Source of the DNA: a virus
IMG/VR virus record: IMGVR_UViG_3300027788_000008
Span: 11,279-75,278 of that record
Reading direction: 5' to 3' (one strand)
Length of the DNA stretch: 64,000 nt
The notes below the pieces were generated by a model. It was not told where the DNA came from. It ran no database searches and saw only the letters and a list, made by a program, of their open reading frames with translations. Positions 1 through 64,000 of this stretch are shown here, one piece after another. The position numbers were made by a program, and so were the translations under genes. Within the stretch, counting starts at the first letter, position 1. The number at the start of each line of letters is the position of its first letter.

Positions 1-744
1 ATAACCTTCCCAGAAGATATCGAAACATATAAAGGCCAGGTACGGTTCACTTTGGTGGATAATGAGGATCAAGTTATTACAGGCAGACAAGTCAACCTGT
101 TCTTGCCTACGGGTTTGCAGTATTCTGATAAAGTAGAGTACGAGAATGCTGATCTTGGCGGAGTCGGCGCAGTAATGGCAGGCGGCGCAGGAAATACAAT
201 GGGTGGTGCTCCTTCTGAGGCAATGGGCAGCGAAGATGTACGAAAGAGTATTATGGCATCCATCGCATCAAAACTTGGAGATACTACTGGACAGATTGGC
301 CGCGCAAGAACAAAGACCGCACCCAACCCAAACACACGTGCCTTATTTAAACAGGTTCATCTCCGCTCTTTTTCATTCCAATTCAAACTTATACCAACCA
401 CGGAAACAGAAGCAAACAAAATCACTAATATAGTTAAACTGTTTAGAACAGAGTTGTACCCCGATGAGATACCTTATACCGTTCCAGTGACGGGATCCAT
501 CATAAGTGTCGGTTATAATTTTCCGAATAGGTTTAAGATAGAGCAGTTTTATGATAACCGTTTAAATATACACGCACAGAAGATCAAACCAGCATACCTT
601 GATTCTTTCACCACAAACTATAATACAACGACCCAAGCATACTTTCAGGGCGAGAACGGCGCATATTTTTCTGAAGTTGATATTGCCATGACCTTTACTG
701 AGTCTAAGACTCTTTCTAGAATAAGTATAGGAGAGGGATTCTAA
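1..744 (+). CDS. g48: Baseplate tail-tube cap, T4 gp48-like (5' truncated by window edge)
   Basis: Frame is open from base 1 (ITFPEDIETYKGQVRF...). Has NPNTRALFKQVHLRSFSFQFKLIP..EA..I..IVKLFR and a 'MTFTE' end, typical of the gp48/tube-fold family. Lies upstream of gp53. Confidence 0.8.
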   Translation: MTFPEDIETYKGQVRFTLVDNEDQVITGRQVNLFLPTGLQYSDKVEYENADLGGVGAVMAGGAGNTMGGAPSEAMGSEDVRKSIMASIASKLGDTTGQIGRARTKTAPNPNTRALFKQVHLRSFSFQFKLIPTTETEANKITNIVKLFRTELYPDEIPYTVPVTGSIISVGYNFPNRFKIEQFYDNRLNIHAQKIKPAYLDSFTTNYNTTTQAYFQGENGAYFSEVDIAMTFTESKTLSRISIGEGF

Positions 745-745
745 A

Positions 746-1702
746 ATGTCTGGAACTAAATTTTTCAAGAACTTCCCTGAAACCGATTATCGTTTTGGCG
801 ATAATGAACGTCCAGTCCCATTCGATAATCTTTCGGTGTATATCGATATCTTTGATCAAGTTCGTGAAGATTACATCTATTATGAATCATATTATATAAA
901 GAACAACCAAAGACCCGATCAACTCTCGTATGAAATTTATGGAACGACAGACTACTATTGGACTTTCTTTTTATCCAATGAACACCTGCGCGTTCACGGG
1001 TGGCCACTTGACAATTCTGAGATATATGCTCAGGCAAAACTCTATTACCCCAATCAATCGATCTCTACTAACGGTGTCAGCACAGGTTCCAGCACAAACG
1101 AATTGGGGGTCAGAGCAACAGACCCTCTTTGTGTTAGCACTAAGTTCATTCCAGGTGCATGGGTTTGGATACCCAGCACCAGACAGGTCGTACAAATATT
1201 ACGGATTGACCAGCAACTCGCCACCATCTATCTAGATACAAAGGAACCAATCTCATCTGGATATGGTGACAGTGCTATTGTTGTTTCCGCTGCCAATGCC
1301 ACCCTAATCAAACAGATGTATATAGATGCACTGGCAGCTGCGCAGGAAGACGATTCGGTCTACACCCTGCCAAACTTCCAGAACATACCCGACCTAATCC
1401 TTGAAACGACAACCATAGAGAAAGCATACCTTGGTTACGATTCGATCCATCATTATGAGCGAGACGTTGTAGATAGTTTTACGAGTAGGGTGGTGAAACA
1501 ATGGGTCTATCCTCAATTCCAAACCTCCAGAGAACTCGCGTATGCGTTTGACTGGTCCACTGTCTCCACTGAAGAGTCTGTGACATACCTGCAAAGGATG
1601 CAAGAAACGAATGATGATATTAGATCAATTTCTATCATTCGCCCATCAACGATAACACAGGTTGTTTCTGAGTTCAATGCGCTGCTGAAGCAGAGGTTAT
1701 AA
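746..1702 (+). CDS. g53: Baseplate wedge subunit gp53 (LysM-like)
   Basis: FFKNFP..DY and RPDQLSYEIYGTTDYYWTFFLSN motifs, 'SIHHYE', C-terminal 'RSISIIRP'. Confidence 0.88.
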   Translation: MSGTKFFKNFPETDYRFGDNERPVPFDNLSVYIDIFDQVREDYIYYESYYIKNNQRPDQLSYEIYGTTDYYWTFFLSNEHLRVHGWPLDNSEIYAQAKLYYPNQSISTNGVSTGSSTNELGVRATDPLCVSTKFIPGAWVWIPSTRQVVQILRIDQQLATIYLDTKEPISSGYGDSAIVVSAANATLIKQMYIDALAAAQEDDSVYTLPNFQNIPDLILETTTIEKAYLGYDSIHHYERDVVDSFTSRVVKQWVYPQFQTSRELAYAFDWSTVSTEESVTYLQRMQETNDDIRSISIIRPSTITQVVSEFNALLKQRL

Positions 1703-3084
1703 TGCCACAAACCAACGCGCAAGAATTTAAGATTACTGAAGCGACTATCTTCGCTGAAAGATTTGAAGAAGAATACAACATAACAATGTACCTCGGAGAG
1801 TTGTCTTTTTTCGAGGATTTAGAGAAACCATACGTCACCGCACAAATAGTTTGTATGGATGACCTCGGGGTTTTTGATGAAATAAAGATCCGTGGATCTG
1901 AGCAAATAAGATTTACTGTGGGCACCGCAGAGGAACAACCAAACGGAGAGTTATCATTTACCATAGTGATGAACATTGTTTCGATTATACAAACGAATAA
2001 GGTCGGCGACAGATCTGAGATTTATCACATCAACTGTATCTCCCCTCATGCATATCGCGATGCCAACGTAAAGATCTCGCGATCCTATACAGGAAAATTA
2101 GAGTTAATCGCTCAAGCAATCCTAAAGAACCATCTCGACGTCGACGTTGATACATCTTATATGGGTGCTTGGACTTCTATGCAGAAACCTGTTAAGATAA
2201 TAACTCCATACATCAGCCCACTAGAGTCCGTTGAATGGTTGATGAACCGTGCCACAACTTTGATTGGTTCCCCTTTCTATGTCTGGCAAACTATATATGA
2301 CCAAACGACTGACGGTCATGATACTCTCCGCTTTGGCAATATGGAGTTTATGATGAATGCCGCCACGTTCAACGAAGATCTCCCTCTGACATACTCCGCC
2401 GCCACATCAGCGAGCGTGGCAGATAAAAAACATCAAAGTCAGACAGGTGTTAAGAGTATAAGGGCAGAGAATATACAAGACACGCTGAAGATGATACACG
2501 AAGGTGCTATAGGTTCTAACCTAAATACAACGGACACGTTCACTGGACAGAGTTTTAGTAGGCACTATTCGATCACCGAACATCTTGAGAGACTAGAAAC
2601 CATGAGAGTTGTTCCATACGGTGCTGACCAAAATGTATTTGATGATCAGCAATCGCTGACCTTTTCTGGACAAAAAAAACCAATATCTGCCTGGAACGCT
2701 CGCGAATTCAGTACAATTACATCGTATGGAACATATGGTTTTGTAAATAGTTATCATGACGTGCAGGATGCTTCTGAGGCACTGAACAAACTACGTGCAC
2801 CTGCTGTGAAGAGTATGTTTAACAAAAACATGTTTGATATAGTAATACCAGGAATTGTTTTCTTCGCAGAACTAGGCAACGGCAATTCCGGTGTTTCTGT
2901 CGGAGATACGGTGTTTATAGACTTCCTGTCTTCTAATACTGATGATGACGCAGGCGGGGTCTATAATGAAGAAATGTCTGGTAAGTATTTGATTCATAAA
3001 TGTAGGAATATATTCAAGAACACCACGCATGAGATTGTTGTCACGATATCCAAGATTGCAACCAAGCCGGTAAAAATGATATGA
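1702..3084 (+). CDS. Baseplate hub protein (gp27-like by position and layout)
   Basis: Lies between gp53 and gp5. Has 'FFEDLEKPYVTAQI..DD' at the N-terminus and 'SVGDTVFIDF...SGKYLI..CRNIF' at the C-terminus, as in hub/late-control-D-like proteins. Confidence 0.55.
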   Translation: MPQTNAQEFKITEATIFAERFEEEYNITMYLGELSFFEDLEKPYVTAQIVCMDDLGVFDEIKIRGSEQIRFTVGTAEEQPNGELSFTIVMNIVSIIQTNKVGDRSEIYHINCISPHAYRDANVKISRSYTGKLELIAQAILKNHLDVDVDTSYMGAWTSMQKPVKIITPYISPLESVEWLMNRATTLIGSPFYVWQTIYDQTTDGHDTLRFGNMEFMMNAATFNEDLPLTYSAATSASVADKKHQSQTGVKSIRAENIQDTLKMIHEGAIGSNLNTTDTFTGQSFSRHYSITEHLERLETMRVVPYGADQNVFDDQQSLTFSGQKKPISAWNAREFSTITSYGTYGFVNSYHDVQDASEALNKLRAPAVKSMFNKNMFDIVIPGIVFFAELGNGNSGVSVGDTVFIDFLSSNTDDDAGGVYNEEMSGKYLIHKCRNIFKNTTHEIVVTISKIATKPVKMI

Positions 3085-4001
3085 ATGTCATATCCTCAGA
3101 GTATTATGGTGATGACGTCCGTTGGTTTGTCGCTACTGTTATAGACAATTCTCCGCCATATGGTCTTGAAGGTAGAGTACAGGTTCGAATACACGGTATA
3201 CATTCAACAGACGTTAATGATATCCCGCAATTAGACCTACCATGGGCCCAAGTGATGTCGCCCAGCGACACATATGGTAGTTCTGGAATGGGTACGCACT
3301 GTCAGATACTTCCTGGCTCTTTGGTCTTTGGTATGTTCCTTGATGGTAAACACTCACAACTGCCTATGGTACTTGGTTCTTTGCCAAGAATCGAATATCC
3401 TTCTTCCGTCCAGGCATCTGGACAAAAAGACCAAGAATCATCTCCGTTTTCTTATGACTTTCAACAGTCTAATTCGCAATTCCAAGACCCTGTTTTCTAT
3501 AATGAGTACGATCCAGAGAATACGTCATTCCTAGACTATGTTTCAGTGGACGTTGCTAGGTTCTTTATCGACAACGGATATACAGCAAAACAGGCAAGTT
3601 GCATCACTGGTGTTTTATACTCAGTCAGCGGACTAGACTCAAAATTCTCCTCTGGATACGGTTTATACGGCATTGCTGGGTGGAAAATCGGAAGTCCCCG
3701 ATATACAATGCTAAATGCATTTATCCAAAGACTCTCACCATCCCGTTCAATAGATGATTTTGATGGACAATTGATGTTTGTTCTCCAAGAACTTAGAACA
3801 ACTAAATCTATTGTATATTCTAAAATGATGCGACTTACAAACATAAGAAACTTGTACGAGGGCGATATCGCGCAACCCGACGCGTTCGTGAACGGACACG
3901 TCTCTGTGCTGCTTAGACACTATATAGACAACCCCCTTACGGATCAGACGGATGCTGAAGGCGTCTCGAAATCTATATATGACTCTCTCGGAGGAAGATA
4001 A
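3081..4001 (+). CDS. g5: gp5 N-terminal half: OB-fold plus degenerate phage tail lysozyme domain
   Basis: WFVATVIDN..P..LEGRVQVRIHGIHS....IP..DLPWAQVM and VFGMFLDGKHSQLPMVLGSL are gp5 OB-fold motifs. The C-terminal part resembles Phage_lysozyme2 without the catalytic Glu. Confidence 0.8.
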   Translation: MNVISSEYYGDDVRWFVATVIDNSPPYGLEGRVQVRIHGIHSTDVNDIPQLDLPWAQVMSPSDTYGSSGMGTHCQILPGSLVFGMFLDGKHSQLPMVLGSLPRIEYPSSVQASGQKDQESSPFSYDFQQSNSQFQDPVFYNEYDPENTSFLDYVSVDVARFFIDNGYTAKQASCITGVLYSVSGLDSKFSSGYGLYGIAGWKIGSPRYTMLNAFIQRLSPSRSIDDFDGQLMFVLQELRTTKSIVYSKMMRLTNIRNLYEGDIAQPDAFVNGHVSVLLRHYIDNPLTDQTDAEGVSKSIYDSLGGR

Positions 4002-4886
4002 TGGCAAAAGTGAACCTCGGTGAACTGAATAATTATGTAAAGTCGCTATACAACCAAGTCAATCTAGAAGAACTGACGGGGATTCACGCTGAAGCTATTC
4101 GTGCTTGGTTTATCGAAAATATGACCAAGATTGGAAGATACTCCAATAGAGACTTTGAGCGGTTTGGATCCTTGTCATCGACACAAGACAGGCAAGGCAG
4201 ACAAGACGGTTGGGTTGCCTTGACCGAAGAGGTTGCAGATATAGACGCTGTTACATACGGCACAGGCGCACTATACATCCATGGAGAGATGGAGATCCCT
4301 GGATCCACAGCAGGGATAAAGGGCGACACTTTTCATCACTGTGACGCCACTGGACAAGATTTCATTAAAACCCCAAAGAGTTATGGTGATACCAAAGGTG
4401 GGTTTTCGGGCGAGGATCGCACCAGTGACCAAGGCGAAAACGAACCGGATTTTGCACTAGGGTTTGTCTGGTCGTTTCTAGAAATACCGGCGCAAGGCGG
4501 AAACCATGGATATACAGCGATCATACAAAGTGTATCCGGTATCCCAATTGCCTCAGAGAAGGCAATTCTCCCGAAGGTCACCTCTGGACGTGCCACCCCT
4601 TCTAGATTTAATGACGGAAGTGTATATCATCTTTCGAACGAGAGAAATAATTACCCATGGGTCATTATAAATTCCACCCAACCAAAAAGTATAGATAACT
4701 TATTGAAAAATACTTTTAACAATGATACCGGCATGTATGACCGTCGAACGCCTTGGATCGCAAGGAAGGGTGGATATGCTCCTGGCAACCGAGTTAAGGT
4801 GACCACTGCCGATAGACAAGAAATATTAAACTACATTTCGCCAACCATCGACGAGTACACTCCATTACCTCAAACGGAAGACGACA
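4001..4886 (+). repeat. Direct repeat copy 1 (~0.88 kb), N-terminal region of paralog A
   Basis: Aligns with 5798..6677 from ATGGCAAAAGTGAACCTCGG to CAAACGGAAGACGACA, with clustered differences. Confidence 0.95.
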
Positions 4887-5773
4887 ACGAAGTGTTCTCG
4901 ATACCAGATGGTCTGGTAATGTCGGGTGACATGAATGTCGAAGCGTTTGGATCACGCACAACGTTGACACATGACATAGTAGTACCAGCTGAAGGGCGTA
5001 CTGTGTCATCAAGTTTTGTTACTAGTTCAGACCCGCTACATGGAGCGCAGTTCAATTTTGAACTGCTCACTCTTCCTGGTGGAATGCTGGAAGTATGGGT
5101 GTCTGATACTCCTGGTGGTCGTGCAGTGTCTGGCGATTGTGGAACCATCAAGTCCGCATTTTTGTCTGTTTTGCACGTCAAGCAGCAGTTGACTGGCAGG
5201 ACGTGTTCTCTCAATACTTCGACTGAATACTTCCTGAACATGCGCCACCTAGATCCTTCGGTGGCAGAGAAAACATATCGTAGGACGACAGCTAAGACAC
5301 TTTCAACTTCGATCGAGGATGAGTTTGATGTTAGTCCCAGTAATGGAAGATTGTTATTGATCGCTCCCATTCCGCACGAGACAATGGGCAACACAATCAG
5401 GCTTGACCAACTTCTCGACCTTCCGGTTGGGCGTGTGGTGTCAAGCATGTTCACCACCATAGACAGTGTGACATCCTATGGTGAATTTGTTTTCCACGAC
5501 GTGCCTGGAGACCCCCTGCCTTATCCATCTGTGAACTTCTGGATTTCTCGCACACCTAATGGAGCTCCTATAGTAACGGGTGTTATGGAAGTAGAGGCCA
5601 TTAAATACAACGGGAACGGTGTCTCTTGGTTGAAGTGGACGAATTACGACGCCGGTTTCTCTGGTTTCATCACATTGGAACCCAACACGGAATATTATCT
5701 AAACGTAGAAGATGTCAATAACTATGGACAATCTGGTCGAATCGATAGATGGATTCGTGTCCTGCGTCTTTAA
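4001..5773 (+). CDS. Putative baseplate-associated virion protein, paralog A (conserved N-terminal ~295 aa plus two C-terminal modules)
   Basis: 590-aa ORF coupled to gp5N by TAATG. N-terminus is nearly identical to 5798..7207. Confidence 0.7.
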   Translation: MAKVNLGELNNYVKSLYNQVNLEELTGIHAEAIRAWFIENMTKIGRYSNRDFERFGSLSSTQDRQGRQDGWVALTEEVADIDAVTYGTGALYIHGEMEIPGSTAGIKGDTFHHCDATGQDFIKTPKSYGDTKGGFSGEDRTSDQGENEPDFALGFVWSFLEIPAQGGNHGYTAIIQSVSGIPIASEKAILPKVTSGRATPSRFNDGSVYHLSNERNNYPWVIINSTQPKSIDNLLKNTFNNDTGMYDRRTPWIARKGGYAPGNRVKVTTADRQEILNYISPTIDEYTPLPQTEDDNEVFSIPDGLVMSGDMNVEAFGSRTTLTHDIVVPAEGRTVSSSFVTSSDPLHGAQFNFELLTLPGGMLEVWVSDTPGGRAVSGDCGTIKSAFLSVLHVKQQLTGRTCSLNTSTEYFLNMRHLDPSVAEKTYRRTTAKTLSTSIEDEFDVSPSNGRLLLIAPIPHETMGNTIRLDQLLDLPVGRVVSSMFTTIDSVTSYGEFVFHDVPGDPLPYPSVNFWISRTPNGAPIVTGVMEVEAIKYNGNGVSWLKWTNYDAGFSGFITLEPNTEYYLNVEDVNNYGQSGRIDRWIRVLRL

Positions 5774-5777
5774 CGAA

Positions 5778-5804
5778 CAGCAACAGAGAATTTTAATATG
5801 GCAA
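5778..5804 (+). repeat. 27-bp exact direct repeat CAGCAACAGAGAATTTTAATATGGCAA, copy 1
   Basis: Identical to 7227..7253. Each copy ends in the start codon of the next gene. Confidence 0.95.
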
Positions 5805-6677
5805 AAGTGAACCTCGGTGAACTGAACAATTATGTAAAGTCACTATACAACCAAGTCAATCTAGAAGAACTGACGGGGATTCATGCAGCTGCTATTCGTG
5901 CTTGGTTTATAGAAAATATGACCAAGATTGGAAGATACTCCAATAGAGACTTTGAGCGGTTTGGATCCTTGTCTACACAAGACAGGCAAGGCAGACAAGA
6001 CGGTTGGGTTGCCTTGACCGAAGAGGTTGTAGACCCAGGAGAAACCACATACGGCACAGGCGCACTATACATCCATGGAGAGATGAGGATTCCTGGATCC
6101 ACAGCAGGGATAAAGGGCGACACTTTTCATCACTGTTCCGACACTGGACAAGATTTCATTAAAACCCCAAAGAGTTATAGTGAGACCAAAGGTGGGTTTT
6201 CGGGCGAGGATCGCACCAGTGACCAAGGCGAAAACGAACCGGATTTTGCACTAGGGTTTGTCTGGTCGTTTGTAGAAATACAACCGCAAAGCGGAAACCA
6301 TGGATATACAGATATCGTAAAAAGTGTATCCGGTATCCCAATTGCCTCAGAGAAGGCAATTCTCCCGAAGGTCACCTCTGGAAGCGTCACCCCTTCTAGA
6401 TTTAATGACGGGAGTGTATATCATCTCTCTAACGAGAGAAATAATTACCCATGGGTCATTATAAATTCCACCCAACCAAAAAGTATAGATAACTTATTGA
6501 AAAATGATATTAACAATTCCAACGGCATGTATGATCGCCGAATTCCTTGGATGGCAAAGGGTGGATATGGACCTTCCAGCCGAATTAAGGTGACCACTGC
6601 CGATAGACAAGAAATATTAAACTACATTTCGCCAACCATCGACGAGTATACTCCATTACCTCAAACGGAAGACGACA
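5798..6677 (+). repeat. Direct repeat copy 2 (~0.88 kb), N-terminal region of paralog B
   Basis: Aligns with 4001..4886. Confidence 0.95.
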
Positions 6678-7207
6678 TGGAACAACGCGAATATTTAGAA
6701 GAAGGGACTTACAGTAATTTAAAATTGCGCGAGACCGCGCCATGGCTTCCTCCGATTATGCACCGCACACAAGTTCATTCAGATGTAATCCCCCTGCCAA
6801 AAGGAACGGTGGTCTCAACCAGGTTCACTACCCCACCTGATAGATTCTCTTCCGGCCAGATAGTTACGATCCATCACCAGCAATATGCCCATTTCATGCC
6901 AATGGTGAACTTCTGGATTTCTAATATACCTAATGGACCTCCTATTGACGCCAACGCCATATTCGAGCGAGGAATTGAGACGTCTGAAATGAACTATACG
7001 ATAGGTTGGAGCTTTCAGAATCGAGTGAGATTGGAACCAGACCGAAACTATTACGTCAACATAGAAGATTCGGATCCCTATGGTTCAGAACCTGGATGGA
7101 CGGGTGGTGGTAATACGCTGCTCGAGGGTAAAATTAAACGCAAAGTTAAGCATTACGGACCAACACCTTCAGACACTGTATTCGCCAACGATCCCGATGC
7201 CGCCTAA
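5798..7207 (+). CDS. Putative baseplate-associated virion protein, paralog B (same N-terminus, one C-terminal module)
   Basis: 469-aa ORF that shares ~293 N-terminal aa with 4001..5773 and diverges after PLPQTEDD. Confidence 0.7.
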   Translation: MAKVNLGELNNYVKSLYNQVNLEELTGIHAAAIRAWFIENMTKIGRYSNRDFERFGSLSTQDRQGRQDGWVALTEEVVDPGETTYGTGALYIHGEMRIPGSTAGIKGDTFHHCSDTGQDFIKTPKSYSETKGGFSGEDRTSDQGENEPDFALGFVWSFVEIQPQSGNHGYTDIVKSVSGIPIASEKAILPKVTSGSVTPSRFNDGSVYHLSNERNNYPWVIINSTQPKSIDNLLKNDINNSNGMYDRRIPWMAKGGYGPSSRIKVTTADRQEILNYISPTIDEYTPLPQTEDDMEQREYLEEGTYSNLKLRETAPWLPPIMHRTQVHSDVIPLPKGTVVSTRFTTPPDRFSSGQIVTIHHQQYAHFMPMVNFWISNIPNGPPIDANAIFERGIETSEMNYTIGWSFQNRVRLEPDRNYYVNIEDSDPYGSEPGWTGGGNTLLEGKIKRKVKHYGPTPSDTVFANDPDAA

Positions 7208-7226
7208 TGGCATCTACGAATAATCG

Positions 7227-7253
7227 CAGCAACAGAGAATTTTAATATGGCAA
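7227..7253 (+). repeat. 27-bp exact direct repeat, copy 2
   Basis: Identical to 5778..5804. Confidence 0.95.
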
Positions 7254-8797
7254 TTTCTTTTCAATCAACCAGCAACCAGCTAATTGCTGAGGGCATAAAG
7301 AATGCAAGTGGATCTCTCGACTCTCTCGCCACATTTTCTGGCGAATCTATGCCAGAAGTTATTCGTAACCAAATTTCTGACCTGATAGCAGAAAACATTA
7401 CTATTGATGGCGACATCCCTTCGGAGATAATCACGGCGGTAGCGGAGATTATGCATAAGTTCACCCCAACGTTGAGTGTCACTGAACTATCAAAGATCCT
7501 TTTAACGAACAGTCTATTTGGACAACTCTCGGGAACCGAACTTACTATTACTTCTATAATACAAGATAACCTCGGCACATTTATGAATCAGTACAACCTT
7601 AAATACCTCGAAATCATTGGAGGGTTTTCGGCAGTTCTGGGCAATTATGGTATAAGTGATGGTCTGGCAGCAATAACAGACAAACTGTCGGGCGACTTAT
7701 CAGTACTTGTTACATCATCGTTAGGCAGTGTGCTCAGTGTATCGGAACTCAGTAAAGTTTCCCCCTCTGTAGTGGCCACATTTCTTAAAGGGGATGGAAT
7801 TATAAACCTAATTACTGATCTGCCCGAAGTATATGCTATGCGTCCTATTCCACACATGATTCAGGCTGGCATCATGGGAGATATCGAGGAGGGACTCGAC
7901 TCAGGTCCACTCGAAGACTTTAATATAGATCTCGATGATCAGTCGGATTTCCAAAGAGACAACTTTGCTGCTGCATATGTCAAGACTTCATCGGGTACAG
8001 AAGTACCATTCCAAACCTTGACAGGAGTAATGGGAAAGACCAGAGGCACAATAGCAGGAACAGTTGAACAAACAGAAATTCTTCCTGGACCTAATCCGTT
8101 TCTGATTGATGCAGATACGATAAACCCATCCGGAAGTTTTATTTCTTCCGTAGAAGAACTTGAGTCAGAAATGGCAAGCATCACTCGGGACATCTCTGAG
8201 GTTATAGTTCACTGGTCTGAGACATACACCAATGCCAACCTCAGTGGCGCACAACTGACAGAACTTACTGGCGCAGGCGATAACGCATATCACTTCATTA
8301 TAAGGCGTGATGGTGCGCTAGAAAGAGGAGTTCCTCTCAATGTAGTCGGTGCGCATTGCGATATCCGTAATCACGACCAATATTCTTTGGGTGTCTGTTT
8401 CGTTGGTGGACTTAATGTTTCTACTGGTTCTTCAAATGTATATGATGTTGCATCATCTCGTTCTCTAACGTTAGCACAATACAACACTTTCTACCAAATT
8501 ATGAGAGTTTTCTTTTTGCAATACCCAGGAGGACAGGCACTGGGACACATGGATATCGACCCTGGACATGAAGACCCTGGATTTGATGTGCGGGATTATG
8601 TACAAACCAACTTCAACAAGCAAAGTTTATACTCGAATCCAGAGTCACAACCTGCTCTGTCTCCCACGGACATCATTGATAAGGATGCCACCGCCAGGAC
8701 GGGTTCTGGTAATTTAGTTCAATACACTGAACAGGATAAAACCCAAAGAATCATTGACAGTATCCAAAGAATCCTAAAAGGAGAAGGTTCAGAATGA
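7247..8797 (+). CDS. Virion-associated N-acetylmuramoyl-L-alanine amidase (Amidase_2/T7-lysozyme-like) with long N-terminal helical region
   Basis: EVIVHWS...AYHFIIRRDG.LERG.P....GAHC...SLGVCFVGG...GHMDID...EDPGFDV. The Zn ligands His/His/Asp and the Tyr appear retained. Confidence 0.85.
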   Translation: MAISFQSTSNQLIAEGIKNASGSLDSLATFSGESMPEVIRNQISDLIAENITIDGDIPSEIITAVAEIMHKFTPTLSVTELSKILLTNSLFGQLSGTELTITSIIQDNLGTFMNQYNLKYLEIIGGFSAVLGNYGISDGLAAITDKLSGDLSVLVTSSLGSVLSVSELSKVSPSVVATFLKGDGIINLITDLPEVYAMRPIPHMIQAGIMGDIEEGLDSGPLEDFNIDLDDQSDFQRDNFAAAYVKTSSGTEVPFQTLTGVMGKTRGTIAGTVEQTEILPGPNPFLIDADTINPSGSFISSVEELESEMASITRDISEVIVHWSETYTNANLSGAQLTELTGAGDNAYHFIIRRDGALERGVPLNVVGAHCDIRNHDQYSLGVCFVGGLNVSTGSSNVYDVASSRSLTLAQYNTFYQIMRVFFLQYPGGQALGHMDIDPGHEDPGFDVRDYVQTNFNKQSLYSNPESQPALSPTDIIDKDATARTGSGNLVQYTEQDKTQRIIDSIQRILKGEGSE

Positions 8798-11199
8798 CAA
8801 CTAACAATAACAAGATTACAGATCGTCTCGCAGCAGAGGGTGGACTTGAGAAAGAATCCACCACTGGTATCGGTCGTGATGGCATGGCAGATCCAACAGG
8901 AGAATATCCCCTCCGAGACAACTGGTTCAACTCGAGCGTCAGCAACGTTGCACGTGGAATTGTGATCAATGAATTATGGATGGGCGGTTCAACTATGGGA
9001 GTGAGTTTCGACATACCATATGCCACTACATCAATATTCCCGTTTAACCAAGCAAACACAACGCCTTCTGGACACTCCTTTGAAATAGACGACACCCCAG
9101 GAAATCAGAGAATACTCATTAAGCACCATACTGGCGCTGGTGTTGAATTGAAGCAGGATGGTTCTGTTGTTCTCGTTTCGCGCACCCACCAAGTACAGGT
9201 CATCGGTGCCGACCATGAATTGGTTGTTAGTGGACAAGGAAACTTGACATACAATGGCGATCTAAATCTGACTGTCAACGGGGACTACAATGTTGATGTT
9301 GGCGGCACATATAATATGCGAGTAGGTGCTAATTTCAATCACTCTGTCAACGGATCTCACCTGACTGAAGTTGGTGATATCCACAGCACACTTGTTCGTG
9401 GCAACAAAGATGTGAAAGTTTGGGGCGATACGTTCAACTTTTATTCCTCAGAATTGAAGGTTGTTGCAAAGAAAGACATTCGTACCATTGTCGGACAAGA
9501 CTTCATAGTCAATTCAGCAAGGAATGTGAGACTTACTTCTGAGGATACTTTCTCAACCTCATCAGGCACTCGCGCCGTTATTTCTGGCGGAGACGTTGTA
9601 GTCACTGGTGCCACTGGTAAGATCGGCGGCGCGAACTTCCACTACACGGGTTCACTATATACCGGACCATCAGATGATAACGGTTCAGAGACTATATTCC
9701 AAGGCAACCTCGTGGGTCGTGCTCTGGAAGCATGGACCTCAAAGTTCTCGAAGTATTCTGAAGAATCTTTCCACTCACATATCTCAAACTATGCAACCAA
9801 GGCGGAATTTGCTGATGAAGCAAATGTGGCAATTTGGGCCGATGAATGCAACCTAGCCAACTCAGATAATTCCGGCGTCACCCCGCCAGAACCCACTCTA
9901 GAGTATGCTGCTTGGACCGCCGGAACAGCACAGGACGCAAGATCGCATCTTTCTCCCAGCGCAGATGATGGTGAAACACCTGGACCAGAATACCAGTTCG
10001 ACTGGGGTTGGAGAGTAGAAGAGAAAACTGTCTTCGATCAGGCACAATCTAGAACAGATTATACCGATGTCACTCCAAATTATTCTACCAGTAGGGAATG
10101 GTGGGAAGTATACAATAAGTTGTCTCCATATGCTGTGCGTAAAGTGGTTATTGACCCCGACAGCACCCTAGAGAATAAAATTTCAAAACGAGACGAATAC
10201 AGCATGTATTTTAGCTGGTCGCCGTCAACGTCAGAGATCCGGTCAAAACTAAGAGTGATGGACGGTGGTCAAGATAGTCGGACTGCACCAGAAAAACAAA
10301 CAGATGGAGAAAAATGTATACGATCTCTATTAGAAGAGAACAGAATATCTTCTTCCTATTCCCAGCGTCTTCCAGCTGTAGAGTATTCTACAACAAGGAC
10401 TGGCCAGCAAGAACCAACGCCCCGATTTGGATACACTCTTCTCGGCAACCCAATAGAACGTTCGTCAAAAACATTCACTCCAAAGAACAGGGGTGCCGCA
10501 TCTCGCACCATAGTCGCCGATCCTATATACAACCCAGACCGCCACAGTCGACCAATAACGAGTTCGACCAAGTTGTCTCGCTCGAATAGCGTTTCGAAGT
10601 TTCTCGGTGCACCTGGATCTAAATGTTCATTGGATTCTATTCCTCTGCTCGCCACCAGACAAGACCTTGCACGGCAATGGTACCTGCACGCTTGGTTGAT
10701 GGAAGGTGTTTCTACGATCAAAGATTTCTCATCTTATAGGTTAGATGTGACTGAAGGTTACTACAAACCAGCGCATGGTATAAGGGAAGCATATAAACCA
10801 ACTGAAACACTAGATAAAAAATATTGGCGCGAACCATTTAAGTCTACAGATAGTCCGTCAATACATCGTTCCATAGTCACTGACACGCCCAGCATTGCTG
10901 AGTTAAAAAACAATGGACGGGCAGTTGTGTACACCTTATACAACTCCGTGGGCAAGGTTGATTTTGGCGCAACATTCGATCTCTCTCTGCATATAAGAGA
11001 CATGTTCTTCTTCGACCAACTGAGTATTGACTACGATGAGACCAATCCAGATGGGACACTATCCCAACAGATTATTATTGTTATGCCCAAGATCACCCCT
11101 TCGTTTGAAGCAACCTTCGAAATGAAAGTCTGTTCATACTATAATAGGTCCATCTATGGTGGACATGATCTGGTCGAAATCACCAAAAACTCTGGGTAA
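8794..11199 (+). CDS. g5: gp5 C-terminal half: spike beta-helix plus C-terminal extension (degenerate peptidase M15-like)
   Basis: DPTGEYP, FPFNQANTTPSGHSFEIDDTPGNQRILIKHHTG, and VxGD/N beta-helix repeats (LTVNGDYNVDVGGTYNMRVG). Confidence 0.8.
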   Translation: MTTNNNKITDRLAAEGGLEKESTTGIGRDGMADPTGEYPLRDNWFNSSVSNVARGIVINELWMGGSTMGVSFDIPYATTSIFPFNQANTTPSGHSFEIDDTPGNQRILIKHHTGAGVELKQDGSVVLVSRTHQVQVIGADHELVVSGQGNLTYNGDLNLTVNGDYNVDVGGTYNMRVGANFNHSVNGSHLTEVGDIHSTLVRGNKDVKVWGDTFNFYSSELKVVAKKDIRTIVGQDFIVNSARNVRLTSEDTFSTSSGTRAVISGGDVVVTGATGKIGGANFHYTGSLYTGPSDDNGSETIFQGNLVGRALEAWTSKFSKYSEESFHSHISNYATKAEFADEANVAIWADECNLANSDNSGVTPPEPTLEYAAWTAGTAQDARSHLSPSADDGETPGPEYQFDWGWRVEEKTVFDQAQSRTDYTDVTPNYSTSREWWEVYNKLSPYAVRKVVIDPDSTLENKISKRDEYSMYFSWSPSTSEIRSKLRVMDGGQDSRTAPEKQTDGEKCIRSLLEENRISSSYSQRLPAVEYSTTRTGQQEPTPRFGYTLLGNPIERSSKTFTPKNRGAASRTIVADPIYNPDRHSRPITSSTKLSRSNSVSKFLGAPGSKCSLDSIPLLATRQDLARQWYLHAWLMEGVSTIKDFSSYRLDVTEGYYKPAHGIREAYKPTETLDKKYWREPFKSTDSPSIHRSIVTDTPSIAELKNNGRAVVYTLYNSVGKVDFGATFDLSLHIRDMFFFDQLSIDYDETNPDGTLSQQIIIVMPKITPSFEATFEMKVCSYYNRSIYGGHDLVEITKNSG

Positions 11200-11254
11200 A
11201 AACCCAGTGTAGCAACTTTGATTTCGACTCAGTTCAAATCTCTCTCCGAACCTG

Positions 11255-11262
11255 TATAAATA
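11255..11262 (+). promoter_or_regulatory. T4-type late promoter TATAAATA (upstream of gp25)
   Basis: Exact gp55 consensus in the intergenic region; gp55 is encoded in this window. Confidence 0.85.
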
Positions 11263-11288
11263 AATACATAATACAAAGGCAGAGAAAT

Positions 11289-11786
11289 ATGGCATTACAA
11301 AGAATCGTTCCTGGACTTTCTAAAAACACGAAGATCACTACAAAGATAAAGTTGTTCTCTGATGTAGATCTCTCTTTCACAGCAAAACAAGGAAGTGAAG
11401 ACAATGGTAATGGGGTGTTCCGAGGCGACCTATATAAGAAGGTAGATGCAGCTGCTGTAAAACAGTCGGTGCAGAACATTATACTAACCAATCAACTCGA
11501 GAAACCGTTTGAACCAAAATTTGGAGCAAACCTGAGATCGTTTTTGTTTGGATTGTCAAGTTCATTCTCTGATGATACGATCAAAGATCAAATCAAAACA
11601 CAGGTAGAACGATGGGAACCCAGAGCAAAAATTACTGATGTGATTTTCTTTAATGGCCAGACATTAATCCCTCTAGGCACAGGCGACATCTCTACCCACT
11701 TCGACAACACCATAAGAATCGTGATTGAATTTGATATAAATAATAAAGGATTCTCCACCTCTGTACAATTAAATAGGTTTCGATAA
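11289..11786 (+). CDS. g25: Baseplate wedge subunit gp25
   Basis: FSDVDLSF, AVKQSVQNIILTN..EKPFEPKFGANLRSFLF, ERWEPRAKI. Confidence 0.92.
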   Translation: MALQRIVPGLSKNTKITTKIKLFSDVDLSFTAKQGSEDNGNGVFRGDLYKKVDAAAVKQSVQNIILTNQLEKPFEPKFGANLRSFLFGLSSSFSDDTIKDQIKTQVERWEPRAKITDVIFFNGQTLIPLGTGDISTHFDNTIRIVIEFDINNKGFSTSVQLNRFR

Positions 11787-13687
11787 TGAGCACCACAATA
11801 AAATCTACCGAATTAGATTTCCAGAACATAAAAGAATCCCTAAAAGAATTCCTGAAATCGGGTGAAGAATTTAATGACTTTGATTTTGAAGGTTCTGCTC
11901 TAAATAATATACTTGATGTGTTAGCATATAACACACACTACAATGCCCTACAGACAAACTTTGCATTGAATGAGTCCTTTCTTGTGACTGCACAATTGAG
12001 ACCATCTGTTGTTTCTCTTGCAGAAGGATTGGGTTATGTTCCTGATTCGAAGAAGTCTTCTGTGATAACCGTAAAACTGACAATCGACGCAACTGGAGTT
12101 GCTGGACTCCCCCCTACCGCTATAACAATTACTCCAGGACAGCTGTCTACACGCGGCACACGAGATAGGATAGACTACACATATACTAACCGAACCAGTC
12201 TCAGAGCAGATAAAAGTACTGGTGTTTTTACATTTCATCCGATTTCTTCTCCAGACGATCCTATCTTATTATATGAAGGAGATCCGCAGAAGGTACAATT
12301 CATTGTTGGCAATTCTGCAGATTCTATATATATTATTCCCGATAAAGATATCGACATCTCAACAGCAATTGTTAAAGTTTTTGAGAACCAAGGTTCTGCC
12401 AATGTGGAGAATGGAGAATACTCGGTGTATACAAATCTTTTAGACGCGTCTACAATCAGTTCTGGTTCTCGTCTATATGTTCTGCGTGAATCGCCTAACA
12501 CTTTCTTTGAACTTTCCTTTGGTAATGGCACCTCTTTGGGACTGACCCCACAAGCAGGAAACGTTATTGAGGTTGACTATCTCCGAACAAACGGGTCTGA
12601 ACCCAACGGGATTGCCTCACTATCTTTAACAGCAGATCTTTACCTTGGGGAAATAGCGATAGAACCCGACAAAGTTGGTATCAGTGTAATAAATCAAGCA
12701 TCGGGAGGCACCCCCAAAGAAGGAATAGAATCAATTAGAAAGAATGCCCCATTCCAATTTGCCGCACAGAATAGAATGGTGACCGCTGATGATTATTCTT
12801 CCTTGATCTTAAAGAAATATTCTCCTTTCATAAAGGATATCCAATCTTGGGGTGGTGAAGATAACCCAGACCCTGATTATGGTACTGTGTTTACTTCAAT
12901 TGTCTGGAAAGATAATATAAATGCTACGACCCTGGCCAATACGAGACAGGGCATATTAGATTTATCCGACCAGTTTCAAATAGCATCATTCAAACTAACA
13001 TTCACCGATCCTGTCGTGACTTATATTTCTACTGAAGTTTTTTATCAGTTCAATCCTGCATTGACGGGATTGTCTTCTTCGAAAATCCGCGAGACGGTTC
13101 TAGATACAGTCTCTGATTATTTTGATAATAACACTGGAAAGTTCTCACAAACATTCAGACTATCAAACTTGCTGACAGAGGTGGATGCTGCTGATCCATC
13201 TGTGTTATCTTCTCGTGCCAATATTATCCTGAGTAGAAGAATAATCCCTCAGCTGTTAACTACTCGAGACTATGTGGTTAATTTCCCTGCTGCTCTTAGA
13301 GATCCTGAACTCTCAACTGTAAAGACGGTGTGGTCATCTAATTTCACATATAATGGCGGCAGTGTTTTCATCAGAAACAAACTAGACCAAAGGACTGTTG
13401 CCGCGAGCGGAGAATATGGTTCACAACCATCAAATGTCTTACAGGTGGTGGGAGTTAGCACAGGACAGGTAGTGGTAGACAACATTGGTACATATGATGA
13501 TGTACTGGGCACCATTTCTATCACTGGATTAAGAGTGCAAGACATAGCAGGATCTGTTAATTTTATACAGATGTTTGGTGTTCCCGCCAACCAGTCTGTT
13601 ATAAACTCTGTTAGGAACAACATAATAGAATTTGACACAGTAACGGATACATCTTTCGCCACCCCAATCGTCGTCGAAACAAGGTAA
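11786..13687 (+). CDS. g6: Baseplate wedge subunit gp6
   Basis: ELDFQNIKESLK.FL...FNDFDFEGSALNNILDVLAYNTHYNA, FGNG..G..P, AQNRMVTADDY, WGGEDN..PDYG. Confidence 0.95.
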   Translation: MSTTIKSTELDFQNIKESLKEFLKSGEEFNDFDFEGSALNNILDVLAYNTHYNALQTNFALNESFLVTAQLRPSVVSLAEGLGYVPDSKKSSVITVKLTIDATGVAGLPPTAITITPGQLSTRGTRDRIDYTYTNRTSLRADKSTGVFTFHPISSPDDPILLYEGDPQKVQFIVGNSADSIYIIPDKDIDISTAIVKVFENQGSANVENGEYSVYTNLLDASTISSGSRLYVLRESPNTFFELSFGNGTSLGLTPQAGNVIEVDYLRTNGSEPNGIASLSLTADLYLGEIAIEPDKVGISVINQASGGTPKEGIESIRKNAPFQFAAQNRMVTADDYSSLILKKYSPFIKDIQSWGGEDNPDPDYGTVFTSIVWKDNINATTLANTRQGILDLSDQFQIASFKLTFTDPVVTYISTEVFYQFNPALTGLSSSKIRETVLDTVSDYFDNNTGKFSQTFRLSNLLTEVDAADPSVLSSRANIILSRRIIPQLLTTRDYVVNFPAALRDPELSTVKTVWSSNFTYNGGSVFIRNKLDQRTVAASGEYGSQPSNVLQVVGVSTGQVVVDNIGTYDDVLGTISITGLRVQDIAGSVNFIQMFGVPANQSVINSVRNNIIEFDTVTDTSFATPIVVETR

Positions 13688-13692
13688 TATAA

Positions 13693-16600
13693 ATGTCTCT
13701 TGATAAAACACTCACTGATTTAAATCGTAGAGACCTTACGTTCGAGCGATATGATGTTTATGATGCTCTACCCGAGCACTTTGATGAAAAGTATCCCAAT
13801 TTAGTTCTTTTCCTCCAGGCATACTACAAAAGTCTAGAGGATAAAACAAATCCTGTTTCTAAAATTAAAGAACTCATGGTTGCGAGGGACATAATACAAA
13901 CTAGAGCAGAGTTTCTTTCTTTCATAGCAAGCGAACTCCTTCTGGGCAAACCATATTTTGAAGCATTTGCAGATAAACGTTCTGCCCTGCAATACTCCAG
14001 TTTGTTGTATCGCTCCAAAGGTACTGAGTTCTCCATTAAGCAGTTCTTTCGCATTTTCTTTTCTGTTGACATTGAGGTGAATTATGGCAGGGATGAAATG
14101 TTTATCATCGGCGAACCCTCTTCTGAGATGCTCGAGTATGTGGGCATCGCCGCTGGTGAATCTATGTTCGACTATACATTTCCCAATGGTGACTTCAATA
14201 TCATCTGTGAAGTCCCCGCTGCCCTTCAATCCACTTATGGCGAATTCGCTCAACTGATTGCTGGAAAACACTACACTGTTGATTATTCAAATAGGAAGGT
14301 CACATTATTACCCCACGCCGGACTTGTCGCTGACGACGGCATTAACACCAAGTTGGGTATTCTTCCTACGGGAGTGAGACTCAGAATAAGAACAGAACTT
14401 CGATCGTACACCACAATTGGTTCTGACGCGACAAACAAGAAAATAACAGATAATGAGTTTTATCAGTTATACGGTCTCATGATATCTACTCCTTTATCTG
14501 TTAACATATGGAAAGATGCATATAAGACTTTTGTGCACCCAGCTGGAATGTTCTTGTCTGGGCAAATCTCACTAAGGTCGATATTCTCCTATGTCGATGT
14601 TTATCCGAAGAAGAAAGACCTAGACACTGGGGTGATATGGCAGATCAGTCTTGGGTTGGGGTCGATGCCCAATGCTACAATCCAACCACCACCACCACTC
14701 CTTATACAAGAGATGGCCCGTGTAATGCTCAAACAAGGAGGGTATGGGTTACACACTACTTCTTATCTCGAGATCGGACCAGGACCAAACGGTTATAGAA
14801 TACTGACTAGGGTAAATGACCAAATGGATATTTATTCAGTAGAAAACTGGCACACGCAGTATAACAACCTCGCTCGCGCTGATGATGTCAATGCCCGAAC
14901 ACTGGATGAAGAATCTGTTGACGGTGGACCAACACGTGGACCTGATATGTCCAACACAATCAACTTACTCGATGAAGATGTTTGGTACTATAACATCCTA
15001 CACCCTCAAACCAACTCACCAATATATGGGGGAAACTTTCAAGGAGTTTATTCTACTGGAGATCTTCAAACTGTTGCACCAACAGTTTCTGGAACACAGG
15101 CAGTAATGCTGGGCACGTTGTACGTTGATAATCTTACGGGCGACGATACTAATCCAGGAACCAGCGTGGCTCCTTACGCCACCATCGACCATGCCATGCG
15201 CTCGCTGGTTCCTGGATATACCACAGTCCTCATTGATAATGGACCATCGAACCCATATCGTGTTCACGACCGCCCCAGTACTGATTATCTTTATGTCAGT
15301 AATAAAACAGGCACAGCACTGAATCCAATAATTCTTTCGGGTGATCCAGATTCTCAGGCACACACGCGAAATGATCCAGATCGCCCAACAACTCAGTATA
15401 CCAATGCATATATCGTAGGCAGTCTCCACCTGACGGGTTGGTATGAATCCTTAACATACACTGATGTTTGGGAAGTCGCTAATCCATTCCCAGATTTTAC
15501 ATCAACCCAACTGTATGGTTGTACATACACAAAATGGACGGATGACGGAGTAGTTGGATTAGGAAGACTACTTCCAGGACTCGCCGCTGATAGTCTTTTA
15601 GAGGGAGAATGGTGGAAAGACTCGACCAAACTCTACTACAAACCCAAGGTCGACGATGTCCTATTGGGCGACACCGCCCATCACCTAGAATATTCGGAAA
15701 ACATGATCTTCAGTTTGAAACGTATTAAGCATATGACCTTTGACGGTCTATCGCTATCGCATGCTGCTGGTCCAGGTATTCGAACCGCCGGTGCTGGTGT
15801 CGTTCGTGATATAGACGATGATCTCATACAAGTTGAGGATTGGTGTAACGATATAACGATTCAGAATTGTTTCATCAGAGAAACCAGAACTGGCGTAATT
15901 TTATCCCAAGGATCTCGATACATAGTCCAAGATTGTGTAATATTAGATACCCAGAATGGTGGTATAGGGTTGATGGGCAGCAATGGAAACTGGCCTAATT
16001 CGAACTATTCATATCCAATAAGCAATACTCTGGTTCAGAATAATATAGTGGGTAGAACAAGAAATAATGATGGAATTTTCTATCACGCCAATAGCGAATA
16101 TGTAGACGATGTATTCAATGATGGACTCGGGCGCACGGATGATATCGGGGATAATCACAGAGCACTGAATAATATATGTTTTTCTTGTGCAGAGAACGGG
16201 TTCGACATTACTTCCGGAACTAGTATCTCACTAGAAGGAAATATTACCCACGATAATAACCAAGTTGGAATTTCTGTCGGGCACTATGCTAGAGATGTCA
16301 CTATAAGAAATCATCAAAGTATTAACGATGATGCTTCTCAGAATTACGGAGGAGCCTTTGGCATAAACGATTCACGAAACGTACTGATTGAAGGAGCTGT
16401 TGTTACTAATCCTGGTAGGATGTGTATATCTATCAGGAATGATGCGCAAAATATCGAGATCAAAAATAGCACATTTACTTCTGGAACAGATACTTCTCGT
16501 CTCGAGTTAATAGGTATTTTCACCGATGAATCCAAAGAATATAATGTGTCTCCTCGTGGCGGATTTCAACACGGACTCGCTACTGTGCCGCAACGTCCTA

Positions 16601-19600
16601 AAAATATCACCATCAAGGACAACACATTCAATATTGCTTTCGGCGGCATAAACCAAAACGCAAGCAGGAACAATTACTTCCCCGTGTTTGTAACGTTAAA
16701 CACGCTTCCGATCAGAGGATATAATTTCCAAATCACCGGAAATACATTTAACACATCCTCGAATAACATAGCATTCCAACCTGGATCCACTGGACTTAAC
16801 GACTTTGGTCCATATAAGGCGGTGAATACTTTGCCTGATCGAGATATTGGGGGACAACCAACAGTCCACGTGCAGTCGGCAAACCAGGAATTCTTTGCTG
16901 CTGGAAACTTTGGAGAGGGGGAACTTGCTGACATCTGGAACTTCTGGCCAACCGACGTAACTCCTGTGGGAAGAGATGGCAATACTAGCAAGGGTTTGAT
17001 ATTAAGCGGAAATGTGAAAGGAAATCTAACTCTTTATTCTTCCGCGCATCAACTTTCCTCCCACTGGGACGCCATAACAGTAGAAGGCGTGAATGGCGAT
17101 CCAGATGCTAGTTACAGGGAACGAACAAACTGGACAATCCCAACACCCTCGCAGATAGGAACATCTAGGGCAGTTGCTTACAAAGATACTTTAAATGCTA
17201 ATTTATCTGCACAAGCAGAGTGGTCTGGTGACCATAGAAACTCTGCTGGACCCATAGTCTGCGTTAATATCAACACCACTGCGTTTGGTTTAAGTTTCGT
17301 GTGGTATTCTGGTGCTAGTGGCACAGACTCCTTCCTTGCTCTTTTTGAGGTTGGACAACAAAGCGAAGACTTGAATCTTGTCGGCATCAGCGCAGCATAC
17401 CCACATGTTGACGGAACTTCTTTACGCTTACGAATGGATCTAGATCAAGGCGTATTAAAATGTTACGCAGGAATAAGACCTGTTGGTGGGTCTTCTCTTG
17501 TATCATCTACAAACCAATCGGCACTTACCCTGATACCCCTGACCGACGCTGAGGGTGGCACATCATTCTCTGACACATATAATGTAGAAACTAATAGTCC
17601 TGATTTGTTCTTAGCAACATACCATGGTGTTTATCTTATAAACAACCAAGAAGGCGGGGACAGAGATACTAGTATAGACTATGTGCATTATCCAAATTAT
17701 CTAAGAGATCTCCCCTCCCCGATACCTGCAGGGCGATATTTCAGAACAGAATTTACAGACCCAGATACAAGTCGCGCGACTCTAGATGGCACGCCTAATA
17801 CTTTATGGAGACTGACAAAAGATAAATCTATACGAGACTACATAAACTACCACAACACTCAGTGTTGGAGTCCTGATGGAAGATATATATGTATCGAACG
17901 TTGGACAACTGGCCCAGGTTCTGATAACTATTCCGCCGCTGGTGGCAAGGCCAGCATCGAAATTTGGATTATTGACCTCGAATTAGACAAGGAGTTTCGA
18001 ATAGACTCCGGCATGGCCCCACGCTGGGCGAACCTTAGCAACACGCTCTTCTTTGTGCATCGCACTGGAAACGGAGAGGACGTGTATAAGACTACTGCTC
18101 CATCAGGATTGGAAGTTAAACGGTTTGTTGTAGAGACTGGAGAACTTACCACCATATCTTATGGTGTTGAGGAACTGGGCGAGACTAATAGTGATGATAC
18201 ATACTTATATGGTGTCCAGCGTTACCGCTCAAGCGAACAGCAGAGTTCCGGCGACTATCTCTCGATTCCTGGACAGGAAAGGGTTTCTGTGCTTATGGAA
18301 ATTCTTCCAGATTCAACCTCACAACCTGTCAGATTTGGTGATGGTACAGGAAGTCGTCCTCTCCCCAGCCGAAACCACCCCGTCGTCATTATGAGGAACA
18401 AATTGAGAGGTGTAGACCAAGGAAAACCATTCACTCCCAGTCGAACTCACTCCGACCTTGATGGTACAAATATGCGCACCGGCACGATTTTCATTCAAGC
18501 AGGACATCAATCCTGGAATGGTGATGGATCCTACCACGTGGTAGGAAACTCTCAGGCACAAGGACGTAAATGGAATGAAAGTTATCCAAGTGATATGAAC
18601 AAATTGGCCAACGCAAGAACCTCTGACCCAGGACCATGTGGTCATAGTGGAAGGTGGATAGTATCACGCGGGACGATTTTAGATCTAAGGACAGGGGGTC
18701 ACTGGGAAATGTCCCATGGATATTCTAAAATAGTATATCCTTCTGGCACTGGAGATGTTTCTGAACCTTACGACCAAGATGCCAAAGGTAGTCCTGACGG
18801 AACAAAGGTTTGTCTTGTTAGCAACTTTGATCTCGAGAGCAAAGCGGTCACCCGCCCCACTATTCCAACAGGTCGGTCAGACGATGACATTACGGTTTTG
18901 TCTACTGCTAATTTTCCAGAAAGTGGTGATCTAGTTTTTGAGTCAGAAGTTATTGGATATTCTAGTAAAACACCAACATCCTTTAAAGGGATTGAACGAG
19001 GAAAGTACACTACCAAGGTGTATGGTGTAGAGGCAGGAAAACCTCTTACGCTTCTCGATTCTCGTATCTTAGCAGAACAAGACCGTGACGCTAGCAATAG
19101 ACCCAACTACATGGACGATACCAAATTCAACCCCAGTTCTGGTGACCTCCGCCACCAGAATCTGACAGACGCTTATGTTGTGGTCGTGCGCAAACCTGAT
19201 GCCCCACACCTTCGGGAACATCCAACCATCATCGGACAAATACAATTGATTCCTGGAGAAAACCACTGGGAAACAGCAGGTTATCGTATCTTCAAAGATG
19301 GGCAACCACTGGTTAGTGGCAGTGCAACTATAGACCCTGGAGCAACCATATCTCTCCCAGCTGGTGTTTACACTGCGACATCTGTCGAATATAACGGGTT
19401 AGAAGGCAAGATTAGTAACGAGATCACCACCACCACTACTAAGACACTAGACATCTTAGAAGAGATTCCAGGCGACTTCAGTTGGATAATTGAATTGTGG
19501 GTTGTTGTTACCGACGGCACCCCCGCATACACAACCGAGGCACTTGGTCTGGCTGCGCCTGAAGCGACCATGATTGAGTTTCATTATAGTGAAGGAGTAA

Positions 19601-20064
19601 TTTCCTCTAGTTTATATCTCAACGGAAAACGAAGCACGCGGAACTATACTGATTACTTCGGCGTTCAAACCAAAAAAGAGTATTATGATGTTGTAAATGC
19701 AGAGAGTGTGCTTAGATTGAGGGAGTTTTATATAGATCCGACAACCGTGGTCGCAAAAGACGGCTCCGCAATTACCGACGACGAAAAATTGGGTATATAC
19801 AGCGAAGAAGTTTTTAACACCGAAACTGGGATGATGATATCGGACAAGCATTGGAGGTATGATAACGATGGATTTGGTGGAGAGAATGTGAAACGCGCAA
19901 AGCTTGCCCAGGAGTGGACATACAGCAATGGTGTACCGACATCGAATATTGTCGGGGGTAGTGCGAAATATATTAAAGAAGGCGATCTCTGGGTTAGATA
20001 TAAATGGTCTGGTGGAACGGGATATGATCACTACAATCCCGTAGATGATTGGGTAGTGTATTAA
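13693..20064 (+). CDS. g7: Baseplate wedge initiator gp7 fused to beta-helix and beta-propeller domains (2123 aa)
   Basis: N-terminal gp7 motifs (LPEHF..KYPNLV.FL.AYY, YRSKGT..SIKQFFRIFF, DNEFYQLY, FVHPAGM) and position between gp6 and gp8. Long C-terminal extension. Confidence 0.8.
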   Translation: MSLDKTLTDLNRRDLTFERYDVYDALPEHFDEKYPNLVLFLQAYYKSLEDKTNPVSKIKELMVARDIIQTRAEFLSFIASELLLGKPYFEAFADKRSALQYSSLLYRSKGTEFSIKQFFRIFFSVDIEVNYGRDEMFIIGEPSSEMLEYVGIAAGESMFDYTFPNGDFNIICEVPAALQSTYGEFAQLIAGKHYTVDYSNRKVTLLPHAGLVADDGINTKLGILPTGVRLRIRTELRSYTTIGSDATNKKITDNEFYQLYGLMISTPLSVNIWKDAYKTFVHPAGMFLSGQISLRSIFSYVDVYPKKKDLDTGVIWQISLGLGSMPNATIQPPPPLLIQEMARVMLKQGGYGLHTTSYLEIGPGPNGYRILTRVNDQMDIYSVENWHTQYNNLARADDVNARTLDEESVDGGPTRGPDMSNTINLLDEDVWYYNILHPQTNSPIYGGNFQGVYSTGDLQTVAPTVSGTQAVMLGTLYVDNLTGDDTNPGTSVAPYATIDHAMRSLVPGYTTVLIDNGPSNPYRVHDRPSTDYLYVSNKTGTALNPIILSGDPDSQAHTRNDPDRPTTQYTNAYIVGSLHLTGWYESLTYTDVWEVANPFPDFTSTQLYGCTYTKWTDDGVVGLGRLLPGLAADSLLEGEWWKDSTKLYYKPKVDDVLLGDTAHHLEYSENMIFSLKRIKHMTFDGLSLSHAAGPGIRTAGAGVVRDIDDDLIQVEDWCNDITIQNCFIRETRTGVILSQGSRYIVQDCVILDTQNGGIGLMGSNGNWPNSNYSYPISNTLVQNNIVGRTRNNDGIFYHANSEYVDDVFNDGLGRTDDIGDNHRALNNICFSCAENGFDITSGTSISLEGNITHDNNQVGISVGHYARDVTIRNHQSINDDASQNYGGAFGINDSRNVLIEGAVVTNPGRMCISIRNDAQNIEIKNSTFTSGTDTSRLELIGIFTDESKEYNVSPRGGFQHGLATVPQRPKNITIKDNTFNIAFGGINQNASRNNYFPVFVTLNTLPIRGYNFQITGNTFNTSSNNIAFQPGSTGLNDFGPYKAVNTLPDRDIGGQPTVHVQSANQEFFAAGNFGEGELADIWNFWPTDVTPVGRDGNTSKGLILSGNVKGNLTLYSSAHQLSSHWDAITVEGVNGDPDASYRERTNWTIPTPSQIGTSRAVAYKDTLNANLSAQAEWSGDHRNSAGPIVCVNINTTAFGLSFVWYSGASGTDSFLALFEVGQQSEDLNLVGISAAYPHVDGTSLRLRMDLDQGVLKCYAGIRPVGGSSLVSSTNQSALTLIPLTDAEGGTSFSDTYNVETNSPDLFLATYHGVYLINNQEGGDRDTSIDYVHYPNYLRDLPSPIPAGRYFRTEFTDPDTSRATLDGTPNTLWRLTKDKSIRDYINYHNTQCWSPDGRYICIERWTTGPGSDNYSAAGGKASIEIWIIDLELDKEFRIDSGMAPRWANLSNTLFFVHRTGNGEDVYKTTAPSGLEVKRFVVETGELTTISYGVEELGETNSDDTYLYGVQRYRSSEQQSSGDYLSIPGQERVSVLMEILPDSTSQPVRFGDGTGSRPLPSRNHPVVIMRNKLRGVDQGKPFTPSRTHSDLDGTNMRTGTIFIQAGHQSWNGDGSYHVVGNSQAQGRKWNESYPSDMNKLANARTSDPGPCGHSGRWIVSRGTILDLRTGGHWEMSHGYSKIVYPSGTGDVSEPYDQDAKGSPDGTKVCLVSNFDLESKAVTRPTIPTGRSDDDITVLSTANFPESGDLVFESEVIGYSSKTPTSFKGIERGKYTTKVYGVEAGKPLTLLDSRILAEQDRDASNRPNYMDDTKFNPSSGDLRHQNLTDAYVVVVRKPDAPHLREHPTIIGQIQLIPGENHWETAGYRIFKDGQPLVSGSATIDPGATISLPAGVYTATSVEYNGLEGKISNEITTTTTKTLDILEEIPGDFSWIIELWVVVTDGTPAYTTEALGLAAPEATMIEFHYSEGVISSSLYLNGKRSTRNYTDYFGVQTKKEYYDVVNAESVLRLREFYIDPTTVVAKDGSAITDDEKLGIYSEEVFNTETGMMISDKHWRYDNDGFGGENVKRAKLAQEWTYSNGVPTSNIVGGSAKYIKEGDLWVRYKWSGGTGYDHYNPVDDWVVY

Positions 20065-20120
20065 CTATAAGAGATAAGTTATATAACTTATCCTCTTTAG
20101 AAATAAACACCCTGGATGCG

Positions 20121-20128
20121 TATAAATA
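20121..20128 (+). promoter_or_regulatory. T4-type late promoter TATAAATA (upstream of gp8)
   Basis: Exact consensus in the intergenic region. Confidence 0.85.
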
Positions 20129-20161
20129 AACACATAGATAGAAATTAAGGACACTATAATA

Positions 20162-21712
20162 ATGACAGCGACAATTACCGATAGAATAAAACGTGAGATG
20201 TTGAAGAAAGTATTCGACAGAACACAGAACATTGGCATTGAAGTAAATACGGATTCTGACCGCCACTTTCTGGCCATTGGACGTTGTAGCGAATGGCCTG
20301 ATGAAGCAGATCCACCCACACCGACTTCTGCTGCGGATGAAGAATTGAAATTTCGTTCAAGCATACAGGCAATGAAACTAATTACCGATGTGTCATATGT
20401 TGTTCCGAGACACTCTTGGAATTCTGGTAACTTCTATGAGGCATGGTCTACGCAGTATAACTCTAATACAACTATAGGTGCCACAACTGGCAATAGTATT
20501 ATTCCTAACCCCTACTATGTTCTAACTGACGAAAACAATGTCTTCATTTGTGTGCAACAAGGCAAGACTGTCTCTGGTGTTGCCCGTCCATCTTTATATA
20601 AACCAACTAACACAGCAGATGGGGTGTTTCCCGCAGGTGATGATGGATACTTTTGGAAGTACATGTACAATATTGGTGCAGAGTTATCTCGAAAGTTTTT
20701 AACATCAGCATATATGCCAGTAGAGCGCATTGTTGATCTCGCCTATGGCGGCCCGAGTGCCGACGACCTATCTATATCCCGACTAAACCAAAGATCGATT
20801 CAGGCAGGAGCAATACCTGGACAACTAATAGGAATTGCAATAGATAATCCTGGACGGGATTATGTATCGCCACCCACCATAACTATAAAAGGTGTCCCAC
20901 GCAAAGGTGTTATCGCCAAAGGGACCACGAACCTCAGCAAGGACGGACACCCCGTCGCCACGGGAGCTATTGCCGCCGCCAAGATTAATGACGGAGGAAT
21001 ATCTGATGTTATTATGAAAAACGCTTTCGTAGATACTGCCTTTACTTTCGGTCAAAATTACACCGACGCATCTATATTCGTCAGCGGTGGGGGTGGAAGT
21101 GGTGCAGTATTGCGCGCAATCGTTTCTCATGACTCTGGCATGGGTGGCAACCCAATCATTGACTTAAATTCAACTGCCCTTATGTTCACCACTCAACTCA
21201 CTGGCAGTGAGAATGAAGATTTCCCAACCACAAATGACTTCCGCCAGATTGGTATAATACGCAACCCACATAGAGATTCTGCTCAGTATGGTAGTTTTCC
21301 TCTAACGGGTGAAGACTCTTATGCTAGAGCATCAACTCTGCGAGCATCTAAAGCACTACATGTTACTACTACCACCCTGAATGCCATAAATATAACTGGT
21401 GACCAGTCTGTCAGTCAAGTTAGTAGTCCATCCGTTAACGCAACCATAGACTATTACGATGGAAACGGTATCTTGTATGTTCATCAAACAAGAGAAACTG
21501 GATATATGCCATTCGACAGCAACTCAGACGTGACGGTGTCTGGTGGCGGTGGAAGCGCAACCACGATTGCTAACGCAGTCAACGATATGCCAATACTGCG
21601 CCCTGCTGAGGTTGATAATTTCTCCGGAGAGATATTATACATAGATAATAGAACAGCAGTTTCTCGCGATGCAGATCAAACAGAAGATATCAAGGTTGTA
21701 ATTGACCTCTAA
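20162..21712 (+). CDS. g8: Baseplate wedge subunit gp8
   Basis: IGR..EWPDE..PP.P, DGYFWKYMYNI, NDFRQIGIIRNP, SGEILYIDNR.AVSRDADQTEDIKVVI. Confidence 0.92.
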   Translation: MTATITDRIKREMLKKVFDRTQNIGIEVNTDSDRHFLAIGRCSEWPDEADPPTPTSAADEELKFRSSIQAMKLITDVSYVVPRHSWNSGNFYEAWSTQYNSNTTIGATTGNSIIPNPYYVLTDENNVFICVQQGKTVSGVARPSLYKPTNTADGVFPAGDDGYFWKYMYNIGAELSRKFLTSAYMPVERIVDLAYGGPSADDLSISRLNQRSIQAGAIPGQLIGIAIDNPGRDYVSPPTITIKGVPRKGVIAKGTTNLSKDGHPVATGAIAAAKINDGGISDVIMKNAFVDTAFTFGQNYTDASIFVSGGGGSGAVLRAIVSHDSGMGGNPIIDLNSTALMFTTQLTGSENEDFPTTNDFRQIGIIRNPHRDSAQYGSFPLTGEDSYARASTLRASKALHVTTTTLNAINITGDQSVSQVSSPSVNATIDYYDGNGILYVHQTRETGYMPFDSNSDVTVSGGGGSATTIANAVNDMPILRPAEVDNFSGEILYIDNRTAVSRDADQTEDIKVVIDL

Positions 21713-21724
21713 AGGAAATTAAGA

Positions 21725-24700
21725 ATGGCAAACCAGTTTACAGGATCAACATTTTCAGGAACATATAAAGACGACTTTTTGGATAGCGCAGGTTATCACA
21801 AAATCCTCTTCAATTCTGGACGTGCACTTCAAGGAAGAGAGTTAAACCAATTACAGACTATTCTGCAAAGACAGATAACTCGTATGGCAAACAACCTCTT
21901 CATGGACGGTGCTGCTGTTTCGCCGAAGTCATCGGGCGCAGGCACCGACATAGTGGATTATGTTATTGTTGAGCGGTTATTTGTTCCCGATGAAGATTAC
22001 ATTGGTGCTGTGTTTAGGGGAGAAGCAGGAATAGGAACAGGTGGACTTGTTTTTCAAGTATCACATATTGAACCTGCTCCCGACATAGACGCAAATTTAA
22101 ACGCGAAAGCGTTGTATGGACGTTATCTTTCTGCTGGACAAGAAGTCACCAATAGTGATGTGCAGACTTCTTTTTTAACATTCAACGATCAAGAGAAATT
22201 GACAAATATATCGCACAGCGGTGCTGGTCTTCTGGCTTCGGTTTATGTGAGAACACAACCTGCTCCGAGTAGTACCCAATCTACAGGTAAAGGCGTCCTC
22301 TTTTCTATGCAACGTGCTGATTTCTATACACAAGGTCACTTCGTTCATGTTTCTAAACAAACGATTGCAATCTCTAAGTTCACCAATTACGCCGACGCTC
22401 AAGTCGGTTTCCAAGTTAAACAAGATATAGTCACAACTGCTGACGATGATGCACTATATGATAATCAAGGCACACGCCCCAACCTTTCTAGTCCAGGTGC
22501 AGATCGTTACCGTATTAGGATGATCTTGGCCACGCGTGAATCTGTTCCCGATGAAGAAGACTTCGTTACATTCGCTACTGTTCGTGCTTCTAAGATTATA
22601 CAGATCAAAGAAGGAACTGACAACTTCAATCAGAACGAAAGTCGTATGGCAAAACGCCACTTTGATACCCACGGAAACTTTATTGTCAATGACTTCGATA
22701 TACAGTTCAATGATGCAGACGACATTAATAGTTTACTGTATGAAGTGCCAGCTGTACAAAATGGGGTTGCTCCGATTGCCTTCCTTGACGGATATCGTCT
22801 CCAACATCAAATCCCTGCTCAGTTTGTAATTCCAAAACCTCTCACCTATGTAGCAGAGCAGGCCCAGAAACTGGAGGTTGGTTATAAAAACTATATATCT
22901 TTGGGTTATGACACTAGAGATATAAACTTATCACAACTTGATTTTGGAAACGCAACGGACGCCCCAGGTTCTAGATATTCGGTGAATCATTCCATAGACT
23001 TGATCGATTCTGATGGTGTTGATGGTCTCGGCGGCAATGTTGTTGGTACTGCCCACCTGAAGACCCTCGTTTCTACAGGAAGGTTAGACTCAGATGCTTA
23101 CCGTGTATACCTGAAAGATATATCTATGGATCCTGGTAAGAATTTCCGTCTGGTAAGGAAACTTCGATCGAGCACAGGCGACGGTTCGGTGTCTTCGCTG
23201 AACGCTTTGATGCACCTCGACACCCCTCTTGACGGGATTATCCCAACTAATCTTGGCGGCAACTCGCTGGGACACAATGGTAATCTGTATATCACCGAAC
23301 CCCAAATAAACACCAGTTTGTTCCGAGTTCCTGGTGGTCGTGTCAAATCATTGATTCCGACAAAGATACCTGTGCAACGCATGGCACAACAGGAAATTGT
23401 AGCAGGCACCGACGCAGATGCCAACGCAATTCTTAAACTGACACTAACATGTTTCAGTGGCGAATCCTTTATCGATACAGCAAACTGGATCATAATTAAC
23501 AACACCACGAGTGCCGTCATTGATATACCGTTTGCTGACATCGACACAAGTGCCGCCAACAATGTGATAATAACTGTCCCTTCTGCGAATGGTGTAGTTG
23601 CTACTGATATATGCCAGATAATATACTATGTAGAGAAAAGCGGAGAAACTGGACTCTCCCCAAAAACAAAAACATATACAGAGGCATGGGCCCCATTCAC
23701 CCGCACTGCTGGCGAAGATACATTCAAGGCTGAGATCGCTGGTTATTCAACCCTCTTTGATGGAATAGAGTTGGTGAAAGCACGCGAACGCGGCATTTGG
23801 ATCTCCGGCCACCCAGATTGGATAGATAACAGTGGTTTTGGACCGACCAGCGAAGAGCATGATACATACGAGTCCTTTATGGGACCAGAAGTGACGCACC
23901 AGTTGACTTTTGACGGTGGACAGAGAGACAACTTCTATGGCCCAATCCAGATAAAGGCAGATGGTGTCCAGGATCATGTTCTGGTTATTTATGCGAAAGT
24001 TGCATACTTTACACACAGTGCAACCGGAGATTATTTCTCTGCCAATTCTTATGTCCTCGATGATGAATTTGCTTATGCAGACATACCATCATTTACATCA
24101 AAATCCACCGGAGAATTTTTTCAACTGCATGACTGTATAGACTTCCGTGGCACTAAGAGCAAAAACCTCACCAGTGCGCTCTTAGGTTCGACTCTCGAAA
24201 TTCCTCGAGACGGTGGCCTTATCGAGTATGACGTGGAATTCTACAACTCTCGTGTAGACCACGTTGCATTGACATATGATGAGTCCTTTAAACCTCAGAT
24301 AGTTATCAACCAAGGGGAGGAATCCCAGAATGTAGTATCTCCAGGAGAGGTGCAAAACCAGATGGTCTTGTTTGATATCTTACTTCCTGGAAACACGAAA
24401 GGTGCCACTGACATTATGTTTAACCGTCGAGAATATCGCGGATATCAGATGAGCGACATAGAGGCAATTTCACGAAGAGTTTCCAGGGTTGAAGAGACTA
24501 CATCTCTGAATGCCCTAGAAAATGAAGCAAGCAACCTTGTTGAACTCGCACCAGATGGAACTTTACGGTCGAAGACAGGTCTCTTTGTAGATGACTTTGC
24601 GAAAGGCATGGCTCTGACAGCATCAACAATAGGCAATGACTTCCTCGATGATCCTTCTTTTGCAACTTCTTCCTATGATGAGGACACTAATACAGTCCAC

Positions 24701-27700
24701 GGAAAGTTAGCACTAGAGAGCATTGGGTTCCAATATGACGTCGCCGGAGACAAAATAGGGATTCGTGGTGCTGGGGTATCTGGACTGCCAAGTAATTCTG
24801 GACTAGTTGTCAAAACAGAAAACCTTCTACTTGAATACGATCATGTGTGCGACCCCTCTATGAAACAAGAAATGATTTCTTGGAAAAGTGGAGATGATGC
24901 TGAGGAGCATGGTTATTATAATGTCAACCCATTCAATGTATTTCTAGGAGAAGGCATGCTGCGCCTGCGCCCAGCATCCGACACATGGTTCGACCAACGC
25001 CGACTACCAGATCTGCACACAAATGCCTCGCCAATCTATAAGCAAATCGGAGAAAAACTGGTACCAAGGACGATTACCATGACCCGCACAGCAACGCGCA
25101 CCTGGATCCTCGCGCGTGGCCGCCGCATACCCAGAGGTAGGCATGGGGTGTTCGAAGAACAGACCATGAGAACTCAAACCGTCGTTGGCGTAGCTACTCT
25201 TTCGCAAGCAGTCGAGAACGAATTCGTCTCCAGCCAGTCATCCACTATCAAGACCGGAGAGAGGAGAGTCGCGGTACTCTCTATCCCATTTATGCGTCAA
25301 AAGAGAGTATTCGCATCTGCAGAAGGTCTGCGTCCAAATACCCGTTACTGGCCATTTATGCGTGGCATAAATATGTCACAGTGGTGTATCGACCTCGGTA
25401 AGACAGCACACGCGTCTGCACTATTGGCTGGAAAACATAGGACCGCACTAGCACCCACAAACGTAAATATGGTTCGATGTCCAGGTACTATTACGTCTGG
25501 AATCAACGCCAACCAAAAACTGATAACCGACGCAAACGGCGAATTGTATTTCCAGTTATGGATCCCGAACACTGCTCGAGTTTCAGTTCCTAATTCCACC
25601 CAGTTCAACACACAGCAGGAATGGCAGAAATGGCAGAATAATCAAAAAAGATATGCCAGTACCTATGGCGCGAATTCAGCAGCTGCTATGAATGCGAATG
25701 GATGGAAATTCCGTTGCGGCACAGCACCAATTAAACTTCTTGATATATCTGTTAACAATGAATCTGATGCACTCTCGCTTGCGCGCACAACTTTTACATC
25801 CACGGGAAGTGTGAACGTTATGCAATCATCCTTCCTTACCACTCGCACAATCTCCTACAAGAACGTTTTTGGTGAAGCTGACGTCACTGGTAGCGTCACC
25901 ACGACTAATAACGACTGGGTTAGATGGGTACCAAGAGACCCACTGGCCCAGACGTTCACGGTGGACGGTGGAGAAGGTGTTCCTGGTGTATTTGTGACGA
26001 AGATAGACATCTTCTTACATAAGGCACCAAGGACTGCCACAAATGGAGGACAAGACTTATCGATACCTCTTCAACTCCAATTACGCCCTGTCATTGCAGG
26101 TGTCCCAGACCGCGAGATCGTCAGCGAACAGCACAGTGTCTATAAAACTGCTGATGAGTGCTGGAGTGCTATCAATGGACAAACGCAAACTCTCGCTAAA
26201 AATCAAGGCGGCCCACTGGAACACCCAGTCACCTTTGAATTCAAAGAACCAGTCTATCTGCGTTCTGGTGATGAGTATGCATTCGTACTATTGGCCGAAA
26301 CAGACAACTATGAAGCATATGTCGCTTCTACATATGATTTGATTTTGGGTTCTACTTCAAAACGTGTGAACAAGCAACCAGCGAATGGTTCTTTGTTCCT
26401 TTCACAGAATGGTTCCACATGGACTCCAAAGCAGAATCAAGATATGGCATATCGTATCTACACTGCAAAGTTCAAATCTGAGGGTAGAGCAAACTTCTAC
26501 AGCAACCCAATTGAGAAACATCGCCACAACTACGATACAAGTCTTTCTGTCGACACTAGTAACCTAAACCGCTTCCGTGTATCCCACCAAGGTCATGGTC
26601 TTGGTGTAGGTGACAAGGTTGGTATGGAAGGTCTCCCCAATTTTGCTGATAACCTCGAAGGTGATGCATCAAAATATTATGGTGTATTGGGTCGTTCTAT
26701 AATAAATTCTACTAATGTAGTTGAAGATCCGGACGTTAATGGATACTATGTTACACTTGATTCTGCGTTCGACGCCCAATCTGGCACCTTCGGTTCAACA
26801 TCATTAGAGACCAATAGAGGTTTCCCGATTGATGTTGCAGTATTGAACTATCAAGACTTGCTGGTGGAAGAAACTACAATAAAGTATACTTCTAACTTTA
26901 TTAGCGGTTTCAGTCACTCAAATGGTGCACTAAGTGGATCCCAAGACCTGCGCTTTACTGAAGACCCCAGCGACACTATTATGCAAAATGGAACAAACCT
27001 GTTTTTCGATACCCCGAAGTATGTTGGAAACTTGAATCAAGAATGGTACAGTATCGCACCCCTCAACGACTCTGCGGCCTCCATTGTGATCAGCGCGGAG
27101 TTTTCTTCTACACAAACATCGACATTTGGAGACCCCACCCCAGCACAGACTGCATCTGGATATGTTTCTGACGTTTCTCCGATGATAGATATGCAGTCAA
27201 TAAATATGCTTCTAGTCAACAACGTCGTAGATAACCAAGTCCTTGCCGATATCGACAATGCAGATACTGCTCTTGGCGGTCGCAACAAACCAGCAAACTT
27301 TGTTCCTGAGACTGCCCCATTATCAGGCACATCTGCATCGAAGCACATAACAAAGGTTGTCACTTTGAAGCAAGCAGCGAAAGGTCTGCGTATACTGGTT
27401 GATGCTTACAAACCACCTGCCGCAGATTTAGATCTATATTATAGAGTTGGGACAGAATTAGATGATAACCTGTATGAAAGAGATTGGGTTCTACTTCCTA
27501 GTCAGAACACACCACCTTCTGCATTGCGGAATGCAGAAGTGGAGCAGATGACGTTTGCTGAGTACCGATACCTTGCTGGAATTGGACAAACTTCGACCTC
27601 AGCAGACTTAGATGACTTCGTCACCTTCCAAGTAAAGGTTGTACTGCGTACCACAAACACCTGTGAGTCCCCTGTGATAAACTCTATTCGTGCCATTGCT

Positions 27701-27709
27701 CTAATATAA
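21725..27709 (+). CDS. Large virion structural protein, VrlC/DUF4815-like
   Basis: YKDDF..SAGYHKILFNSGRALQGRELNQLQTILQ, PGADRY, KTGLFVDDF, DPLAQTF, GSLFLSQNGSTWTP.Q..D, ending RAIAL. This family follows gp8 in marine T4-like phages. Confidence 0.85.
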   Translation: MANQFTGSTFSGTYKDDFLDSAGYHKILFNSGRALQGRELNQLQTILQRQITRMANNLFMDGAAVSPKSSGAGTDIVDYVIVERLFVPDEDYIGAVFRGEAGIGTGGLVFQVSHIEPAPDIDANLNAKALYGRYLSAGQEVTNSDVQTSFLTFNDQEKLTNISHSGAGLLASVYVRTQPAPSSTQSTGKGVLFSMQRADFYTQGHFVHVSKQTIAISKFTNYADAQVGFQVKQDIVTTADDDALYDNQGTRPNLSSPGADRYRIRMILATRESVPDEEDFVTFATVRASKIIQIKEGTDNFNQNESRMAKRHFDTHGNFIVNDFDIQFNDADDINSLLYEVPAVQNGVAPIAFLDGYRLQHQIPAQFVIPKPLTYVAEQAQKLEVGYKNYISLGYDTRDINLSQLDFGNATDAPGSRYSVNHSIDLIDSDGVDGLGGNVVGTAHLKTLVSTGRLDSDAYRVYLKDISMDPGKNFRLVRKLRSSTGDGSVSSLNALMHLDTPLDGIIPTNLGGNSLGHNGNLYITEPQINTSLFRVPGGRVKSLIPTKIPVQRMAQQEIVAGTDADANAILKLTLTCFSGESFIDTANWIIINNTTSAVIDIPFADIDTSAANNVIITVPSANGVVATDICQIIYYVEKSGETGLSPKTKTYTEAWAPFTRTAGEDTFKAEIAGYSTLFDGIELVKARERGIWISGHPDWIDNSGFGPTSEEHDTYESFMGPEVTHQLTFDGGQRDNFYGPIQIKADGVQDHVLVIYAKVAYFTHSATGDYFSANSYVLDDEFAYADIPSFTSKSTGEFFQLHDCIDFRGTKSKNLTSALLGSTLEIPRDGGLIEYDVEFYNSRVDHVALTYDESFKPQIVINQGEESQNVVSPGEVQNQMVLFDILLPGNTKGATDIMFNRREYRGYQMSDIEAISRRVSRVEETTSLNALENEASNLVELAPDGTLRSKTGLFVDDFAKGMALTASTIGNDFLDDPSFATSSYDEDTNTVHGKLALESIGFQYDVAGDKIGIRGAGVSGLPSNSGLVVKTENLLLEYDHVCDPSMKQEMISWKSGDDAEEHGYYNVNPFNVFLGEGMLRLRPASDTWFDQRRLPDLHTNASPIYKQIGEKLVPRTITMTRTATRTWILARGRRIPRGRHGVFEEQTMRTQTVVGVATLSQAVENEFVSSQSSTIKTGERRVAVLSIPFMRQKRVFASAEGLRPNTRYWPFMRGINMSQWCIDLGKTAHASALLAGKHRTALAPTNVNMVRCPGTITSGINANQKLITDANGELYFQLWIPNTARVSVPNSTQFNTQQEWQKWQNNQKRYASTYGANSAAAMNANGWKFRCGTAPIKLLDISVNNESDALSLARTTFTSTGSVNVMQSSFLTTRTISYKNVFGEADVTGSVTTTNNDWVRWVPRDPLAQTFTVDGGEGVPGVFVTKIDIFLHKAPRTATNGGQDLSIPLQLQLRPVIAGVPDREIVSEQHSVYKTADECWSAINGQTQTLAKNQGGPLEHPVTFEFKEPVYLRSGDEYAFVLLAETDNYEAYVASTYDLILGSTSKRVNKQPANGSLFLSQNGSTWTPKQNQDMAYRIYTAKFKSEGRANFYSNPIEKHRHNYDTSLSVDTSNLNRFRVSHQGHGLGVGDKVGMEGLPNFADNLEGDASKYYGVLGRSIINSTNVVEDPDVNGYYVTLDSAFDAQSGTFGSTSLETNRGFPIDVAVLNYQDLLVEETTIKYTSNFISGFSHSNGALSGSQDLRFTEDPSDTIMQNGTNLFFDTPKYVGNLNQEWYSIAPLNDSAASIVISAEFSSTQTSTFGDPTPAQTASGYVSDVSPMIDMQSINMLLVNNVVDNQVLADIDNADTALGGRNKPANFVPETAPLSGTSASKHITKVVTLKQAAKGLRILVDAYKPPAADLDLYYRVGTELDDNLYERDWVLLPSQNTPPSALRNAEVEQMTFAEYRYLAGIGQTSTSADLDDFVTFQVKVVLRTTNTCESPVINSIRAIALI

Positions 27710-27936
27710 TGTCCAGCAGATACATAAAAGTTGAGGGACATTCTGGTTGGTATAAGGACATAGAAACAGGAACTATTATAAATACAAACGAACAAGAGAT
27801 TTCCATTGCCAGAGCAACTAGAGAAAATTATCTAAAACGAAAGAATGTGCAAGACAAATTAGAAAATGATGTCTCTTCTTTAAGAAGTGAGATCTCGGAA
27901 CTAAAAAAACTTATACAAGGGATGATAGGAAAATAA
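27709..27936 (+). CDS. Conserved small protein following the VrlC-like gene (C-terminal coiled coil)
   Basis: IKVEGH...KD..TG.IINTN motif and a heptad C-terminus; coupled start/stop. Confidence 0.7.
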   Translation: MSSRYIKVEGHSGWYKDIETGTIINTNEQEISIARATRENYLKRKNVQDKLENDVSSLRSEISELKKLIQGMIGK

Positions 27937-27937
27937 A

Positions 27938-29221
27938 ATGGCATCAATTCTATGGCAACCAATACCACAACCTGTTTATCAAACAACAGACACTTTCCAA
28001 CAATTAGTCAATAAACTAAATGATGGAAGAATGCAACTCGACTCCGACTTATCCTATCTTGACTCTGCGATTGGTCCATTTCAAGAAGGTTCTACCTTTG
28101 AGAAAGTATACGGACTAACAACAACTGCGTACACCCTTATTGATGCAATACGGGAACTTGATGAAGACCTACATGGACAAGGCGGCGGCACCTTTTCTAC
28201 TATGACAACCACTAACTCAAGTAATGTTGTGGGTGCCATCAATGAAATCGAAGCAGTATTTGATGCGAGTCAGGGTAGAATCGACACCACAGGTCCACTC
28301 ACCTCAACGTCAAACGGTGATACTTCCTTCTCACCCACAGGAGACTTCCTCGTTGATGCTACTGGCAGCATAATTTTTGATACTGATGACAATACTGTTG
28401 TTCTTAGGGATGGTAGCACAGTAGATGATGCTCCGGTCAACCGTTTTACTTACACCCTTGGTGGATCTAATGTATTGGATGTCATTGGAAATTACACGAT
28501 GACCTCCACAGGTGATATACACATTGAATCACAAAGCGGAGACTTTGAATTACGCAATGCCGGCCCACTGTTTGATGGCGTTGGCGCTGGTGTTGTCACA
28601 ACCACCCTGAGCACCACCACCAACCATCATAAGGTCATCACTCCCACACATACTACCTTGAAGGGAGGAGGAAACATATATCTTTCGCCCCTTGGTACGG
28701 GTGCTGGCCAGGATGAAGGTTTAGTTATCTTGACAGACGTCAACGAAAATACAATCTACAGTTTTAAGGTAGTTGATGTCACCGCTCTCGATGAAAATAA
28801 CGACCTTATCAATTCCACTGCAGAATTTACCATTAATGGACCAAGCGCAAGGATAAAGAATAGTTCTGGTCCGCTCGAGGTTAGATCATCCGGATCGATC
28901 ACGTTACGCTCTGCCACAGGAGAAATTCTTCTCGACAATAATGGGACGAGGTTAGCAAATTTTACTGATGCTAGTGGACATCTAAAGGTCAATTCGGGAT
29001 CCACTGGTCGCAATGCTCTTCGTTTCTATGACGCTGATAACGGTGAAGATGTAGGACAAACGAATCTTCAGGTTTATGGCATGATCACCCTGCCAGACAC
29101 TGGTGCAGGTAGTATAAGTAGTAGTGAGATAACTTCCAACACAGTGCATGGCGCGATAGACGAGGTGAATGCTCGTATTCCCACTGTCTACAACGCCGCT
29201 GGCGTCGCTCTGAACGCATAG
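27938..29221 (+). CDS. Putative fibre/whisker structural protein
   Basis: N-terminal TDTFQQL..KLN, repeated (L/V)xxAIxE(L/I/V) segments, Gly/Thr-rich beta repeats. Confidence 0.6.
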   Translation: MASILWQPIPQPVYQTTDTFQQLVNKLNDGRMQLDSDLSYLDSAIGPFQEGSTFEKVYGLTTTAYTLIDAIRELDEDLHGQGGGTFSTMTTTNSSNVVGAINEIEAVFDASQGRIDTTGPLTSTSNGDTSFSPTGDFLVDATGSIIFDTDDNTVVLRDGSTVDDAPVNRFTYTLGGSNVLDVIGNYTMTSTGDIHIESQSGDFELRNAGPLFDGVGAGVVTTTLSTTTNHHKVITPTHTTLKGGGNIYLSPLGTGAGQDEGLVILTDVNENTIYSFKVVDVTALDENNDLINSTAEFTINGPSARIKNSSGPLEVRSSGSITLRSATGEILLDNNGTRLANFTDASGHLKVNSGSTGRNALRFYDADNGEDVGQTNLQVYGMITLPDTGAGSISSSEITSNTVHGAIDEVNARIPTVYNAAGVALNA

Positions 29222-29229
29222 GTTTATAA

Positions 29230-31482
29230 ATGCCAACTTTAAAGACAATCCCCGCCTGTGCCACTATTCCATTCGCGCTAAATCCACTCAGCACGGATAA
29301 AGAAGATTGGGCATCCAAGAATAGTCAAATGGGGAATGTTGTATTGCAACCCGTTACACCAGAAGATGGTGTTGCCAAAAACTACTATGGGTCTATAGAT
29401 CGCATAGGAAATCACTTAGAGCAGAGTGATATGTCTTCTATAGGTACGGCCACCGATACAAATTATACGGCAGAAACCGGAGACCACTCAGGAACTACAC
29501 TTGTAGTTGCTACCCTAACAGACAATATCTATCAAAACACCACTACACCCCATAATAATGCAGTGCTCAATTGGGATGGCGAATTCGCCGCCGATGTAGT
29601 CTCTTTAGACGATAATGGCGATATCCATGTGATGAATGAGGATGATCTCCTTGCCTATGGTACAAGGTTGCTCCAAAAGAGTTTGGAAACTGAATCCGTC
29701 GGTTCATTTCGAATAGCATCAAACTACAACGAAGGTGAAGCTGATGGTTCGCCGAATCATCCGGAGGCATTTGAGTCTGATATCGCTGGCACTGGAGGTA
29801 CATGGGAAAACTGGTCCTCGGGTTTCATGAACTCCCAATCCGACCCAAAATACAAATACTCGATTTGGCGCAAAACCGCGAATGACCCCGAAACCCCTGC
29901 TGGAAAACTTTACAACCCAGATGACGTGCCAGAGTTACTAAAAAGATCAAGACCCCTGATTTTGAAAGATACATTTGATTTAGAGGAAATGGACGATTAT
30001 GCATTTTCTTTCTTCAACGCCTCATGCACCAACCTAGCTAGATTGAGTACCACGTTAGGTGATATGCTGCTTCTGCCTTCTACGCAAACCCCTGCGGGCA
30101 ATGGCGAGACTGGAACATGGCAGACACGCGGTAGTATGAAAGACAGGATCAGGCAGACCACAGATATACAATATACTAGTGCCACCTACAATGGTCCCCA
30201 AAACCCTGTAACCTACAACACCCCATATGAAGGATACTATGCGGGTGTCCGCTTCGTGGACGTTCCTGGTACGTTTCAAGGATACGAGCGTGACAGCTTC
30301 GAAGGTACGCGAGATTGGGCGGGGTCTTATGCTGGATCCAGAAACTTTTCGGGGTCGTATACTGGACAGAGAAACTTTTCACATCAATATGTTGGAACGG
30401 GATACTACAATGGACAGAGGAGGTATCAGGGATCGCGCTCTGCAAATTTCCCTGGACCAAAGCGGTCCTACATTGGACAGGTGGCCACTGGGTTCATCCA
30501 GTACATCACCACGACCACCCAGCGTCCTGACGCTGGCACCTTTTCCGACAGCAGTTTCATCCGTACATATGTCAGTTCCCAGCAATACAGACAGTACCAA
30601 AGAAACGTCCAAGGCTCGTTCGCCGGAATCAAATACTACACTGGAAGTAGGCCATATCTTGGTCGCCGCTATTATCAGGGACGCCGCTATTATGTGGGAC
30701 CAGGATATTTCAGAGGCAGTTTCAGAGGCATCGGGAAGCAGATTATGAACCCCCAGCGAGGCGATAATAATCCAGCGATACGGGGGGATGTTCGGATTTT
30801 TGACGGTGGTCCCTGGCGGACGGGTTTCTTTATTGGATATCTCAGCAACTATCATAAGTTTTTATCGAATATCGAACCATTTCTAGGTCAGTGGAAGAAT
30901 TTCAATTCCCCCCCTCAATCAGAAAAATTTATCGATCCCAATCACCCATACACAGGAGCGCGCCTCACAAATTTCCCTGGACCAAACTACAGAAGTGTCT
31001 GGGCATTTTATAATGGATTTCGGCAAACTAATGTAAATACCGTGTCCTATGAAACAGTCTACAGGCAGGTCAACACCCCCTACACTGATGGCATTACCTC
31101 TTTCGCCGGCACAAGATTTTTCAACTATGCTCAAGGGGCATTCTCGAGTCCGGCGAATTCCGAGAACTTTACTAATACTGAACAATACGGCGGTTCCAGA
31201 CAACGCAATAGATCTTTCGATGGTTTTAGAACTTATCAGGGAAACTATAGTGGATTTCGAACAAAACCTGGTTCTTATAATGGAACCAGAGCTGCCGACT
31301 TTAATGGATTCCGCTCGGAGAGATACGAAGCACCTGCTTCGCCATATACAGGAACATATCAATCTCAGAGAGTGGTACAGTATAATACGACATCGAATAT
31401 CCAGTATACCGGAGAAACCATTGTCGCAGCGATGAGGACTTTAGAGACTTACACGCTGTACGTCAAGGTATCTGAGACATAA
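29230..31482 (+). CDS. Putative fibre/needle protein with [FY]xGx[RT] repeats
   Basis: 750-aa ORF whose C-terminal ~420 aa is built from short aromatic-x-Gly-x-Arg repeats. Confidence 0.55.
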   Translation: MPTLKTIPACATIPFALNPLSTDKEDWASKNSQMGNVVLQPVTPEDGVAKNYYGSIDRIGNHLEQSDMSSIGTATDTNYTAETGDHSGTTLVVATLTDNIYQNTTTPHNNAVLNWDGEFAADVVSLDDNGDIHVMNEDDLLAYGTRLLQKSLETESVGSFRIASNYNEGEADGSPNHPEAFESDIAGTGGTWENWSSGFMNSQSDPKYKYSIWRKTANDPETPAGKLYNPDDVPELLKRSRPLILKDTFDLEEMDDYAFSFFNASCTNLARLSTTLGDMLLLPSTQTPAGNGETGTWQTRGSMKDRIRQTTDIQYTSATYNGPQNPVTYNTPYEGYYAGVRFVDVPGTFQGYERDSFEGTRDWAGSYAGSRNFSGSYTGQRNFSHQYVGTGYYNGQRRYQGSRSANFPGPKRSYIGQVATGFIQYITTTTQRPDAGTFSDSSFIRTYVSSQQYRQYQRNVQGSFAGIKYYTGSRPYLGRRYYQGRRYYVGPGYFRGSFRGIGKQIMNPQRGDNNPAIRGDVRIFDGGPWRTGFFIGYLSNYHKFLSNIEPFLGQWKNFNSPPQSEKFIDPNHPYTGARLTNFPGPNYRSVWAFYNGFRQTNVNTVSYETVYRQVNTPYTDGITSFAGTRFFNYAQGAFSSPANSENFTNTEQYGGSRQRNRSFDGFRTYQGNYSGFRTKPGSYNGTRAADFNGFRSERYEAPASPYTGTYQSQRVVQYNTTSNIQYTGETIVAAMRTLETYTLYVKVSET

Positions 31483-31553
31483 AACCCAACAATCTCTAAT
31501 TGCTCTTTAGTGATTCGCATATATAAGTGTACAATTGAAAACCGGAGAATATT

Positions 31554-32036
31554 ATGACAGTAAAATCAAGAAGATGGGAAGACAATGCATTCTGGCACAA
31601 CCCTGAAAAGGATATGGCGGAAGCAATCCTTATATTACAAGACGAATCGAATCGGGAAATTACTCAAGTCCTTACTGTTCGAAAACTTAACGAGGAAGGC
31701 GACGAGAATTTAGACTTTTTAGAACTTATCAACAGTGTTGGTATTGATAAAATTGACCAGAATACTGAAGAAAGAAAGATTCGCAAGGAGAAGGAGAAGG
31801 AAGAACATTCTATTCGTGAAGAGTCAGAAAAAAATGCGAGGGAACTGGAAAGACTCTTTGACTCCAAGATCAAGATGCTTGCCCTAGAAGATATTTCTTC
31901 TACAAAAAATAAAGTCCTTAAAAGCAAGTTGCGTCGATCGAAGAATATAGTCGAACTGAATATGTATGCACAACTGATCATTATGGAAAAAAATGGAATT
32001 GGATTCGTAACTTATGATACCGAGCAAAAAGACTAA
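31554..32036 (+). CDS. Hypothetical protein (charged, coiled-coil; possible fibre assembly chaperone)
   Basis: 160-aa ORF with SD GGAG; function not recognised. Confidence 0.55.
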   Translation: MTVKSRRWEDNAFWHNPEKDMAEAILILQDESNREITQVLTVRKLNEEGDENLDFLELINSVGIDKIDQNTEERKIRKEKEKEEHSIREESEKNARELERLFDSKIKMLALEDISSTKNKVLKSKLRRSKNIVELNMYAQLIIMEKNGIGFVTYDTEQKD

Positions 32037-32772
32037 AGGTTATCTTATAGTTGCATCCTCAGATGAAATTTATTATCATTGGGCATGCAACCTCCTTGAC
32101 GGAATAAAAGACTTCTACCCAGAAGCAAAGATCTGCCTCGTCACAGAACAAAGATTTCTCGATCACAAAGCAGACCAAGCAGATAAAGTTATTATCTGCG
32201 AAGACCACTATCGCTCTAAACTCTGGGGCATGGCTAACACCCCATGGGATCAAACTTTCTACATGGATGCTGATATGGAAATACTGCATGAGGACATCGC
32301 CAAGGTGTTTGATGAACAAGGCGAATCTGACTTGATGTTCTGTGCACTAGAAGAATCCCACTACCACGTATTCATGGGCGGCAAGTTCCCAGGTGGACAG
32401 TTCGCACTTGCTGGGGCAGTCTGCCTGTATCGCAAGAACAAACTTGTTATGGAGTTCATGCAAGACTGGTATGATTTGTATGTCGACCAGCGTGCAGGCA
32501 ATTGGTGGCCAAAGAATGAATATGGACAACCCGATTATAAACTGTATCCAGAAGACTTGGCCATATGGGACCAATTCACTCTTTGGTGGTTGGTTAATAA
32601 AGAACCCAAGTATTCATCTCTTATTATAGAAACGTTTAAAGACACACTAAAGTGGAACCATTGGTCCACCCTTAACAGGGTAGACTTCCCTTTAAAAGAT
32701 GACACTGTCCTGTTGCATTTATCTGCACGCGCAGCAAAATCGCTTAGTAAGATTGAGATTGATACTATATGA
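32014..32772 (+). CDS. GT-A fold glycosyltransferase (GT8-like/nucleotide-diphospho-sugar transferase)
   Basis: GYLIVAS N-terminus, TPWDQTFYMDAD (DxD), F..GAVCLY, WDQFTLW, WN...LLH. Confidence 0.75.
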   Translation: MIPSKKTKGYLIVASSDEIYYHWACNLLDGIKDFYPEAKICLVTEQRFLDHKADQADKVIICEDHYRSKLWGMANTPWDQTFYMDADMEILHEDIAKVFDEQGESDLMFCALEESHYHVFMGGKFPGGQFALAGAVCLYRKNKLVMEFMQDWYDLYVDQRAGNWWPKNEYGQPDYKLYPEDLAIWDQFTLWWLVNKEPKYSSLIIETFKDTLKWNHWSTLNRVDFPLKDDTVLLHLSARAAKSLSKIEIDTI

Positions 32773-33413
32773 TCGACGTGCCTATACTGAATGCTGATTT
32801 AAAAACCATACTGGATACATTTATCCCTCTGGTTGAATCTATAGACTTTGATAAAGTCTGTCTAACGGACGACATTGTTGATGATTGGTGCAGTGTTGAC
32901 TATTTAAATCGAATAAAAAAAAGAGGGCGCACACATGGTGGATATCCAGCAATTCTGAAAGGTACATGTCCAGAATTCAATTCGTTTGACTACAATGACA
33001 ATGAAGAAAAAACCTCCATTATCTCTAGATTTGATAAAGCGGCCCAAGAAATTGCTTCTTGGTCTGGCGCACGTAACCGAGCATTGTGTGCTGTGTATCC
33101 CCCAGGAGGTTTTATTTCATGGCACAATAATGCCAACGCTGCGGGGTATAATGTTCTGTTTACATGGTCTTCAGAGGGTGATGGACAATGGGAACACATA
33201 GACCCAATGACCCAAGAACACGTAGTTATCCCAGACAAGAAGGGTTGGCAATGCAAGTTTGGATATTATGGAACATATGATGAAACTGACAAATTATTGT
33301 ACCATTGTGCTAGAACAAATTGCCTGCGCTTCACGATAGCGTTTGTATTCAACGCCGACGAAAGAGGTGAATCTATGGCACAGATGCTGACCGAGGAAAT
33401 ATCTGAATACTAA
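32769..33413 (+). CDS. Putative 2OG-Fe(II)/cupin-type oxygenase
   Basis: YPPGGFISWHNN ... YHC ... LRFTIAF gives a DSBH-like H-x-N...H...R arrangement. Confidence 0.55.
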   Translation: MIDVPILNADLKTILDTFIPLVESIDFDKVCLTDDIVDDWCSVDYLNRIKKRGRTHGGYPAILKGTCPEFNSFDYNDNEEKTSIISRFDKAAQEIASWSGARNRALCAVYPPGGFISWHNNANAAGYNVLFTWSSEGDGQWEHIDPMTQEHVVIPDKKGWQCKFGYYGTYDETDKLLYHCARTNCLRFTIAFVFNADERGESMAQMLTEEISEY

Positions 33414-33502
33414 ATAAGGTTAACAAACCATTCAACGAGAACACTCCCTCCACTGCCTCTGGTACTGTAGGAGGAACGATAAACATAATAGGTGCCTAGT
33501 GT

Positions 33503-33619
33503 ATGAGACAAATTACTGTCAAGAAGAAAGACACTCGAAGAATAGTAGTATCTGATAAACAACTACAAAAAGTTGAGATTAAAGAGAAAGAAACAAGATC
33601 GATAAAAATAAAATCCTGA
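33503..33619 (+). CDS. 38-aa basic peptide with ~10-aa periodicity (below ORF-track cutoff)
   Basis: Translates as MRQITVKKKDTRRIVVSDKQLQKVEIKEKETRSIKIKS; AGGTG upstream. Confidence 0.45.
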   Translation: MRQITVKKKDTRRIVVSDKQLQKVEIKEKETRSIKIKS

Positions 33620-33639
33620 ACAAGTAGTTTGGATAGAGA

Positions 33640-33646
33640 CTAAATA
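33640..33646 (+). promoter_or_regulatory. Late promoter variant CTAAATA
   Basis: Intergenic, ~30 nt upstream of the 33675 ORF; shares the TAAATA core. Confidence 0.55.
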
Positions 33647-33674
33647 GAGAAAAGAAACCCAGGACTGAACAAAG

Positions 33675-34037
33675 ATGGCACAGTACGAAGATTTAGAAAT
33701 AGACCAAGGGTCTGATACCAAGTGGCAAATTAAGATGCTACTGGCAGACGGAACCCCAAGAGACATAACTGGATATACAGTCCGTGGTAATGTCAATAGA
33801 AGTTATGATGCAGACAATAGCGAGATGTTAGCGTTCACAACGAGTCTTGTCGCGCCAGCAACAGGTGGTGTCTTAGAGTTCATGTTAACCAATATACAAA
33901 CAGATGCAATGACGCGCAGGCGTTATGTGTATGATCTGGAAGTAGAATACGTCCACCCCTCTAGTGGAGCAACCATTGTAGAAAGAATACTTGAAGGCAA
34001 CCTTGTTGTTTCCCGAAGTGTTAGCAAATTTGATTAA
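33675..34037 (+). CDS. Small virion structural protein (BppU N-terminal-like Ig fold)
   Basis: LEIDQGSD...P.DITGYT...RYVYDLEV....VERILEG.LVV. Confidence 0.65.
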   Translation: MAQYEDLEIDQGSDTKWQIKMLLADGTPRDITGYTVRGNVNRSYDADNSEMLAFTTSLVAPATGGVLEFMLTNIQTDAMTRRRYVYDLEVEYVHPSSGATIVERILEGNLVVSRSVSKFD

Positions 34038-34048
34038 GGAGAAATAGA

Positions 34049-34423
34049 ATGGCGGTAACATTATCAGAAACAGCGCGAAACGGTATTGCGGACTATGTCT
34101 GTGGGAGGATTAATGATGGAGGCACCGGTTCTGTCCGATTCTTTACCTCAGGAAATTCTTTGGTTGCAAAATTAAATTTTTCTGACATCGCGTTTCAACC
34201 AGCAGTAGGAGGAACCGCTGTAAATAACCCCATTTCCCCCGATGCGTTTACACTTGGCGGGGTGATCGACACATTCAAAGTATTCTCTGGCGGCGGAATA
34301 GAGATATTTGGAGGTACATGTAGCGCAATATCTGGCGGTGGCGACATTGAGTTATTTACTCTTACGATCACACCAAACGATGTTGTCGATCTCAGTCGAC
34401 TTACTTTCTCAGCACCATCATAA
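34049..34423 (+). CDS. Hypothetical virion structural protein
   Basis: LSETARN..AD...I....G.VRFFT...LVA.L.F...AF..A.GG.A pattern seen in phage tail proteins. Confidence 0.55.
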   Translation: MAVTLSETARNGIADYVCGRINDGGTGSVRFFTSGNSLVAKLNFSDIAFQPAVGGTAVNNPISPDAFTLGGVIDTFKVFSGGGIEIFGGTCSAISGGGDIELFTLTITPNDVVDLSRLTFSAPS

Positions 34424-34429
34424 AAACCC

Positions 34430-34927
34430 TTGATAGATTTTCGCGGCAAAAAGTGGGATAATTTCGGCAAGGAGTTTATGTCACGGAATTCAAGTTTGTC
34501 CCACTGGGAATGCGATAAATACTTCGTCGGAACCGCATATGACCAAATATTCTTTATGGTTCTTTTCAAATACAAACCGAACGATTTAGTCGAGACTAGT
34601 GTCAAGACTAGTGTCATTGCAGACTGGGACGCAGTACGACTTTGTGGGTTTGATTATAAGCAGAAAATTAAACTAAGAGACATTGCAATTTACGCAGCTG
34701 GAAATTATTTCTTTGAAACCCTCGGACATAACCATGGATATGGGTTCATAAAGAAAACAGACAAGAAGGTCATAAAGTTGATTGATCGTATCAATGAAGC
34801 ACCTATGGAAGAAAGTGGTCTCAGTAGTCCATCAGGCGTGCCATTAATGCGATGGGACTTTTACAAAGAGGATTTTAGGAGGGGTGTGCTCTTAGATCGC
34901 GCAAAGAAGGCAATATATAACTTTTGA
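34430..34927 (+). CDS. Hypothetical protein, possibly GNAT fold
   Basis: YFFETLGHNHGYGFIKKTDKKVIKLIDRI resembles the C-terminal motif of RimJ/RimL-type GNATs. TTG start, so the start position is uncertain. Confidence 0.4.
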   Translation: MIDFRGKKWDNFGKEFMSRNSSLSHWECDKYFVGTAYDQIFFMVLFKYKPNDLVETSVKTSVIADWDAVRLCGFDYKQKIKLRDIAIYAAGNYFFETLGHNHGYGFIKKTDKKVIKLIDRINEAPMEESGLSSPSGVPLMRWDFYKEDFRRGVLLDRAKKAIYNF

Positions 34928-34928
34928 T

Positions 34929-36317
34929 ATGAAATTTTTTATATGTAATGATAGATCCAAATTCACTAAACTGCAACCTGAGAATTATGGTGGGTGGTTT
35001 TTTATACGCGAACCCGACGTTGAAATTTGGGAAGGCGAAGACTGTATTGTTCTATATTGCGGTTACCTGATTGAAGGAGACATACAAGAAGTTTGTAAGG
35101 AATTTAGTTTTAAAGAAGCGAACGGAAACTTCTTTGCAGTTAAACTGACAAAGGATAATTATGAGATATCAGTAGACTATTTTCAGAACCATAAACTATT
35201 TGTATCCACCAAATACGGGACAGAAATAAGCAACCACATCCCTTATATGACGATCGAAGACATAGACCACACTAGGATATGGGTTGAATCGGATGATTAT
35301 GGTCGTGAGTATTCTGATGCTGCCCGCACAACCTACTATGATCACATCTCAATATTCAACCCCCAATATAATTACATACAAGATGCCAAAGATTCTCATG
35401 CTCAAGAAGTCTGGCAAGACCTTGATGAACTCACCGAATACATACACCAATGTATGCAGCACCACTCAGAAGTAATCAAAGAAAAGTATCCGTTACGATA
35501 CTGTTCTCTCAGTGAAGGAATAGACTCTGCCTTGCAATCAGTTTTCTTCCCTGAAGACCTCCAACTTCTCTATACTGTAGACACAGCAGATTCAGAGCAA
35601 CATTATGATTTGATCAAACTTGCACAAAACAACTTTCCTAACACAAACAGATACACATACAAATCAAGACGGAACCGTAAAGATTGCTTAACCCATCTGA
35701 TAGATTCTTCCTGTCGCTGGACGTCGATAATCCCTACATTCAGACATCTTAACATGCAAAAAATTAAACCTGATATTTTTATGTATGGGGTTAATGGTAA
35801 TGAAATGTTTGTTAGAGATTTGATACCGCACGTGCTCGTATTATTTTTAAAATACTATAGTAGTGATACGTCTTCAATGATAGATAAGATTAAATCTGAC
35901 ATTTATGATAAAGGTGATATGTATGGTTCCGCATACACTAACTCTGTCGACTACGATTTTGAAGGAACTGTCGATACATGTATAGAAATGTACAGAGGTT
36001 TGTCATACGAGGAAATCGAAGATATTTTGATGATACTCTCTACACCCAAATTATACACGCGCACTATATCCAGTAACAACAACGTCCTTTCTGCATCATT
36101 ATATAATGACAGGAGAATATTTCACGAGGTTATGAAAGGTAGAAATGACTGGTTAGAAACCAATGCAATGGATGCACCGATCATGCGCGCAATACTGGAT
36201 AAATATGACTACAACTTTGTCACCCCAAGGAATTGCACTCTTAGTGCTGACTATGAACAACTGAATTACACCGCACATGAGGCAACTGTAGAACGAGACA
36301 TTAGACAAAATATATAA
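34929..36317 (+). CDS. Asparagine synthetase-like ATP-dependent amide ligase lacking the N-terminal Cys
   Basis: PP-loop SLSEGIDSAL, GVNGNEMF (cf. GEGADELF), degenerate Ntn-like N-terminus (ANGNFFAV, VDYF). Confidence 0.65.
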   Translation: MKFFICNDRSKFTKLQPENYGGWFFIREPDVEIWEGEDCIVLYCGYLIEGDIQEVCKEFSFKEANGNFFAVKLTKDNYEISVDYFQNHKLFVSTKYGTEISNHIPYMTIEDIDHTRIWVESDDYGREYSDAARTTYYDHISIFNPQYNYIQDAKDSHAQEVWQDLDELTEYIHQCMQHHSEVIKEKYPLRYCSLSEGIDSALQSVFFPEDLQLLYTVDTADSEQHYDLIKLAQNNFPNTNRYTYKSRRNRKDCLTHLIDSSCRWTSIIPTFRHLNMQKIKPDIFMYGVNGNEMFVRDLIPHVLVLFLKYYSSDTSSMIDKIKSDIYDKGDMYGSAYTNSVDYDFEGTVDTCIEMYRGLSYEEIEDILMILSTPKLYTRTISSNNNVLSASLYNDRRIFHEVMKGRNDWLETNAMDAPIMRAILDKYDYNFVTPRNCTLSADYEQLNYTAHEATVERDIRQNI

Positions 36318-36335
36318 CTGCGTGCTTTCTGGATG

Positions 36336-36343
36336 TATAAATA
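36336..36343 (+). promoter_or_regulatory. T4-type late promoter TATAAATA (upstream of gp13)
   Basis: Exact consensus. Confidence 0.85.
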
Positions 36344-36369
36344 GAACTAAACACTGAAGGACGAGAAGA

Positions 36370-37134
36370 ATGGCAGTTATAGCAACGAGACAAGGTCTTA
36401 TCGATTATTCTCTTAGGAGATTGGGAGAACCTGTTATCGAAATTAACGTCGACGAAGATCAAATAGAAGATAAAGTCGATGATGCATTGCAGGTGTATCA
36501 AGAGTTTCACGATGATGCCACTATTCGTCTATACTATGAGCACGTGATGACCTCTGCTGATATAACGAATAAGTATATCACCATACCAAGCAGCATCTTG
36601 TATGTAACCAAAATGTTTCCTGTTAACACCTCCATGGTACAGAGTTCGAACTTCTTTTCATTCCAGTACCAGTTTGCGATGAGCGACATGCAAAATATGA
36701 CAGGTGCTGGTGGACTGGGTGGAGGTATGGCATACCTAGAACAAGTTCAGCAGTTTATGTCTCTCATTGATATGAAAATAAATGGACTCCCTCTGATAAA
36801 TTTCTCTCGGCGGTCCAACCGTGTCTACCTCCACAGTGATATTTCCGACGGACAGATAAAAGAAGGCGGACATATCGCATTAGAAGTTTACCAGATTGTA
36901 GACCCAGCAGTGAACGGTTCTATATGGAATGATATGTTTATGAAGGACTACACAACTTCCTTGATCAAAGAGCAGTGGGGTCAGAACATGAGCAAGTTTG
37001 AGGGTATGCAACTTCCAGGAGGTATCACTATCTCTGGCAGACAGATTCTTGAAGAAGCAAAGGGTGAGATAACTGAACTGCGCGAGCGCATGCGACTGGA
37101 ACAAGAACTCCCACCCGAGTTTTTTGTAGGTTAA
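36370..37134 (+). CDS. g13: Neck protein gp13
   Basis: LRRLGEPVIEINVDEDQIED, KEQWGQNMSKFEGMQLPGG. Confidence 0.95.
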   Translation: MAVIATRQGLIDYSLRRLGEPVIEINVDEDQIEDKVDDALQVYQEFHDDATIRLYYEHVMTSADITNKYITIPSSILYVTKMFPVNTSMVQSSNFFSFQYQFAMSDMQNMTGAGGLGGGMAYLEQVQQFMSLIDMKINGLPLINFSRRSNRVYLHSDISDGQIKEGGHIALEVYQIVDPAVNGSIWNDMFMKDYTTSLIKEQWGQNMSKFEGMQLPGGITISGRQILEEAKGEITELRERMRLEQELPPEFFVG

Positions 37135-37137
37135 ATA

Positions 37138-38037
37138 ATGGCAACTTCTAGACATTTTAGGCACAACGTTCGGTCAGAACAGAACCTGTATGAAGACCTC
37201 ATTGTAGAGTCTCTCAAGTTTTATGGCACCGACATCTACTATCTTCCACGAGAAGTAGTGTCCCGTGATATGGTATTCAATGATGAAATCCTATCACGCT
37301 TTGCCAATGCATATAGCATTGAGGTATACCTCGAAAACCTTGAGGGGTTTGACGGAGACGGAGATCTGTTTTCGAAGTTTGGTGTGGAGATTCGAGACGC
37401 AGCAACCCTATTGATGTCTCGTCGAAGATGGAACAACGAGATACGAAAGTATCAAGAAACTCCAGAAGAGAAATACTATCGTCCAAGAGAAGGTGATTTG
37501 ATTCATGTTCCTTTGAGTGGTTCGACTTTCGAGATAATGAAAGTTGAAGATGAAAACCCATTCTACCAACTCGGAAAATTACCTGTATTCAAGATGCGTT
37601 GCGAGTTGTTTGAATTTACTAATTCTGATTTTGAGACAGGCGTACCAGAGATCGACGACATAGAAGATTTCACAGCGTACCAGTGGCAGTTGACAATGAA
37701 CCCTCCTTCTGTTGCATATATTAAAGGCGAGACTGTCACACAAACCCACAGCACTCACATAATAACTGGTGAGGTTGTGAACTGGCAACCCTCTGATAAC
37801 ATACTTCGCCTCGCCCACGTTGGCAACAACAAGGGAGACTACAGAGAATTCACAAACTCTATTGCCGTCGTTGGCACAGAGTCGGGTGCTAGTGCCACCC
37901 CAACTCTGGTTGAAGAGTTGCAGGAGATACAACCAGCAAGTCCTGGAGGCGCGAGTGGTAACGTTGACTCATTCAGCGTATCTGCGTTTGAATTCCTCGA
38001 CTTCAGCGAGACTAATCCCTTCGGAGGAATCGTATAA
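37138..38037 (+). CDS. g14: Neck protein gp14
   Basis: EQNLYEDLIVES, SKFGVEIRD, RPREGDLI, ENPFYQLGK, FSETNPFG. Confidence 0.95.
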   Translation: MATSRHFRHNVRSEQNLYEDLIVESLKFYGTDIYYLPREVVSRDMVFNDEILSRFANAYSIEVYLENLEGFDGDGDLFSKFGVEIRDAATLLMSRRRWNNEIRKYQETPEEKYYRPREGDLIHVPLSGSTFEIMKVEDENPFYQLGKLPVFKMRCELFEFTNSDFETGVPEIDDIEDFTAYQWQLTMNPPSVAYIKGETVTQTHSTHIITGEVVNWQPSDNILRLAHVGNNKGDYREFTNSIAVVGTESGASATPTLVEELQEIQPASPGGASGNVDSFSVSAFEFLDFSETNPFGGIV

Positions 38038-38834
38038 TGTTCGGCAAGCACTTTTATAATGAGCGTGTACGAAAGTCTGTTGCTGTATTTGGCGCAATGT
38101 TTGACAACATATACATTATTCGTAAACACGGAAGCACAACATACGATCAGATGAAAGTGCCTTTGGCTTATGCTCCCCAACGTAAGTTTCTCGAGCGGAT
38201 TGCTGAGATGAACAACGGGGAAGATAACGAAAGGCAACTTGCTATCAAACTACCACGTATGTCATTTGAGATAGTGAACATGCAATATGATGCACAGCGT
38301 CAGTTACCGAAGATGAATAGTGTTTCCAGACCTGGAATGACACCAGGAACTAGACAAAAGTTTCACACCCCAACTCCATACATTATTTCTTTTGAGTTGA
38401 GCGTGTATGCCAAGCAACATGATGACGCACTACAAGTTGTCGAGCAGATACTACCATACTTTGCTCCACAATATACTCTTTCTGTTAAACCTGTCTCTGA
38501 CATTGACATAGTTGAAGATGTTCCTGTCATTTTACAGTCTGTCGCATTCACAGACGACTTTGAAGGCGTTGTTGAGGCAAGGAGAACCATCGTATATACA
38601 TTACAGTTTGATATGAAGATAAACTTCTATGGTCCAAAGGCAAACGACTCTGCGATCATTAACCGAATCGATATGGATTTATATGCCATGGACGGTCCAG
38701 TTGGCAATGATTCTGATTATGCCGAGACAGTGAGGGTCGAAACAAACCCCAACCCTGTTTCGCGTGATTCTGACCACACTATCGTTTCTGACGTACTCGC
38801 CACCGACGAATTTGTCCCACACCCATTCCAGTGA
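38037..38834 (+). CDS. g15: Tail sheath stabilizer/completion protein gp15
   Basis: MFGKHFYNE..RK, KVPLAYAP..KFL, LPRMSFE, QVVEQILPYF.P. Confidence 0.95.
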   Translation: MFGKHFYNERVRKSVAVFGAMFDNIYIIRKHGSTTYDQMKVPLAYAPQRKFLERIAEMNNGEDNERQLAIKLPRMSFEIVNMQYDAQRQLPKMNSVSRPGMTPGTRQKFHTPTPYIISFELSVYAKQHDDALQVVEQILPYFAPQYTLSVKPVSDIDIVEDVPVILQSVAFTDDFEGVVEARRTIVYTLQFDMKINFYGPKANDSAIINRIDMDLYAMDGPVGNDSDYAETVRVETNPNPVSRDSDHTIVSDVLATDEFVPHPFQ

Positions 38835-38877
38835 GAACCCCTATATACTCTCTGTATGCTAAAGGAATCTGATTGTT

Positions 38878-39270
38878 ATGAGTGATGATAAAGAAGACAA
38901 AGATAATGATTATGAATTTGCTCGAGAGACTCTGTATGATATGATCTGTAAAGGTCGTGATGGCGTAGAGGAAATGCTCGAGGTTGCGAAAGCATCTGAG
39001 CATCCCCGCGCATATGAAGTGCTAGCAAAACTGATGAAGGATACTGCTGATGTTTCTGGACAACTACTACACCTCCACCAACAAAAGAAAAATATAGAGA
39101 AGGTAGACAGAGCATCCACACCAACATCTTCTGGCGACACTAACGTGTTCATTGGTTCTACCACAGACCTCCAACGTATGTTGAAGGATATAAATGGCGA
39201 AAAGGATGTGATTCCGACAGATTATGACACAATTGAAGATTCCACAGATAGTCGACACGACCAAGAATAA
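38878..39270 (+). CDS. g16: Terminase small subunit gp16
   Basis: DYEFARETL, SEHPRAYEV, VFIGSTTDLQRML. Confidence 0.92.
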   Translation: MSDDKEDKDNDYEFARETLYDMICKGRDGVEEMLEVAKASEHPRAYEVLAKLMKDTADVSGQLLHLHQQKKNIEKVDRASTPTSSGDTNVFIGSTTDLQRMLKDINGEKDVIPTDYDTIEDSTDSRHDQE

Positions 39271-40867
39271 GTCAGATACAAATTATCTCGCTAACCCACA
39301 TATCAAACGGGACGGCATAGAAGAAGATTGGACAAAAGAGAAGGTGGGGGAATATGCCAAGTGCATGTCTGACCCATCATACTTTGCTCGAGCATATCTT
39401 AAAGTGATCAACTTGAACGATGGTCTGGTTCCATTTGAACTATATCCATATCAAGAAGAAATGTTCAATCATTTCAACAATAACAGATTCTCCGTAATCC
39501 TTGCATGTCGCCAGTCGGGTAAGTCTATATCCTCTGTTGGATACATTCTATGGTATGCTCTATTTCACCCCGAGAAGAATATCGCTATTGTAGCAAACAA
39601 AGGTGCTACTGCGAGAGAAATGCTCTCTCGTGTTACCCTTATGTTGGAGAACCTCCCGTTCTTTCTACAACCTGGATGTAAGAGTCTGAACAAAGGCACC
39701 ATTGAATTCAGCAACAACTCAAAGATATTCGCAGCTGCCACTTCGGGATCTTCTATTCGTGGTCAGTCGGTCAACCTGCTGTTTATGGATGAGTTTGCCT
39801 TTGTCGAGAAAGCAGCTGAGTTCTATACGTCAACATACCCTGTTGTATCTTCTGGTAAGAATACAAAGGTCATCGTGACTTCCACTGCTAATGGCATCGG
39901 TAATCCTTTCCATAAGATATGGGAAGGTGCTGTACAAGGCGTGAATGAATTCAAACCATTTCGTGTTGACTGGTGGGATGTTCCTGGAAGGGACGAGAAG
40001 TGGAAGGCAGAAACAATCGCAAACACTTCACAAATACAGTTCGACCAAGAATTCGGAAACACATTCTTTGGAACTGGAGATACCCTCATTAACCCTGAAA
40101 CCCTTCTAAACTTGAAGACTTCTCGTCCCAAGAAGATCCTTGAGGGTGGCGATCTACTTGTATATGATGAAACCCGCAAGGGTTCGCAATACGTCATGTG
40201 TGTTGATGTTGCAAAAGGCAGGGGGCAGGATTTCTCTACGTTTAACGTGATCGATATTACTAGCAGACCATTCAAGCAGGTCGCTGTCTATCGCAACAAT
40301 CTTATATCTCCGTTGCTCTTTCCAGATATTATTTATAAATGGGCAAATTCCTACAATGAGGCATACGTTATTATAGAATCAAACGATGCTGGTGCAATTG
40401 TTTGTAATGGTATCTACCATGAGATGGAATATGAAAACGTACACATGGAGTCAATGACCAAGTCCAGTGGTATTGGTGTAGAGATGACACGAAGAATAAA
40501 GAGAATAGGTTGTTCTGGATTTAAAGACCTATTAGAGACAAATAAACTTGAAGTTGTAGATGAAAATACCATACTAGAGATCTCTACATTTGAGGTTAAG
40601 GGTGCTTCATATGAAGCGTCCTCTGGTAACCATGATGATCTTGTTATGAACTTTGTTATGTTTGGATACCTAACATCGACAACGTTCTTTCAAGAGTTGA
40701 CTGACATAGATATTAAGAAGATGATGTTTGACCAAAGGATGAGAGAGATTGAAGAAGATGTACCACCATTTGGTTTCCAGGACAACACTGGCGTGGAAGA
40801 GATTACTTACGAACAGAGAATGGATCCATGGAGCATGTTGCACGGAGATGAGGAGATCCTTTCGTAG
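39224..40867 (+). CDS. g17: Terminase large subunit gp17
   Basis: Walker A RQSGKS, Walker B LLFMDEFAF, STANG, nuclease VDVAKGRGQD, HDDLVM. Confidence 0.97.
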   Translation: MTQLKIPQIVDTTKNKSDTNYLANPHIKRDGIEEDWTKEKVGEYAKCMSDPSYFARAYLKVINLNDGLVPFELYPYQEEMFNHFNNNRFSVILACRQSGKSISSVGYILWYALFHPEKNIAIVANKGATAREMLSRVTLMLENLPFFLQPGCKSLNKGTIEFSNNSKIFAAATSGSSIRGQSVNLLFMDEFAFVEKAAEFYTSTYPVVSSGKNTKVIVTSTANGIGNPFHKIWEGAVQGVNEFKPFRVDWWDVPGRDEKWKAETIANTSQIQFDQEFGNTFFGTGDTLINPETLLNLKTSRPKKILEGGDLLVYDETRKGSQYVMCVDVAKGRGQDFSTFNVIDITSRPFKQVAVYRNNLISPLLFPDIIYKWANSYNEAYVIIESNDAGAIVCNGIYHEMEYENVHMESMTKSSGIGVEMTRRIKRIGCSGFKDLLETNKLEVVDENTILEISTFEVKGASYEASSGNHDDLVMNFVMFGYLTSTTFFQELTDIDIKKMMFDQRMREIEEDVPPFGFQDNTGVEEITYEQRMDPWSMLHGDEEILS

Positions 40868-40878
40868 ATCGTGATAGT

Positions 40879-40886
40879 TATAAATA
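40879..40886 (+). promoter_or_regulatory. T4-type late promoter TATAAATA (upstream of gp18)
   Basis: Exact consensus. Confidence 0.85.
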
Positions 40887-40963
40887 AGAGCATTGAACGC
40901 TCGATGGCGGGTGTCATCCTTATAATGATACATATAATTTTCGATCGAAACGAGGAATAAAAA

Positions 40964-42799
40964 ATGGCACTAACAACTTCCATGTCCCCCGCAATCGATG
41001 TTAAAGAAATAGATCTCACTGGTGTTGCGCCAAATGTAGAAACTTCTTTAACAGGAATGGTGGGTCAATTTCAATGGGGTCCAGTAAACGAACCTACTTC
41101 TATTCAGAATAAACAACAACTCGTAGAGGTATTCGGAACTCCGTCTCCCACTAATGCTGTTGATTTTTACTCTGCTGATAAGTACCTTCAATACTCATCC
41201 AACCTTATAATCAACCGACAAATAACTCAGACCGGCGAACCTGATGCTACAGATAGCGCACTGAACTCCACCTTGTCTGGAGGAGTCCTTCTGGTAGAGA
41301 ACGATAAATCTTGGGAAGGTATATCGACAACCGAAACGTTTGTTGGAAAATATCCTGGATCATTAGGAAACTCTTTGTCAGTTTCTATTTTTGCTATTGA
41401 GAGTGGATCAAATGATTCCGCTTCTGCCACGCTCGATAACTGGGTCTCGTGGCCGTATGCTAATCGTTTTGATGGTATCCCAGGAACTTCTACTTGGGCA
41501 AGACAGCAATCTACTTCGACAGTACATGATGAGGTTCATGTTGTTGTTATCGATCACGGTGGCAAGATCAGCGGCACAAAGAATACTGTACTTGAAATCT
41601 ACCCATATGTTTCTGTTGCCTACGGTGCAAAGACTGTGGACAACGGTAACAACTACATAGGTGATGCTATCAATAATGGTTCATCTTATATTCGTTTCGG
41701 CGACTGGACGAAAACAGCTGGCGTCATCGACGCAGCTGCCATCACCGCATCCCCTTGCGTCTTAGGAGCTAACTGGGGAAAGACACCAGAAGCAGCTGTC
41801 AATGCCGGCGTATCAGACTTCGCCACGGACGTCGCAGTACTCGACTTTACGGCCGCCGGTAAGGTGACAAATCCGTTAACGGGCGGAGCAGACCACCAAG
41901 CACTGACTACTGGTGATTTTGCCCTTGCATTTGATAACTTCGAAGACCCTGAAGCAGTTGATGTTCAGATTTTGGTCGCTCCAGGTATGACGACTTCCGC
42001 GTCTCAAATTACAGTAGTCAATGACCTCGTGGCCATTGCTGAGGGGATTCGTAAGGATTGCGTCATTGTTACTTCGCCAGACCGAACGTCTGTTGTTAAC
42101 AATGCAAACCCTGTGGGCACCAGCATTTTAACATGTAACGGTTTCAGTGCGTCCAACTACTTGTTTGTTGATAACAACTATCTGCGCGTTCGGGACGAAT
42201 ATAATGATAATTATATCTACATCCCTGCTGCCTCAAGCACTGCTGGTTTGTTTGCTGCTACTGATGCCAATTATGGTCCATGGTACTCGCCTGCTGGTGA
42301 ACAGCGTGGAGAATACCTTGGCATCAGTGATTTGGCGTACACTCCTAATAAGAGCGACCGTGACACTCTGTATAAAGTTGGGATCAACCCAATAGTACAG
42401 TTCAGTGGAAGGGGCGTCTTGTTGTTCGGCGACAAGACCAAGCAATCACGACCAAGTGCGTTTGACCGCATTAACGTTCGTCGTCTGTTCCTTGCTATTG
42501 AGAAATCTATCGCAATCGCTGCTCGCAACTTTATGTTCGAGTTCAATGATGATTTCACCCGCTCTGAGTTTGTTGCGATCGTAGAACCTCTTCTGCGTGA
42601 AATACAATCACGAAGAGGTATCAGCGATTTCTTCGTTCAGTGTGATAATAGAAACAATACATCAGAAGTCATTGCACGAAATGAAATGGTCGCTTCTATG
42701 TTCATTAAACCTGCTTACTCAATCAACTTCATTACTCTCAACTTCGTTGCTACCCGCGACGGGTCGGCGTTCGAAGAAGTTGTTGGTACGCTTTCTTAA
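40964..42799 (+). CDS. g18: Tail sheath protein gp18
   Basis: SP.IDVKEIDLT, FQWGPV, PWYSPAG, GDKT...SAFDRINVRRLF, INFITLNFVATR. Confidence 0.97.
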   Translation: MALTTSMSPAIDVKEIDLTGVAPNVETSLTGMVGQFQWGPVNEPTSIQNKQQLVEVFGTPSPTNAVDFYSADKYLQYSSNLIINRQITQTGEPDATDSALNSTLSGGVLLVENDKSWEGISTTETFVGKYPGSLGNSLSVSIFAIESGSNDSASATLDNWVSWPYANRFDGIPGTSTWARQQSTSTVHDEVHVVVIDHGGKISGTKNTVLEIYPYVSVAYGAKTVDNGNNYIGDAINNGSSYIRFGDWTKTAGVIDAAAITASPCVLGANWGKTPEAAVNAGVSDFATDVAVLDFTAAGKVTNPLTGGADHQALTTGDFALAFDNFEDPEAVDVQILVAPGMTTSASQITVVNDLVAIAEGIRKDCVIVTSPDRTSVVNNANPVGTSILTCNGFSASNYLFVDNNYLRVRDEYNDNYIYIPAASSTAGLFAATDANYGPWYSPAGEQRGEYLGISDLAYTPNKSDRDTLYKVGINPIVQFSGRGVLLFGDKTKQSRPSAFDRINVRRLFLAIEKSIAIAARNFMFEFNDDFTRSEFVAIVEPLLREIQSRRGISDFFVQCDNRNNTSEVIARNEMVASMFIKPAYSINFITLNFVATRDGSAFEEVVGTLS

Positions 42800-42822
42800 A
42801 AGACATCTAAGGAGAAACAAAG

Positions 42823-43362
42823 ATGGCATTTTTACAAGTAGACGATTTTAAAGGCAAGATGAAAGGTGGCGGTGCTCGGGCCAACATGTTTGAAGTTAAT
42901 GTCAATTATCCAGGATATACTGGTGGACAGAAAGAAATGACTAACTTTATGTGTCGTGCGGCATCACTGCCTGGATCGACCATTGCAGCTGTGGAAGTCC
43001 CATTCCGTGGTCGTATCATTAAACTTGCGGGAGACCGCACGTTTGAACCTTGGCAGTTGACTGTATATAACGACACAACGTTTGAAGTCCGTGATGCTTT
43101 TGAAGCATGGATGGATGGCATGAATACTCATGCTGGAAACTCCGCCGAGAGAGCAAACAATAACGGTGTCGGAACATATGCTACCAATATGGAAGTCATA
43201 CAACTGAATCAACTTGGTGAAGGAGTCAAGACTTACTTCTTGAAGAACTGTTTCCCAACTAACGTATCTGCGATCGACCTTGATTATTCACAAGCAGGCG
43301 AGATCGAGCAGTTCACCGTTACTATTGAGTATGATTACTGGACAAACGACAACACCAACTAA
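42823..43362 (+). CDS. g19: Tail tube protein gp19
   Basis: GGARANMFEV, FRGRIIKLAGDRTFEPW, IEQFTVTIEYDYW. Confidence 0.97.
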   Translation: MAFLQVDDFKGKMKGGGARANMFEVNVNYPGYTGGQKEMTNFMCRAASLPGSTIAAVEVPFRGRIIKLAGDRTFEPWQLTVYNDTTFEVRDAFEAWMDGMNTHAGNSAERANNNGVGTYATNMEVIQLNQLGEGVKTYFLKNCFPTNVSAIDLDYSQAGEIEQFTVTIEYDYWTNDNTN

Positions 43363-43385
43363 GGTTGGCGAGTCGTCCTAAGTAT

Positions 43386-43416
43386 AAGCAGGGGGAGGAA
43401 ACTCCTCCTGCTTTTC
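43386..43416 (+). terminator. Rho-independent terminator after gp19
   Basis: AAGCAGGGGGAG-GAAA-CTCCTCCTGCTT stem followed by a short T run. Confidence 0.7.
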
Positions 43417-43452
43417 ATCACTATATAATGCAATTACGAACAAGGAAAGAAA

Positions 43453-45018
43453 ATGGCAGACAACGGTATTAAACTGTTTGGATTCGAGATAAATCGTTCC
43501 AAGAAAGACAAGGAAGCAGTTGAATCAATTCCTTCAGGCAGCGTTGTGCCACCAACAGACGATGATGGTACTGGTTATGTAACCTCGTCACCTCTGGTCT
43601 CTGGCACATACATGGACATCTATGCCGACCTAAAATTTAAAGATCAAGCAGATCTTATCCGAAAATATCGCGCCAATTCAACCCACCCTGAAGTGGACAT
43701 GGCTATAGAAGAAATCGTCAATGAAGCAATTGTTATTCCAGATGACGAAAACGTGGTTGAAGTAAACCTCGATAATGTTGAAATCTCAGCAAACATTAAA
43801 AAGAAAGTACACGCAGAGTTCCAACATGTACTGAACATGTTAACATTCAACGAAAGAGCACACGACATTTTTCGCTCCTGGTATGTTGATGGTAGGTTAT
43901 ACCACCACCTAATTGTTGACAAATCTCAACTCAAAAATGGTATCCAGGAAGTTCGTTATATCGACTCCACCAAAGTCCGTAAGGTCAAGAACGTCAAGAA
44001 GAAAGTTGACGCAGCAACAGGCGTATCTGTTGTAGACAAGATAGAAGAGTTCTATATCTATAATGAGAAACCTGTCGGCGATAAATCGAACGCAGCATCT
44101 CACACAATAGATGCGAAGAATACTTCTGTCAGACTGAGTAACGATTCTGTTAGTTATGTTACCTCCGGTTTGTTAGATGAATCGAGGACAATGGTCGTCT
44201 CCCACTTACACAAAGCAATGCGCCCAATGAACCAACTGCGCATGATGGAAGACTCCCTCATTATCTACAGATTAGCAAGGGCACCTGAGCGTAGAATTTT
44301 CTATGTAGATACTGGTAACTTGCCACGTGGTAAGTCTGAGGCATATGTCAACAACCTAATGACACGCTACAGAAACAAACTTGTGTATGATCAAACGACA
44401 GGCGAACTGAAAGATTCTCGCAAGCACATGTCTATGCTGGACGACTTCTGGTTACCTCGACGTGAAGGAGGCCGCGGTACTGAAGTGACTACACTTCCAG
44501 GCGGTACAAACCTTGGCGAAATTGATGATGTTAAATATTTCCAACGCAAAGTATACCAAGCATTGAACGTGCCTGTTTCTCGCCTTGAGCAAGAACAGGC
44601 ATACTCCTTGGGTCGTGCGACTGAGATAAACCGTGAGGAAATAAAATTCCAGAAGTTTATTACTCGACTTCGCGCAAGGTTCAGCAAGTTGTTCTATCAT
44701 ATTTTGCGCCAACAGTTAGTGTTGAAGGGGGTCATCACTGATGCAGATTGGCAAGAACTCTTTCACAACCGTATCCGAGTCGAGTTCTATAAAGATAATC
44801 ATTACACAGAGTTGAAAGACGCTGAAGTAATGACTCAAAGACTCCAACTGGTCGATCAAGCATCACAGTATGTTGGAGAGTACCTGAGTAAAGAGTGGGT
44901 AATGACGAATATTTTCCGCTTCACCAAAGAAGAAGCGGAAGAGATGGCCACCACTATCAAGGCAGAAATAGAATCTGGTGATGTTGATCCAGACGCAGAT
45001 GAAAAAGAGCAAAACTGA
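43453..45018 (+). CDS. g20: Portal protein gp20
   Basis: WYVDGR, NQLRMMEDSLIIYRLARAPERRIFYVD.GNLP, DFWLPRREGGRGTEVTTLPGG. Confidence 0.97.
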   Translation: MADNGIKLFGFEINRSKKDKEAVESIPSGSVVPPTDDDGTGYVTSSPLVSGTYMDIYADLKFKDQADLIRKYRANSTHPEVDMAIEEIVNEAIVIPDDENVVEVNLDNVEISANIKKKVHAEFQHVLNMLTFNERAHDIFRSWYVDGRLYHHLIVDKSQLKNGIQEVRYIDSTKVRKVKNVKKKVDAATGVSVVDKIEEFYIYNEKPVGDKSNAASHTIDAKNTSVRLSNDSVSYVTSGLLDESRTMVVSHLHKAMRPMNQLRMMEDSLIIYRLARAPERRIFYVDTGNLPRGKSEAYVNNLMTRYRNKLVYDQTTGELKDSRKHMSMLDDFWLPRREGGRGTEVTTLPGGTNLGEIDDVKYFQRKVYQALNVPVSRLEQEQAYSLGRATEINREEIKFQKFITRLRARFSKLFYHILRQQLVLKGVITDADWQELFHNRIRVEFYKDNHYTELKDAEVMTQRLQLVDQASQYVGEYLSKEWVMTNIFRFTKEEAEEMATTIKAEIESGDVDPDADEKEQN

Positions 45019-45062
45019 TACTCGGAAGAGTATCATAAACATGTAAATTATTGGAGATTATA

Positions 45063-45440
45063 ATGAGTGAAGAAACTGTAGATTATGAAGTGATTACACC
45101 AAGCATAGAAAATATGCTAGATGCCATCAAAGGCAATAAACCACTAGACTCGGGCAAGATATTCGCCGATCTCATGTCGGGTAAGATCGAAGATGCTCTT
45201 GAACAAGAGAAAATTCGCATTGCTGACGCTGTTTATAATAGAGACGGTTCCGATGATGAAGAAACTGAGGAAGAAACTGAGGAAGAAGAATTTGAGTCCG
45301 ACGTTGAAGATGAATCCGAAGTTGAAGATGAATCCGACGTTGAGGAAGTTGAACACGAACTCGAATATGACGTTGAAGAAGAATCTGATGAAGAGATAGA
45401 GATGGATATCGAAGACATCCTTGATGAAGACGAAGATTAG
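45063..45440 (+). CDS. Prohead core protein gp67-like (very acidic C-terminus)
   Basis: Follows the portal gene and has an acidic tail. ATG at 45063 with a GGAG SD is preferred over the TTG at 45051. Confidence 0.65.
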   Translation: MSEETVDYEVITPSIENMLDAIKGNKPLDSGKIFADLMSGKIEDALEQEKIRIADAVYNRDGSDDEETEEETEEEEFESDVEDESEVEDESDVEEVEHELEYDVEEESDEEIEMDIEDILDEDED

Positions 45441-45446
45441 AGATAG

Positions 45447-45454
45447 TATAAATA
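45447..45454 (+). promoter_or_regulatory. T4-type late promoter TATAAATA
   Basis: Exact consensus upstream of 45461 and gp21. Confidence 0.8.
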
Positions 45455-45460
45455 AACAAT

Positions 45461-45661
45461 ATGAGATACTTTACAGAGTTGCGAAATAAAACACCGATAG
45501 GCGATCTAGTCTACAGCAAGAAACACAACAGAGTTGTTTGTGCTGTATATAAGACCAAGAAAGGTTTTGATGCGTATATTGACGGTGATCATCTCGACAC
45601 CTTCCGTTCTAATAAGGACGCTGTAAAAGCAATAGAGACTGCAATCAAGGAATTATTTTAA
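45461..45661 (+). CDS. Small hypothetical head-module protein
   Basis: 66-aa ORF coupled to gp21 by TAATG. Confidence 0.65.
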   Translation: MRYFTELRNKTPIGDLVYSKKHNRVVCAVYKTKKGFDAYIDGDHLDTFRSNKDAVKAIETAIKELF

Positions 45662-46326
45662 TGAAACTGATCGCTGAATTCAATGAACAGAATGTCAACT
45701 GCATCGTCGAGAAAAACGAGAAAGGCGAAAAGTCTTACTTCATTGAAGGTGTATTTGCACAAGCAGAGCAAAAGAATCGGAACGGTAGAATCTACCCGAA
45801 GAAAATTATGAAGTCTGCTGTGGACAAGTATGTCGAAGAGCAAGTTTCAAAGAACCGAGCAGTTGGCGAGTTGAACCATCCTGAAGGTCCAACAGTCAAC
45901 CTCGACAAAGTTTCGCATCTCATCACTGACCTTCATTTTGAAGGCAATGATGTGGTCGGAAAGGCATCAATATTAGATACTCCGATGGGTAAAATTGTAA
46001 AAGGTTTGCTTGCAGGTGGTGTCAACCTTGGTGTCTCAACTCGTGGAATGGGTAGTCTTGAGCAACGTGGCGGTGCCTCGTATGTTGGAGAAGACTTTGT
46101 TTTAAGTACAATTGATATTGTACAAGATCCATCAGCACCAAACGCTTTCGTTAATGGAATTATGGAAGGTGTTGACTGGTACTGGAACAAAGGAATCTTA
46201 GTGGCTCAAGAAATATGTGAAGAACAAGAGACTGAAATCGTTACTCCTACTGTAAGGGCATATTCGTATGCTGAACAGACTCGTGAGTTCAAAAATTTCC
46301 TCTCCTCCCTAAAAGAAACCTTATAA
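45661..46326 (+). CDS. g21: Prohead protease gp21
   Basis: KNRNGRIYP, GELNHP, GVSTRGMGSL, DIVQDPSAPNAFV. Confidence 0.96.
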   Translation: MKLIAEFNEQNVNCIVEKNEKGEKSYFIEGVFAQAEQKNRNGRIYPKKIMKSAVDKYVEEQVSKNRAVGELNHPEGPTVNLDKVSHLITDLHFEGNDVVGKASILDTPMGKIVKGLLAGGVNLGVSTRGMGSLEQRGGASYVGEDFVLSTIDIVQDPSAPNAFVNGIMEGVDWYWNKGILVAQEICEEQETEIVTPTVRAYSYAEQTREFKNFLSSLKETL

Positions 46327-46338
46327 AAGGAGTCCATT

Positions 46339-47361
46339 ATGGATGAAGAAAGCAATATAGAACTTCATGACGAAGTTGTAGAAGAAACCGATAAGAACAC
46401 TGAAGATCAGTCTGTTGCGTCAGTAGACAAAGCAGCAGATGGTACTTCCCAAGCACCAGCACGCAAGGGTGACAAGAAGAACAGTGATCCAATGCCAAAA
46501 ACCAAAGGTGCAATGATCAACGCCATGTATAGCAAATTGAGCGGTATGAAGAAGCAAGACCTTGCTGCTTCTTACAGTTCTGTTATGGGCGAAGACGTTG
46601 ACTTTTCTGATGAAGAAGTTTTTGCAGAAGAATCTGCTGACTACTCTGAAGAATTGACTGCGCTGGTCGAGTCTGAAGCAACTCTTTCCGAAGAGTTCAA
46701 AATTAAGACTGCTGTCATTTTTGAAGCGGCATTGAATGCAAAACTCGCTGAAGAAGTTGAGCGAATTGAAGATGCTTATGAAACTAAACTTTCGGAAGAA
46801 TGTGAATCACATTCTGAAGAGCTAGTTGAGAAAGTAGATTCCTACCTAAACTATGTAGTTGAGAACTGGATGGCAGAGAACGAAGTTGCTGTTCAAAATG
46901 GACTGCGCGCCGAGATCGCTGAGAACTTTATGGAGAATCTGAAAGGATTATTCGTTGAGTCTTATATCGACGTGCCAGAAACCAAGGTCGACTTAGTTGA
47001 CGATTTGGCAGACCAAGTTGAGGAACTCGAAGAGGCACTCAATAGAACTACTGAAGAAGCAATCGCACTGAGTGAAGCAGTTGAACTTCTGCAAAGAGAC
47101 GCTATCGTTTCTGAAGCAGTAAGCGACCTTGCTGAAACTCAAGCAGAAAAGTTTGAAAAATTAGTTGAAAGTGTAGACTTTGAAGATGCTGAAACTTTCG
47201 CATATAAAGTTGCCACTGTCAAAGAATCTTTCTTTGCCCAAAGTGTTGTGGTAGAAGAAGATGTTATCGAAGATTCTGTTCCTGGCGATGATGTGACCGA
47301 AGAAGTTTCTGGTCAAATGTCGAAATATTTAAACGCAATCCGTAAAGTAAACCAAGTATAA
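46339..47361 (+). CDS. g22: Prohead scaffold protein gp22
   Basis: LSEEFK.K.AVIFEAA, VDSYLNYVVENWM.EN..A; acidic. Confidence 0.93.
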   Translation: MDEESNIELHDEVVEETDKNTEDQSVASVDKAADGTSQAPARKGDKKNSDPMPKTKGAMINAMYSKLSGMKKQDLAASYSSVMGEDVDFSDEEVFAEESADYSEELTALVESEATLSEEFKIKTAVIFEAALNAKLAEEVERIEDAYETKLSEECESHSEELVEKVDSYLNYVVENWMAENEVAVQNGLRAEIAENFMENLKGLFVESYIDVPETKVDLVDDLADQVEELEEALNRTTEEAIALSEAVELLQRDAIVSEAVSDLAETQAEKFEKLVESVDFEDAETFAYKVATVKESFFAQSVVVEEDVIEDSVPGDDVTEEVSGQMSKYLNAIRKVNQV

Positions 47362-47388
47362 TAATTACCACTCTAGGAGTTTTAAAAA

Positions 47389-48729
47389 ATGGAAATTAAC
47401 TACGAAAATCTGGTCGCCAAATGGGCACCAGTATTAAACGAAGAGTCAGCTGTAGCCATTACTGACCGCCACCGCCGCAATGTAACTGCTTGTATTCTTG
47501 AGAACCAAGAACGCGCTATGATTGCTGAAAGTGGACAGTCTCAGTTTATGACTGAAGTTGCTGCTAACGTCACAACATCTGCTGCTAAGTGGGATCCAGT
47601 ATTGATCTCTCTCGTTCGTCGCGCTATGCCTAACCTTATGGCATATGACATCTGTGGTGTTCAACCAATGACTGGACCAACTGGTCTGATCTTTGCAATG
47701 AAGTCTAAGTATAAGACTACTGCTGGCGGCGCAACTGCCACTGATGAAGCATTGTTCGGCGAAGCAGTGACTCCATACTCTGGCGACACTGCTGTCACAC
47801 AAACTGCTGACGGTTCTGGTCTTGACGGTCTCGACGACACTGGCACCGTAAACACCAGTATCGATGACGAGCGAGCTGGTCCAACTGTTGGTGGTGGTAT
47901 GACCACTGCAACTGCTGAAGCACTCGGCAACACTGGTAATGCATTCTCTGAAATGGGTTTCACCATTGAGAAAGCAACAGTTGAAGCAAAGTCACGTGCC
48001 CTGAAAGCAGAGTACACCATTGAACTAGCACAAGACCTGAAAGCAATTCACGGTCTTGACGCTGAAACAGAACTTGCTAACATCTTGTCTGTTGAAATCC
48101 TTGCCGAAATCAACCGTGAAGTTATCCGTACTGTAAACAGTCAAGCAAAGACTGGTGCTAGCACTGCTAACACCGCACTTAACGGTGTATTCAATCTCGA
48201 CACTGATGCTGACGGGCGTTGGTCTGCTGAGAAGTTCAAAGGTCTGATGGTACAACTTGACCGCGAATGTAATGCAATCGCGAAAGAAACTCGTCGTGGT
48301 AAAGGAAATGTTGCTATCGTCTCTTCTGACGTTGCTACTGCTCTTGTTGCTGCTGGCGTGCTGGACTACGCTCCCGCAATCTCTGCTAACCTGCAAGTAG
48401 ACGATACTGGTAACACCTTTGCTGGTGTTATTAACGGTCGTATTCGTGTATACATCGATCCATATGCTACTGTCGACTATGTTACTGTCGGGTACAAAGG
48501 AACAAACGCTTATGATGCAGGTATCTTCTACTGCCCATACGTTCCTCTGCAAATGGTTCGTGCCGTTGGCGAGAATGACTTCCAACCACGTATCGGGTTC
48601 AAGACTCGTTATGGTATGGCAGCTAACCCGTTTGCTGGTACAGGCACTTCAGGTGTGGGCGCAGCAACTGCTAAGACCAACCAGTACTATAGGATCTTCC
48701 GAGTTGACGCTCTGATGGTTTCTACATAA
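47389..48729 (+). CDS. g23: Major capsid protein gp23
   Basis: LVRRAMPNLMAYDICGVQPMTGPTGLIFAM, KSRALKAEYTIELAQDLKAIHGLDAE, FYCPYVPL, FQPRIGFKTRYG. Confidence 0.98.
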   Translation: MEINYENLVAKWAPVLNEESAVAITDRHRRNVTACILENQERAMIAESGQSQFMTEVAANVTTSAAKWDPVLISLVRRAMPNLMAYDICGVQPMTGPTGLIFAMKSKYKTTAGGATATDEALFGEAVTPYSGDTAVTQTADGSGLDGLDDTGTVNTSIDDERAGPTVGGGMTTATAEALGNTGNAFSEMGFTIEKATVEAKSRALKAEYTIELAQDLKAIHGLDAETELANILSVEILAEINREVIRTVNSQAKTGASTANTALNGVFNLDTDADGRWSAEKFKGLMVQLDRECNAIAKETRRGKGNVAIVSSDVATALVAAGVLDYAPAISANLQVDDTGNTFAGVINGRIRVYIDPYATVDYVTVGYKGTNAYDAGIFYCPYVPLQMVRAVGENDFQPRIGFKTRYGMAANPFAGTGTSGVGAATAKTNQYYRIFRVDALMVST

Positions 48730-48827
48730 TATCCTATAGTACGGTAGAAAGACCTGGACGTCGAACGCGGCGTCCTAACCTTCCCTACCTTGGGACAAAA
48801 ACCTAAAATAAGAATAACAAGGTTTAT

Positions 48828-48855
48828 GACCCGCTCTTCGGAGCGGGTTTTTTTA
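48828..48855 (+). terminator. Rho-independent terminator with C(UUCG)G loop after gp23
   Basis: GACCCGCTC-TTCG-GAGCGGGTT followed by a T tract. Confidence 0.93.
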
Positions 48856-48934
48856 TGCCCTCAAAACCTTCAACAACACGTAAAGTAAAATCGCTTCCAA
48901 ATTTTCCGCTATATTTTTTCGTCTAAAAACGTTG

Positions 48935-48962
48935 TTGACATTTAAGTCTAAATAGATATAAT
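48935..48962 (+). promoter_or_regulatory. Sigma70 promoter TTGACA-N16-TATAAT with an embedded late-type CTAAATA (48948..48954), upstream of gp3
   Basis: Both hexamers are perfect consensus. Confidence 0.8.
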
Positions 48963-48988
48963 AGAGAGAGTTAATCGAGGAAAGAACA

Positions 48989-49504
48989 ATGACAAGTAGT
49001 ATAAGCAACAACACCAATTTATTCCAACCAACAGGATTTAAGGTTATTATTGATCGTCAGAACTTCGCAAACTTAGAATTTTTTGTGCAGGGAATCTCAC
49101 ATCCAGGGGCAAACTGTCCCGCTATAGAGACAGCTGTTAAGAGACTCCAGGGTATACCAATGCCAGGAGGACAGATGGAGTATAGCGAGTTGACTATGGA
49201 TGTGTTGCTCGACGAAGACATGAACTCGTATAAAGAGATGTACAACTGGTTGTTGCGTAGTGTTAATAGTGAAATGATAACTCGTCGCGACGACTTTGGA
49301 GGCGGACGTTCCACCCAACCGACTTATTCTGACATCACTCTTGTGGCCCTCACCAGTCATAACAATAAAAGTGTAAAGTTTAAATATGTTGACGCACTAC
49401 CTGTTTCGATCGGAGAAATACGGTTTGAGGCACAGAACCAGTCAGTTGAGTATGTTACATTCCCCGCAAGTTTTAGATTTTCTTATTTTGAGATAGTTGA
49501 ATAG
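48989..49504 (+). CDS. g3: Tail tube terminator gp3
   Basis: N.LFQPTGFK, EFFVQ...PG, LLDEDMNSYKEMYNWL, F...F.FSYFEI; lies after gp23. Confidence 0.85.
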   Translation: MTSSISNNTNLFQPTGFKVIIDRQNFANLEFFVQGISHPGANCPAIETAVKRLQGIPMPGGQMEYSELTMDVLLDEDMNSYKEMYNWLLRSVNSEMITRRDDFGGGRSTQPTYSDITLVALTSHNNKSVKFKYVDALPVSIGEIRFEAQNQSVEYVTFPASFRFSYFEIVE

Positions 49505-49507
49505 TAT

Positions 49508-49948
49508 ATGGATTTAGATGGTATTCTTGCCCAGTGGGTAACTGATTGTGAGATTGGACATAACCTTGATTCTGCATCACGCGAGACTCCTCAGTTACAC
49601 GGCAAGTATCTTGGTTATTATATACAAGCAAAACTTATGATGAAACGTGCAGAAGATAAACAACAAATTCTTCTCAAGAACAAATTCTTGTGGTACAACG
49701 GAAAATTGTCCCAGGACGAGATTGTTGATCTTGGTTGGGTACACGACCCATTCAATGGTCTAAAGATAATGAAGGGTGACCTTTCATACTATTATGACAG
49801 TGACCCTGAGATACAAAAAAGCGAAGCAACCATTGTGTACTACAAGACGATGGTCGAAGCACTCAAGGAGATTATGGACACGTTGAAGTGGAGACACCAA
49901 ACTATCGGTAACTCTATCCGCTGGAAGCAGTTCGAAGCGGGAGTATAA
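49508..49948 (+). CDS. uvsY: Recombination mediator UvsY
   Basis: W..D..I..NLD..S..TP.LH.KYL, YNGK, KWRHQTI.N.I.WK.F.AG. Confidence 0.9.
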   Translation: MDLDGILAQWVTDCEIGHNLDSASRETPQLHGKYLGYYIQAKLMMKRAEDKQQILLKNKFLWYNGKLSQDEIVDLGWVHDPFNGLKIMKGDLSYYYDSDPEIQKSEATIVYYKTMVEALKEIMDTLKWRHQTIGNSIRWKQFEAGV

Positions 49949-49951
49949 ATA
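49944..49951 (+). promoter_or_regulatory. T4-type late promoter TATAAATA (upstream of uvsW)
   Basis: Exact consensus overlapping the uvsY stop codon. Confidence 0.75.
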
Positions 49952-49978
49952 CTACATATCCAATAAGGCAATGTAGTT

Positions 49979-51442
49979 ATGAACAATTTAACAGTCCAAT
50001 TGCTGAATCACTCTATGATGGTTGTGAAGTGCGATGCTGGAGTACGAGCGGAGTTGTCCGAGTATTTCTCATTCTTTGTTCCTGGACATAAGTTCATGCC
50101 GAGTTTCAAGCGCAAGCAATGGGACGGAAAGATTAGATTGTTTAATGCCATTACCAGTGAACTTAATGTCGGATTGTATGTCAAACTCTGTAAGTTTGCT
50201 GCTGACAGACACTACCACTTACAGATGGAGCATAGCGACTATGGTCTACCAACCGCAAGAAACAAGGTAAACCACCAACAACTGGTTGCATCACAAGCAT
50301 TGTGGGGCATGCCCTTTCCTCCTAGAGACTATCAGTACGAAGCAATCACGCATGGCATATCGAATAAGCGTTGCATCCTGTTATCCCCAACTGGTTCTGG
50401 TAAGTCGTTTATTATATATAATCTTATGCGTTGGTATCTTGATGGACATGACAAAGCAGTCCTTGTCGTTGTTCCAACGACCTCCCTCGTGGAGCAGATG
50501 TACAAAGACTTCTCTGACTATGGCATGGATGTAGATACCGATGTACATAAAATTTACTCAGGCAAGGACAAGAAGACCACTAAGAGGGTCATTGTCACAA
50601 CTTGGCAGTCAGTGTATCGCCTTGGTCCAGATTGGTTTAATGCCTTTGGTTGTGTGTTTGGAGACGAGTGTCATTTATTTAAGGCAAAATCTTTGGCAAC
50701 AATGATGAATAAGTGCAGCGAAGCAGAGTATCGTTTCGGGACCACGGGCACGCTGGATGGAACCCAGTGTAACAAGTTGGTACTCGAGGGACTCTTTGGT
50801 CCAACAAAGCGAGTGACGTTCACCAGAGACCTACAGGACAACGGAACACTCGCTCGATTGAAGATAGACATGCTGATGCTTGACTATCCTTTGCAGCTGC
50901 GTAAATTTAACAAGGATCGGACATATCAGGAAGAAGTAGATTTCCTTGTGGGGTATGAACCAAGGAACAGATTGATACGCAACATTGCTTTAACACAAAC
51001 CGGAAACACTCTTGTACTGTACCAGTTCGTCGAGAAACACGGTGAAGTGTTGCATAAAATGATTAAGGAGAAAAATGATCAGGTGTTCTATGTTCATGGT
51101 GGCACGGATGTTTCTGACAGAGAAGCAATTCGTGGAATTGTTGAGCGTAGTGAAGGTGCCATCATTGTTGCCTCAATGGGAACATTTAGCACGGGAATTA
51201 ACATCAAGAATCTGCACAATATTGTATTTGCCTCCCCATCAAAGTCGCAGGTCAAAGTGTTGCAGGCAATAGGAAGAGGTTTACGCAAAGCAGAAAATGG
51301 ACAGGATACGAAATTGTTCGACCTTGCTGATGATTTGTCAGTTGAGTCCAAGAAGAATTTCACCCTAAAGCATTCGGAAGAGAGAGTTAAAATGTATAAT
51401 ACGGAAAAGTTTAAATTCGAAATACACAAGGTGGTGTTATGA
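49979..51442 (+). CDS. uvsW: SF2 helicase UvsW
   Basis: WDGKIRLF, SPTGSGKS, DECH, GTTGT, FSTGINI, QAIGRGLR. Confidence 0.96.
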   Translation: MNNLTVQLLNHSMMVVKCDAGVRAELSEYFSFFVPGHKFMPSFKRKQWDGKIRLFNAITSELNVGLYVKLCKFAADRHYHLQMEHSDYGLPTARNKVNHQQLVASQALWGMPFPPRDYQYEAITHGISNKRCILLSPTGSGKSFIIYNLMRWYLDGHDKAVLVVVPTTSLVEQMYKDFSDYGMDVDTDVHKIYSGKDKKTTKRVIVTTWQSVYRLGPDWFNAFGCVFGDECHLFKAKSLATMMNKCSEAEYRFGTTGTLDGTQCNKLVLEGLFGPTKRVTFTRDLQDNGTLARLKIDMLMLDYPLQLRKFNKDRTYQEEVDFLVGYEPRNRLIRNIALTQTGNTLVLYQFVEKHGEVLHKMIKEKNDQVFYVHGGTDVSDREAIRGIVERSEGAIIVASMGTFSTGINIKNLHNIVFASPSKSQVKVLQAIGRGLRKAENGQDTKLFDLADDLSVESKKNFTLKHSEERVKMYNTEKFKFEIHKVVL

Positions 51443-51861
51443 GTAAAATAAATTTGGAAGAAGACAAAATACTACAGATAAAATTGATGACAGGACAAGA
51501 GATACTTGCCCAGTCTATCGAAGTTGATACAGAAGATTCATTCGTTGTCAGTCACGCACTAGAAATGGTTGCTGTTGAGTACGAAGATGACGAGTTGCAG
51601 TTGAACAAGTCTTATTACATCCTGCGACCTTTTATTTCTTATCCATCAGCACTTGACGTTGTTGTTTCTATCAACCCAACCGCTATTGTGTGCATCAACA
51701 AACCGAGCAAGAAGGTTATTGAGCAATATACAAGTTCCTGTGATACTATACAAGAGATGCTACTTGATGAAGTTCCTGAAGAGGCAGTACCACACAATAC
51801 ACCAAATGGGAATGTCCTCACCTTTCCTCCCACCCCACCTAAATTATTGACCGAAGATTGA
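51439..51861 (+). CDS. Hypothetical protein between uvsW and gp55 (possible Sm-like fold)
   Basis: IKLMTGQEILA start; synteny typical of marine T4-like phages. Confidence 0.55.
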   Translation: MSKINLEEDKILQIKLMTGQEILAQSIEVDTEDSFVVSHALEMVAVEYEDDELQLNKSYYILRPFISYPSALDVVVSINPTAIVCINKPSKKVIEQYTSSCDTIQEMLLDEVPEEAVPHNTPNGNVLTFPPTPPKLLTED

Positions 51862-51886
51862 CATTACACACTACTTGATGTAGAAT
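51858..51886 (+). promoter_or_regulatory. Sigma70 promoter TTGACA-N17-TAGAAT upstream of gp55
   Basis: Perfect -35, 17-bp spacer, 5/6 -10. Confidence 0.8.
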
Positions 51887-51919
51887 AGAGTTCTACCGTA
51901 TGAATAATGGAATACAAGT

Positions 51920-52507
51920 ATGAAACCTAGCGAACGCCCACATTATGTGAACAATGCACAATTCAGTCAAGCAGTCGTAGACCATGTTAAGTCTGTTCGT
52001 GACTCTGAGGGCACAGGCGAGGAAGCACCGCAAATGCCCACCTATGTTGCTACCTGTTTTCTTAAGATAGCAGAAGGTCTCTCACATAAGTCTAACTTTG
52101 TGCGATACACCTATCGAGAAGAGATGGTAATGGATGCGGTTGAGAACTGCCTTCGTGCATGTAAGAACTATGACATAGAAGCAGCAACCCGCAAGGGCAA
52201 ACCAAATGCATTTGGGTATTTCACCCAGATATCTTGGTATGCGTTCTTACGTCGAATTAAAAAAGAACAACGCCAACAAGATGTCAAGATGAACTATATT
52301 GCTGAGTCTGGATTGGACGAGTTCGTGGTAGATCCTGGTGAAGACCCGCAGGTTGCCAAGGCAGTACAATCGTTTGTCGACAACCTTCGTCTTCGAATTG
52401 ATGAGGTTAAAAATAAAGACACTAAGATAAAGGAATATAAGAAGAAGACTGCAATAAAGCGCACAGTGCGTGTAGACTCTGACCTTTCTAGTTTCTTAGA
52501 GGGATAG
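51920..52507 (+). CDS. g55: Late transcription sigma factor gp55
   Basis: HYVNN..F, LKIAEGLSHKSNF..YTYREEMVMDAVENC, NAFGYFTQI..YAFLRRIKKE. Confidence 0.96.
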   Translation: MKPSERPHYVNNAQFSQAVVDHVKSVRDSEGTGEEAPQMPTYVATCFLKIAEGLSHKSNFVRYTYREEMVMDAVENCLRACKNYDIEAATRKGKPNAFGYFTQISWYAFLRRIKKEQRQQDVKMNYIAESGLDEFVVDPGEDPQVAKAVQSFVDNLRLRIDEVKNKDTKIKEYKKKTAIKRTVRVDSDLSSFLEG

Positions 52508-52509
52508 AT

Positions 52510-53571
52510 ATGAAGATCGCAATCCTTAACGATACCCACTGTGGTATTCGTAATAGCAGCGATATATTTATCGAGTCTCAGGAACGTTTTTATAACGAGG
52601 TTTTCTTCCCATACCTGAATGAACACAACATCACAAACGTATTGCATCTCGGGGATTATTATGAGAATCGCCGATTCATAAACTTCAAGGCACTCAACAG
52701 CAATCGTAAAGTGTTTCTTGAGCGTTTGCGTTCTGATGGTATAAACATGGATATAATTCCAGGAAACCACGATACCTATTATAAGAACACAAACAACCTC
52801 AACTCCCTGAAGGAGTTGCTTGGGCACTATATGAATGAGGTCAACATTGTACAGGACTGTTCTGTCCTCGACTATGATGGCATGAAAGTTGGACTTGTTC
52901 CTTGGATCTGCCCTGACAACGAAAAAGAGTGCTTAGACTTCCTAGTCAACTGTAAAGCAGATGTGATTGGTGGCCACTTCGAACTAAACGGGTTTGACAT
53001 GCTGCGTGGTGTGCCCTGTACTCATGGTATGTCTGCCGATAACCTCCACAGATTCGAACTGGTGTTGTCTGGACACTACCATGTGAAGTCTAACCAAGGC
53101 AACATCCACTACCTTGGTTCTCAGATGGAGTTCTTCTGGAATGACGCACACGATGAAAAATTCTTTCACGTCCTTGACACAGAAACAAGAGAACTACTCC
53201 CTGTACGAAACCCACTGACGTTGTTCCAACGGGTTTATTATGACGATACTAAGAATGACTATGGCGAGTTTGACACTTCGCGTTTTGATAAACAGTTTGT
53301 AAAGGTTGTTGTCATCAAGAAGTCAGACACATTCACGTTCGATCGCTTCATTGATCGCATTATGCAACGTGATGTATATGACCTCAAGATACAAGAGGAC
53401 TTCTCTGAGTTTACTGGAGAGAACGTCTCTGACGAAGGACTTGAAGTAGAAGACACCTCTTCTTTGCTCGGTGCTTATGTTGATAATGTAGAGACTGTCC
53501 TCGACAAAGAAAGAATTAAGTCTGAAGTGTTAGACCTTATGTCAGAAGCACAAATACAGGAAGTGGTGTAA
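52510..53571 (+). CDS. g47: Recombination endonuclease subunit gp47 (Mre11/SbcD-like)
   Basis: DTHCG, LGDYYE, GNHD, GHFE, SGHYH. Confidence 0.95.
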   Translation: MKIAILNDTHCGIRNSSDIFIESQERFYNEVFFPYLNEHNITNVLHLGDYYENRRFINFKALNSNRKVFLERLRSDGINMDIIPGNHDTYYKNTNNLNSLKELLGHYMNEVNIVQDCSVLDYDGMKVGLVPWICPDNEKECLDFLVNCKADVIGGHFELNGFDMLRGVPCTHGMSADNLHRFELVLSGHYHVKSNQGNIHYLGSQMEFFWNDAHDEKFFHVLDTETRELLPVRNPLTLFQRVYYDDTKNDYGEFDTSRFDKQFVKVVVIKKSDTFTFDRFIDRIMQRDVYDLKIQEDFSEFTGENVSDEGLEVEDTSSLLGAYVDNVETVLDKERIKSEVLDLMSEAQIQEVV

Positions 53572-53576
53572 AACAC

Positions 53577-55295
53577 TTGATAATATTTGAAACGATTCGT
53601 TATAAAAATTTCCTTTCTACTGGGGATAATTGGACAGAGATATCCCTCAATAAAAGTGAACATACCCTAGTAGTTGGACAGAATGGTTCTGGTAAGTCCA
53701 CTATGCTTGATGCCATATCTTATGCTTTATTTGGTAAGTCCCACCGAAGTATAAGTAAAGCACAGTTGGTCAATTCAATCAACAACAAAGCAATGCAGGT
53801 AGAGGTTGAATTCAACATCGGTGCAAAGAAGTACAAGGTTGTGCGTGGCATAAAACCCGTCAAGTTCGAGATCTATGTTGACGGTACGATGATCAACCAA
53901 AACTCTCACAACAAAGAATACCAGAAAGTTCTAGAATCTAATATTCTAAAGTTGAACCACAAGACCTTCCATCAAGTGGTTGTGCTCGGTTCTTCTTCTT
54001 TCGTACCATTTATGCAGTTGTCTGCTCTGAATCGTCGTGATGTGATTGAAGACCTACTGGATATTGGTGTGTTCTCGAAGATGAACATGCTGTTGAGAGA
54101 ACGTAACGCCACTCTGAAAGAACGTGTCAATAATGTCTATCATGCAATAGCGATCAATGAAACAAAGACAGACGCGCAGAAGAAATACATCCGCGATATT
54201 TCCAAGTTAAATCATGATGCTAAAAAGCAGAAGGACAACGACATCGCAGATACCACCAAGGAAATAGAGAAACTGGTTGGGGTCAATACAGAAAACCAAA
54301 GCAAGGCGAATGATATTAGTCTGGAGATAACTCCACTATTGGAAGAGCACCGCAAGCAACTCGCCCGACTTAATGGTTTCGAGTCAGAGTTCAATACAAA
54401 GATCAAAGCACTGGTCAAGACTGCTAAATTCTATGAGGTGAATGATCACTGTGAGACCTGCGACCAAGACATCGATGTTTTCCTGAAGGAAAGTAAACTG
54501 AAAGAAGCAAAAGAGCAAGCAGCAGAGTTACAGTCTGCTGGTGCAGAGGTTGCAAAGTCCCGTGATGAGGTGACTGGTACTATTATAGAGTACGAGTTGA
54601 AGATGAAGGAGGTTCAATCTCTGTTAACGAATGTACAAGGCAATCTTCAGACTATCGCGACACACAATAAGAACATAGAGAAAACTCGCGCTGATATCGA
54701 ATCCCTCAGCAACGGTCAATCTGACCTCGCATCAGCAAATGATGAGTTTGACATTCTGCAAAAAGAGCAGTATAGGTTGATGGATCAACGTAACACCATG
54801 AATGACCAAGCAGCATACAACACTGTTATCTTTGAGATGCTGAAAGACAGCGGAATCAAAACCAAAGTGATCAAGCAGTACCTGCCAGTCATCAATAAGT
54901 TGGTGAATCAGTACCTCGCTATTCTCGACTTCTATGTCCACTTTGACCTTGATGAAAAGTTCGAAGAAACTATCCGTTCCCGTCATAGGGATTCATTCTC
55001 ATACGCATCATTCTCCGAGGGAGAGAAGCAGCGTATCGATTTGGCATTGTTGTTCACGTGGAGGCAGATTGCCAAGATGAAGAACAGCATCAGTACCAAC
55101 TTATTGATACTGGACGAAACCTTTGACTCATCTTTGGATGAAGCAGGTATCGACAACCTTATGAAGATCATTCATACTCTCGGTAATGACACGAACGTGT
55201 TTATTATCTCGCACAAAGGAGAGATACTCGATGGCAAGTTTGAAGCAAAGATAGAGTTTGTCAAGAATAAGAATTTCTCTCAGATAAAGAAGTAG
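53577..55295 (+). CDS. g46: Recombination ATPase subunit gp46 (Rad50/SbcC-like)
   Basis: GQNGSGKST, CETC zinc hook, FSEGEK, LILDE, ISH. TTG start. Confidence 0.96.
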   Translation: MIIFETIRYKNFLSTGDNWTEISLNKSEHTLVVGQNGSGKSTMLDAISYALFGKSHRSISKAQLVNSINNKAMQVEVEFNIGAKKYKVVRGIKPVKFEIYVDGTMINQNSHNKEYQKVLESNILKLNHKTFHQVVVLGSSSFVPFMQLSALNRRDVIEDLLDIGVFSKMNMLLRERNATLKERVNNVYHAIAINETKTDAQKKYIRDISKLNHDAKKQKDNDIADTTKEIEKLVGVNTENQSKANDISLEITPLLEEHRKQLARLNGFESEFNTKIKALVKTAKFYEVNDHCETCDQDIDVFLKESKLKEAKEQAAELQSAGAEVAKSRDEVTGTIIEYELKMKEVQSLLTNVQGNLQTIATHNKNIEKTRADIESLSNGQSDLASANDEFDILQKEQYRLMDQRNTMNDQAAYNTVIFEMLKDSGIKTKVIKQYLPVINKLVNQYLAILDFYVHFDLDEKFEETIRSRHRDSFSYASFSEGEKQRIDLALLFTWRQIAKMKNSISTNLLILDETFDSSLDEAGIDNLMKIIHTLGNDTNVFIISHKGEILDGKFEAKIEFVKNKNFSQIKK

Positions 55296-55298
55296 ACT

Positions 55299-55460
55299 AT
55301 GAAACACGCATGGAACTTGTGGGCGAAAGCAGTCGGTGAAAAGACGGGTAATAATGATCGTGACGCTGACAGGGTTGCTATAATACGGACTATTATCGTC
55401 GTCGTCAATTTCATAACCTGCTTGTTCATTATGGCAAATACAATTAACCACTGGGGATGA
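55299..55460 (+). CDS. 53-aa putative membrane protein (below ORF-track cutoff)
   Basis: Translates as MKHAWNLWAKAVGEKTGNNDRDADRVAIIRTIIVVVNFITCLFIMANTINHWG; ATGA overlap with the next ORF. Confidence 0.65.
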   Translation: MKHAWNLWAKAVGEKTGNNDRDADRVAIIRTIIVVVNFITCLFIMANTINHWG

Positions 55461-55639
55461 TTGTGAGTAGAAAGAAGGCATATACACCCAAGCGCGAGAA
55501 ATACAACGACCTGTCAACACTATATAATGAGATGAGAGAAGCAGGAATCAAGATTCTGTACTTCAACGGAAACATCCTCGAGACAAAGCACCAGAGATGG
55601 GGTCTGTACGAAGGCAGACTGACGATGTGGGATTTGTAA
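55457..55639 (+). CDS. Hypothetical protein
   Basis: 60-aa ORF coupled to the upstream ORF. Confidence 0.55.
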   Translation: MIVSRKKAYTPKREKYNDLSTLYNEMREAGIKILYFNGNILETKHQRWGLYEGRLTMWDL

Positions 55640-55668
55640 TTGACATCTCAATCCCTTTCGGTTAAAAT
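55640..55668 (+). promoter_or_regulatory. Sigma70 promoter TTGACA-N17-TAAAAT driving the DNA-modification cluster
   Basis: Perfect -35, 17-bp spacer, 5/6 -10; SD GAGG before the ATG at 55692. Confidence 0.82.
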
Positions 55669-55691
55669 AGTATTCTACTTGAGGAAATAAT

Positions 55692-57089
55692 ATGGAAACA
55701 CTAACAATAGGTGGTCGCTCTTGGCAAAAGAGCATTGGTGATCAGGGGCAAGATGTATATGTCGCCTTGTTCATCGAAGACTCCGAAGCACTCAAAGGTC
55801 AATATCCAGAAGAAAGTCACTTTGACATTGTCGTTGACCAAGACGCAGACTTCTACATGCCCTCTACTGGCGTTGAAGATGAAGGACTGAACGAAGATCG
55901 AATTGCATTCAAATTCCGCAAAAATATTTTTACGCAAGAAGAACAAGACGGTGCATATGCTGGTCTGTTCGATGCTGCTATTGAATCAAACAACAGAGGT
56001 ATGGCAGCGGGACCACGCGAAGAGTCTCAGGGCAATCGCGACTGGGTCACGCAGTACCAGATCAATGTTCTGACTTGGTTCGAAAACGGACAACCACCAA
56101 ACATTGATGGGTCTGAACCTCTTGCTGAGTTTGCCGCCATACCAGATGACGACGAGAATCGTGGTGGTGTTTGGTTGCGCACCAAAGTCGAACCAGAGTT
56201 TGGTACATACACTGACTTCTTTCCACTTCTACTGACTAAACTGCGAGTGATGACACTTGGGGAAGCAAAAGAATATGTTGCAAAGATACGCAAAGAATTT
56301 ATTTCAGATACTATGTATGCTACTGCTATTTGGTCTGGGATTGCTGGGTTCTATGGTCGTTACCCTCGTATACCTTATGGTCGTGCTACTGCATTCACTG
56401 ATCATAACCGCGAAGTATTTGAGAAATGCTATCCGTTTGCACGTCGACTAGACCAAACTTTTGTTGACCTGCTACCAGTTCGCCACGCACGTCAGAAGTT
56501 GCGCGCTGACAGTATGGATCCAAAGTTTCTAATTGGTGAAGACACCACGTTCACCACCATCACAGTCAACACGACAACCAAAGATCGCAATGCGCGTATG
56601 GCATGTCACCGTGACTCTGGTTCTTTGAACGAAGGTTTCAGCAACCTGACTGTCATCAGTGATGGCAAGAAAGACTGGAAGGGTGGTATGCTAGTATGCC
56701 CTGAAGTTCGTGCTGCTATCAATATTCGTCCAGGTGATCTACTGTTGGTTGACAACATGCGTATCATGCATGCTAATACTCCAATTGAGGCACCTGACTC
56801 TGGCGAAGATGACTTGATGCGTATGTCACTTGTGTTCTACTTCCGTGAAGATATGTTGAAGTTGGGTACATGGGAATACGAGCACCTGCGTCGAGCATAT
56901 GTTGACTCACGTCGACTGAACGAAGAACACAAACTCTGGCGACCATACTGGAACGGTGTGTCACCGAGCATGTGGGACGACAATGAATGGTACGACTGGT
57001 TGATAGACAACGGTGGTGAGGAGATGACTCGAAAGTATCACCCCGAAGCATTTGATGTTGCTAGCACCCTTGATGAATTCTTTGGATAG
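55692..57089 (+). CDS. TET/JBP-family 2OG-Fe(II) dioxygenase (5-methylpyrimidine oxidase)
   Basis: FTTITVN...ACHRD.G...GFSNL...GG.LV.PE..A...RPGDLLLVD...MHANT...RMSLVFYFRE, i.e. HxD...H...R. Confidence 0.85.
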   Translation: METLTIGGRSWQKSIGDQGQDVYVALFIEDSEALKGQYPEESHFDIVVDQDADFYMPSTGVEDEGLNEDRIAFKFRKNIFTQEEQDGAYAGLFDAAIESNNRGMAAGPREESQGNRDWVTQYQINVLTWFENGQPPNIDGSEPLAEFAAIPDDDENRGGVWLRTKVEPEFGTYTDFFPLLLTKLRVMTLGEAKEYVAKIRKEFISDTMYATAIWSGIAGFYGRYPRIPYGRATAFTDHNREVFEKCYPFARRLDQTFVDLLPVRHARQKLRADSMDPKFLIGEDTTFTTITVNTTTKDRNARMACHRDSGSLNEGFSNLTVISDGKKDWKGGMLVCPEVRAAINIRPGDLLLVDNMRIMHANTPIEAPDSGEDDLMRMSLVFYFREDMLKLGTWEYEHLRRAYVDSRRLNEEHKLWRPYWNGVSPSMWDDNEWYDWLIDNGGEEMTRKYHPEAFDVASTLDEFFG

Positions 57090-57097
57090 GAAATATT

Positions 57098-57370
57098 ATG
57101 ATCGATTACAAGTACAATGAAGAAGCACTGATCAAAGAACTCCAAGAGTATGTGGACGTCACTTATGGACAACACTACTCGCAGGATAAAGTGCAGACAA
57201 CTGAGTTTGTCATTGATGCAGGACACGGTGAAGGTTTCTGTCTCGGAAACGTCATCAAGTACACCCAACGATATGGTAAGAAAGAAGGCAAGAACAGGAA
57301 GGACTTGTTGAAAGTGTTGCACTATGGTTTGATTGCCTTGCATGTTCACGATCTGGAAGCAGGTGAATGA
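57098..57370 (+). CDS. DUF3310-like protein (T7 gp1.7 nucleotide kinase-related)
   Basis: HY...Q..E.I...G.GFCLGNVIKY..RYGKK.G...DLLK..HY. Confidence 0.75.
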   Translation: MIDYKYNEEALIKELQEYVDVTYGQHYSQDKVQTTEFVIDAGHGEGFCLGNVIKYTQRYGKKEGKNRKDLLKVLHYGLIALHVHDLEAGE

Positions 57371-57519
57371 AGAAGATCTGGTACAAGCAAAATAAAAACG
57401 GTACAGTGACATTCTATGAAGACACAAACCGCAAAACAGGTACATACAGCAACCGCAAAGCAAACTTTGCATATCCCAAATTCATATATGAGTGGATAGA
57501 AATACCATGTGCGGAGTAA
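57367..57519 (+). CDS. 50-aa hypothetical protein (below ORF-track cutoff)
   Basis: Translates as MKKIWYKQNKNGTVTFYEDTNRKTGTYSNRKANFAYPKFIYEWIEIPCAE. ATGA overlap upstream; overlaps the GATase start. Confidence 0.55.
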   Translation: MKKIWYKQNKNGTVTFYEDTNRKTGTYSNRKANFAYPKFIYEWIEIPCAE

Positions 57520-58190
57520 TTGGCGTACACCTGCCTGAAGTTCGCGCAGTGCACGATGCGCGGCTCGCTCTGGTCGAGAATCTATTTCTACAGAGCATGA
57601 TTCGTGGCAAGCATGCCACGGGAGTTACCTTTCTAAAACAAGGCAAACTCACCACAATCAAAGAAGGCATCAGTGCCGACAAGTTCATGGAGAAGCACAA
57701 TGTTGCTGACTGGGTTGATGGTGACTCACTCACGCTGATTGGTCACATTCGATACTCTACCTCTGACCTGCGACACAACCAACCATTCCAAGGTCGTGAG
57801 ATGGCAATTGCGCACAACGGTGTTATCTCCCAAGACCCAGATGTTTGGGAATACGAAACAGAAACCCAAAACGACTCTGAGTTGATACTACGATGCATCG
57901 AGGCAGGAGACACTCCTCTCGAGGCGTATCGCGAACGTTCTATGGCAGTGACCGCTATTGATGTGGATGGTAATCTGACAGGGTGGCGCAACCATGAGCG
58001 TCCACTGTGGATGGCGACTGACATAGGTGGGTTGATCTTTGCATCTACTTCGGATATAATAGAGAGATCTGGCATGGGGAAAGCAGTGAAATGCGATCCG
58101 ATGGTTAGATACATATATAATGACTACAGTGGACTGGTCGAAGACCGCACTCACTTTTCAGAAAACGATATGTTGGCAGATTTGCAATGA
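57507..58190 (+). CDS. Stand-alone class II (Ntn) glutamine amidotransferase
   Basis: Start at ATG 57507 gives MCGVIG (Cys1 nucleophile), plus RGKHATG, GHIRYST, NQPF, HNG, NDSE. Confidence 0.88.
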   Translation: MCGVIGVHLPEVRAVHDARLALVENLFLQSMIRGKHATGVTFLKQGKLTTIKEGISADKFMEKHNVADWVDGDSLTLIGHIRYSTSDLRHNQPFQGREMAIAHNGVISQDPDVWEYETETQNDSELILRCIEAGDTPLEAYRERSMAVTAIDVDGNLTGWRNHERPLWMATDIGGLIFASTSDIIERSGMGKAVKCDPMVRYIYNDYSGLVEDRTHFSENDMLADLQ

Positions 58191-58834
58191 TCACACGGTA
58201 CAACCAAGAGCAAGTTGAGAAACTGATTGCGGAACAACCTGAAGGAACTAACACCAAGTTCCTCAAGTCTTCGCACAACCTGTGGTTTCGATTTAAGAAT
58301 TATACCAAGAACCCACCGTTTGTGTTGCTCGATGGTGAAGAACCAGTTGCTCTGGTCTTCATCACATTCAGTGCACGATCAAAGTATGCCAACCTATATG
58401 AGATTGTTACGCTTGAAGGCAAAGAAGGTAATGGATACGCTTCCATTGTATACTGGGACGTGATGGCAGAAGCATACAAGCAGGGTATGCAGCGACTCAA
58501 GATGTCATGTACTCCATCGTCAGTGACTTGGCACAAACGCAACGGCACCATCTTTTGGGCAGTTGACCCCAGTGGTTCCCTGCGCTGTGACGTGCCTTTA
58601 TTTCCAAACAAGCACGAGCAGTTGACGTTCCGTGAGTTGGCAATCAAAGACAATGAAGTTGCCCTGCCACCGCAAAAGGTTGCTGATAAACTCAGAGATG
58701 AATGCATTGAACTGCACAAGTTTGGTGTCAAGAAAACAGAGAAGGTCGAGACTGCCATTGAAGCAGTGGGCGACTACTGGTTCCGTGAAGCATTATTTGA
58801 ACCAACCCATTTCTCTCTTGATGCATTTCTATGA
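58187..58834 (+). CDS. GNAT-family acyltransferase
   Basis: NLYEIVTLEGKEGNGYAS resembles GNAT motif A ((Q/R)xxGx(G/A)); downstream 'SVTWHKRNG'. ATGA-coupled on both sides. Confidence 0.7.
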   Translation: MITRYNQEQVEKLIAEQPEGTNTKFLKSSHNLWFRFKNYTKNPPFVLLDGEEPVALVFITFSARSKYANLYEIVTLEGKEGNGYASIVYWDVMAEAYKQGMQRLKMSCTPSSVTWHKRNGTIFWAVDPSGSLRCDVPLFPNKHEQLTFRELAIKDNEVALPPQKVADKLRDECIELHKFGVKKTEKVETAIEAVGDYWFREALFEPTHFSLDAFL

Positions 58835-59826
58835 CAGACAGCAAGGAAATATTCACTCAGTGGTTTGGTCGTGGTCTTGAAATCGAAGACTGTGATCCAT
58901 CTCTGTATCTACAGAATTATTTCTTTGACCGTTTCGAGTACAACACAGAGCAGCGTCTGTGGATCTCTTGGATATATGGCACTACCTACTTTTGGCCAAC
59001 TTCATATGTTGTTTGGAACGAATTTCCAGATATGGAGTTGGTAGGTCTGGAGCGTTTACGCGATTGGAACAACACCAACTACAAGCGTTTGCGTTACCAG
59101 ACAGACACCAAGTGGAACAAAGGTCACCTGCCTGCACAGTTTGAGTCGTACAGGGACTATGTTGGTGACCGTACACAGCACGAAGCACTGACTGCCAACT
59201 TTGTTGGTGACCCTGTCAAGGACTTCTACACTCTGTGGGATACAGTCAACACATGGCATAAGTTTGGCAGGTACACCACTTGGTTCTACATACAGACACT
59301 CAAGCAGACGTGTGGCATTGATGTTGACGTTGACAGTCTGTGGTTCCATGACCGTAATGGATCCAAGTCGCATCGCAATGGTATGTGCTATGCCATGGAC
59401 AAACCTGAGTGGGTCGACTCAAAGAAGAACAATGTGAAACTCGACGCCACCCAGATTGACTTCCTTGAAGCAAATGGCAGGGAGATACTACAAGAAGTGA
59501 AGTTGCGGTATCCGCACGTTGCTGACAAGGCAGACTTCTTTGCTATGGAAACCAGTCTGTGTTCCTTCAAGAAATTATATCGACGCAGTCGTGGTCGCTA
59601 CCTTGGTTTCTACATTGACCGTCAGGCAGAAGAGATCAAGAAAGCAGAAGCAGATAACTGGGAAGGCATCGACTGGACACCACTGTGGGATGCCCGCAAG
59701 GAATCACTGGAGTCAAAGTGGTTGCTGGATACAGTCGACCCTGACCTATACAACCTGTTTCTTGACACAGGTAATTTTGAACCAGACGATCGCACTGTTG
59801 GCGGTCTTGAGGCATTCTTTGTATGA
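58831..59826 (+). CDS. Amino acid:DNA transferase (aGPT-PPlase/AADT family, HhH-glycosylase-like fold)
   Basis: D.DP, QRLW.SW.YG.TY, FGRYTTWFYIQTL, SHRNGM, METSLCSFKK, RYLGFYIDR. Confidence 0.8.
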   Translation: MTDSKEIFTQWFGRGLEIEDCDPSLYLQNYFFDRFEYNTEQRLWISWIYGTTYFWPTSYVVWNEFPDMELVGLERLRDWNNTNYKRLRYQTDTKWNKGHLPAQFESYRDYVGDRTQHEALTANFVGDPVKDFYTLWDTVNTWHKFGRYTTWFYIQTLKQTCGIDVDVDSLWFHDRNGSKSHRNGMCYAMDKPEWVDSKKNNVKLDATQIDFLEANGREILQEVKLRYPHVADKADFFAMETSLCSFKKLYRRSRGRYLGFYIDRQAEEIKKAEADNWEGIDWTPLWDARKESLESKWLLDTVDPDLYNLFLDTGNFEPDDRTVGGLEAFFV

Positions 59827-60374
59827 AATTGATCTACCTAATTGGGATTCCTGGAACGGGCAAGTCCACCATCATGAAAGAGTTTATGAAGACTCAAGGT
59901 GAGTGGACGCATGACCGTCCAATTGACCTGCTTGATACTCACGTGGCAGGGAACGTCCGTGTCCTTGGCAAATATTCCGAAGAGGAAACATTCAGTGGCA
60001 CTGACCGATTGAGTATGGCAGTGGCACCCAAAGCAGTTGAGTGGATCTTGGACAAACCAGATGAGTTCATAATTGGTGAAGGTGACCGTCTTAACAATGC
60101 GGGTTTCTTCAGAGCAGCAGGTGACGACCTCACCATTATCCACCTGACCGTATCGGACGCAGAACGTGAGCGCAGATACAGGCAGCGTGGTTCCGACCAG
60201 TCTGAGAAATTCATCCAGACTACACGCACCAAATGCAAGAATATCCTCGAGAAGTTTGGCGACCAGCACACGCTGTTTGGTACTGAACTCGGTTGCGTGG
60301 TTGAGTTCCCCCATGAATCACCAAATGACACACAGATCGTTGTCGATTATCTGGTATCCTCGCTAACTTGTTGA
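59823..60374 (+). CDS. P-loop kinase of the type that accompanies AADT genes (candidate 5-hydroxymethylpyrimidine-DNA kinase)
   Basis: LIGIPGTGKST, LGKY...FSGTDRLSMAV, GEGDRL, R..RGS.Q.EKF. Confidence 0.8.
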   Translation: MKLIYLIGIPGTGKSTIMKEFMKTQGEWTHDRPIDLLDTHVAGNVRVLGKYSEEETFSGTDRLSMAVAPKAVEWILDKPDEFIIGEGDRLNNAGFFRAAGDDLTIIHLTVSDAERERRYRQRGSDQSEKFIQTTRTKCKNILEKFGDQHTLFGTELGCVVEFPHESPNDTQIVVDYLVSSLTC

Positions 60375-60613
60375 ATTTCTGGAAGAAGTGCGACTGGGTA
60401 GAGCGTGCAATGGTATTCGGTGTTCCTGCTTTGGCGGTCACAGTACTCTCTGTGGCGTACTATATCGGTGTGTCAGCACAGATTGAGTGCGAAGAGGCGG
60501 GAGGTTCTTATGAGAAGGATGGAACCTCCACTGTGGTTCAAGTCGGGGTCAGATACGGAACCGTCCCATGGAAAGTCTACACATACCACTGTGTGGTTCC
60601 CGATATTGAGTAA
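60368..60613 (+). CDS. Small hypothetical membrane-anchored protein
   Basis: One hydrophobic segment and a Cys pair (CEEAGG...YHC); start position uncertain. Confidence 0.55.
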   Translation: MLNFWKKCDWVERAMVFGVPALAVTVLSVAYYIGVSAQIECEEAGGSYEKDGTSTVVQVGVRYGTVPWKVYTYHCVVPDIE

Positions 60614-60690
60614 GTTGTTGATTTCATTCAGTTTTCTCGAACTTGTCCTTGTACCCTATTTGCGGGATAATAGGTGTTCTGATTGAGGAG
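60611..60690 (+). promoter_or_regulatory. Repeated early-promoter cassette, copy 1: IHF-consensus site + TTGTCC-N17-GATAAT + SD
   Basis: TAAGTTGTTGATT 60611..60623, -35 at 60643..60648, -10 at 60666..60671. Confidence 0.8.
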
Positions 60691-60697
60691 AGAGATT

Positions 60698-60928
60698 ATG
60701 TTTGGATCGTTTATTGAGAAAGATGTCAAGGGTTGTCATACCTATGTGCCCAATGATGAAGGCGAGAACACTGCCTCTTGGGACTTCCCCCACAAACTCC
60801 TGACCAACGATGGTTTCCGCTATGCTCGTGTGTTGAAGACTGTTGCATATATCGCAGTCGACGAGGATGCATACGGACAACCAATTGTTGAGAAATGGGA
60901 CATATATTCCCACAGGCAGATGGCGTAA
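60698..60928 (+). CDS. Hypothetical protein
   Basis: ATG at 60698 after a GAGGAG SD; contains GFRYARVLKTVAYIAVDED. Confidence 0.65.
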   Translation: MFGSFIEKDVKGCHTYVPNDEGENTASWDFPHKLLTNDGFRYARVLKTVAYIAVDEDAYGQPIVEKWDIYSHRQMA

Positions 60929-61005
60929 GTTGTTGATTCTATTCACTTTTTTAGAACTTGTTCTTGTACATGAATTGTGCGATAATATAGTCTGACTTGA
61001 GGAGA
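60926..61005 (+). promoter_or_regulatory. Repeated early-promoter cassette, copy 2: IHF-consensus site + TTGTTC-N17-GATAAT + SD
   Basis: TAAGTTGTTGATT 60926..60938, -35 at 60958..60963, -10 at 60981..60986. Confidence 0.82.
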
Positions 61006-61006
61006 A

Positions 61007-63289
61007 ATGTATATGAAAGCAGAACACGGAAATAACGTCCTAGCAAAACTACTCGCTGCTGAGAATATAACAGTAGTGCAGGAGAACTGTAAGACTGCAT
61101 CATTTAACGTCCGTGACCGTATCCTGACCCTGCCTATGTGGTCTGATATGTCCAAAGATACCGAAGACCACCTGACTGGACACGAAGTTGGTCACGCACT
61201 GTTTACTCCAGAAGAAGGTTGGCATGACGCTGTATGTGATGCTGGTCCAGGTTACAAATCATTCCTCAATGTTGTAGAAGATGCACGCATTGAGAAACTA
61301 ATCCAGCGCAAATTTCCTGGACTTCGCACATCATTTATTCGATCATACCGTGACCTGCTCGCTGCTGGTTTCTTTGGCAAAAACATCGAACAGATCAATA
61401 AGACGGGACTGATTGACCGTATCAATACATACTTCAAATGTGGTTCCTCTATCGGTGTCCAGTTTGCCCGTGACGAGCAGCAGTGGATCGCCAAGGTTGG
61501 CGGCACTGAGACTTGGGAAGAAGTTGTTGAAGTCACTGACGAGTTGTTTGCCTTCTGCAAAAAGCAGAAAGAAGAACAACAGAAACAAGACGCAGAAGAC
61601 GACCAGCAAGCACAAGAAGATGGCGACGATGAGTCAGAAGATGACCTGAGTGGCGAAGACGAAGATGGCGAAACATCTGACTGGGACTTGAGTGATCTTC
61701 CAGAAGATGGTGAGGGTGAAGGTGAAGATGGCGATCCTACTTCCGATGACGCTGGTGGTGAAGAAGAAGAAGAGTCAGACGAAGAAGGCGAAGATGACGC
61801 CAAAGAAAGTGGCGAAACTGGCGGCAAATCTTCTGCTGACGAACCACGGTCTGAGACAGACGAAGCACTGCGTGACGCTATTGACCAGCAACATGCACCC
61901 AATGCTGATCGTCAGGTATACAACCTGAACCTGCCAGCACACGGTCTCTTTGAGAACCAATTCTACGGATACAAGACACTCCTGCGTGAATTGACCACTG
62001 GTGTTCTTCTACACGAGACTCCTGAAGAACACGCTGCGAAGATCAGCGACACACCCGATGAGTATGAAATTTACAGACGCAAAGAACAATTACAAAACCG
62101 TGGCATATTATTCGAAGCAGGTACAGAGCAATACAACAAGTGGTATGCCACTGCCAAGAAGTCTATCGCGCTGATGGTCAAAGAATTCGAAATGAAGAAG
62201 TCTGCTACACAGCATGCACGTGCTAAAATATCCAAGACTGGTACTCTTGATACACTCAAGATGAACCACTACCGAACAACAGACGACATCTTCAAGAAAG
62301 TCACTACAGTACCTGATGGCAAGAACCACGGTTTCCTCATGATACTTGATCTGTCTTCTTCTATGTGGGAGCAGATGTTTCCAGTAGTGAAGCAGACTCT
62401 GTTGATGGTAAACTTCTGTCGCGCTATCGGTGTTCCGTTCCGTGTATATGGTTTCACTGATAACCTGTCAGGTGGTCAATCACGTGACTGGGATGACATG
62501 CCATCGGATACTATCCTCACTGATCCACGTCTGCGTATGTTGGAGATCTTCAATGAGAGAATGACCAAGACTGAGATGACTACAATGGCAAAATACCTCA
62601 TTGGTGGTGCATACTCGCAGCAACGGAATAATCGTGTTGGGTACAACCCTGCACGTATATTCTCTTTGGGTGGTACTCCACTTGACAGCGCAATCATTGC
62701 TATGATGCCTGTTGCTGTTGCCTTCCGCAAGCAGTATAAACTGGACAAGTTGAACACTATCCTGTTGACTGATGGTCAATCGCACCCAGCGTATGTAAAC
62801 AATGGTGCTGCAGGCAACACTCGCCTGAACTGGTTGATGCGCAATGATTCATCTGTAGTGACTATCCGTAGTCCCATCAACCAGAAAGTATATCGCGTCT
62901 TGAAGACTCAACGTGGTGGCGACAATGCTACTGCTCGTCTGCTCGAAATATTCAAGGACGTGACTGGTTCGGTTATGCTCGGGTACTTTGTAGTTGATGG
63001 TGGTCGCAGTAGTGTACTGAACGCATGCTGCTACTTGGCAGGAACATACATCGACCGTGAACCATTATGGAAAACAATCAAGAGTGGTGCACACGCAGTC
63101 GTGCCAACTCCAGGTTATGACAAGATGTATGTATTGTGGGGCAAAAACCTCCAAGAGAAAACGTCCAAGATGGATGAGGTCGTTGCTGGTGCAAAGAAAG
63201 GTGCCATATCCCGCGCATTCGCCTCCGCTGCTACGAGCAGCAAGCAGACGCGCAAACTGCTACAGGATATAGTGTCTCAGATAGCGTAA
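61007..63289 (+). CDS. HEXXH metallopeptidase-like domain + acidic linker + VWA domain (CobT-like partner of an AAA+ ATPase)
   Basis: GHEVGHALFTP, NVVEDARIE, long D/E linker, MIDAS DLSSSM, GGTPL, LTDG. Confidence 0.85.
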   Translation: MYMKAEHGNNVLAKLLAAENITVVQENCKTASFNVRDRILTLPMWSDMSKDTEDHLTGHEVGHALFTPEEGWHDAVCDAGPGYKSFLNVVEDARIEKLIQRKFPGLRTSFIRSYRDLLAAGFFGKNIEQINKTGLIDRINTYFKCGSSIGVQFARDEQQWIAKVGGTETWEEVVEVTDELFAFCKKQKEEQQKQDAEDDQQAQEDGDDESEDDLSGEDEDGETSDWDLSDLPEDGEGEGEDGDPTSDDAGGEEEEESDEEGEDDAKESGETGGKSSADEPRSETDEALRDAIDQQHAPNADRQVYNLNLPAHGLFENQFYGYKTLLRELTTGVLLHETPEEHAAKISDTPDEYEIYRRKEQLQNRGILFEAGTEQYNKWYATAKKSIALMVKEFEMKKSATQHARAKISKTGTLDTLKMNHYRTTDDIFKKVTTVPDGKNHGFLMILDLSSSMWEQMFPVVKQTLLMVNFCRAIGVPFRVYGFTDNLSGGQSRDWDDMPSDTILTDPRLRMLEIFNERMTKTEMTTMAKYLIGGAYSQQRNNRVGYNPARIFSLGGTPLDSAIIAMMPVAVAFRKQYKLDKLNTILLTDGQSHPAYVNNGAAGNTRLNWLMRNDSSVVTIRSPINQKVYRVLKTQRGGDNATARLLEIFKDVTGSVMLGYFVVDGGRSSVLNACCYLAGTYIDREPLWKTIKSGAHAVVPTPGYDKMYVLWGKNLQEKTSKMDEVVAGAKKGAISRAFASAATSSKQTRKLLQDIVSQIA

Positions 63290-63362
63290 GTTGTTGATTC
63301 TAAGGGGTTTTTTAGAACTTGTTCTTGGACCCTGATTGAGCGATAATATAGTCTGAGTTGAG
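63287..63362 (+). promoter_or_regulatory. Repeated early-promoter cassette, copy 3: IHF-consensus site + TTGTTC-N17-GATAAT
   Basis: TAAGTTGTTGATT 63287..63299, -35 at 63319..63324, -10 at 63342..63347. Confidence 0.82.
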
Positions 63363-63396
63363 TGATTTAGAAGTTTAATTGAAGAGGAAATACATT

Positions 63397-64000
63397 ATGA
63401 GCAAAGCAAAATTATTAGTCGAGTTGTTGACCGCCAAATTTGGTGATGAACCTCGCACCCTATCAGGTGCTGAGATCAAGTCATTCGCCAAGGACAATGA
63501 CATCAACTCGCTGTATCGCGTACTGAACGCGAACAACTCCGCTGGTGATGGTTTGTACCATTTCCCTCCTGTGGGCAAGTCCAAACCTGCTGCTGTCCGA
63601 GTGACCGCACCAGTCGTTGCGCGTGTTGTGGCACCAGTTGCTGCTCCCACTCCCGTTGGTCCAGCAGTCTCGCTGACTGCTCAGTCCACTGGGTTCACCG
63701 ACAATCTTGTACCGAACAAGGACAATATGTATGTCCCCTTCGGGCACTTCAAGACAGTACAGACCATTGTCAAATCAGGCATGTTCTATCCCCTGTTCAT
63801 CAGTGGTCTGTCGGGCAATGGTAAGACTTACATGGTTGAGCAGGTACACGCTGCCAGCAAGTTGCCTGTTATACGTGTCAACCTCACCGAAGAAACTGAC
63901 GAAGACGACCTCATCGGTGGTTTCCGACTGGTCGATGGTGAGACCAAATTCTTCAAAGGTCCAGTGATCAAAGCAATGGAGCAGGGTGCTACTTTGCTGC
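63397..64000 (+). CDS. CobS/MoxR-like AAA+ ATPase (3' truncated by window edge; not in ORF track)
   Basis: Reads MSKAKLLVELL...NLVP.KD..YVPFG...FISGLSGNGKT...RVNLTEETDEDDLIGGFRLVDGET....GPVIKAMEQGA, with Walker A. Confidence 0.9.
   Translation, partial: MSKAKLLVELLTAKFGDEPRTLSGAEIKSFAKDNDINSLYRVLNANNSAGDGLYHFPPVGKSKPAAVRVTAPVVARVVAPVAAPTPVGPAVSLTAQSTGFTDNLVPNKDNMYVPFGHFKTVQTIVKSGMFYPLFISGLSGNGKTYMVEQVHAASKLPVIRVNLTEETDEDDLIGGFRLVDGETKFFKGPVIKAMEQGATLL

Follow-up and report, generated by a model that had tools for sequence, protein, structure and literature searches.

The cluster between positions 55640 and 60374 of the window (the 64,000 nt of viral DNA analysed here) is probably a module with which a marine T4-like myovirus hypermodifies thymidine after replication, and it has its own sigma70-type (early-type) promoter. 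From family membership, catalytic residues, predicted folds, co-occurrence and the lack of alternative 5-hydroxymethylpyrimidine sources in a near-complete relative, all presented below, we infer the chemistry as a whole, including each step, its substrate, the order of the steps and the product. In a first step the TET/JBP dioxygenase would hydroxylate thymine within DNA to 5-hydroxymethyl-dU (5hmdU), and the Ploopntkinase3 kinase would then phosphorylate the hydroxyl of this base on the polymer. The amino acid:DNA transferase (AADT) would displace the phosphate by a nitrogen nucleophile, and the GNAT would finally acylate the new amine. A sequence-only reading of this DNA had proposed such a route of oxidation after replication, kinase, AADT and tailoring. 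By comparison this is the best-supported reading, while the accompanying ideas of self-containment, a seven-gene core and an unknown route did not stand.

All seven + strand ORFs were found in the 64-kb window at the coordinates and in the order given in Table 1. Their ends overlap or almost touch: a gap of 8 nt at the first junction is followed by overlaps of 4, 13, 4, 4 and 4 nt. Three sites of the quality of the promoter (11/12) occur in the 64-kb window versus 0.63 expected, and three or more were seen in 3 of 100 shuffles. In five close relatives the promoter is kept as TTGACA-N17-TATAAT or TAGAAT, together with the GAGGAA ribosome-binding site. The view that one promoter precedes seven coupled genes is thus borne out.

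Table 1. Features of the cluster (positions refer to the window).
Feature	Position	Strand	Evidence
sigma70-type promoter TTGACA-N17-TAAAAT, then GAGGAA ribosome-binding site 5' of the TET start codon	55640..55668	+	top site in region scan, 11/12
TET/JBP-family (5mYOX) Fe(II)/2OG dioxygenase, long 465-aa form	55692..57089	+	Tet_JBP PF12851
DUF3310 protein, 90 aa	57098..57370	+	PF11753, E 2.8e-13
Small ORF, 50 aa	57367..57519	+	frame conservation in close sequences
Stand-alone class II (Ntn) glutamine amidotransferase (GATase) domain, 227 aa from ATG 57507	57507..58190	+	GATase_6, E 6e-10
GNAT-fold acyltransferase, 215 aa, C-terminal helical extension	58187..58834	+	predicted fold; Pfam sub-threshold
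Amino acid:DNA transferase (AADT, formerly aGPT-Pplase)	58831..59826	+	ADDT PF18724
P-loop kinase, Ploopntkinase3 family	59823..60374	+	PF18751; intact Walker A GIPGTGKST

The gene families named earlier hold up, each through an HMM match, conserved catalytic residues or a predicted fold; PF12851, PF18724 and PF18751 all matched, and the TET fold was matched by structure. In the Pfam profile search the TET protein reached 53.8 bits for PF12851 (gathering cut-off 34.9) over residues 231–386, and all 120 TET homologues listed carry this domain. Residues H306-R307-D308, H360 and R377 do not vary among 33 homologues with 62–78% identity to the window protein, which means that the iron triad and the 2OG-binding arginine are intact, as had been read from the letters. 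The predicted model, with a pLDDT of only 74, shows a TET-type double-stranded beta-helix fold (Foldseek probability 1.00). When it was compared to solved structures by VIA-align, the four best matches were all TET enzymes: CMD1 (Z 14.9, rmsd 4.1, 268 aligned residues), TET2 (Z 14.9, rmsd 3.9, 247 aligned), NgTET1 (Z 14.3, rmsd 4.3, 227 aligned) and CcTet (Z 14.1, rmsd 3.4, 209 aligned). AlkB proteins followed as the next group with Z of about 10. The protein is predicted to be a thymine-in-DNA hydroxylase that converts T to 5hmdU. Characterised phage T-dioxygenases are described as compact, and the region common to both subclasses ends at a conserved Cys, position 280 of 5mYOX176; the window enzyme, in contrast, has 465 aa, with TET-fold elements (the span of the structural matches) over residues 1–426.

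The two enzymes at the end of the cluster were clearly assigned by their profiles. The AADT matched PF18724 with 84.7 bits (cut-off 26.2, E 1e-23), and its top matches in cultured phages are ViI-like phages, where alignments at about 30% identity cover some 80% of the protein; the nearest characterised relative, from a phage of this type, uses serine. A sequence search for solved structures of the AADT gave no match. The kinase matched PF18751 with 63.7 bits (cut-off 27, E 2e-17) and is predicted to be a 5-hmdU DNA kinase. No FAD or oxidoreductase domain was found by Pfam search in the seven ORFs.

The GATase is a protein of 227 aa with no fused synthase domain. The listed start at GTG 57492 is probably not the true one; we prefer ATG 57507, which gives the N-terminus Met-Cys-Gly-Val, because Met-Cys is common to all 33 GATase orthologues (at the start in all of them except two, in which it lies a few residues in because the script picked an upstream start codon). 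C2, R82, N104, G105 and D123 are invariant, and we take these residues to correspond to the N-terminal Cys, oxyanion and glutamine-binding residues of GlmS/PurF. The GNAT stays slightly below the Pfam cut-off (19.8 versus 20.7). Its AlphaFold model has a pLDDT of 93.6 and matched 429 PDB chains at E ≤ 0.001, with nothing but GNATs at the top of the list (Foldseek probability 1.00), and the acyl-CoA-binding motif E-G-x-G-Y-A is invariant. Sequence searches for the GNAT in cultured phages gave no detectable match.

Two small genes complete the cluster. Homologues of the 50-aa ORF with 50–74% identity were detected by tblastn in five of five close contigs, while family searches gave no match. An open frame that conserves the motif, with in-frame changes in length (50, 54 and 57 aa), is present in three of six close sequences scanned, and on the basis of this conservation the ORF is probably a real protein. 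The DUF3310 domain was also matched inside several PHROG families labelled nucleotide kinase.

To see which genes travel with the TET gene, we collected 80 distinct viral contigs with an orthologue of the window TET (56–97% identity) together with the flanks that could be fetched. An AADT and/or a kinase lies inside the fetched flank in 46 of the 80 contigs, and TET, AADT and kinase are all present in 14 of the 23 loci that have at least 5 kb on each side. The genes occur in at least five orders, always on one strand, and in 18 related loci the kinase starts no more than 40 nt from the TET stop. That the TET gene co-travels with its partners in several gene orders, and always co-oriented, supports a path from TET to kinase to AADT. 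Across the 80 loci only TET, GATase, AADT and kinase are recurrent, with the GNAT as a frequent addition. A position within the cluster is limited to the closest clade for both DUF3310 and the 50-aa ORF, and DUF3310 is placed elsewhere in other loci. DUF3310 is therefore an accessory gene outside the conserved core, and seven genes are too many for the functional unit that had been suggested.

Where the fetched flanks span both genes, the GATase accompanies every AADT of at least 43% identity; where TET, AADT and kinase are present and a GATase was not detected, every AADT has just 26–32% identity. The stand-alone GATase is an obligate companion of the AADT clade of the window. In other loci, genes for sugar-nucleotide enzymes and glycosyltransferases come after the same TET, which fits a common 5hmU precursor.

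The contig comes from an uncultured marine T4-like myovirus and is fragmentary, at about 42% completeness (CheckV). A fragment of this size cannot show that the cluster is self-contained, as had been claimed, nor can the lack of a hydroxymethylase in the genome be concluded from it. The profile search for ThyA/hydroxymethylase, C5-methyltransferase and ParB homologues gave none in this contig of about 42% completeness. The search also covered two relatives, one 85% and one 55% complete. The former (G001, 153.9 kb) has the same seven genes, with a TET of 96% identity. Neither the contig nor either relative gave a match for the ThyA family (PF00303), or for PF00145 at E ≤ 1. For ParB (PF02195) the result was the same at E ≤ 1 in all three, with the reservation that, according to the authors of PMC13229309, Pfam misses some ParBs, which have to be sought by structure; of the seven cluster ORFs, each either belongs to a different family or is too small. 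The proposed search for a hydroxymethylase or C5-methyltransferase thus found none in the contig and none in the 85%-complete relative. Both relatives encode ThyX; in the 85%-complete genome it lies about 19 kb downstream (E 6e-41), past the end of the contig of the window. This relative therefore makes ordinary dTMP, and we regard thymine as the probable TET substrate because it has ThyX and neither a ThyA-type hydroxymethylase nor a C5-methyltransferase. The TET would then replace the ThyA-family dUMP hydroxymethylase as source of 5hmdU.

These data also bear on other explanations. TET could oxidise 5-methylcytosine made by a methylase of the host or of the unsampled part of the phage genome, with kinase and AADT derivatising 5hmC to a hypermodified cytosine. 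The substrate of characterised clade A/B phage TETs is 5mC, phosphorylation of TET-made 5hmC by neighbouring P-loop kinases was proposed for some contigs (Burke et al. 2021, PMC8256090), and the genomes are incomplete (42% for the contig, 85% for the relative). We consider this improbable in view of the negative PF00145 searches (E ≤ 1) in the contig and in the 85%- and 55%-complete relatives, of the kinase and AADT families, which are characterised only on 5hmdU (PMC8989533), and of the low share of 5mYOX pathways, 6%, that include a C5-methyltransferase (O'Toole et al. 2026, PMC13229309). It is likewise improbable that kinase, AADT, GATase and GNAT use pre-replicative 5hmdU from a hydroxymethylase in the missing part of the genome, with TET acting separately, for example in marking or damage of host DNA or in regulation. 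All fully characterised thymidine hypermodifiers (PhiW-14, SP10, ViI and M6) do use a dUMP hydroxymethylase (PMC8989533), and the contig is only about 42% complete; the 85%-complete relative, however, has ThyX in place of a PF00303 homologue, and the linkage of TET to kinase and AADT survives several rearrangements of gene order, with the kinase often abutting TET. Very improbable is a substrate other than phage genomic DNA (RNA/tRNA, free nucleotides or host DNA only) or a catalytically silent TET with another role: RNA is a substrate of some TET/JBP relatives and AlkB-like enzymes, and E. coli assays of some Clade C1 enzymes that lack ParB showed no activity (PMC13229309), but the facial triad and 2OG-binding arginine are invariant across the 33 homologues, the top structural matches of TET are DNA-acting TETs, and for the families of the partner enzymes, action on DNA as a polymer has been shown (PMC8989533).

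Post-replicative oxidation of thymine followed by kinase and AADT is not a new idea, although the route had been taken as not known to be characterised: the pairing of TET, kinase and AADT was published in 2021 and 2026, and the cluster is a new example of this enzyme pairing, not a new type of system. Lee et al. 2021 (NAR, PMC8989533, section 21, Fig. 2 sequences 22–25) described IMG/VR2 and GOV2.0 contigs that lack a dUMP hydroxymethylase and have TET_JBP adjoining 5-HMUDK and AADT, and predicted in situ conversion of T to 5hmU as the starting substrate. Like the window cluster, these combine TET_JBP, kinase and AADT with no hydroxymethylase, and glutaminotransferase and amidoligase genes occur in the same gene pool; they are predictions, and the paper names neither a product nor a role of the GATase. 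TET contigs with P-loop kinase and aGPT-PPlase were also listed by Burke et al. 2021 (PMC8256090). O'Toole et al. 2026 (PNAS, PMC13229309) demonstrated phage T-dioxygenases and proved post-replicative oxidation of T for representatives; GATases, P-loop kinases and AADTs are the consistent companions of one subclass, which needs a ParB partner. This ParB-dependent subclass of Clade C1 shares GATase (PF13522/PF13537), kinase (PF18751) and AADT (PF18724) with the window cluster (preprint 10.1101/2025.08.14.668559), but the cluster, its contig and the two relatives have no ParB match. In E. coli, neither T nor 5mC was oxidised by some of the Clade C1 enzymes without ParB (PMC8256090, PMC13229309).

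The chemistry of 5-HMUDK and AADT has been reconstituted for M6, ViI and PaMx11 (PMC8989533). Pseudomonas phage PaMx11, which makes 5-acetylaminomethyl-dU, combines kinase and AADT with a GNAT acetyltransferase in a single operon, as does the window cluster, and its GNAT, gp48, acetylates 5-aminomethyl-dU (PMC8989533). By analogy, an N-acylated aminomethyl-dU is a plausible product of the window cluster. PaMx11 starts from pre-replicative 5hmdU, appends glycine and exposes the amine by an FAD-dependent lyase (PMC8989533); in contrast, the window cluster has no FAD enzyme, the GATase stands in place of the lyase, and TET would supply the hydroxyl. Salmonella phage ViI and ViI-like phages (5-(2-aminoethoxy)methyl-dU) share the kinase-then-AADT logic, but ViI depends on a dUMP hydroxymethylase and a PLP decarboxylase and takes serine as its nucleophile, none of which is present in the cluster. 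Base J of kinetoplastids (JBP1/2 and a glucosyltransferase) likewise begins with TET/JBP hydroxylation of thymine in DNA. It is eukaryotic and regulatory and proceeds by glycosylation, unlike the phosphorylation and amination predicted for the phage cluster, and its closer analogues are the related loci with glycosyltransferase cassettes after the same phage TET. The cultured T4-like Caulobacter phage Cr30 (KF301602) encodes a TET orthologue of 38% identity, annotated as SNF2 DNA repair protein, and within 8 kb, as in the window cluster, an AADT that matches PF18724 (E 1e-52) and a homologue of the kinase at 32% identity. Unlike the window cluster, the Cr30 locus lacks GATase and GNAT; its additional genes resemble a dATP/dGTP diphosphohydrolase, encode an inositol-1-phosphate synthase or weakly match a TET-associated glycosyltransferase.

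Regarding the nitrogen donor, our preferred sub-hypothesis is that the GATase hydrolyses glutamine and feeds ammonia to the AADT, giving 5-aminomethyl-dU, which the GNAT would turn into N-acyl (e.g., acetyl) aminomethyl-dU. Co-occurrence and a weak complex score point in this direction. The mark used for complex prediction was passed by 58 of 80 solved complexes and by 2 of 110 mismatched pairs, both with scores of 0.60 or less; GATase and AADT scored 0.55 versus 0.00 for the best control, that is, within the range up to 0.60 reached by just 7 of the 80 solved complexes and the two mismatched pairs. At least 68% of contacts agree between runs, and partner pLDDT was 87 or higher. That the GATase docks on this AADT clade and supplies ammonia, and that TET, kinase, GATase and AADT in this way make 5-aminomethyl-dU from thymine after replication for acylation by the GNAT, is a tentative proposal that we put forward with considerable doubt.

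The modification likely benefits the phage by shielding its DNA from host nucleases. If the ammonia route is true, AADT would have an ammonia:DNA transferase mode that has not yet been described, and a PaMx11-like base would be reached without glycine or a flavin lyase. The TET of such a route would belong to a long, ParB-independent lineage, one that marine T4-like phages commonly carry.

The seven ORFs that the sequence-only reading had placed in one cluster were confirmed in position, and their family assignments were borne out by Pfam matches, conserved residues and predicted folds; the 50-aa ORF has no family match. The claimed strong sigma70 promoter and tight gene coupling were recovered as well. 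Three sites of such quality occur in the window, where 0.63 are expected, and this promoter, TTGACA-N17-TAAAAT at 55640, is among them. It is kept together with the ribosome-binding site in five close relatives, in which it lies nearer to consensus. The first gene junction is an 8-nt gap, and the following ones are overlaps of 4, 13, 4, 4 and 4 nt. A scan of the region 3′ of the kinase gene revealed no terminator. A promoter-like TTGTCC-N17-GATAAT at 60643 (region 60611-63362) likely marks the downstream end of the cluster, and the operon end was set from there. Another near-consensus sigma70-type promoter, TTGACA-N17-TAGAAT (51858-51886), is located immediately 5′ of the gene for the gp55-type late sigma factor.

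The profile and structure searches that the earlier reading had proposed identified the TET/JBP oxygenase (PF12851, 53.8 bits versus a cut-off of 34.9; PHROG 24024, E 3e-135), the amino acid:DNA transferase (AADT; PF18724, E 1e-23) and the kinase (Ploopntkinase3, E 2e-17, with an intact Walker A motif). H306-R307-D308, H360 and R377 of TET are invariant across 33 homologues. When the AlphaFold model of TET (pLDDT 74) was compared to 48,161 PDB representatives, the best four were TET enzymes (CMD1 and TET2 with Z 14.9, NgTET1 with 14.3, CcTet with 14.1), while AlkB proteins reached a Z of only about 10; Foldseek gave a probability of 1.00. The assignment rests on Pfam and fold, since a PDB search with the TET sequence profile returned clavaminate synthases only, at the C-terminal 2OG motif and with marginal E-values. 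The alignments to TET enzymes span residues 1-426, so the long N-terminal half is part of a TET fold that is expanded, rather than a ParB or some other domain fused to it; fusion of ParB to the N-terminus was ruled out on this basis. An Atlas feature search with residues 1-225 indicated TET-like clusters alone, weakly (0.82). With about 1,900 detectable homologues, this long ParB-less TET lineage is abundant.

For the class II GATase (GATase_6, E 6e-10) the most likely start codon is the ATG at 57507, from which the protein begins with Met-Cys-Gly-Val. Met-Cys is found in all 33 GATase orthologues, in two of them a few residues in, where the script chose an upstream start codon, and C2, R82, N104, G105 and D123 are invariant. 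The protein is a bare glutaminase domain with the full set of catalytic residues and without a synthase domain. No match was obtained in PDB searches with the GATase sequence or the AADT profile. The GNAT protein scores slightly below the Pfam cut-off (19.8 versus 20.7 bits), and its assignment relies on a confident model (pLDDT 93.6) that matches GNAT acetyltransferases with a Foldseek probability of 1.00; a tblastn search against cultured phages gave no match. Several PHROG families that carry the name nucleotide kinase (phrog_236, 4897, 1689, 2585 and others) match DUF3310 in inner segments, so the domain is often fused to phage kinases, and the stand-alone protein of the cluster may assist the kinase.

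Coordinates of cluster-associated and neighbouring features in the window and in related loci
Feature	Position	Strand	Remark
Major head protein	47389-48729	+	hallmark T4-type gene near cluster
UvsW-type helicase	49979-51442	+	hallmark T4-type gene near cluster
gp55-type late sigma factor	51920-52507	+	hallmark T4-type gene near cluster
gp47/gp46 SbcD/SbcC-type nuclease	52510-55295	+	hallmark T4-type gene near cluster
DUF3310 protein	57098-57370	+	E 2.8e-13
ThyX in two relatives (loci L010, L009)	G001:C1:11544-12125, G002:C1:8267-8860		about 19 kb downstream of TET
TET locus with sugar genes, L029	9419-13586
TET locus of cultured phage C48C1, L001	9416-11448
TET locus of cultured Caulobacter phage Cr30, L003	7995-16888
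TET of cultured Stenotrophomonas phage DLP6, L002	7968-9314

In order to separate core from accessory genes, TET was used as a probe, and the resulting 80 distinct viral contigs (TET 56-97% identical) were searched with the proteins of the window. AADT and/or kinase were present in the fetched flank of 46 of these loci, and where each flank extended for 5 kb or more (23 loci), TET, AADT and kinase occurred together in 14. The commonest gene order is GATase-GNAT-AADT-TET-kinase (15 loci); the order of the window, TET-GATase-GNAT-AADT-kinase, was found in five. In nine further loci (TET-GATase-...-AADT-kinase) about 3 kb of other genes take the position of GNAT, and in the one that was scanned (L014) these comprise a weak, sub-threshold amidoligase-like match, a different GNAT and a 495-aa protein without family match. 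The cluster genes are co-stranded in all cases, and the kinase gene abuts TET in 18 loci. Where the fetched flanks extend over both genes, an AADT of at least 43% identity is always accompanied by the GATase; where TET, AADT and kinase are present and no GATase was detected, the AADTs are of just 26-32% identity. By this distribution, TET, GATase, AADT and kinase form the conserved functional unit, with GNAT as a frequent tailoring gene. DUF3310 and the 50-aa ORF lie within the cluster in the closest clade only (L004-L008) and were ruled out as core parts.

The cluster had also been called self-contained, which is not supported, as the window is the final 64 kb of a linear 75,278-bp IMG/VR viral contig of only about 42% completeness (CheckV). 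No ThyA-family, C5-methyltransferase or ParB homologue was detected in this contig, which alone says little in a fragment. We therefore consider the relative IMGVR_UViG_3300027833_000015 (G001; 153.9 kb, 85% complete), in which all seven genes recur in unchanged order and TET is 96% identical. It has no match to PF00303, PF00145 or PF02195 at E ≤ 1, so the search for a hydroxymethylase or C5-methyltransferase was negative in both. G001 does encode ThyX (E 6e-41); the matching position falls past the end of the window's contig. Since ordinary dTMP is made, neither a hydroxymethylase nor a cytosine methylase was found, and TET stays linked in the genome to a 5-hmdU-type kinase and AADT, the data are most simply explained if the phage TET oxidises thymine in DNA. 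C5-methyltransferases occur in only 6% of the pathways with TET/JBP-family oxygenases (5mYOX) (O'Toole et al. 2026, PMC13229309).

In known pathways the 5hmdU DNA kinase (5-HMUDK) phosphorylates 5hmdU within the polymer, AADT swaps the phosphate for glycine, serine, glutamate or putrescine, attached through an amine or hydroxyl, and the GNAT gp48 of PaMx11 acetylates 5-aminomethyl-dU (Lee et al. 2021, PMC8989533). The steps encoded by the cluster would follow the same order, with TET in place of the hydroxymethylase. The GATase would deliver ammonia to AADT, resulting in 5-aminomethyl-dU, which GNAT would then N-acylate. We favour this role because the GATase is a bare glutaminase domain with complete catalytic residues and no synthase domain, and occurs in strict association with a single AADT clade. 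Prediction of an AADT-GATase complex gave weak support, with a score of 0.55 (best control 0.00). Of 80 solved complexes, 58 attain the mark, as do 2 of 110 mismatched pairs; those that attain it with 0.60 or lower comprise only 7 of the 80 solved complexes and both passing mismatches. Contacts agreed to at least 68% between runs, and partner pLDDT was at least 87. The GATase may instead be an amidohydrolase of the Ntn type and trim a glutamine or gamma-glutamyl group tethered to DNA, or it may supply nitrogen to another step. If ammonia delivery to AADT is true, the cluster would offer a short enzymatic way to put primary amines on DNA thymines.

Other genes follow the same TET in some relatives. 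In L029 TET (67-68% identical) is followed by a cytidylyltransferase, an NAD-epimerase, a GT1 glycosyltransferase, an unknown protein and UDP-galactopyranose mutase, and in phage C48C1 (TET 67-68% identical) by the same unknown protein and the mutase; in neither locus is TET followed by kinase and AADT. These sugar genes suggest a glycosylated 5hmU similar to base J, in which the sugar may be a furanose. Such a pattern is expected if alternative cassettes decorate one shared 5-hydroxymethyl precursor that TET makes. In Caulobacter phage Cr30 the TET (38% identical) is annotated as SNF2 repair protein, and the locus encodes a dATP/dGTP diphosphohydrolase N-domain protein (PF18909, E 5e-34), an AADT (E 1e-52), a kinase homologue, a weak match to a TET-associated glycosyltransferase and inositol-1-phosphate synthase. 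Cr30 represents a tractable model of TET-initiated hypermodification. In Stenotrophomonas phage DLP6 a TET orthologue (48.5% identical) occupies the corresponding site behind gp47/gp46, and a nucleotidyltransferase gene lies 5′ of it; neither AADT nor kinase was detected within the 17-kb locus. DLP6 DNA is entered as restriction-enzyme resistant in a review table (PMC8228603). With their orthologous TETs, both cultured phages are entry points for experiments.

Systems that combine TET with aGPT-Pplase were reportedly predicted by Iyer et al. in 2013 (NAR). TET contigs with P-loop kinase and aGPT-PPlase were already listed by Burke et al. 2021 (PMC8256090), and O'Toole et al. 2026 (PMC13229309) demonstrated T-dioxygenase activity and described a ParB-dependent Clade C1 subclass with a consistent linkage to GATases, P-loop kinases and AADTs, using the Pfam models that also match the cluster of the window. 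For the proposed post-replicative route, comparative evidence largely supports the mechanism; its novelty is not supported, as the idea of a TET-initiated route precedes this work (Lee et al., Burke et al. 2021, O'Toole et al. 2026). Unlike this ParB-dependent subclass, the cluster has no ParB; its TET has 465 aa, in contrast to the compact phage T-dioxygenases that were tested; its GATase-GNAT pairing lacks the FAD lyase found in PaMx11; and, unlike the described systems, it is carried by a marine T4-like myovirus. These features do not set it apart as a new kind of system. The cluster is a compact, clean natural instance of predicted TET-initiated thymidine hypermodification, a route that the literature describes without end-to-end reconstitution.

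Every large ORF of the window is on the + strand. The capsid protein shows 57-64% identity to those of C48C1, Methylophilales phage Melnitz, Pelagibacter phages Mosig and HTVC008M, and DLP6, and the 4.7-kb cluster stretch was found nearly identical in marine and seawater metagenomes from many studies. Together with the T4-type neighbours this assigns the cluster to an uncultured marine T4-like myovirus. Megablast of the cluster against cultured phages gave no match. At 61007-63999 a 760-aa PHROG 459 protein (named peptidase), which is kept beside the cluster in many related loci, is followed by an AAA-ATPase-like PHROG 249 gene (named porphyrin biosynthesis). The near-unchanged recurrence in marine metagenomes and the large number of TET homologues suggest that the modification is probably common in the DNA of ocean phages, where modified thymine could bias sequencing and restriction-based methods.

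Follow-up and report, generated by a model that had tools for sequence, protein, structure and literature searches.

The window, a 64,000-nucleotide stretch of viral DNA, belongs to a T4-like phage and carries at 55.6–60.4 kb a run of genes (Table 1) that is best explained as a single thymidine-hypermodification operon, including the TET/JBP oxygenase gene, which the first-pass annotation of 57507–59826 had left unmentioned. The genes of the stand-alone glutaminase (GATase), the GNAT-fold protein, the amino acid:DNA transferase (AADT) and the kinase overlap by ATGA at all three of their junctions (...CAATGATC, ...CTATGACA and ...GTATGAAA, in this order). The ORF coordinates and junction sequences thus bear out the gene order and the coupling from GATase through GNAT to AADT that the first-pass annotation had described for 57507–59826. 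The remaining elements are less distinctive. The DUF3310 gene usually lies next to the kinase gene in related loci, according to synteny tables, and conservation of the small basic ORF is limited to the nearest relatives. Sigma-70-like promoters are no more frequent in the region than in shuffled sequence (11 versus 8.8).

Table 1. Genes and candidate promoter of the modification locus.
Feature	Coordinates	Strand	Basis and remarks
Sigma-70-like promoter TTGACA-17-TAAAAT	55640..55668	+	11/12 consensus match only; TET/JBP start lies 24 bases downstream
TET/JBP-family 2OG/Fe(II) dioxygenase, 465 aa	55692..57089	+	PF12851 1.7e-14; phrog_24024 2.8e-135
DUF3310 small protein, 90 aa	57098..57370	+	PF11753 2.8e-13
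Basic ORF, 50 aa, pI 9.4	57367..57519	+	13-base overlap with GATase start
Stand-alone class II (Ntn) GATase glutaminase subunit, 227 aa	57507..58190	+	PF13522, PurF alignment, AF2/Foldseek
GNAT-fold putative acyltransferase, 215 aa	58187..58834	+	AF2 model and Foldseek
Amino acid:DNA transferase (AADT, formerly aGPT-Pplase2), 331 aa	58831..59826	+	PF18724 1e-23
P-loop nucleotide kinase 3, likely 5-hmdU DNA kinase, 183 aa	59823..60374	+	PF18751 2.1e-17

By sequence, the TET/JBP-family protein is likely a thymine dioxygenase that produces 5hmU in DNA. The gene content agrees with that of 5mYOX clusters: PF12851 is found in the window, and neither a C5-methyltransferase (PF00145) nor a ThyA-family gene (PF00303) was found in a close relative, G001, whose 85% completeness means that absences there are not absolute. 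A 5mC/5hmC route was set aside because G001 has no C5-methyltransferase, and a nucleotide-level route to 5hmU because it has no ThyA-family gene. Searches of the phage's own contig and of G001 likewise returned no DAO-type flavoenzyme (PF01266), such as a glycinylthymine lyase of the PaMx11 type, no radical SAM enzyme (Radical_SAM) and no Amidoligase_2 or gamma-glutamyl ligase. For 55.6–60.4 kb, the earlier statement holds that enzymes of the PLP, radical SAM and flavin types are lacking from the cluster. Two further candidate partners for the GATase were discarded: a 462-aa ORF at 34929–36317, for lack of a credible Pfam match, and an amidoligase hidden elsewhere in the genome, none being present in the own contig or in G001.

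The GATase gene begins ATG TGC GGA GTA ATT GGC and encodes M-C-G-V-I-G, with a cysteine directly after the initiator methionine. The product matches PF13522 (GATase_6) at 5.8e-10, passing the cut-off, and Pfam searches found no second domain in its 227 residues and no fused synthase domain. Alignment with PurF equates C2 with Cys1, R82 with Arg73, Y83 with Tyr74, T85 with Thr76, N104-G105 with Asn101-Gly102, and D123 with Asp127. M1-C2-G3 and the PurF-type glutamine and oxyanion residues are invariant in 28 homologues, and the C-terminal DLQ is invariant as well. Such a complete and invariant glutamine site indicates that the GATase is an active enzyme, one predicted from these residues to recognize either L-glutamine itself, in free form, or a gamma-glutamyl amide whose alpha groups are unblocked. 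Its AF2 model (pLDDT 91) has the Ntn alpha-beta-beta-alpha fold, with GlmS and PurF glutaminase domains as the top Foldseek matches (E 1e-10, TM 0.66–0.70); the sequence-profile matches, too, are only to true amidotransferase glutaminase domains (GlmS, PurF). The MCGVIG start, the PurF-site residues and the Pfam result therefore uphold the previous description of a stand-alone Ntn glutaminase with an intact Cys1 and no synthase domain. The family comprises more than 1,400 sequence clusters in environmental data.

The GNAT fold of the neighboring protein is confirmed at the level of the structural model. By sequence, PF00583 scores 19.8 bits, below the 20.7-bit cut-off, and many homologues do carry PF00583 in a precomputed table; the AF2 model has a pLDDT of 94 and retrieves SpeG, GCN5 and PaiA in Foldseek at probability 1.0 (E ~3e-6). 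The acyl-CoA pyrophosphate loop between beta4 and alpha3 reads G78-K-E80-G81-N-G83, with E80 and G83 invariant; compared with the motif Q/R-x-x-G-x-G/A, it has G instead of Q/R at the first position. A helical C-terminal extension of ~75 aa follows. The family numbers ~600 clusters in metagenomes; tblastn gave no match in isolate phages, and a sequence search of the PDB was empty. Comparison with PaMx11 gp48 by hhalign gave a probability of 1%, and on this sequence comparison the two proteins are not orthologous.

Among characterized AADTs, the closest by sequence is ViI gp247, at 28–30% identity. The putative catalytic Cys244 of the window's AADT is invariant and aligns with PUGT Cys247 in the motif ETxLC; this low-scoring alignment was obtained only by a local HMM comparison with all filters off, which weakly matched the Cys motif as well as the FG(R/P) region. 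In the weak alignment, the PUGT glycine binders Trp146 and Lys150 correspond to Y148 and F152. No link between the AADT family and PaMx11 gp46 was detected by hhalign, and sequence searches of the PDB with the AADT were empty. No module lacks the P-loop kinase. When the operon was compared with isolate phages by megablast, no match was obtained.

The association of these genes extends far beyond the window. Among 119 non-redundant viral loci, 88 contain both a GATase and an AADT gene, and wherever the relevant flank extends for 4.5 kb or more, neither gene is found alone (88 of 88 informative loci hold both). The loci were picked in two ways, by GATase and by AADT, with the same outcome, and such strict co-occurrence shows that the module is not a chance neighborhood. 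Nearly every complete cluster also carries a gene of the GNAT type. The survey that the first-pass annotation had called for thus came out in favor of its interpretation. Gene order varies, with the TET gene located before the GATase gene or between those of the AADT and the kinase, and the gene set is unchanged. Type B relatives also carry a gene of 440–495 aa with weak ParB-like leads; the window's cluster contains no ParB-like gene.

A multimer model of GATase and AADT, likewise proposed earlier as a check, passed with a median ipSAE of 0.78 (0.80, 0.59 and 0.78 in individual runs), compared with 0.00 for the best of three controls; 58 of 80 solved complexes attain that mark, as do 2 of 110 mismatched pairs. 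At least 75% of contacts are common to the runs, with a pLDDT of at least 88 for the partners. The model is a prediction from alignments built in this analysis and, as no similar solved complex exists, its pass is unlikely to reflect memory. The predicted complex brings the active-site faces of the two proteins together but does not show a channel. The modeled interface on the GATase is the rim of its active site (residue 1, R33–H36, Y83, T85, S86, V106, Q109, R165–P166 and S180–T181) and also includes the invariant C-terminal L226-Q227, for which we have no other explanation. On the AADT, the predicted contacts are R34-F35-E36-N38-E40, N63-E64-P66-D67 and G279-I280. Both surfaces are composed largely of family-invariant residues: 14 of 21 interface residues versus 41 of 227 overall in the GATase (p=2e-7), and 12 of 20 versus 82 of 331 in the AADT (p=6e-4). 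The AADT motif RFE(Y/H)N (R34-F35-E36-x-N38) is invariant among GATase-linked AADTs and missing from the three GATase-less AADTs that we compared (Cr30, JAMaL and ViI). According to the model, the GATase probably docks onto the AADT as a separate subunit. No GATase-AADT fusion was found among the longer homologues, a search that constitutes weak evidence; the lone fusion joins the GATase to an amidoligase.

We propose that the TET/JBP enzyme would convert thymine in phage DNA into 5-hydroxymethyl-uracil, which the P-loop kinase would phosphorylate to 5-phosphomethyl-dU. As in AADT relatives, the phosphate would then be expelled via Cys244 of the AADT, giving a reactive 5-methylene intermediate. 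The AADT-bound glutaminase would hydrolyze glutamine at Cys1 and pass ammonia into the nucleophile pocket of the AADT, so that 5-aminomethyl-dU would form directly, with no amino-acid adduct. Acylation of this primary amine by the GNAT would yield 5-acetylaminomethyl-dU or another acyl form; the presence of a GNAT-type gene in nearly every complete cluster fits a capped primary amine, as in PaMx11. We infer all chemical steps from gene content, coupling, intact catalytic residues, co-occurrence and the modeled interface, and on the same basis favor transfer of ammonia over cleavage of a gamma-glutamyl adduct, with 5-aminomethyl-dU as the presumed product that the GNAT then acylates. Taken as a whole, the proposal that GATase and AADT form a two-subunit glutamine amidotransferase converting 5-phosphomethyl-dU to 5-aminomethyl-dU in DNA, followed by GNAT acylation, has in our estimate an even chance of being correct. 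That the two form a heteromeric amidotransferase whose ammonia acceptor is the phosphorylated base inside polymeric DNA we rate slightly short of even. The nucleophile of characterized AADTs is an amino acid or putrescine, and we know of no AADT that uses ammonia.

The residues conserved in the GATase bind the glutamyl moiety and are common to EgtC, the gamma-glutamyl amidohydrolase of ergothioneine synthesis, which is also a stand-alone class II GATase-fold protein (~230 aa, with Cys1) but acts as a hydrolase and not as an ammonia donor. The window's protein might work in this manner: the AADT or another enzyme would attach a gamma-glutamyl compound (glutamine via its amide nitrogen, a gamma-glutamyl-amine or glutathione), and removal of glutamate would bare an amine for acetylation by the GNAT, much as in the mercapturate and ergothioneine pathways. 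EgtC structures match the GATase model (E 6e-9, Foldseek rank 24), the predicted docking onto the AADT also suits hand-over of an adduct, and PaP3-type systems pair the same fold with amidoligases and a gamma-glutamyl cyclotransferase. We nevertheless regard this explanation as unlikely. GlmS and PurF glutaminase domains outrank EgtC by fold and are the sole matches by sequence profile, a comparison that returned no match to EgtC; in the AADT reaction, an amide nitrogen would perform poorly as a nucleophile, and the Cys1 site, being buried in the interface, would be almost inaccessible to a base flipped into the AADT pocket. The lineage of the window also lacks a gamma-glutamyl ligase.

Ammonia from the GATase could alternatively be consumed by an ATP-dependent amidoligase instead of the AADT, which would convert the free carboxylate on an adduct of thymine and an amino acid to a carboxamide; in this scheme the ligase would be gone from the lineage of the window, and the GATase retained there would have a diminished or altered function. 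An Amidoligase_2 gene comes directly after that of the GATase in about half of the related loci (types B and C), and one contig encodes a 527-aa GATase-amidoligase fusion (P0241), which together make the amidoligase a second candidate partner of the GATase in such loci; Lee et al. (2021, PMC8989533) also named together, beside such clusters, genes that match amidoligase and glutaminotransferase families in Pfam. The fusion, however, is confined to this single short contig and could have arisen by one indel at the ATGA overlap. No amidoligase gene is found in 38 of the 88 complete loci, the window's among them, or anywhere in the 85%-complete G001, yet the GATase catalytic residues are all kept in these loci and the AADT-docking residues are invariant whether or not a ligase is present, which makes this alternative improbable as an account of the window. 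We rate as very improbable that GATase and GNAT work on small molecules before transfer, for example by freeing or acetylating a polyamine or another amine that the AADT then installs, with a SpeG-like GNAT, or that both are auxiliary metabolic genes with no connection to DNA. Spermidine N-acetyltransferases are indeed the top fold matches of the GNAT, and the phiW-14 AADT uses putrescine (PMC8989533), but Foldseek ranks inside the GNAT superfamily tell little about the substrate. An unrelated role is at odds with the translational coupling to the AADT and kinase genes and with the strict co-occurrence, and a purely metabolic role of the GATase is at odds with the predicted GATase-AADT interface.

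Hypermodification of thymidine shields phage DNA from host nucleases and has been a source of enzymes for DNA labeling and sequencing chemistry. Should the two-subunit amidotransferase proposed here be real, it would be, to our knowledge, the first amidotransferase known to act on polymeric DNA, and its glutaminase would be unusual within class II in functioning as a separate subunit. It would also open a flavin-free, glycine-free route to 5-aminomethyl-dU and define a new family of bases made by variable tailoring (GNAT alone, amidoligase plus GNAT, and an optional ParB-like gene). The size of the environmental GATase and GNAT families suggests that this chemistry may be common in aquatic T4-like phages. 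Direct enzymatic amination at 5hmU sites in DNA would be a useful tool, and the DLQ tail of the GATase and the RFE(Y/H)N motif of the AADT provide named interface residues for mutation.

The gene association itself is already published: GATases beside TET_JBP, kinase and AADT genes were noted in metavirome 5mYOX clusters (O'Toole et al., PNAS 2026, PMC13229309). These clusters have the same gene set as the window, except that the window's has no ParB-like gene. Both that study and PMC8989533 give the association for the ParB-dependent subclass and assign no role to the GATase; a specific role is what the present analysis adds. The best-understood related system is the gp46–gp49 pathway of PaMx11, which leads to 5-acetylaminomethyl-dU, with gp48 acetylating 5-NmdU (Lee et al., NAR 2021, PMC8989533; structures in PMC11472151). 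PaMx11 and the window share a 5-hmdU DNA kinase (a likely one in the window), a PF18724 AADT with a catalytic Cys (Cys247 in PaMx11, to which the putative C244 of the window aligns), a GNAT protein (an acetyltransferase in PaMx11, a putative one in the window) and, likely, an end product of the same type. In PaMx11, however, 5hmU comes from the nucleotide pool, glycine is installed and the FAD enzyme gp47 trims it to 5-NmdU, whereas in the window 5hmU is likely made in situ by the TET/JBP enzyme, there is no flavoenzyme and a glutaminase stands in for gp47. Divergence from gp46 and gp48 puts the window's AADT and GNAT beyond detection by hhalign.

Salmonella phage ViI, a large myovirus, encodes the closest characterized AADT (the serine:DNA transferase gp247) and the kinases gp67 and gp243; it differs from the window in having a PLP decarboxylase and no GATase or GNAT, and its AADT lacks RFE(Y/H)N. 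The nearest GATases of isolate phages are longer fused proteins of other systems. PaP3/LUZ24-like phages and CW02 encode class II GATase domains 26–28% identical to the window's next to COOH-NH2 ligases, but as fused proteins of 437–517 aa, with no AADT, kinase or TET gene nearby and no C-terminal DLQ region, the matches stopping near residue 200. With PurF, GlmS and AsnB, the GATase of the window shares the N-terminal Cys nucleophile, the full glutamine site and the alpha-beta-beta-alpha fold. The glutaminase of those enzymes forms one polypeptide with its synthase domain, whereas here it is a separate protein, predicted to pair with an all-helical DNA-modifying transferase and proposed to have a base in polymeric DNA as its acceptor.

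The genes on the + strand near the operon encode T4-type replication and recombination proteins (UvsW, gp55, gp47 and gp46), so the source of the window, the final 64 kb of a 75,278-base viral contig, is by gene content a T4-like phage. A DNA search of the operon against isolate phages returned no close relative; the TET/JBP dioxygenase shares 68% protein identity with its counterpart in phage C48C1 (Kyanoviridae), and 49% and 38% with its counterparts in Stenotrophomonas phage DLP6 and Caulobacter phage Cr30, respectively. The metagenomic contig G001 (locus L004; 153.9 kb) is a near-identical relative, with 93–99% protein identity over the whole operon.

Features of the modification operon and of a separate group of ORFs in the window
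Feature	Position	Strand	Evidence or remark
ORFs neighbouring the 462-aa ORF	31554-34927		nothing in Pfam at E 0.1 or better
462-aa ORF	34929-36317		no Pfam match better than E 0.01
Promoter-like site, TTGACA-17-TAAAAT	55640-55668		directly upstream of the TET gene
TET/JBP dioxygenase	55692-57089		PF12851
DUF3310 protein, 90 aa	57098-57370		between TET and GATase
Basic 50-aa ORF, pI 9.4	57367-57519		13-base overlap with the GATase start
GATase	57507-58190	+	PF13522, 5.8e-10
GNAT-like gene	58187-58834	+	just below Pfam threshold; model matches GNAT fold
AADT	58831-59826	+	PF18724, 1e-23
P-loop kinase	59823-60374	+	PF18751, 2e-17

The first-pass annotation described a class II glutamine amidotransferase (GATase) gene coupled through ATGA overlaps to a GNAT gene and an amino acid:DNA transferase (AADT) gene. 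All three genes lie as described, with the kinase gene next in line and ATGA overlaps at all three junctions. The modification module extends beyond the stretch first described; upstream lie the TET/JBP, DUF3310 and 50-aa ORFs. The near-consensus sigma-70 site before the TET gene suggests that the operon may be transcribed early by the host polymerase. The AlphaFold model of the GNAT-like protein (pLDDT 94, from an alignment of 30 homologues) matches GNAT acetyltransferases with a Foldseek probability of 1.0; its family comprises 600 clusters in environmental data. The 50-aa ORF is kept, at 50–74% identity, in the nearest relatives only (L004, L005, L006, L011 and L012). A DUF3310 gene lies directly 3' of the kinase gene ("KIN p90") in most loci of types B and C, defined below (L052–L091, L097–L141), and the domain is also fused to nucleotide kinases in PHROGs (phrog_236); the DUF3310 protein may be an overlooked component of the module.

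Viral loci were gathered by GATase and by AADT queries, and 119 were left after duplicate removal. Consistent with the partnership first proposed, GATase and AADT occur together in 88 of them, the remainder being cut too short to tell, and among loci with at least 4.5 kb of relevant flank neither gene was ever found alone. The position of TET varies (before GATase, or between AADT and kinase), and the gene set is constant down to a GATase identity of 33–40%. Type A, that of the window (38 loci), consists of GATase, GNAT, AADT, TET and kinase. Type B contains GATase, an Amidoligase_2-like gene (weak Pfam match), a canonical 180-aa GNAT, often a 440–495-aa gene, and then AADT and kinase; type C is similar, but its GNAT is a distant relative of the window's. 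The 440–495-aa gene, located between GNAT and AADT (L009:9141-10628, L016:8599-9930 and homologues), has no Pfam match; weak ParB_N and DndB leads in the protein atlas (scores 0.80–0.84, TM about 0.3) are compatible with a divergent ParB activator of ParB-dependent T-dioxygenases, which it might be. The GATase family spans 1,445 clusters at 90% identity in environmental data, where no GATase or GNAT cluster carries an informative name. In some lineages, an NAD-dependent epimerase/dehydratase gene (PF01370, 2e-21) is found between TET and GATase or after the kinase (L021:5627-6340, L039, L042, L030), which hints at extra sugar-type tailoring. The cultured Caulobacter phage Cr30 (L003) encodes TET, AADT and kinase across about 9 kb without a GATase; its AADT and kinase are 24% and 32% identical to those of the window, and the phage might be used as a GATase-free comparison in experiments.

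Neither a C5-cytosine methyltransferase nor a member of the ThyA family, which includes dUMP and dCMP hydroxymethylases, was found in G001, where gene absences are not absolute given its 85% completeness (CheckV). The most probable role of the TET/JBP enzyme is thus that of a thymine dioxygenase making 5-hydroxymethyl-uracil (5hmU) in DNA. Formation of 5hmU in DNA has been demonstrated for phage 5mYOX enzymes (PMC13229309), and Lee et al. (PMC8989533) suggested a thymine dioxygenase role in contigs of this kind. The initial observation that the cluster lacks flavin and radical SAM enzymes holds more widely: no DAO-type flavoenzyme, radical SAM enzyme, Amidoligase_2 or homologue of the type B amidoligase is present in the cluster, its own contig or G001. 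With all of these absent, the window's lineage would rely solely on TET, kinase, AADT, GATase and GNAT.

The GATase had been read as a stand-alone glutaminase domain with an intact Cys1, and indeed it begins M-C-G-V-I-G and matches only glutaminase-domain families in Pfam. PurF was the sole match in a PDB profile search (8.8e-6), and every residue of its glutamine site aligns to a position that is invariant among the phage proteins: Cys1 to C2, Arg26-Gly27 to R33-G34, Arg73 to R82, Tyr74 to Y83, Thr76 to T85, Asn101-Gly102 to N104-G105 and Asp127 to D123. In PurF, Tyr74 links the enzyme's two active sites. The best fold matches of the AF2 model (pLDDT 91) are the glutaminase domains of GlmS and PurF, with the stand-alone hydrolase EgtC at rank 24. 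Since the PurF glutamine site is kept, the GATase probably recognizes L-glutamine, or a gamma-glutamyl amide whose alpha-amino and alpha-carboxyl groups are both free, a requirement that argues against its acting on an N-alpha-linked glutaminyl-thymine.

Multimer prediction for GATase and AADT (28 alignment rows each) gave a median ipSAE of 0.78 (runs 0.80, 0.59 and 0.78), against 0.00 for the highest-scoring of three controls. Of 80 solved complexes, 58 pass the benchmark mark of the tool, as do 2 of the 110 mismatched pairs, counts that hold only roughly for user-supplied alignments. The runs share at least 75% of contacts, with partner pLDDT of at least 88, and a memorized pass is unlikely because no similar complex has been solved. 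The model supports binding of the GATase to the AADT. The predicted interface comprises GATase residue 1, R33-G34-K35-H36, Y83, T85, S86, V106, Q109, R165-P166, S180-T181 and L226-Q227, and AADT residues 33–40 (D-R-F-E-Y-N-T-E), N63, E64, P66, D67, L70 and 278–287. Invariant residues are enriched there in both proteins (AADT, 12/20 versus 82/331 overall, p=6e-4; GATase, 14/21 versus 41/227, p=2e-7, explained in part by closeness to the active site). L226-Q227 belong to a D-L-Q sequence at or near the GATase C-terminus (58176-58190), invariant across all aligned homologues, which contacts AADT N38-E40 in the complex model; the monomer model is weaker there (last block pLDDT 66). All 28 GATase-linked AADTs aligned carry the motif R34-F35-E36-x-N38, which was not found in the AADTs of Cr30, JAMaL and ViI, three phages without GATase, and may well be a docking motif that evolved jointly with the GATase. 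An approximate mapping through Pfam profile coordinates would put AADT segments 33–40 and 63–70 near positions equivalent to Asp24, Tyr47 and Tyr51 of PaMx11 gp46, which form the wall of the pocket that faces the C5 substituent.

The ammonia-fed route proposed in the first-pass annotation gains partial support from gene co-occurrence and the GATase–AADT model, and is compatible with the intact catalytic site and the missing other tailoring enzymes; we infer each of its chemical steps. TET would convert thymine in DNA to 5hmU, and the kinase would convert this to 5-phosphomethyl-dU. The AADT would then form a 5-methylene intermediate via Cys244, a Cys-dependent mechanism established for AADT relatives (PMC8989533, PMC11472151). 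Glutamine-derived ammonia from the docked GATase would yield 5-aminomethyl-dU, to be acylated by the GNAT; in types B and C, the amidoligase would couple this amine to a carboxylic acid or amino acid before or after acylation. We give this full pathway to acylated 5-aminomethyl-dU roughly an even chance of being correct.

Of the competing explanations, an EgtC-like gamma-glutamyl amidohydrolase agrees with the fold and stand-alone state of the GATase but requires either an improbable nucleophile or a ligase absent from this lineage, and we regard it as unlikely. The GATase might instead supply ammonia to the amidoligase, a role supported by adjacency of the genes and by one fusion: P0241 (527 aa, on a 2.7-kb metagenomic contig) joins this GATase family to an amidoligase of type B that has 58% identity to L009:7669-8541, and it could be a genuine Rosetta-stone protein or have arisen from an indel at an ATGA overlap. 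Such a role, however, leaves unexplained both the 38 ligase-less loci with a fully intact GATase and the invariance of the AADT-docking residues with or without the ligase, and we hold it to be quite improbable. Slightly less probable still is that the GATase and GNAT act on small molecules or are unconnected to DNA.

The nearest characterized pathway to the proposed ammonia-fed route is that of phage PaMx11 (gp46–gp49), in which glycine is installed and glyoxylate is removed by an FAD enzyme to give 5-aminomethyl-dU, which is then acetylated. The kinase, AADT and GNAT classes are common to both systems, whereas the FAD enzyme occurs in PaMx11 only; lacking it, the window does not qualify as a member of that pathway, although the end product may be a similar base. 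The association of GATase with kinase and AADT genes is already known: Lee et al. (PMC8989533) described, next to kinase and AADT genes, genes of unknown function that match amidoligase and glutaminotransferase families in Pfam, as well as contigs bearing TET_JBP, and O'Toole et al. (PMC13229309) state that GATases, P-loop kinases and AADTs consistently accompany ParB-dependent T-dioxygenases. Neither study, nor any other paper found in our literature search, assigned a role to the GATase. What is new here is the model-supported hypothesis that GATase and AADT form a two-subunit glutamine amidotransferase directed at DNA, for which specific residues are named as targets for testing.
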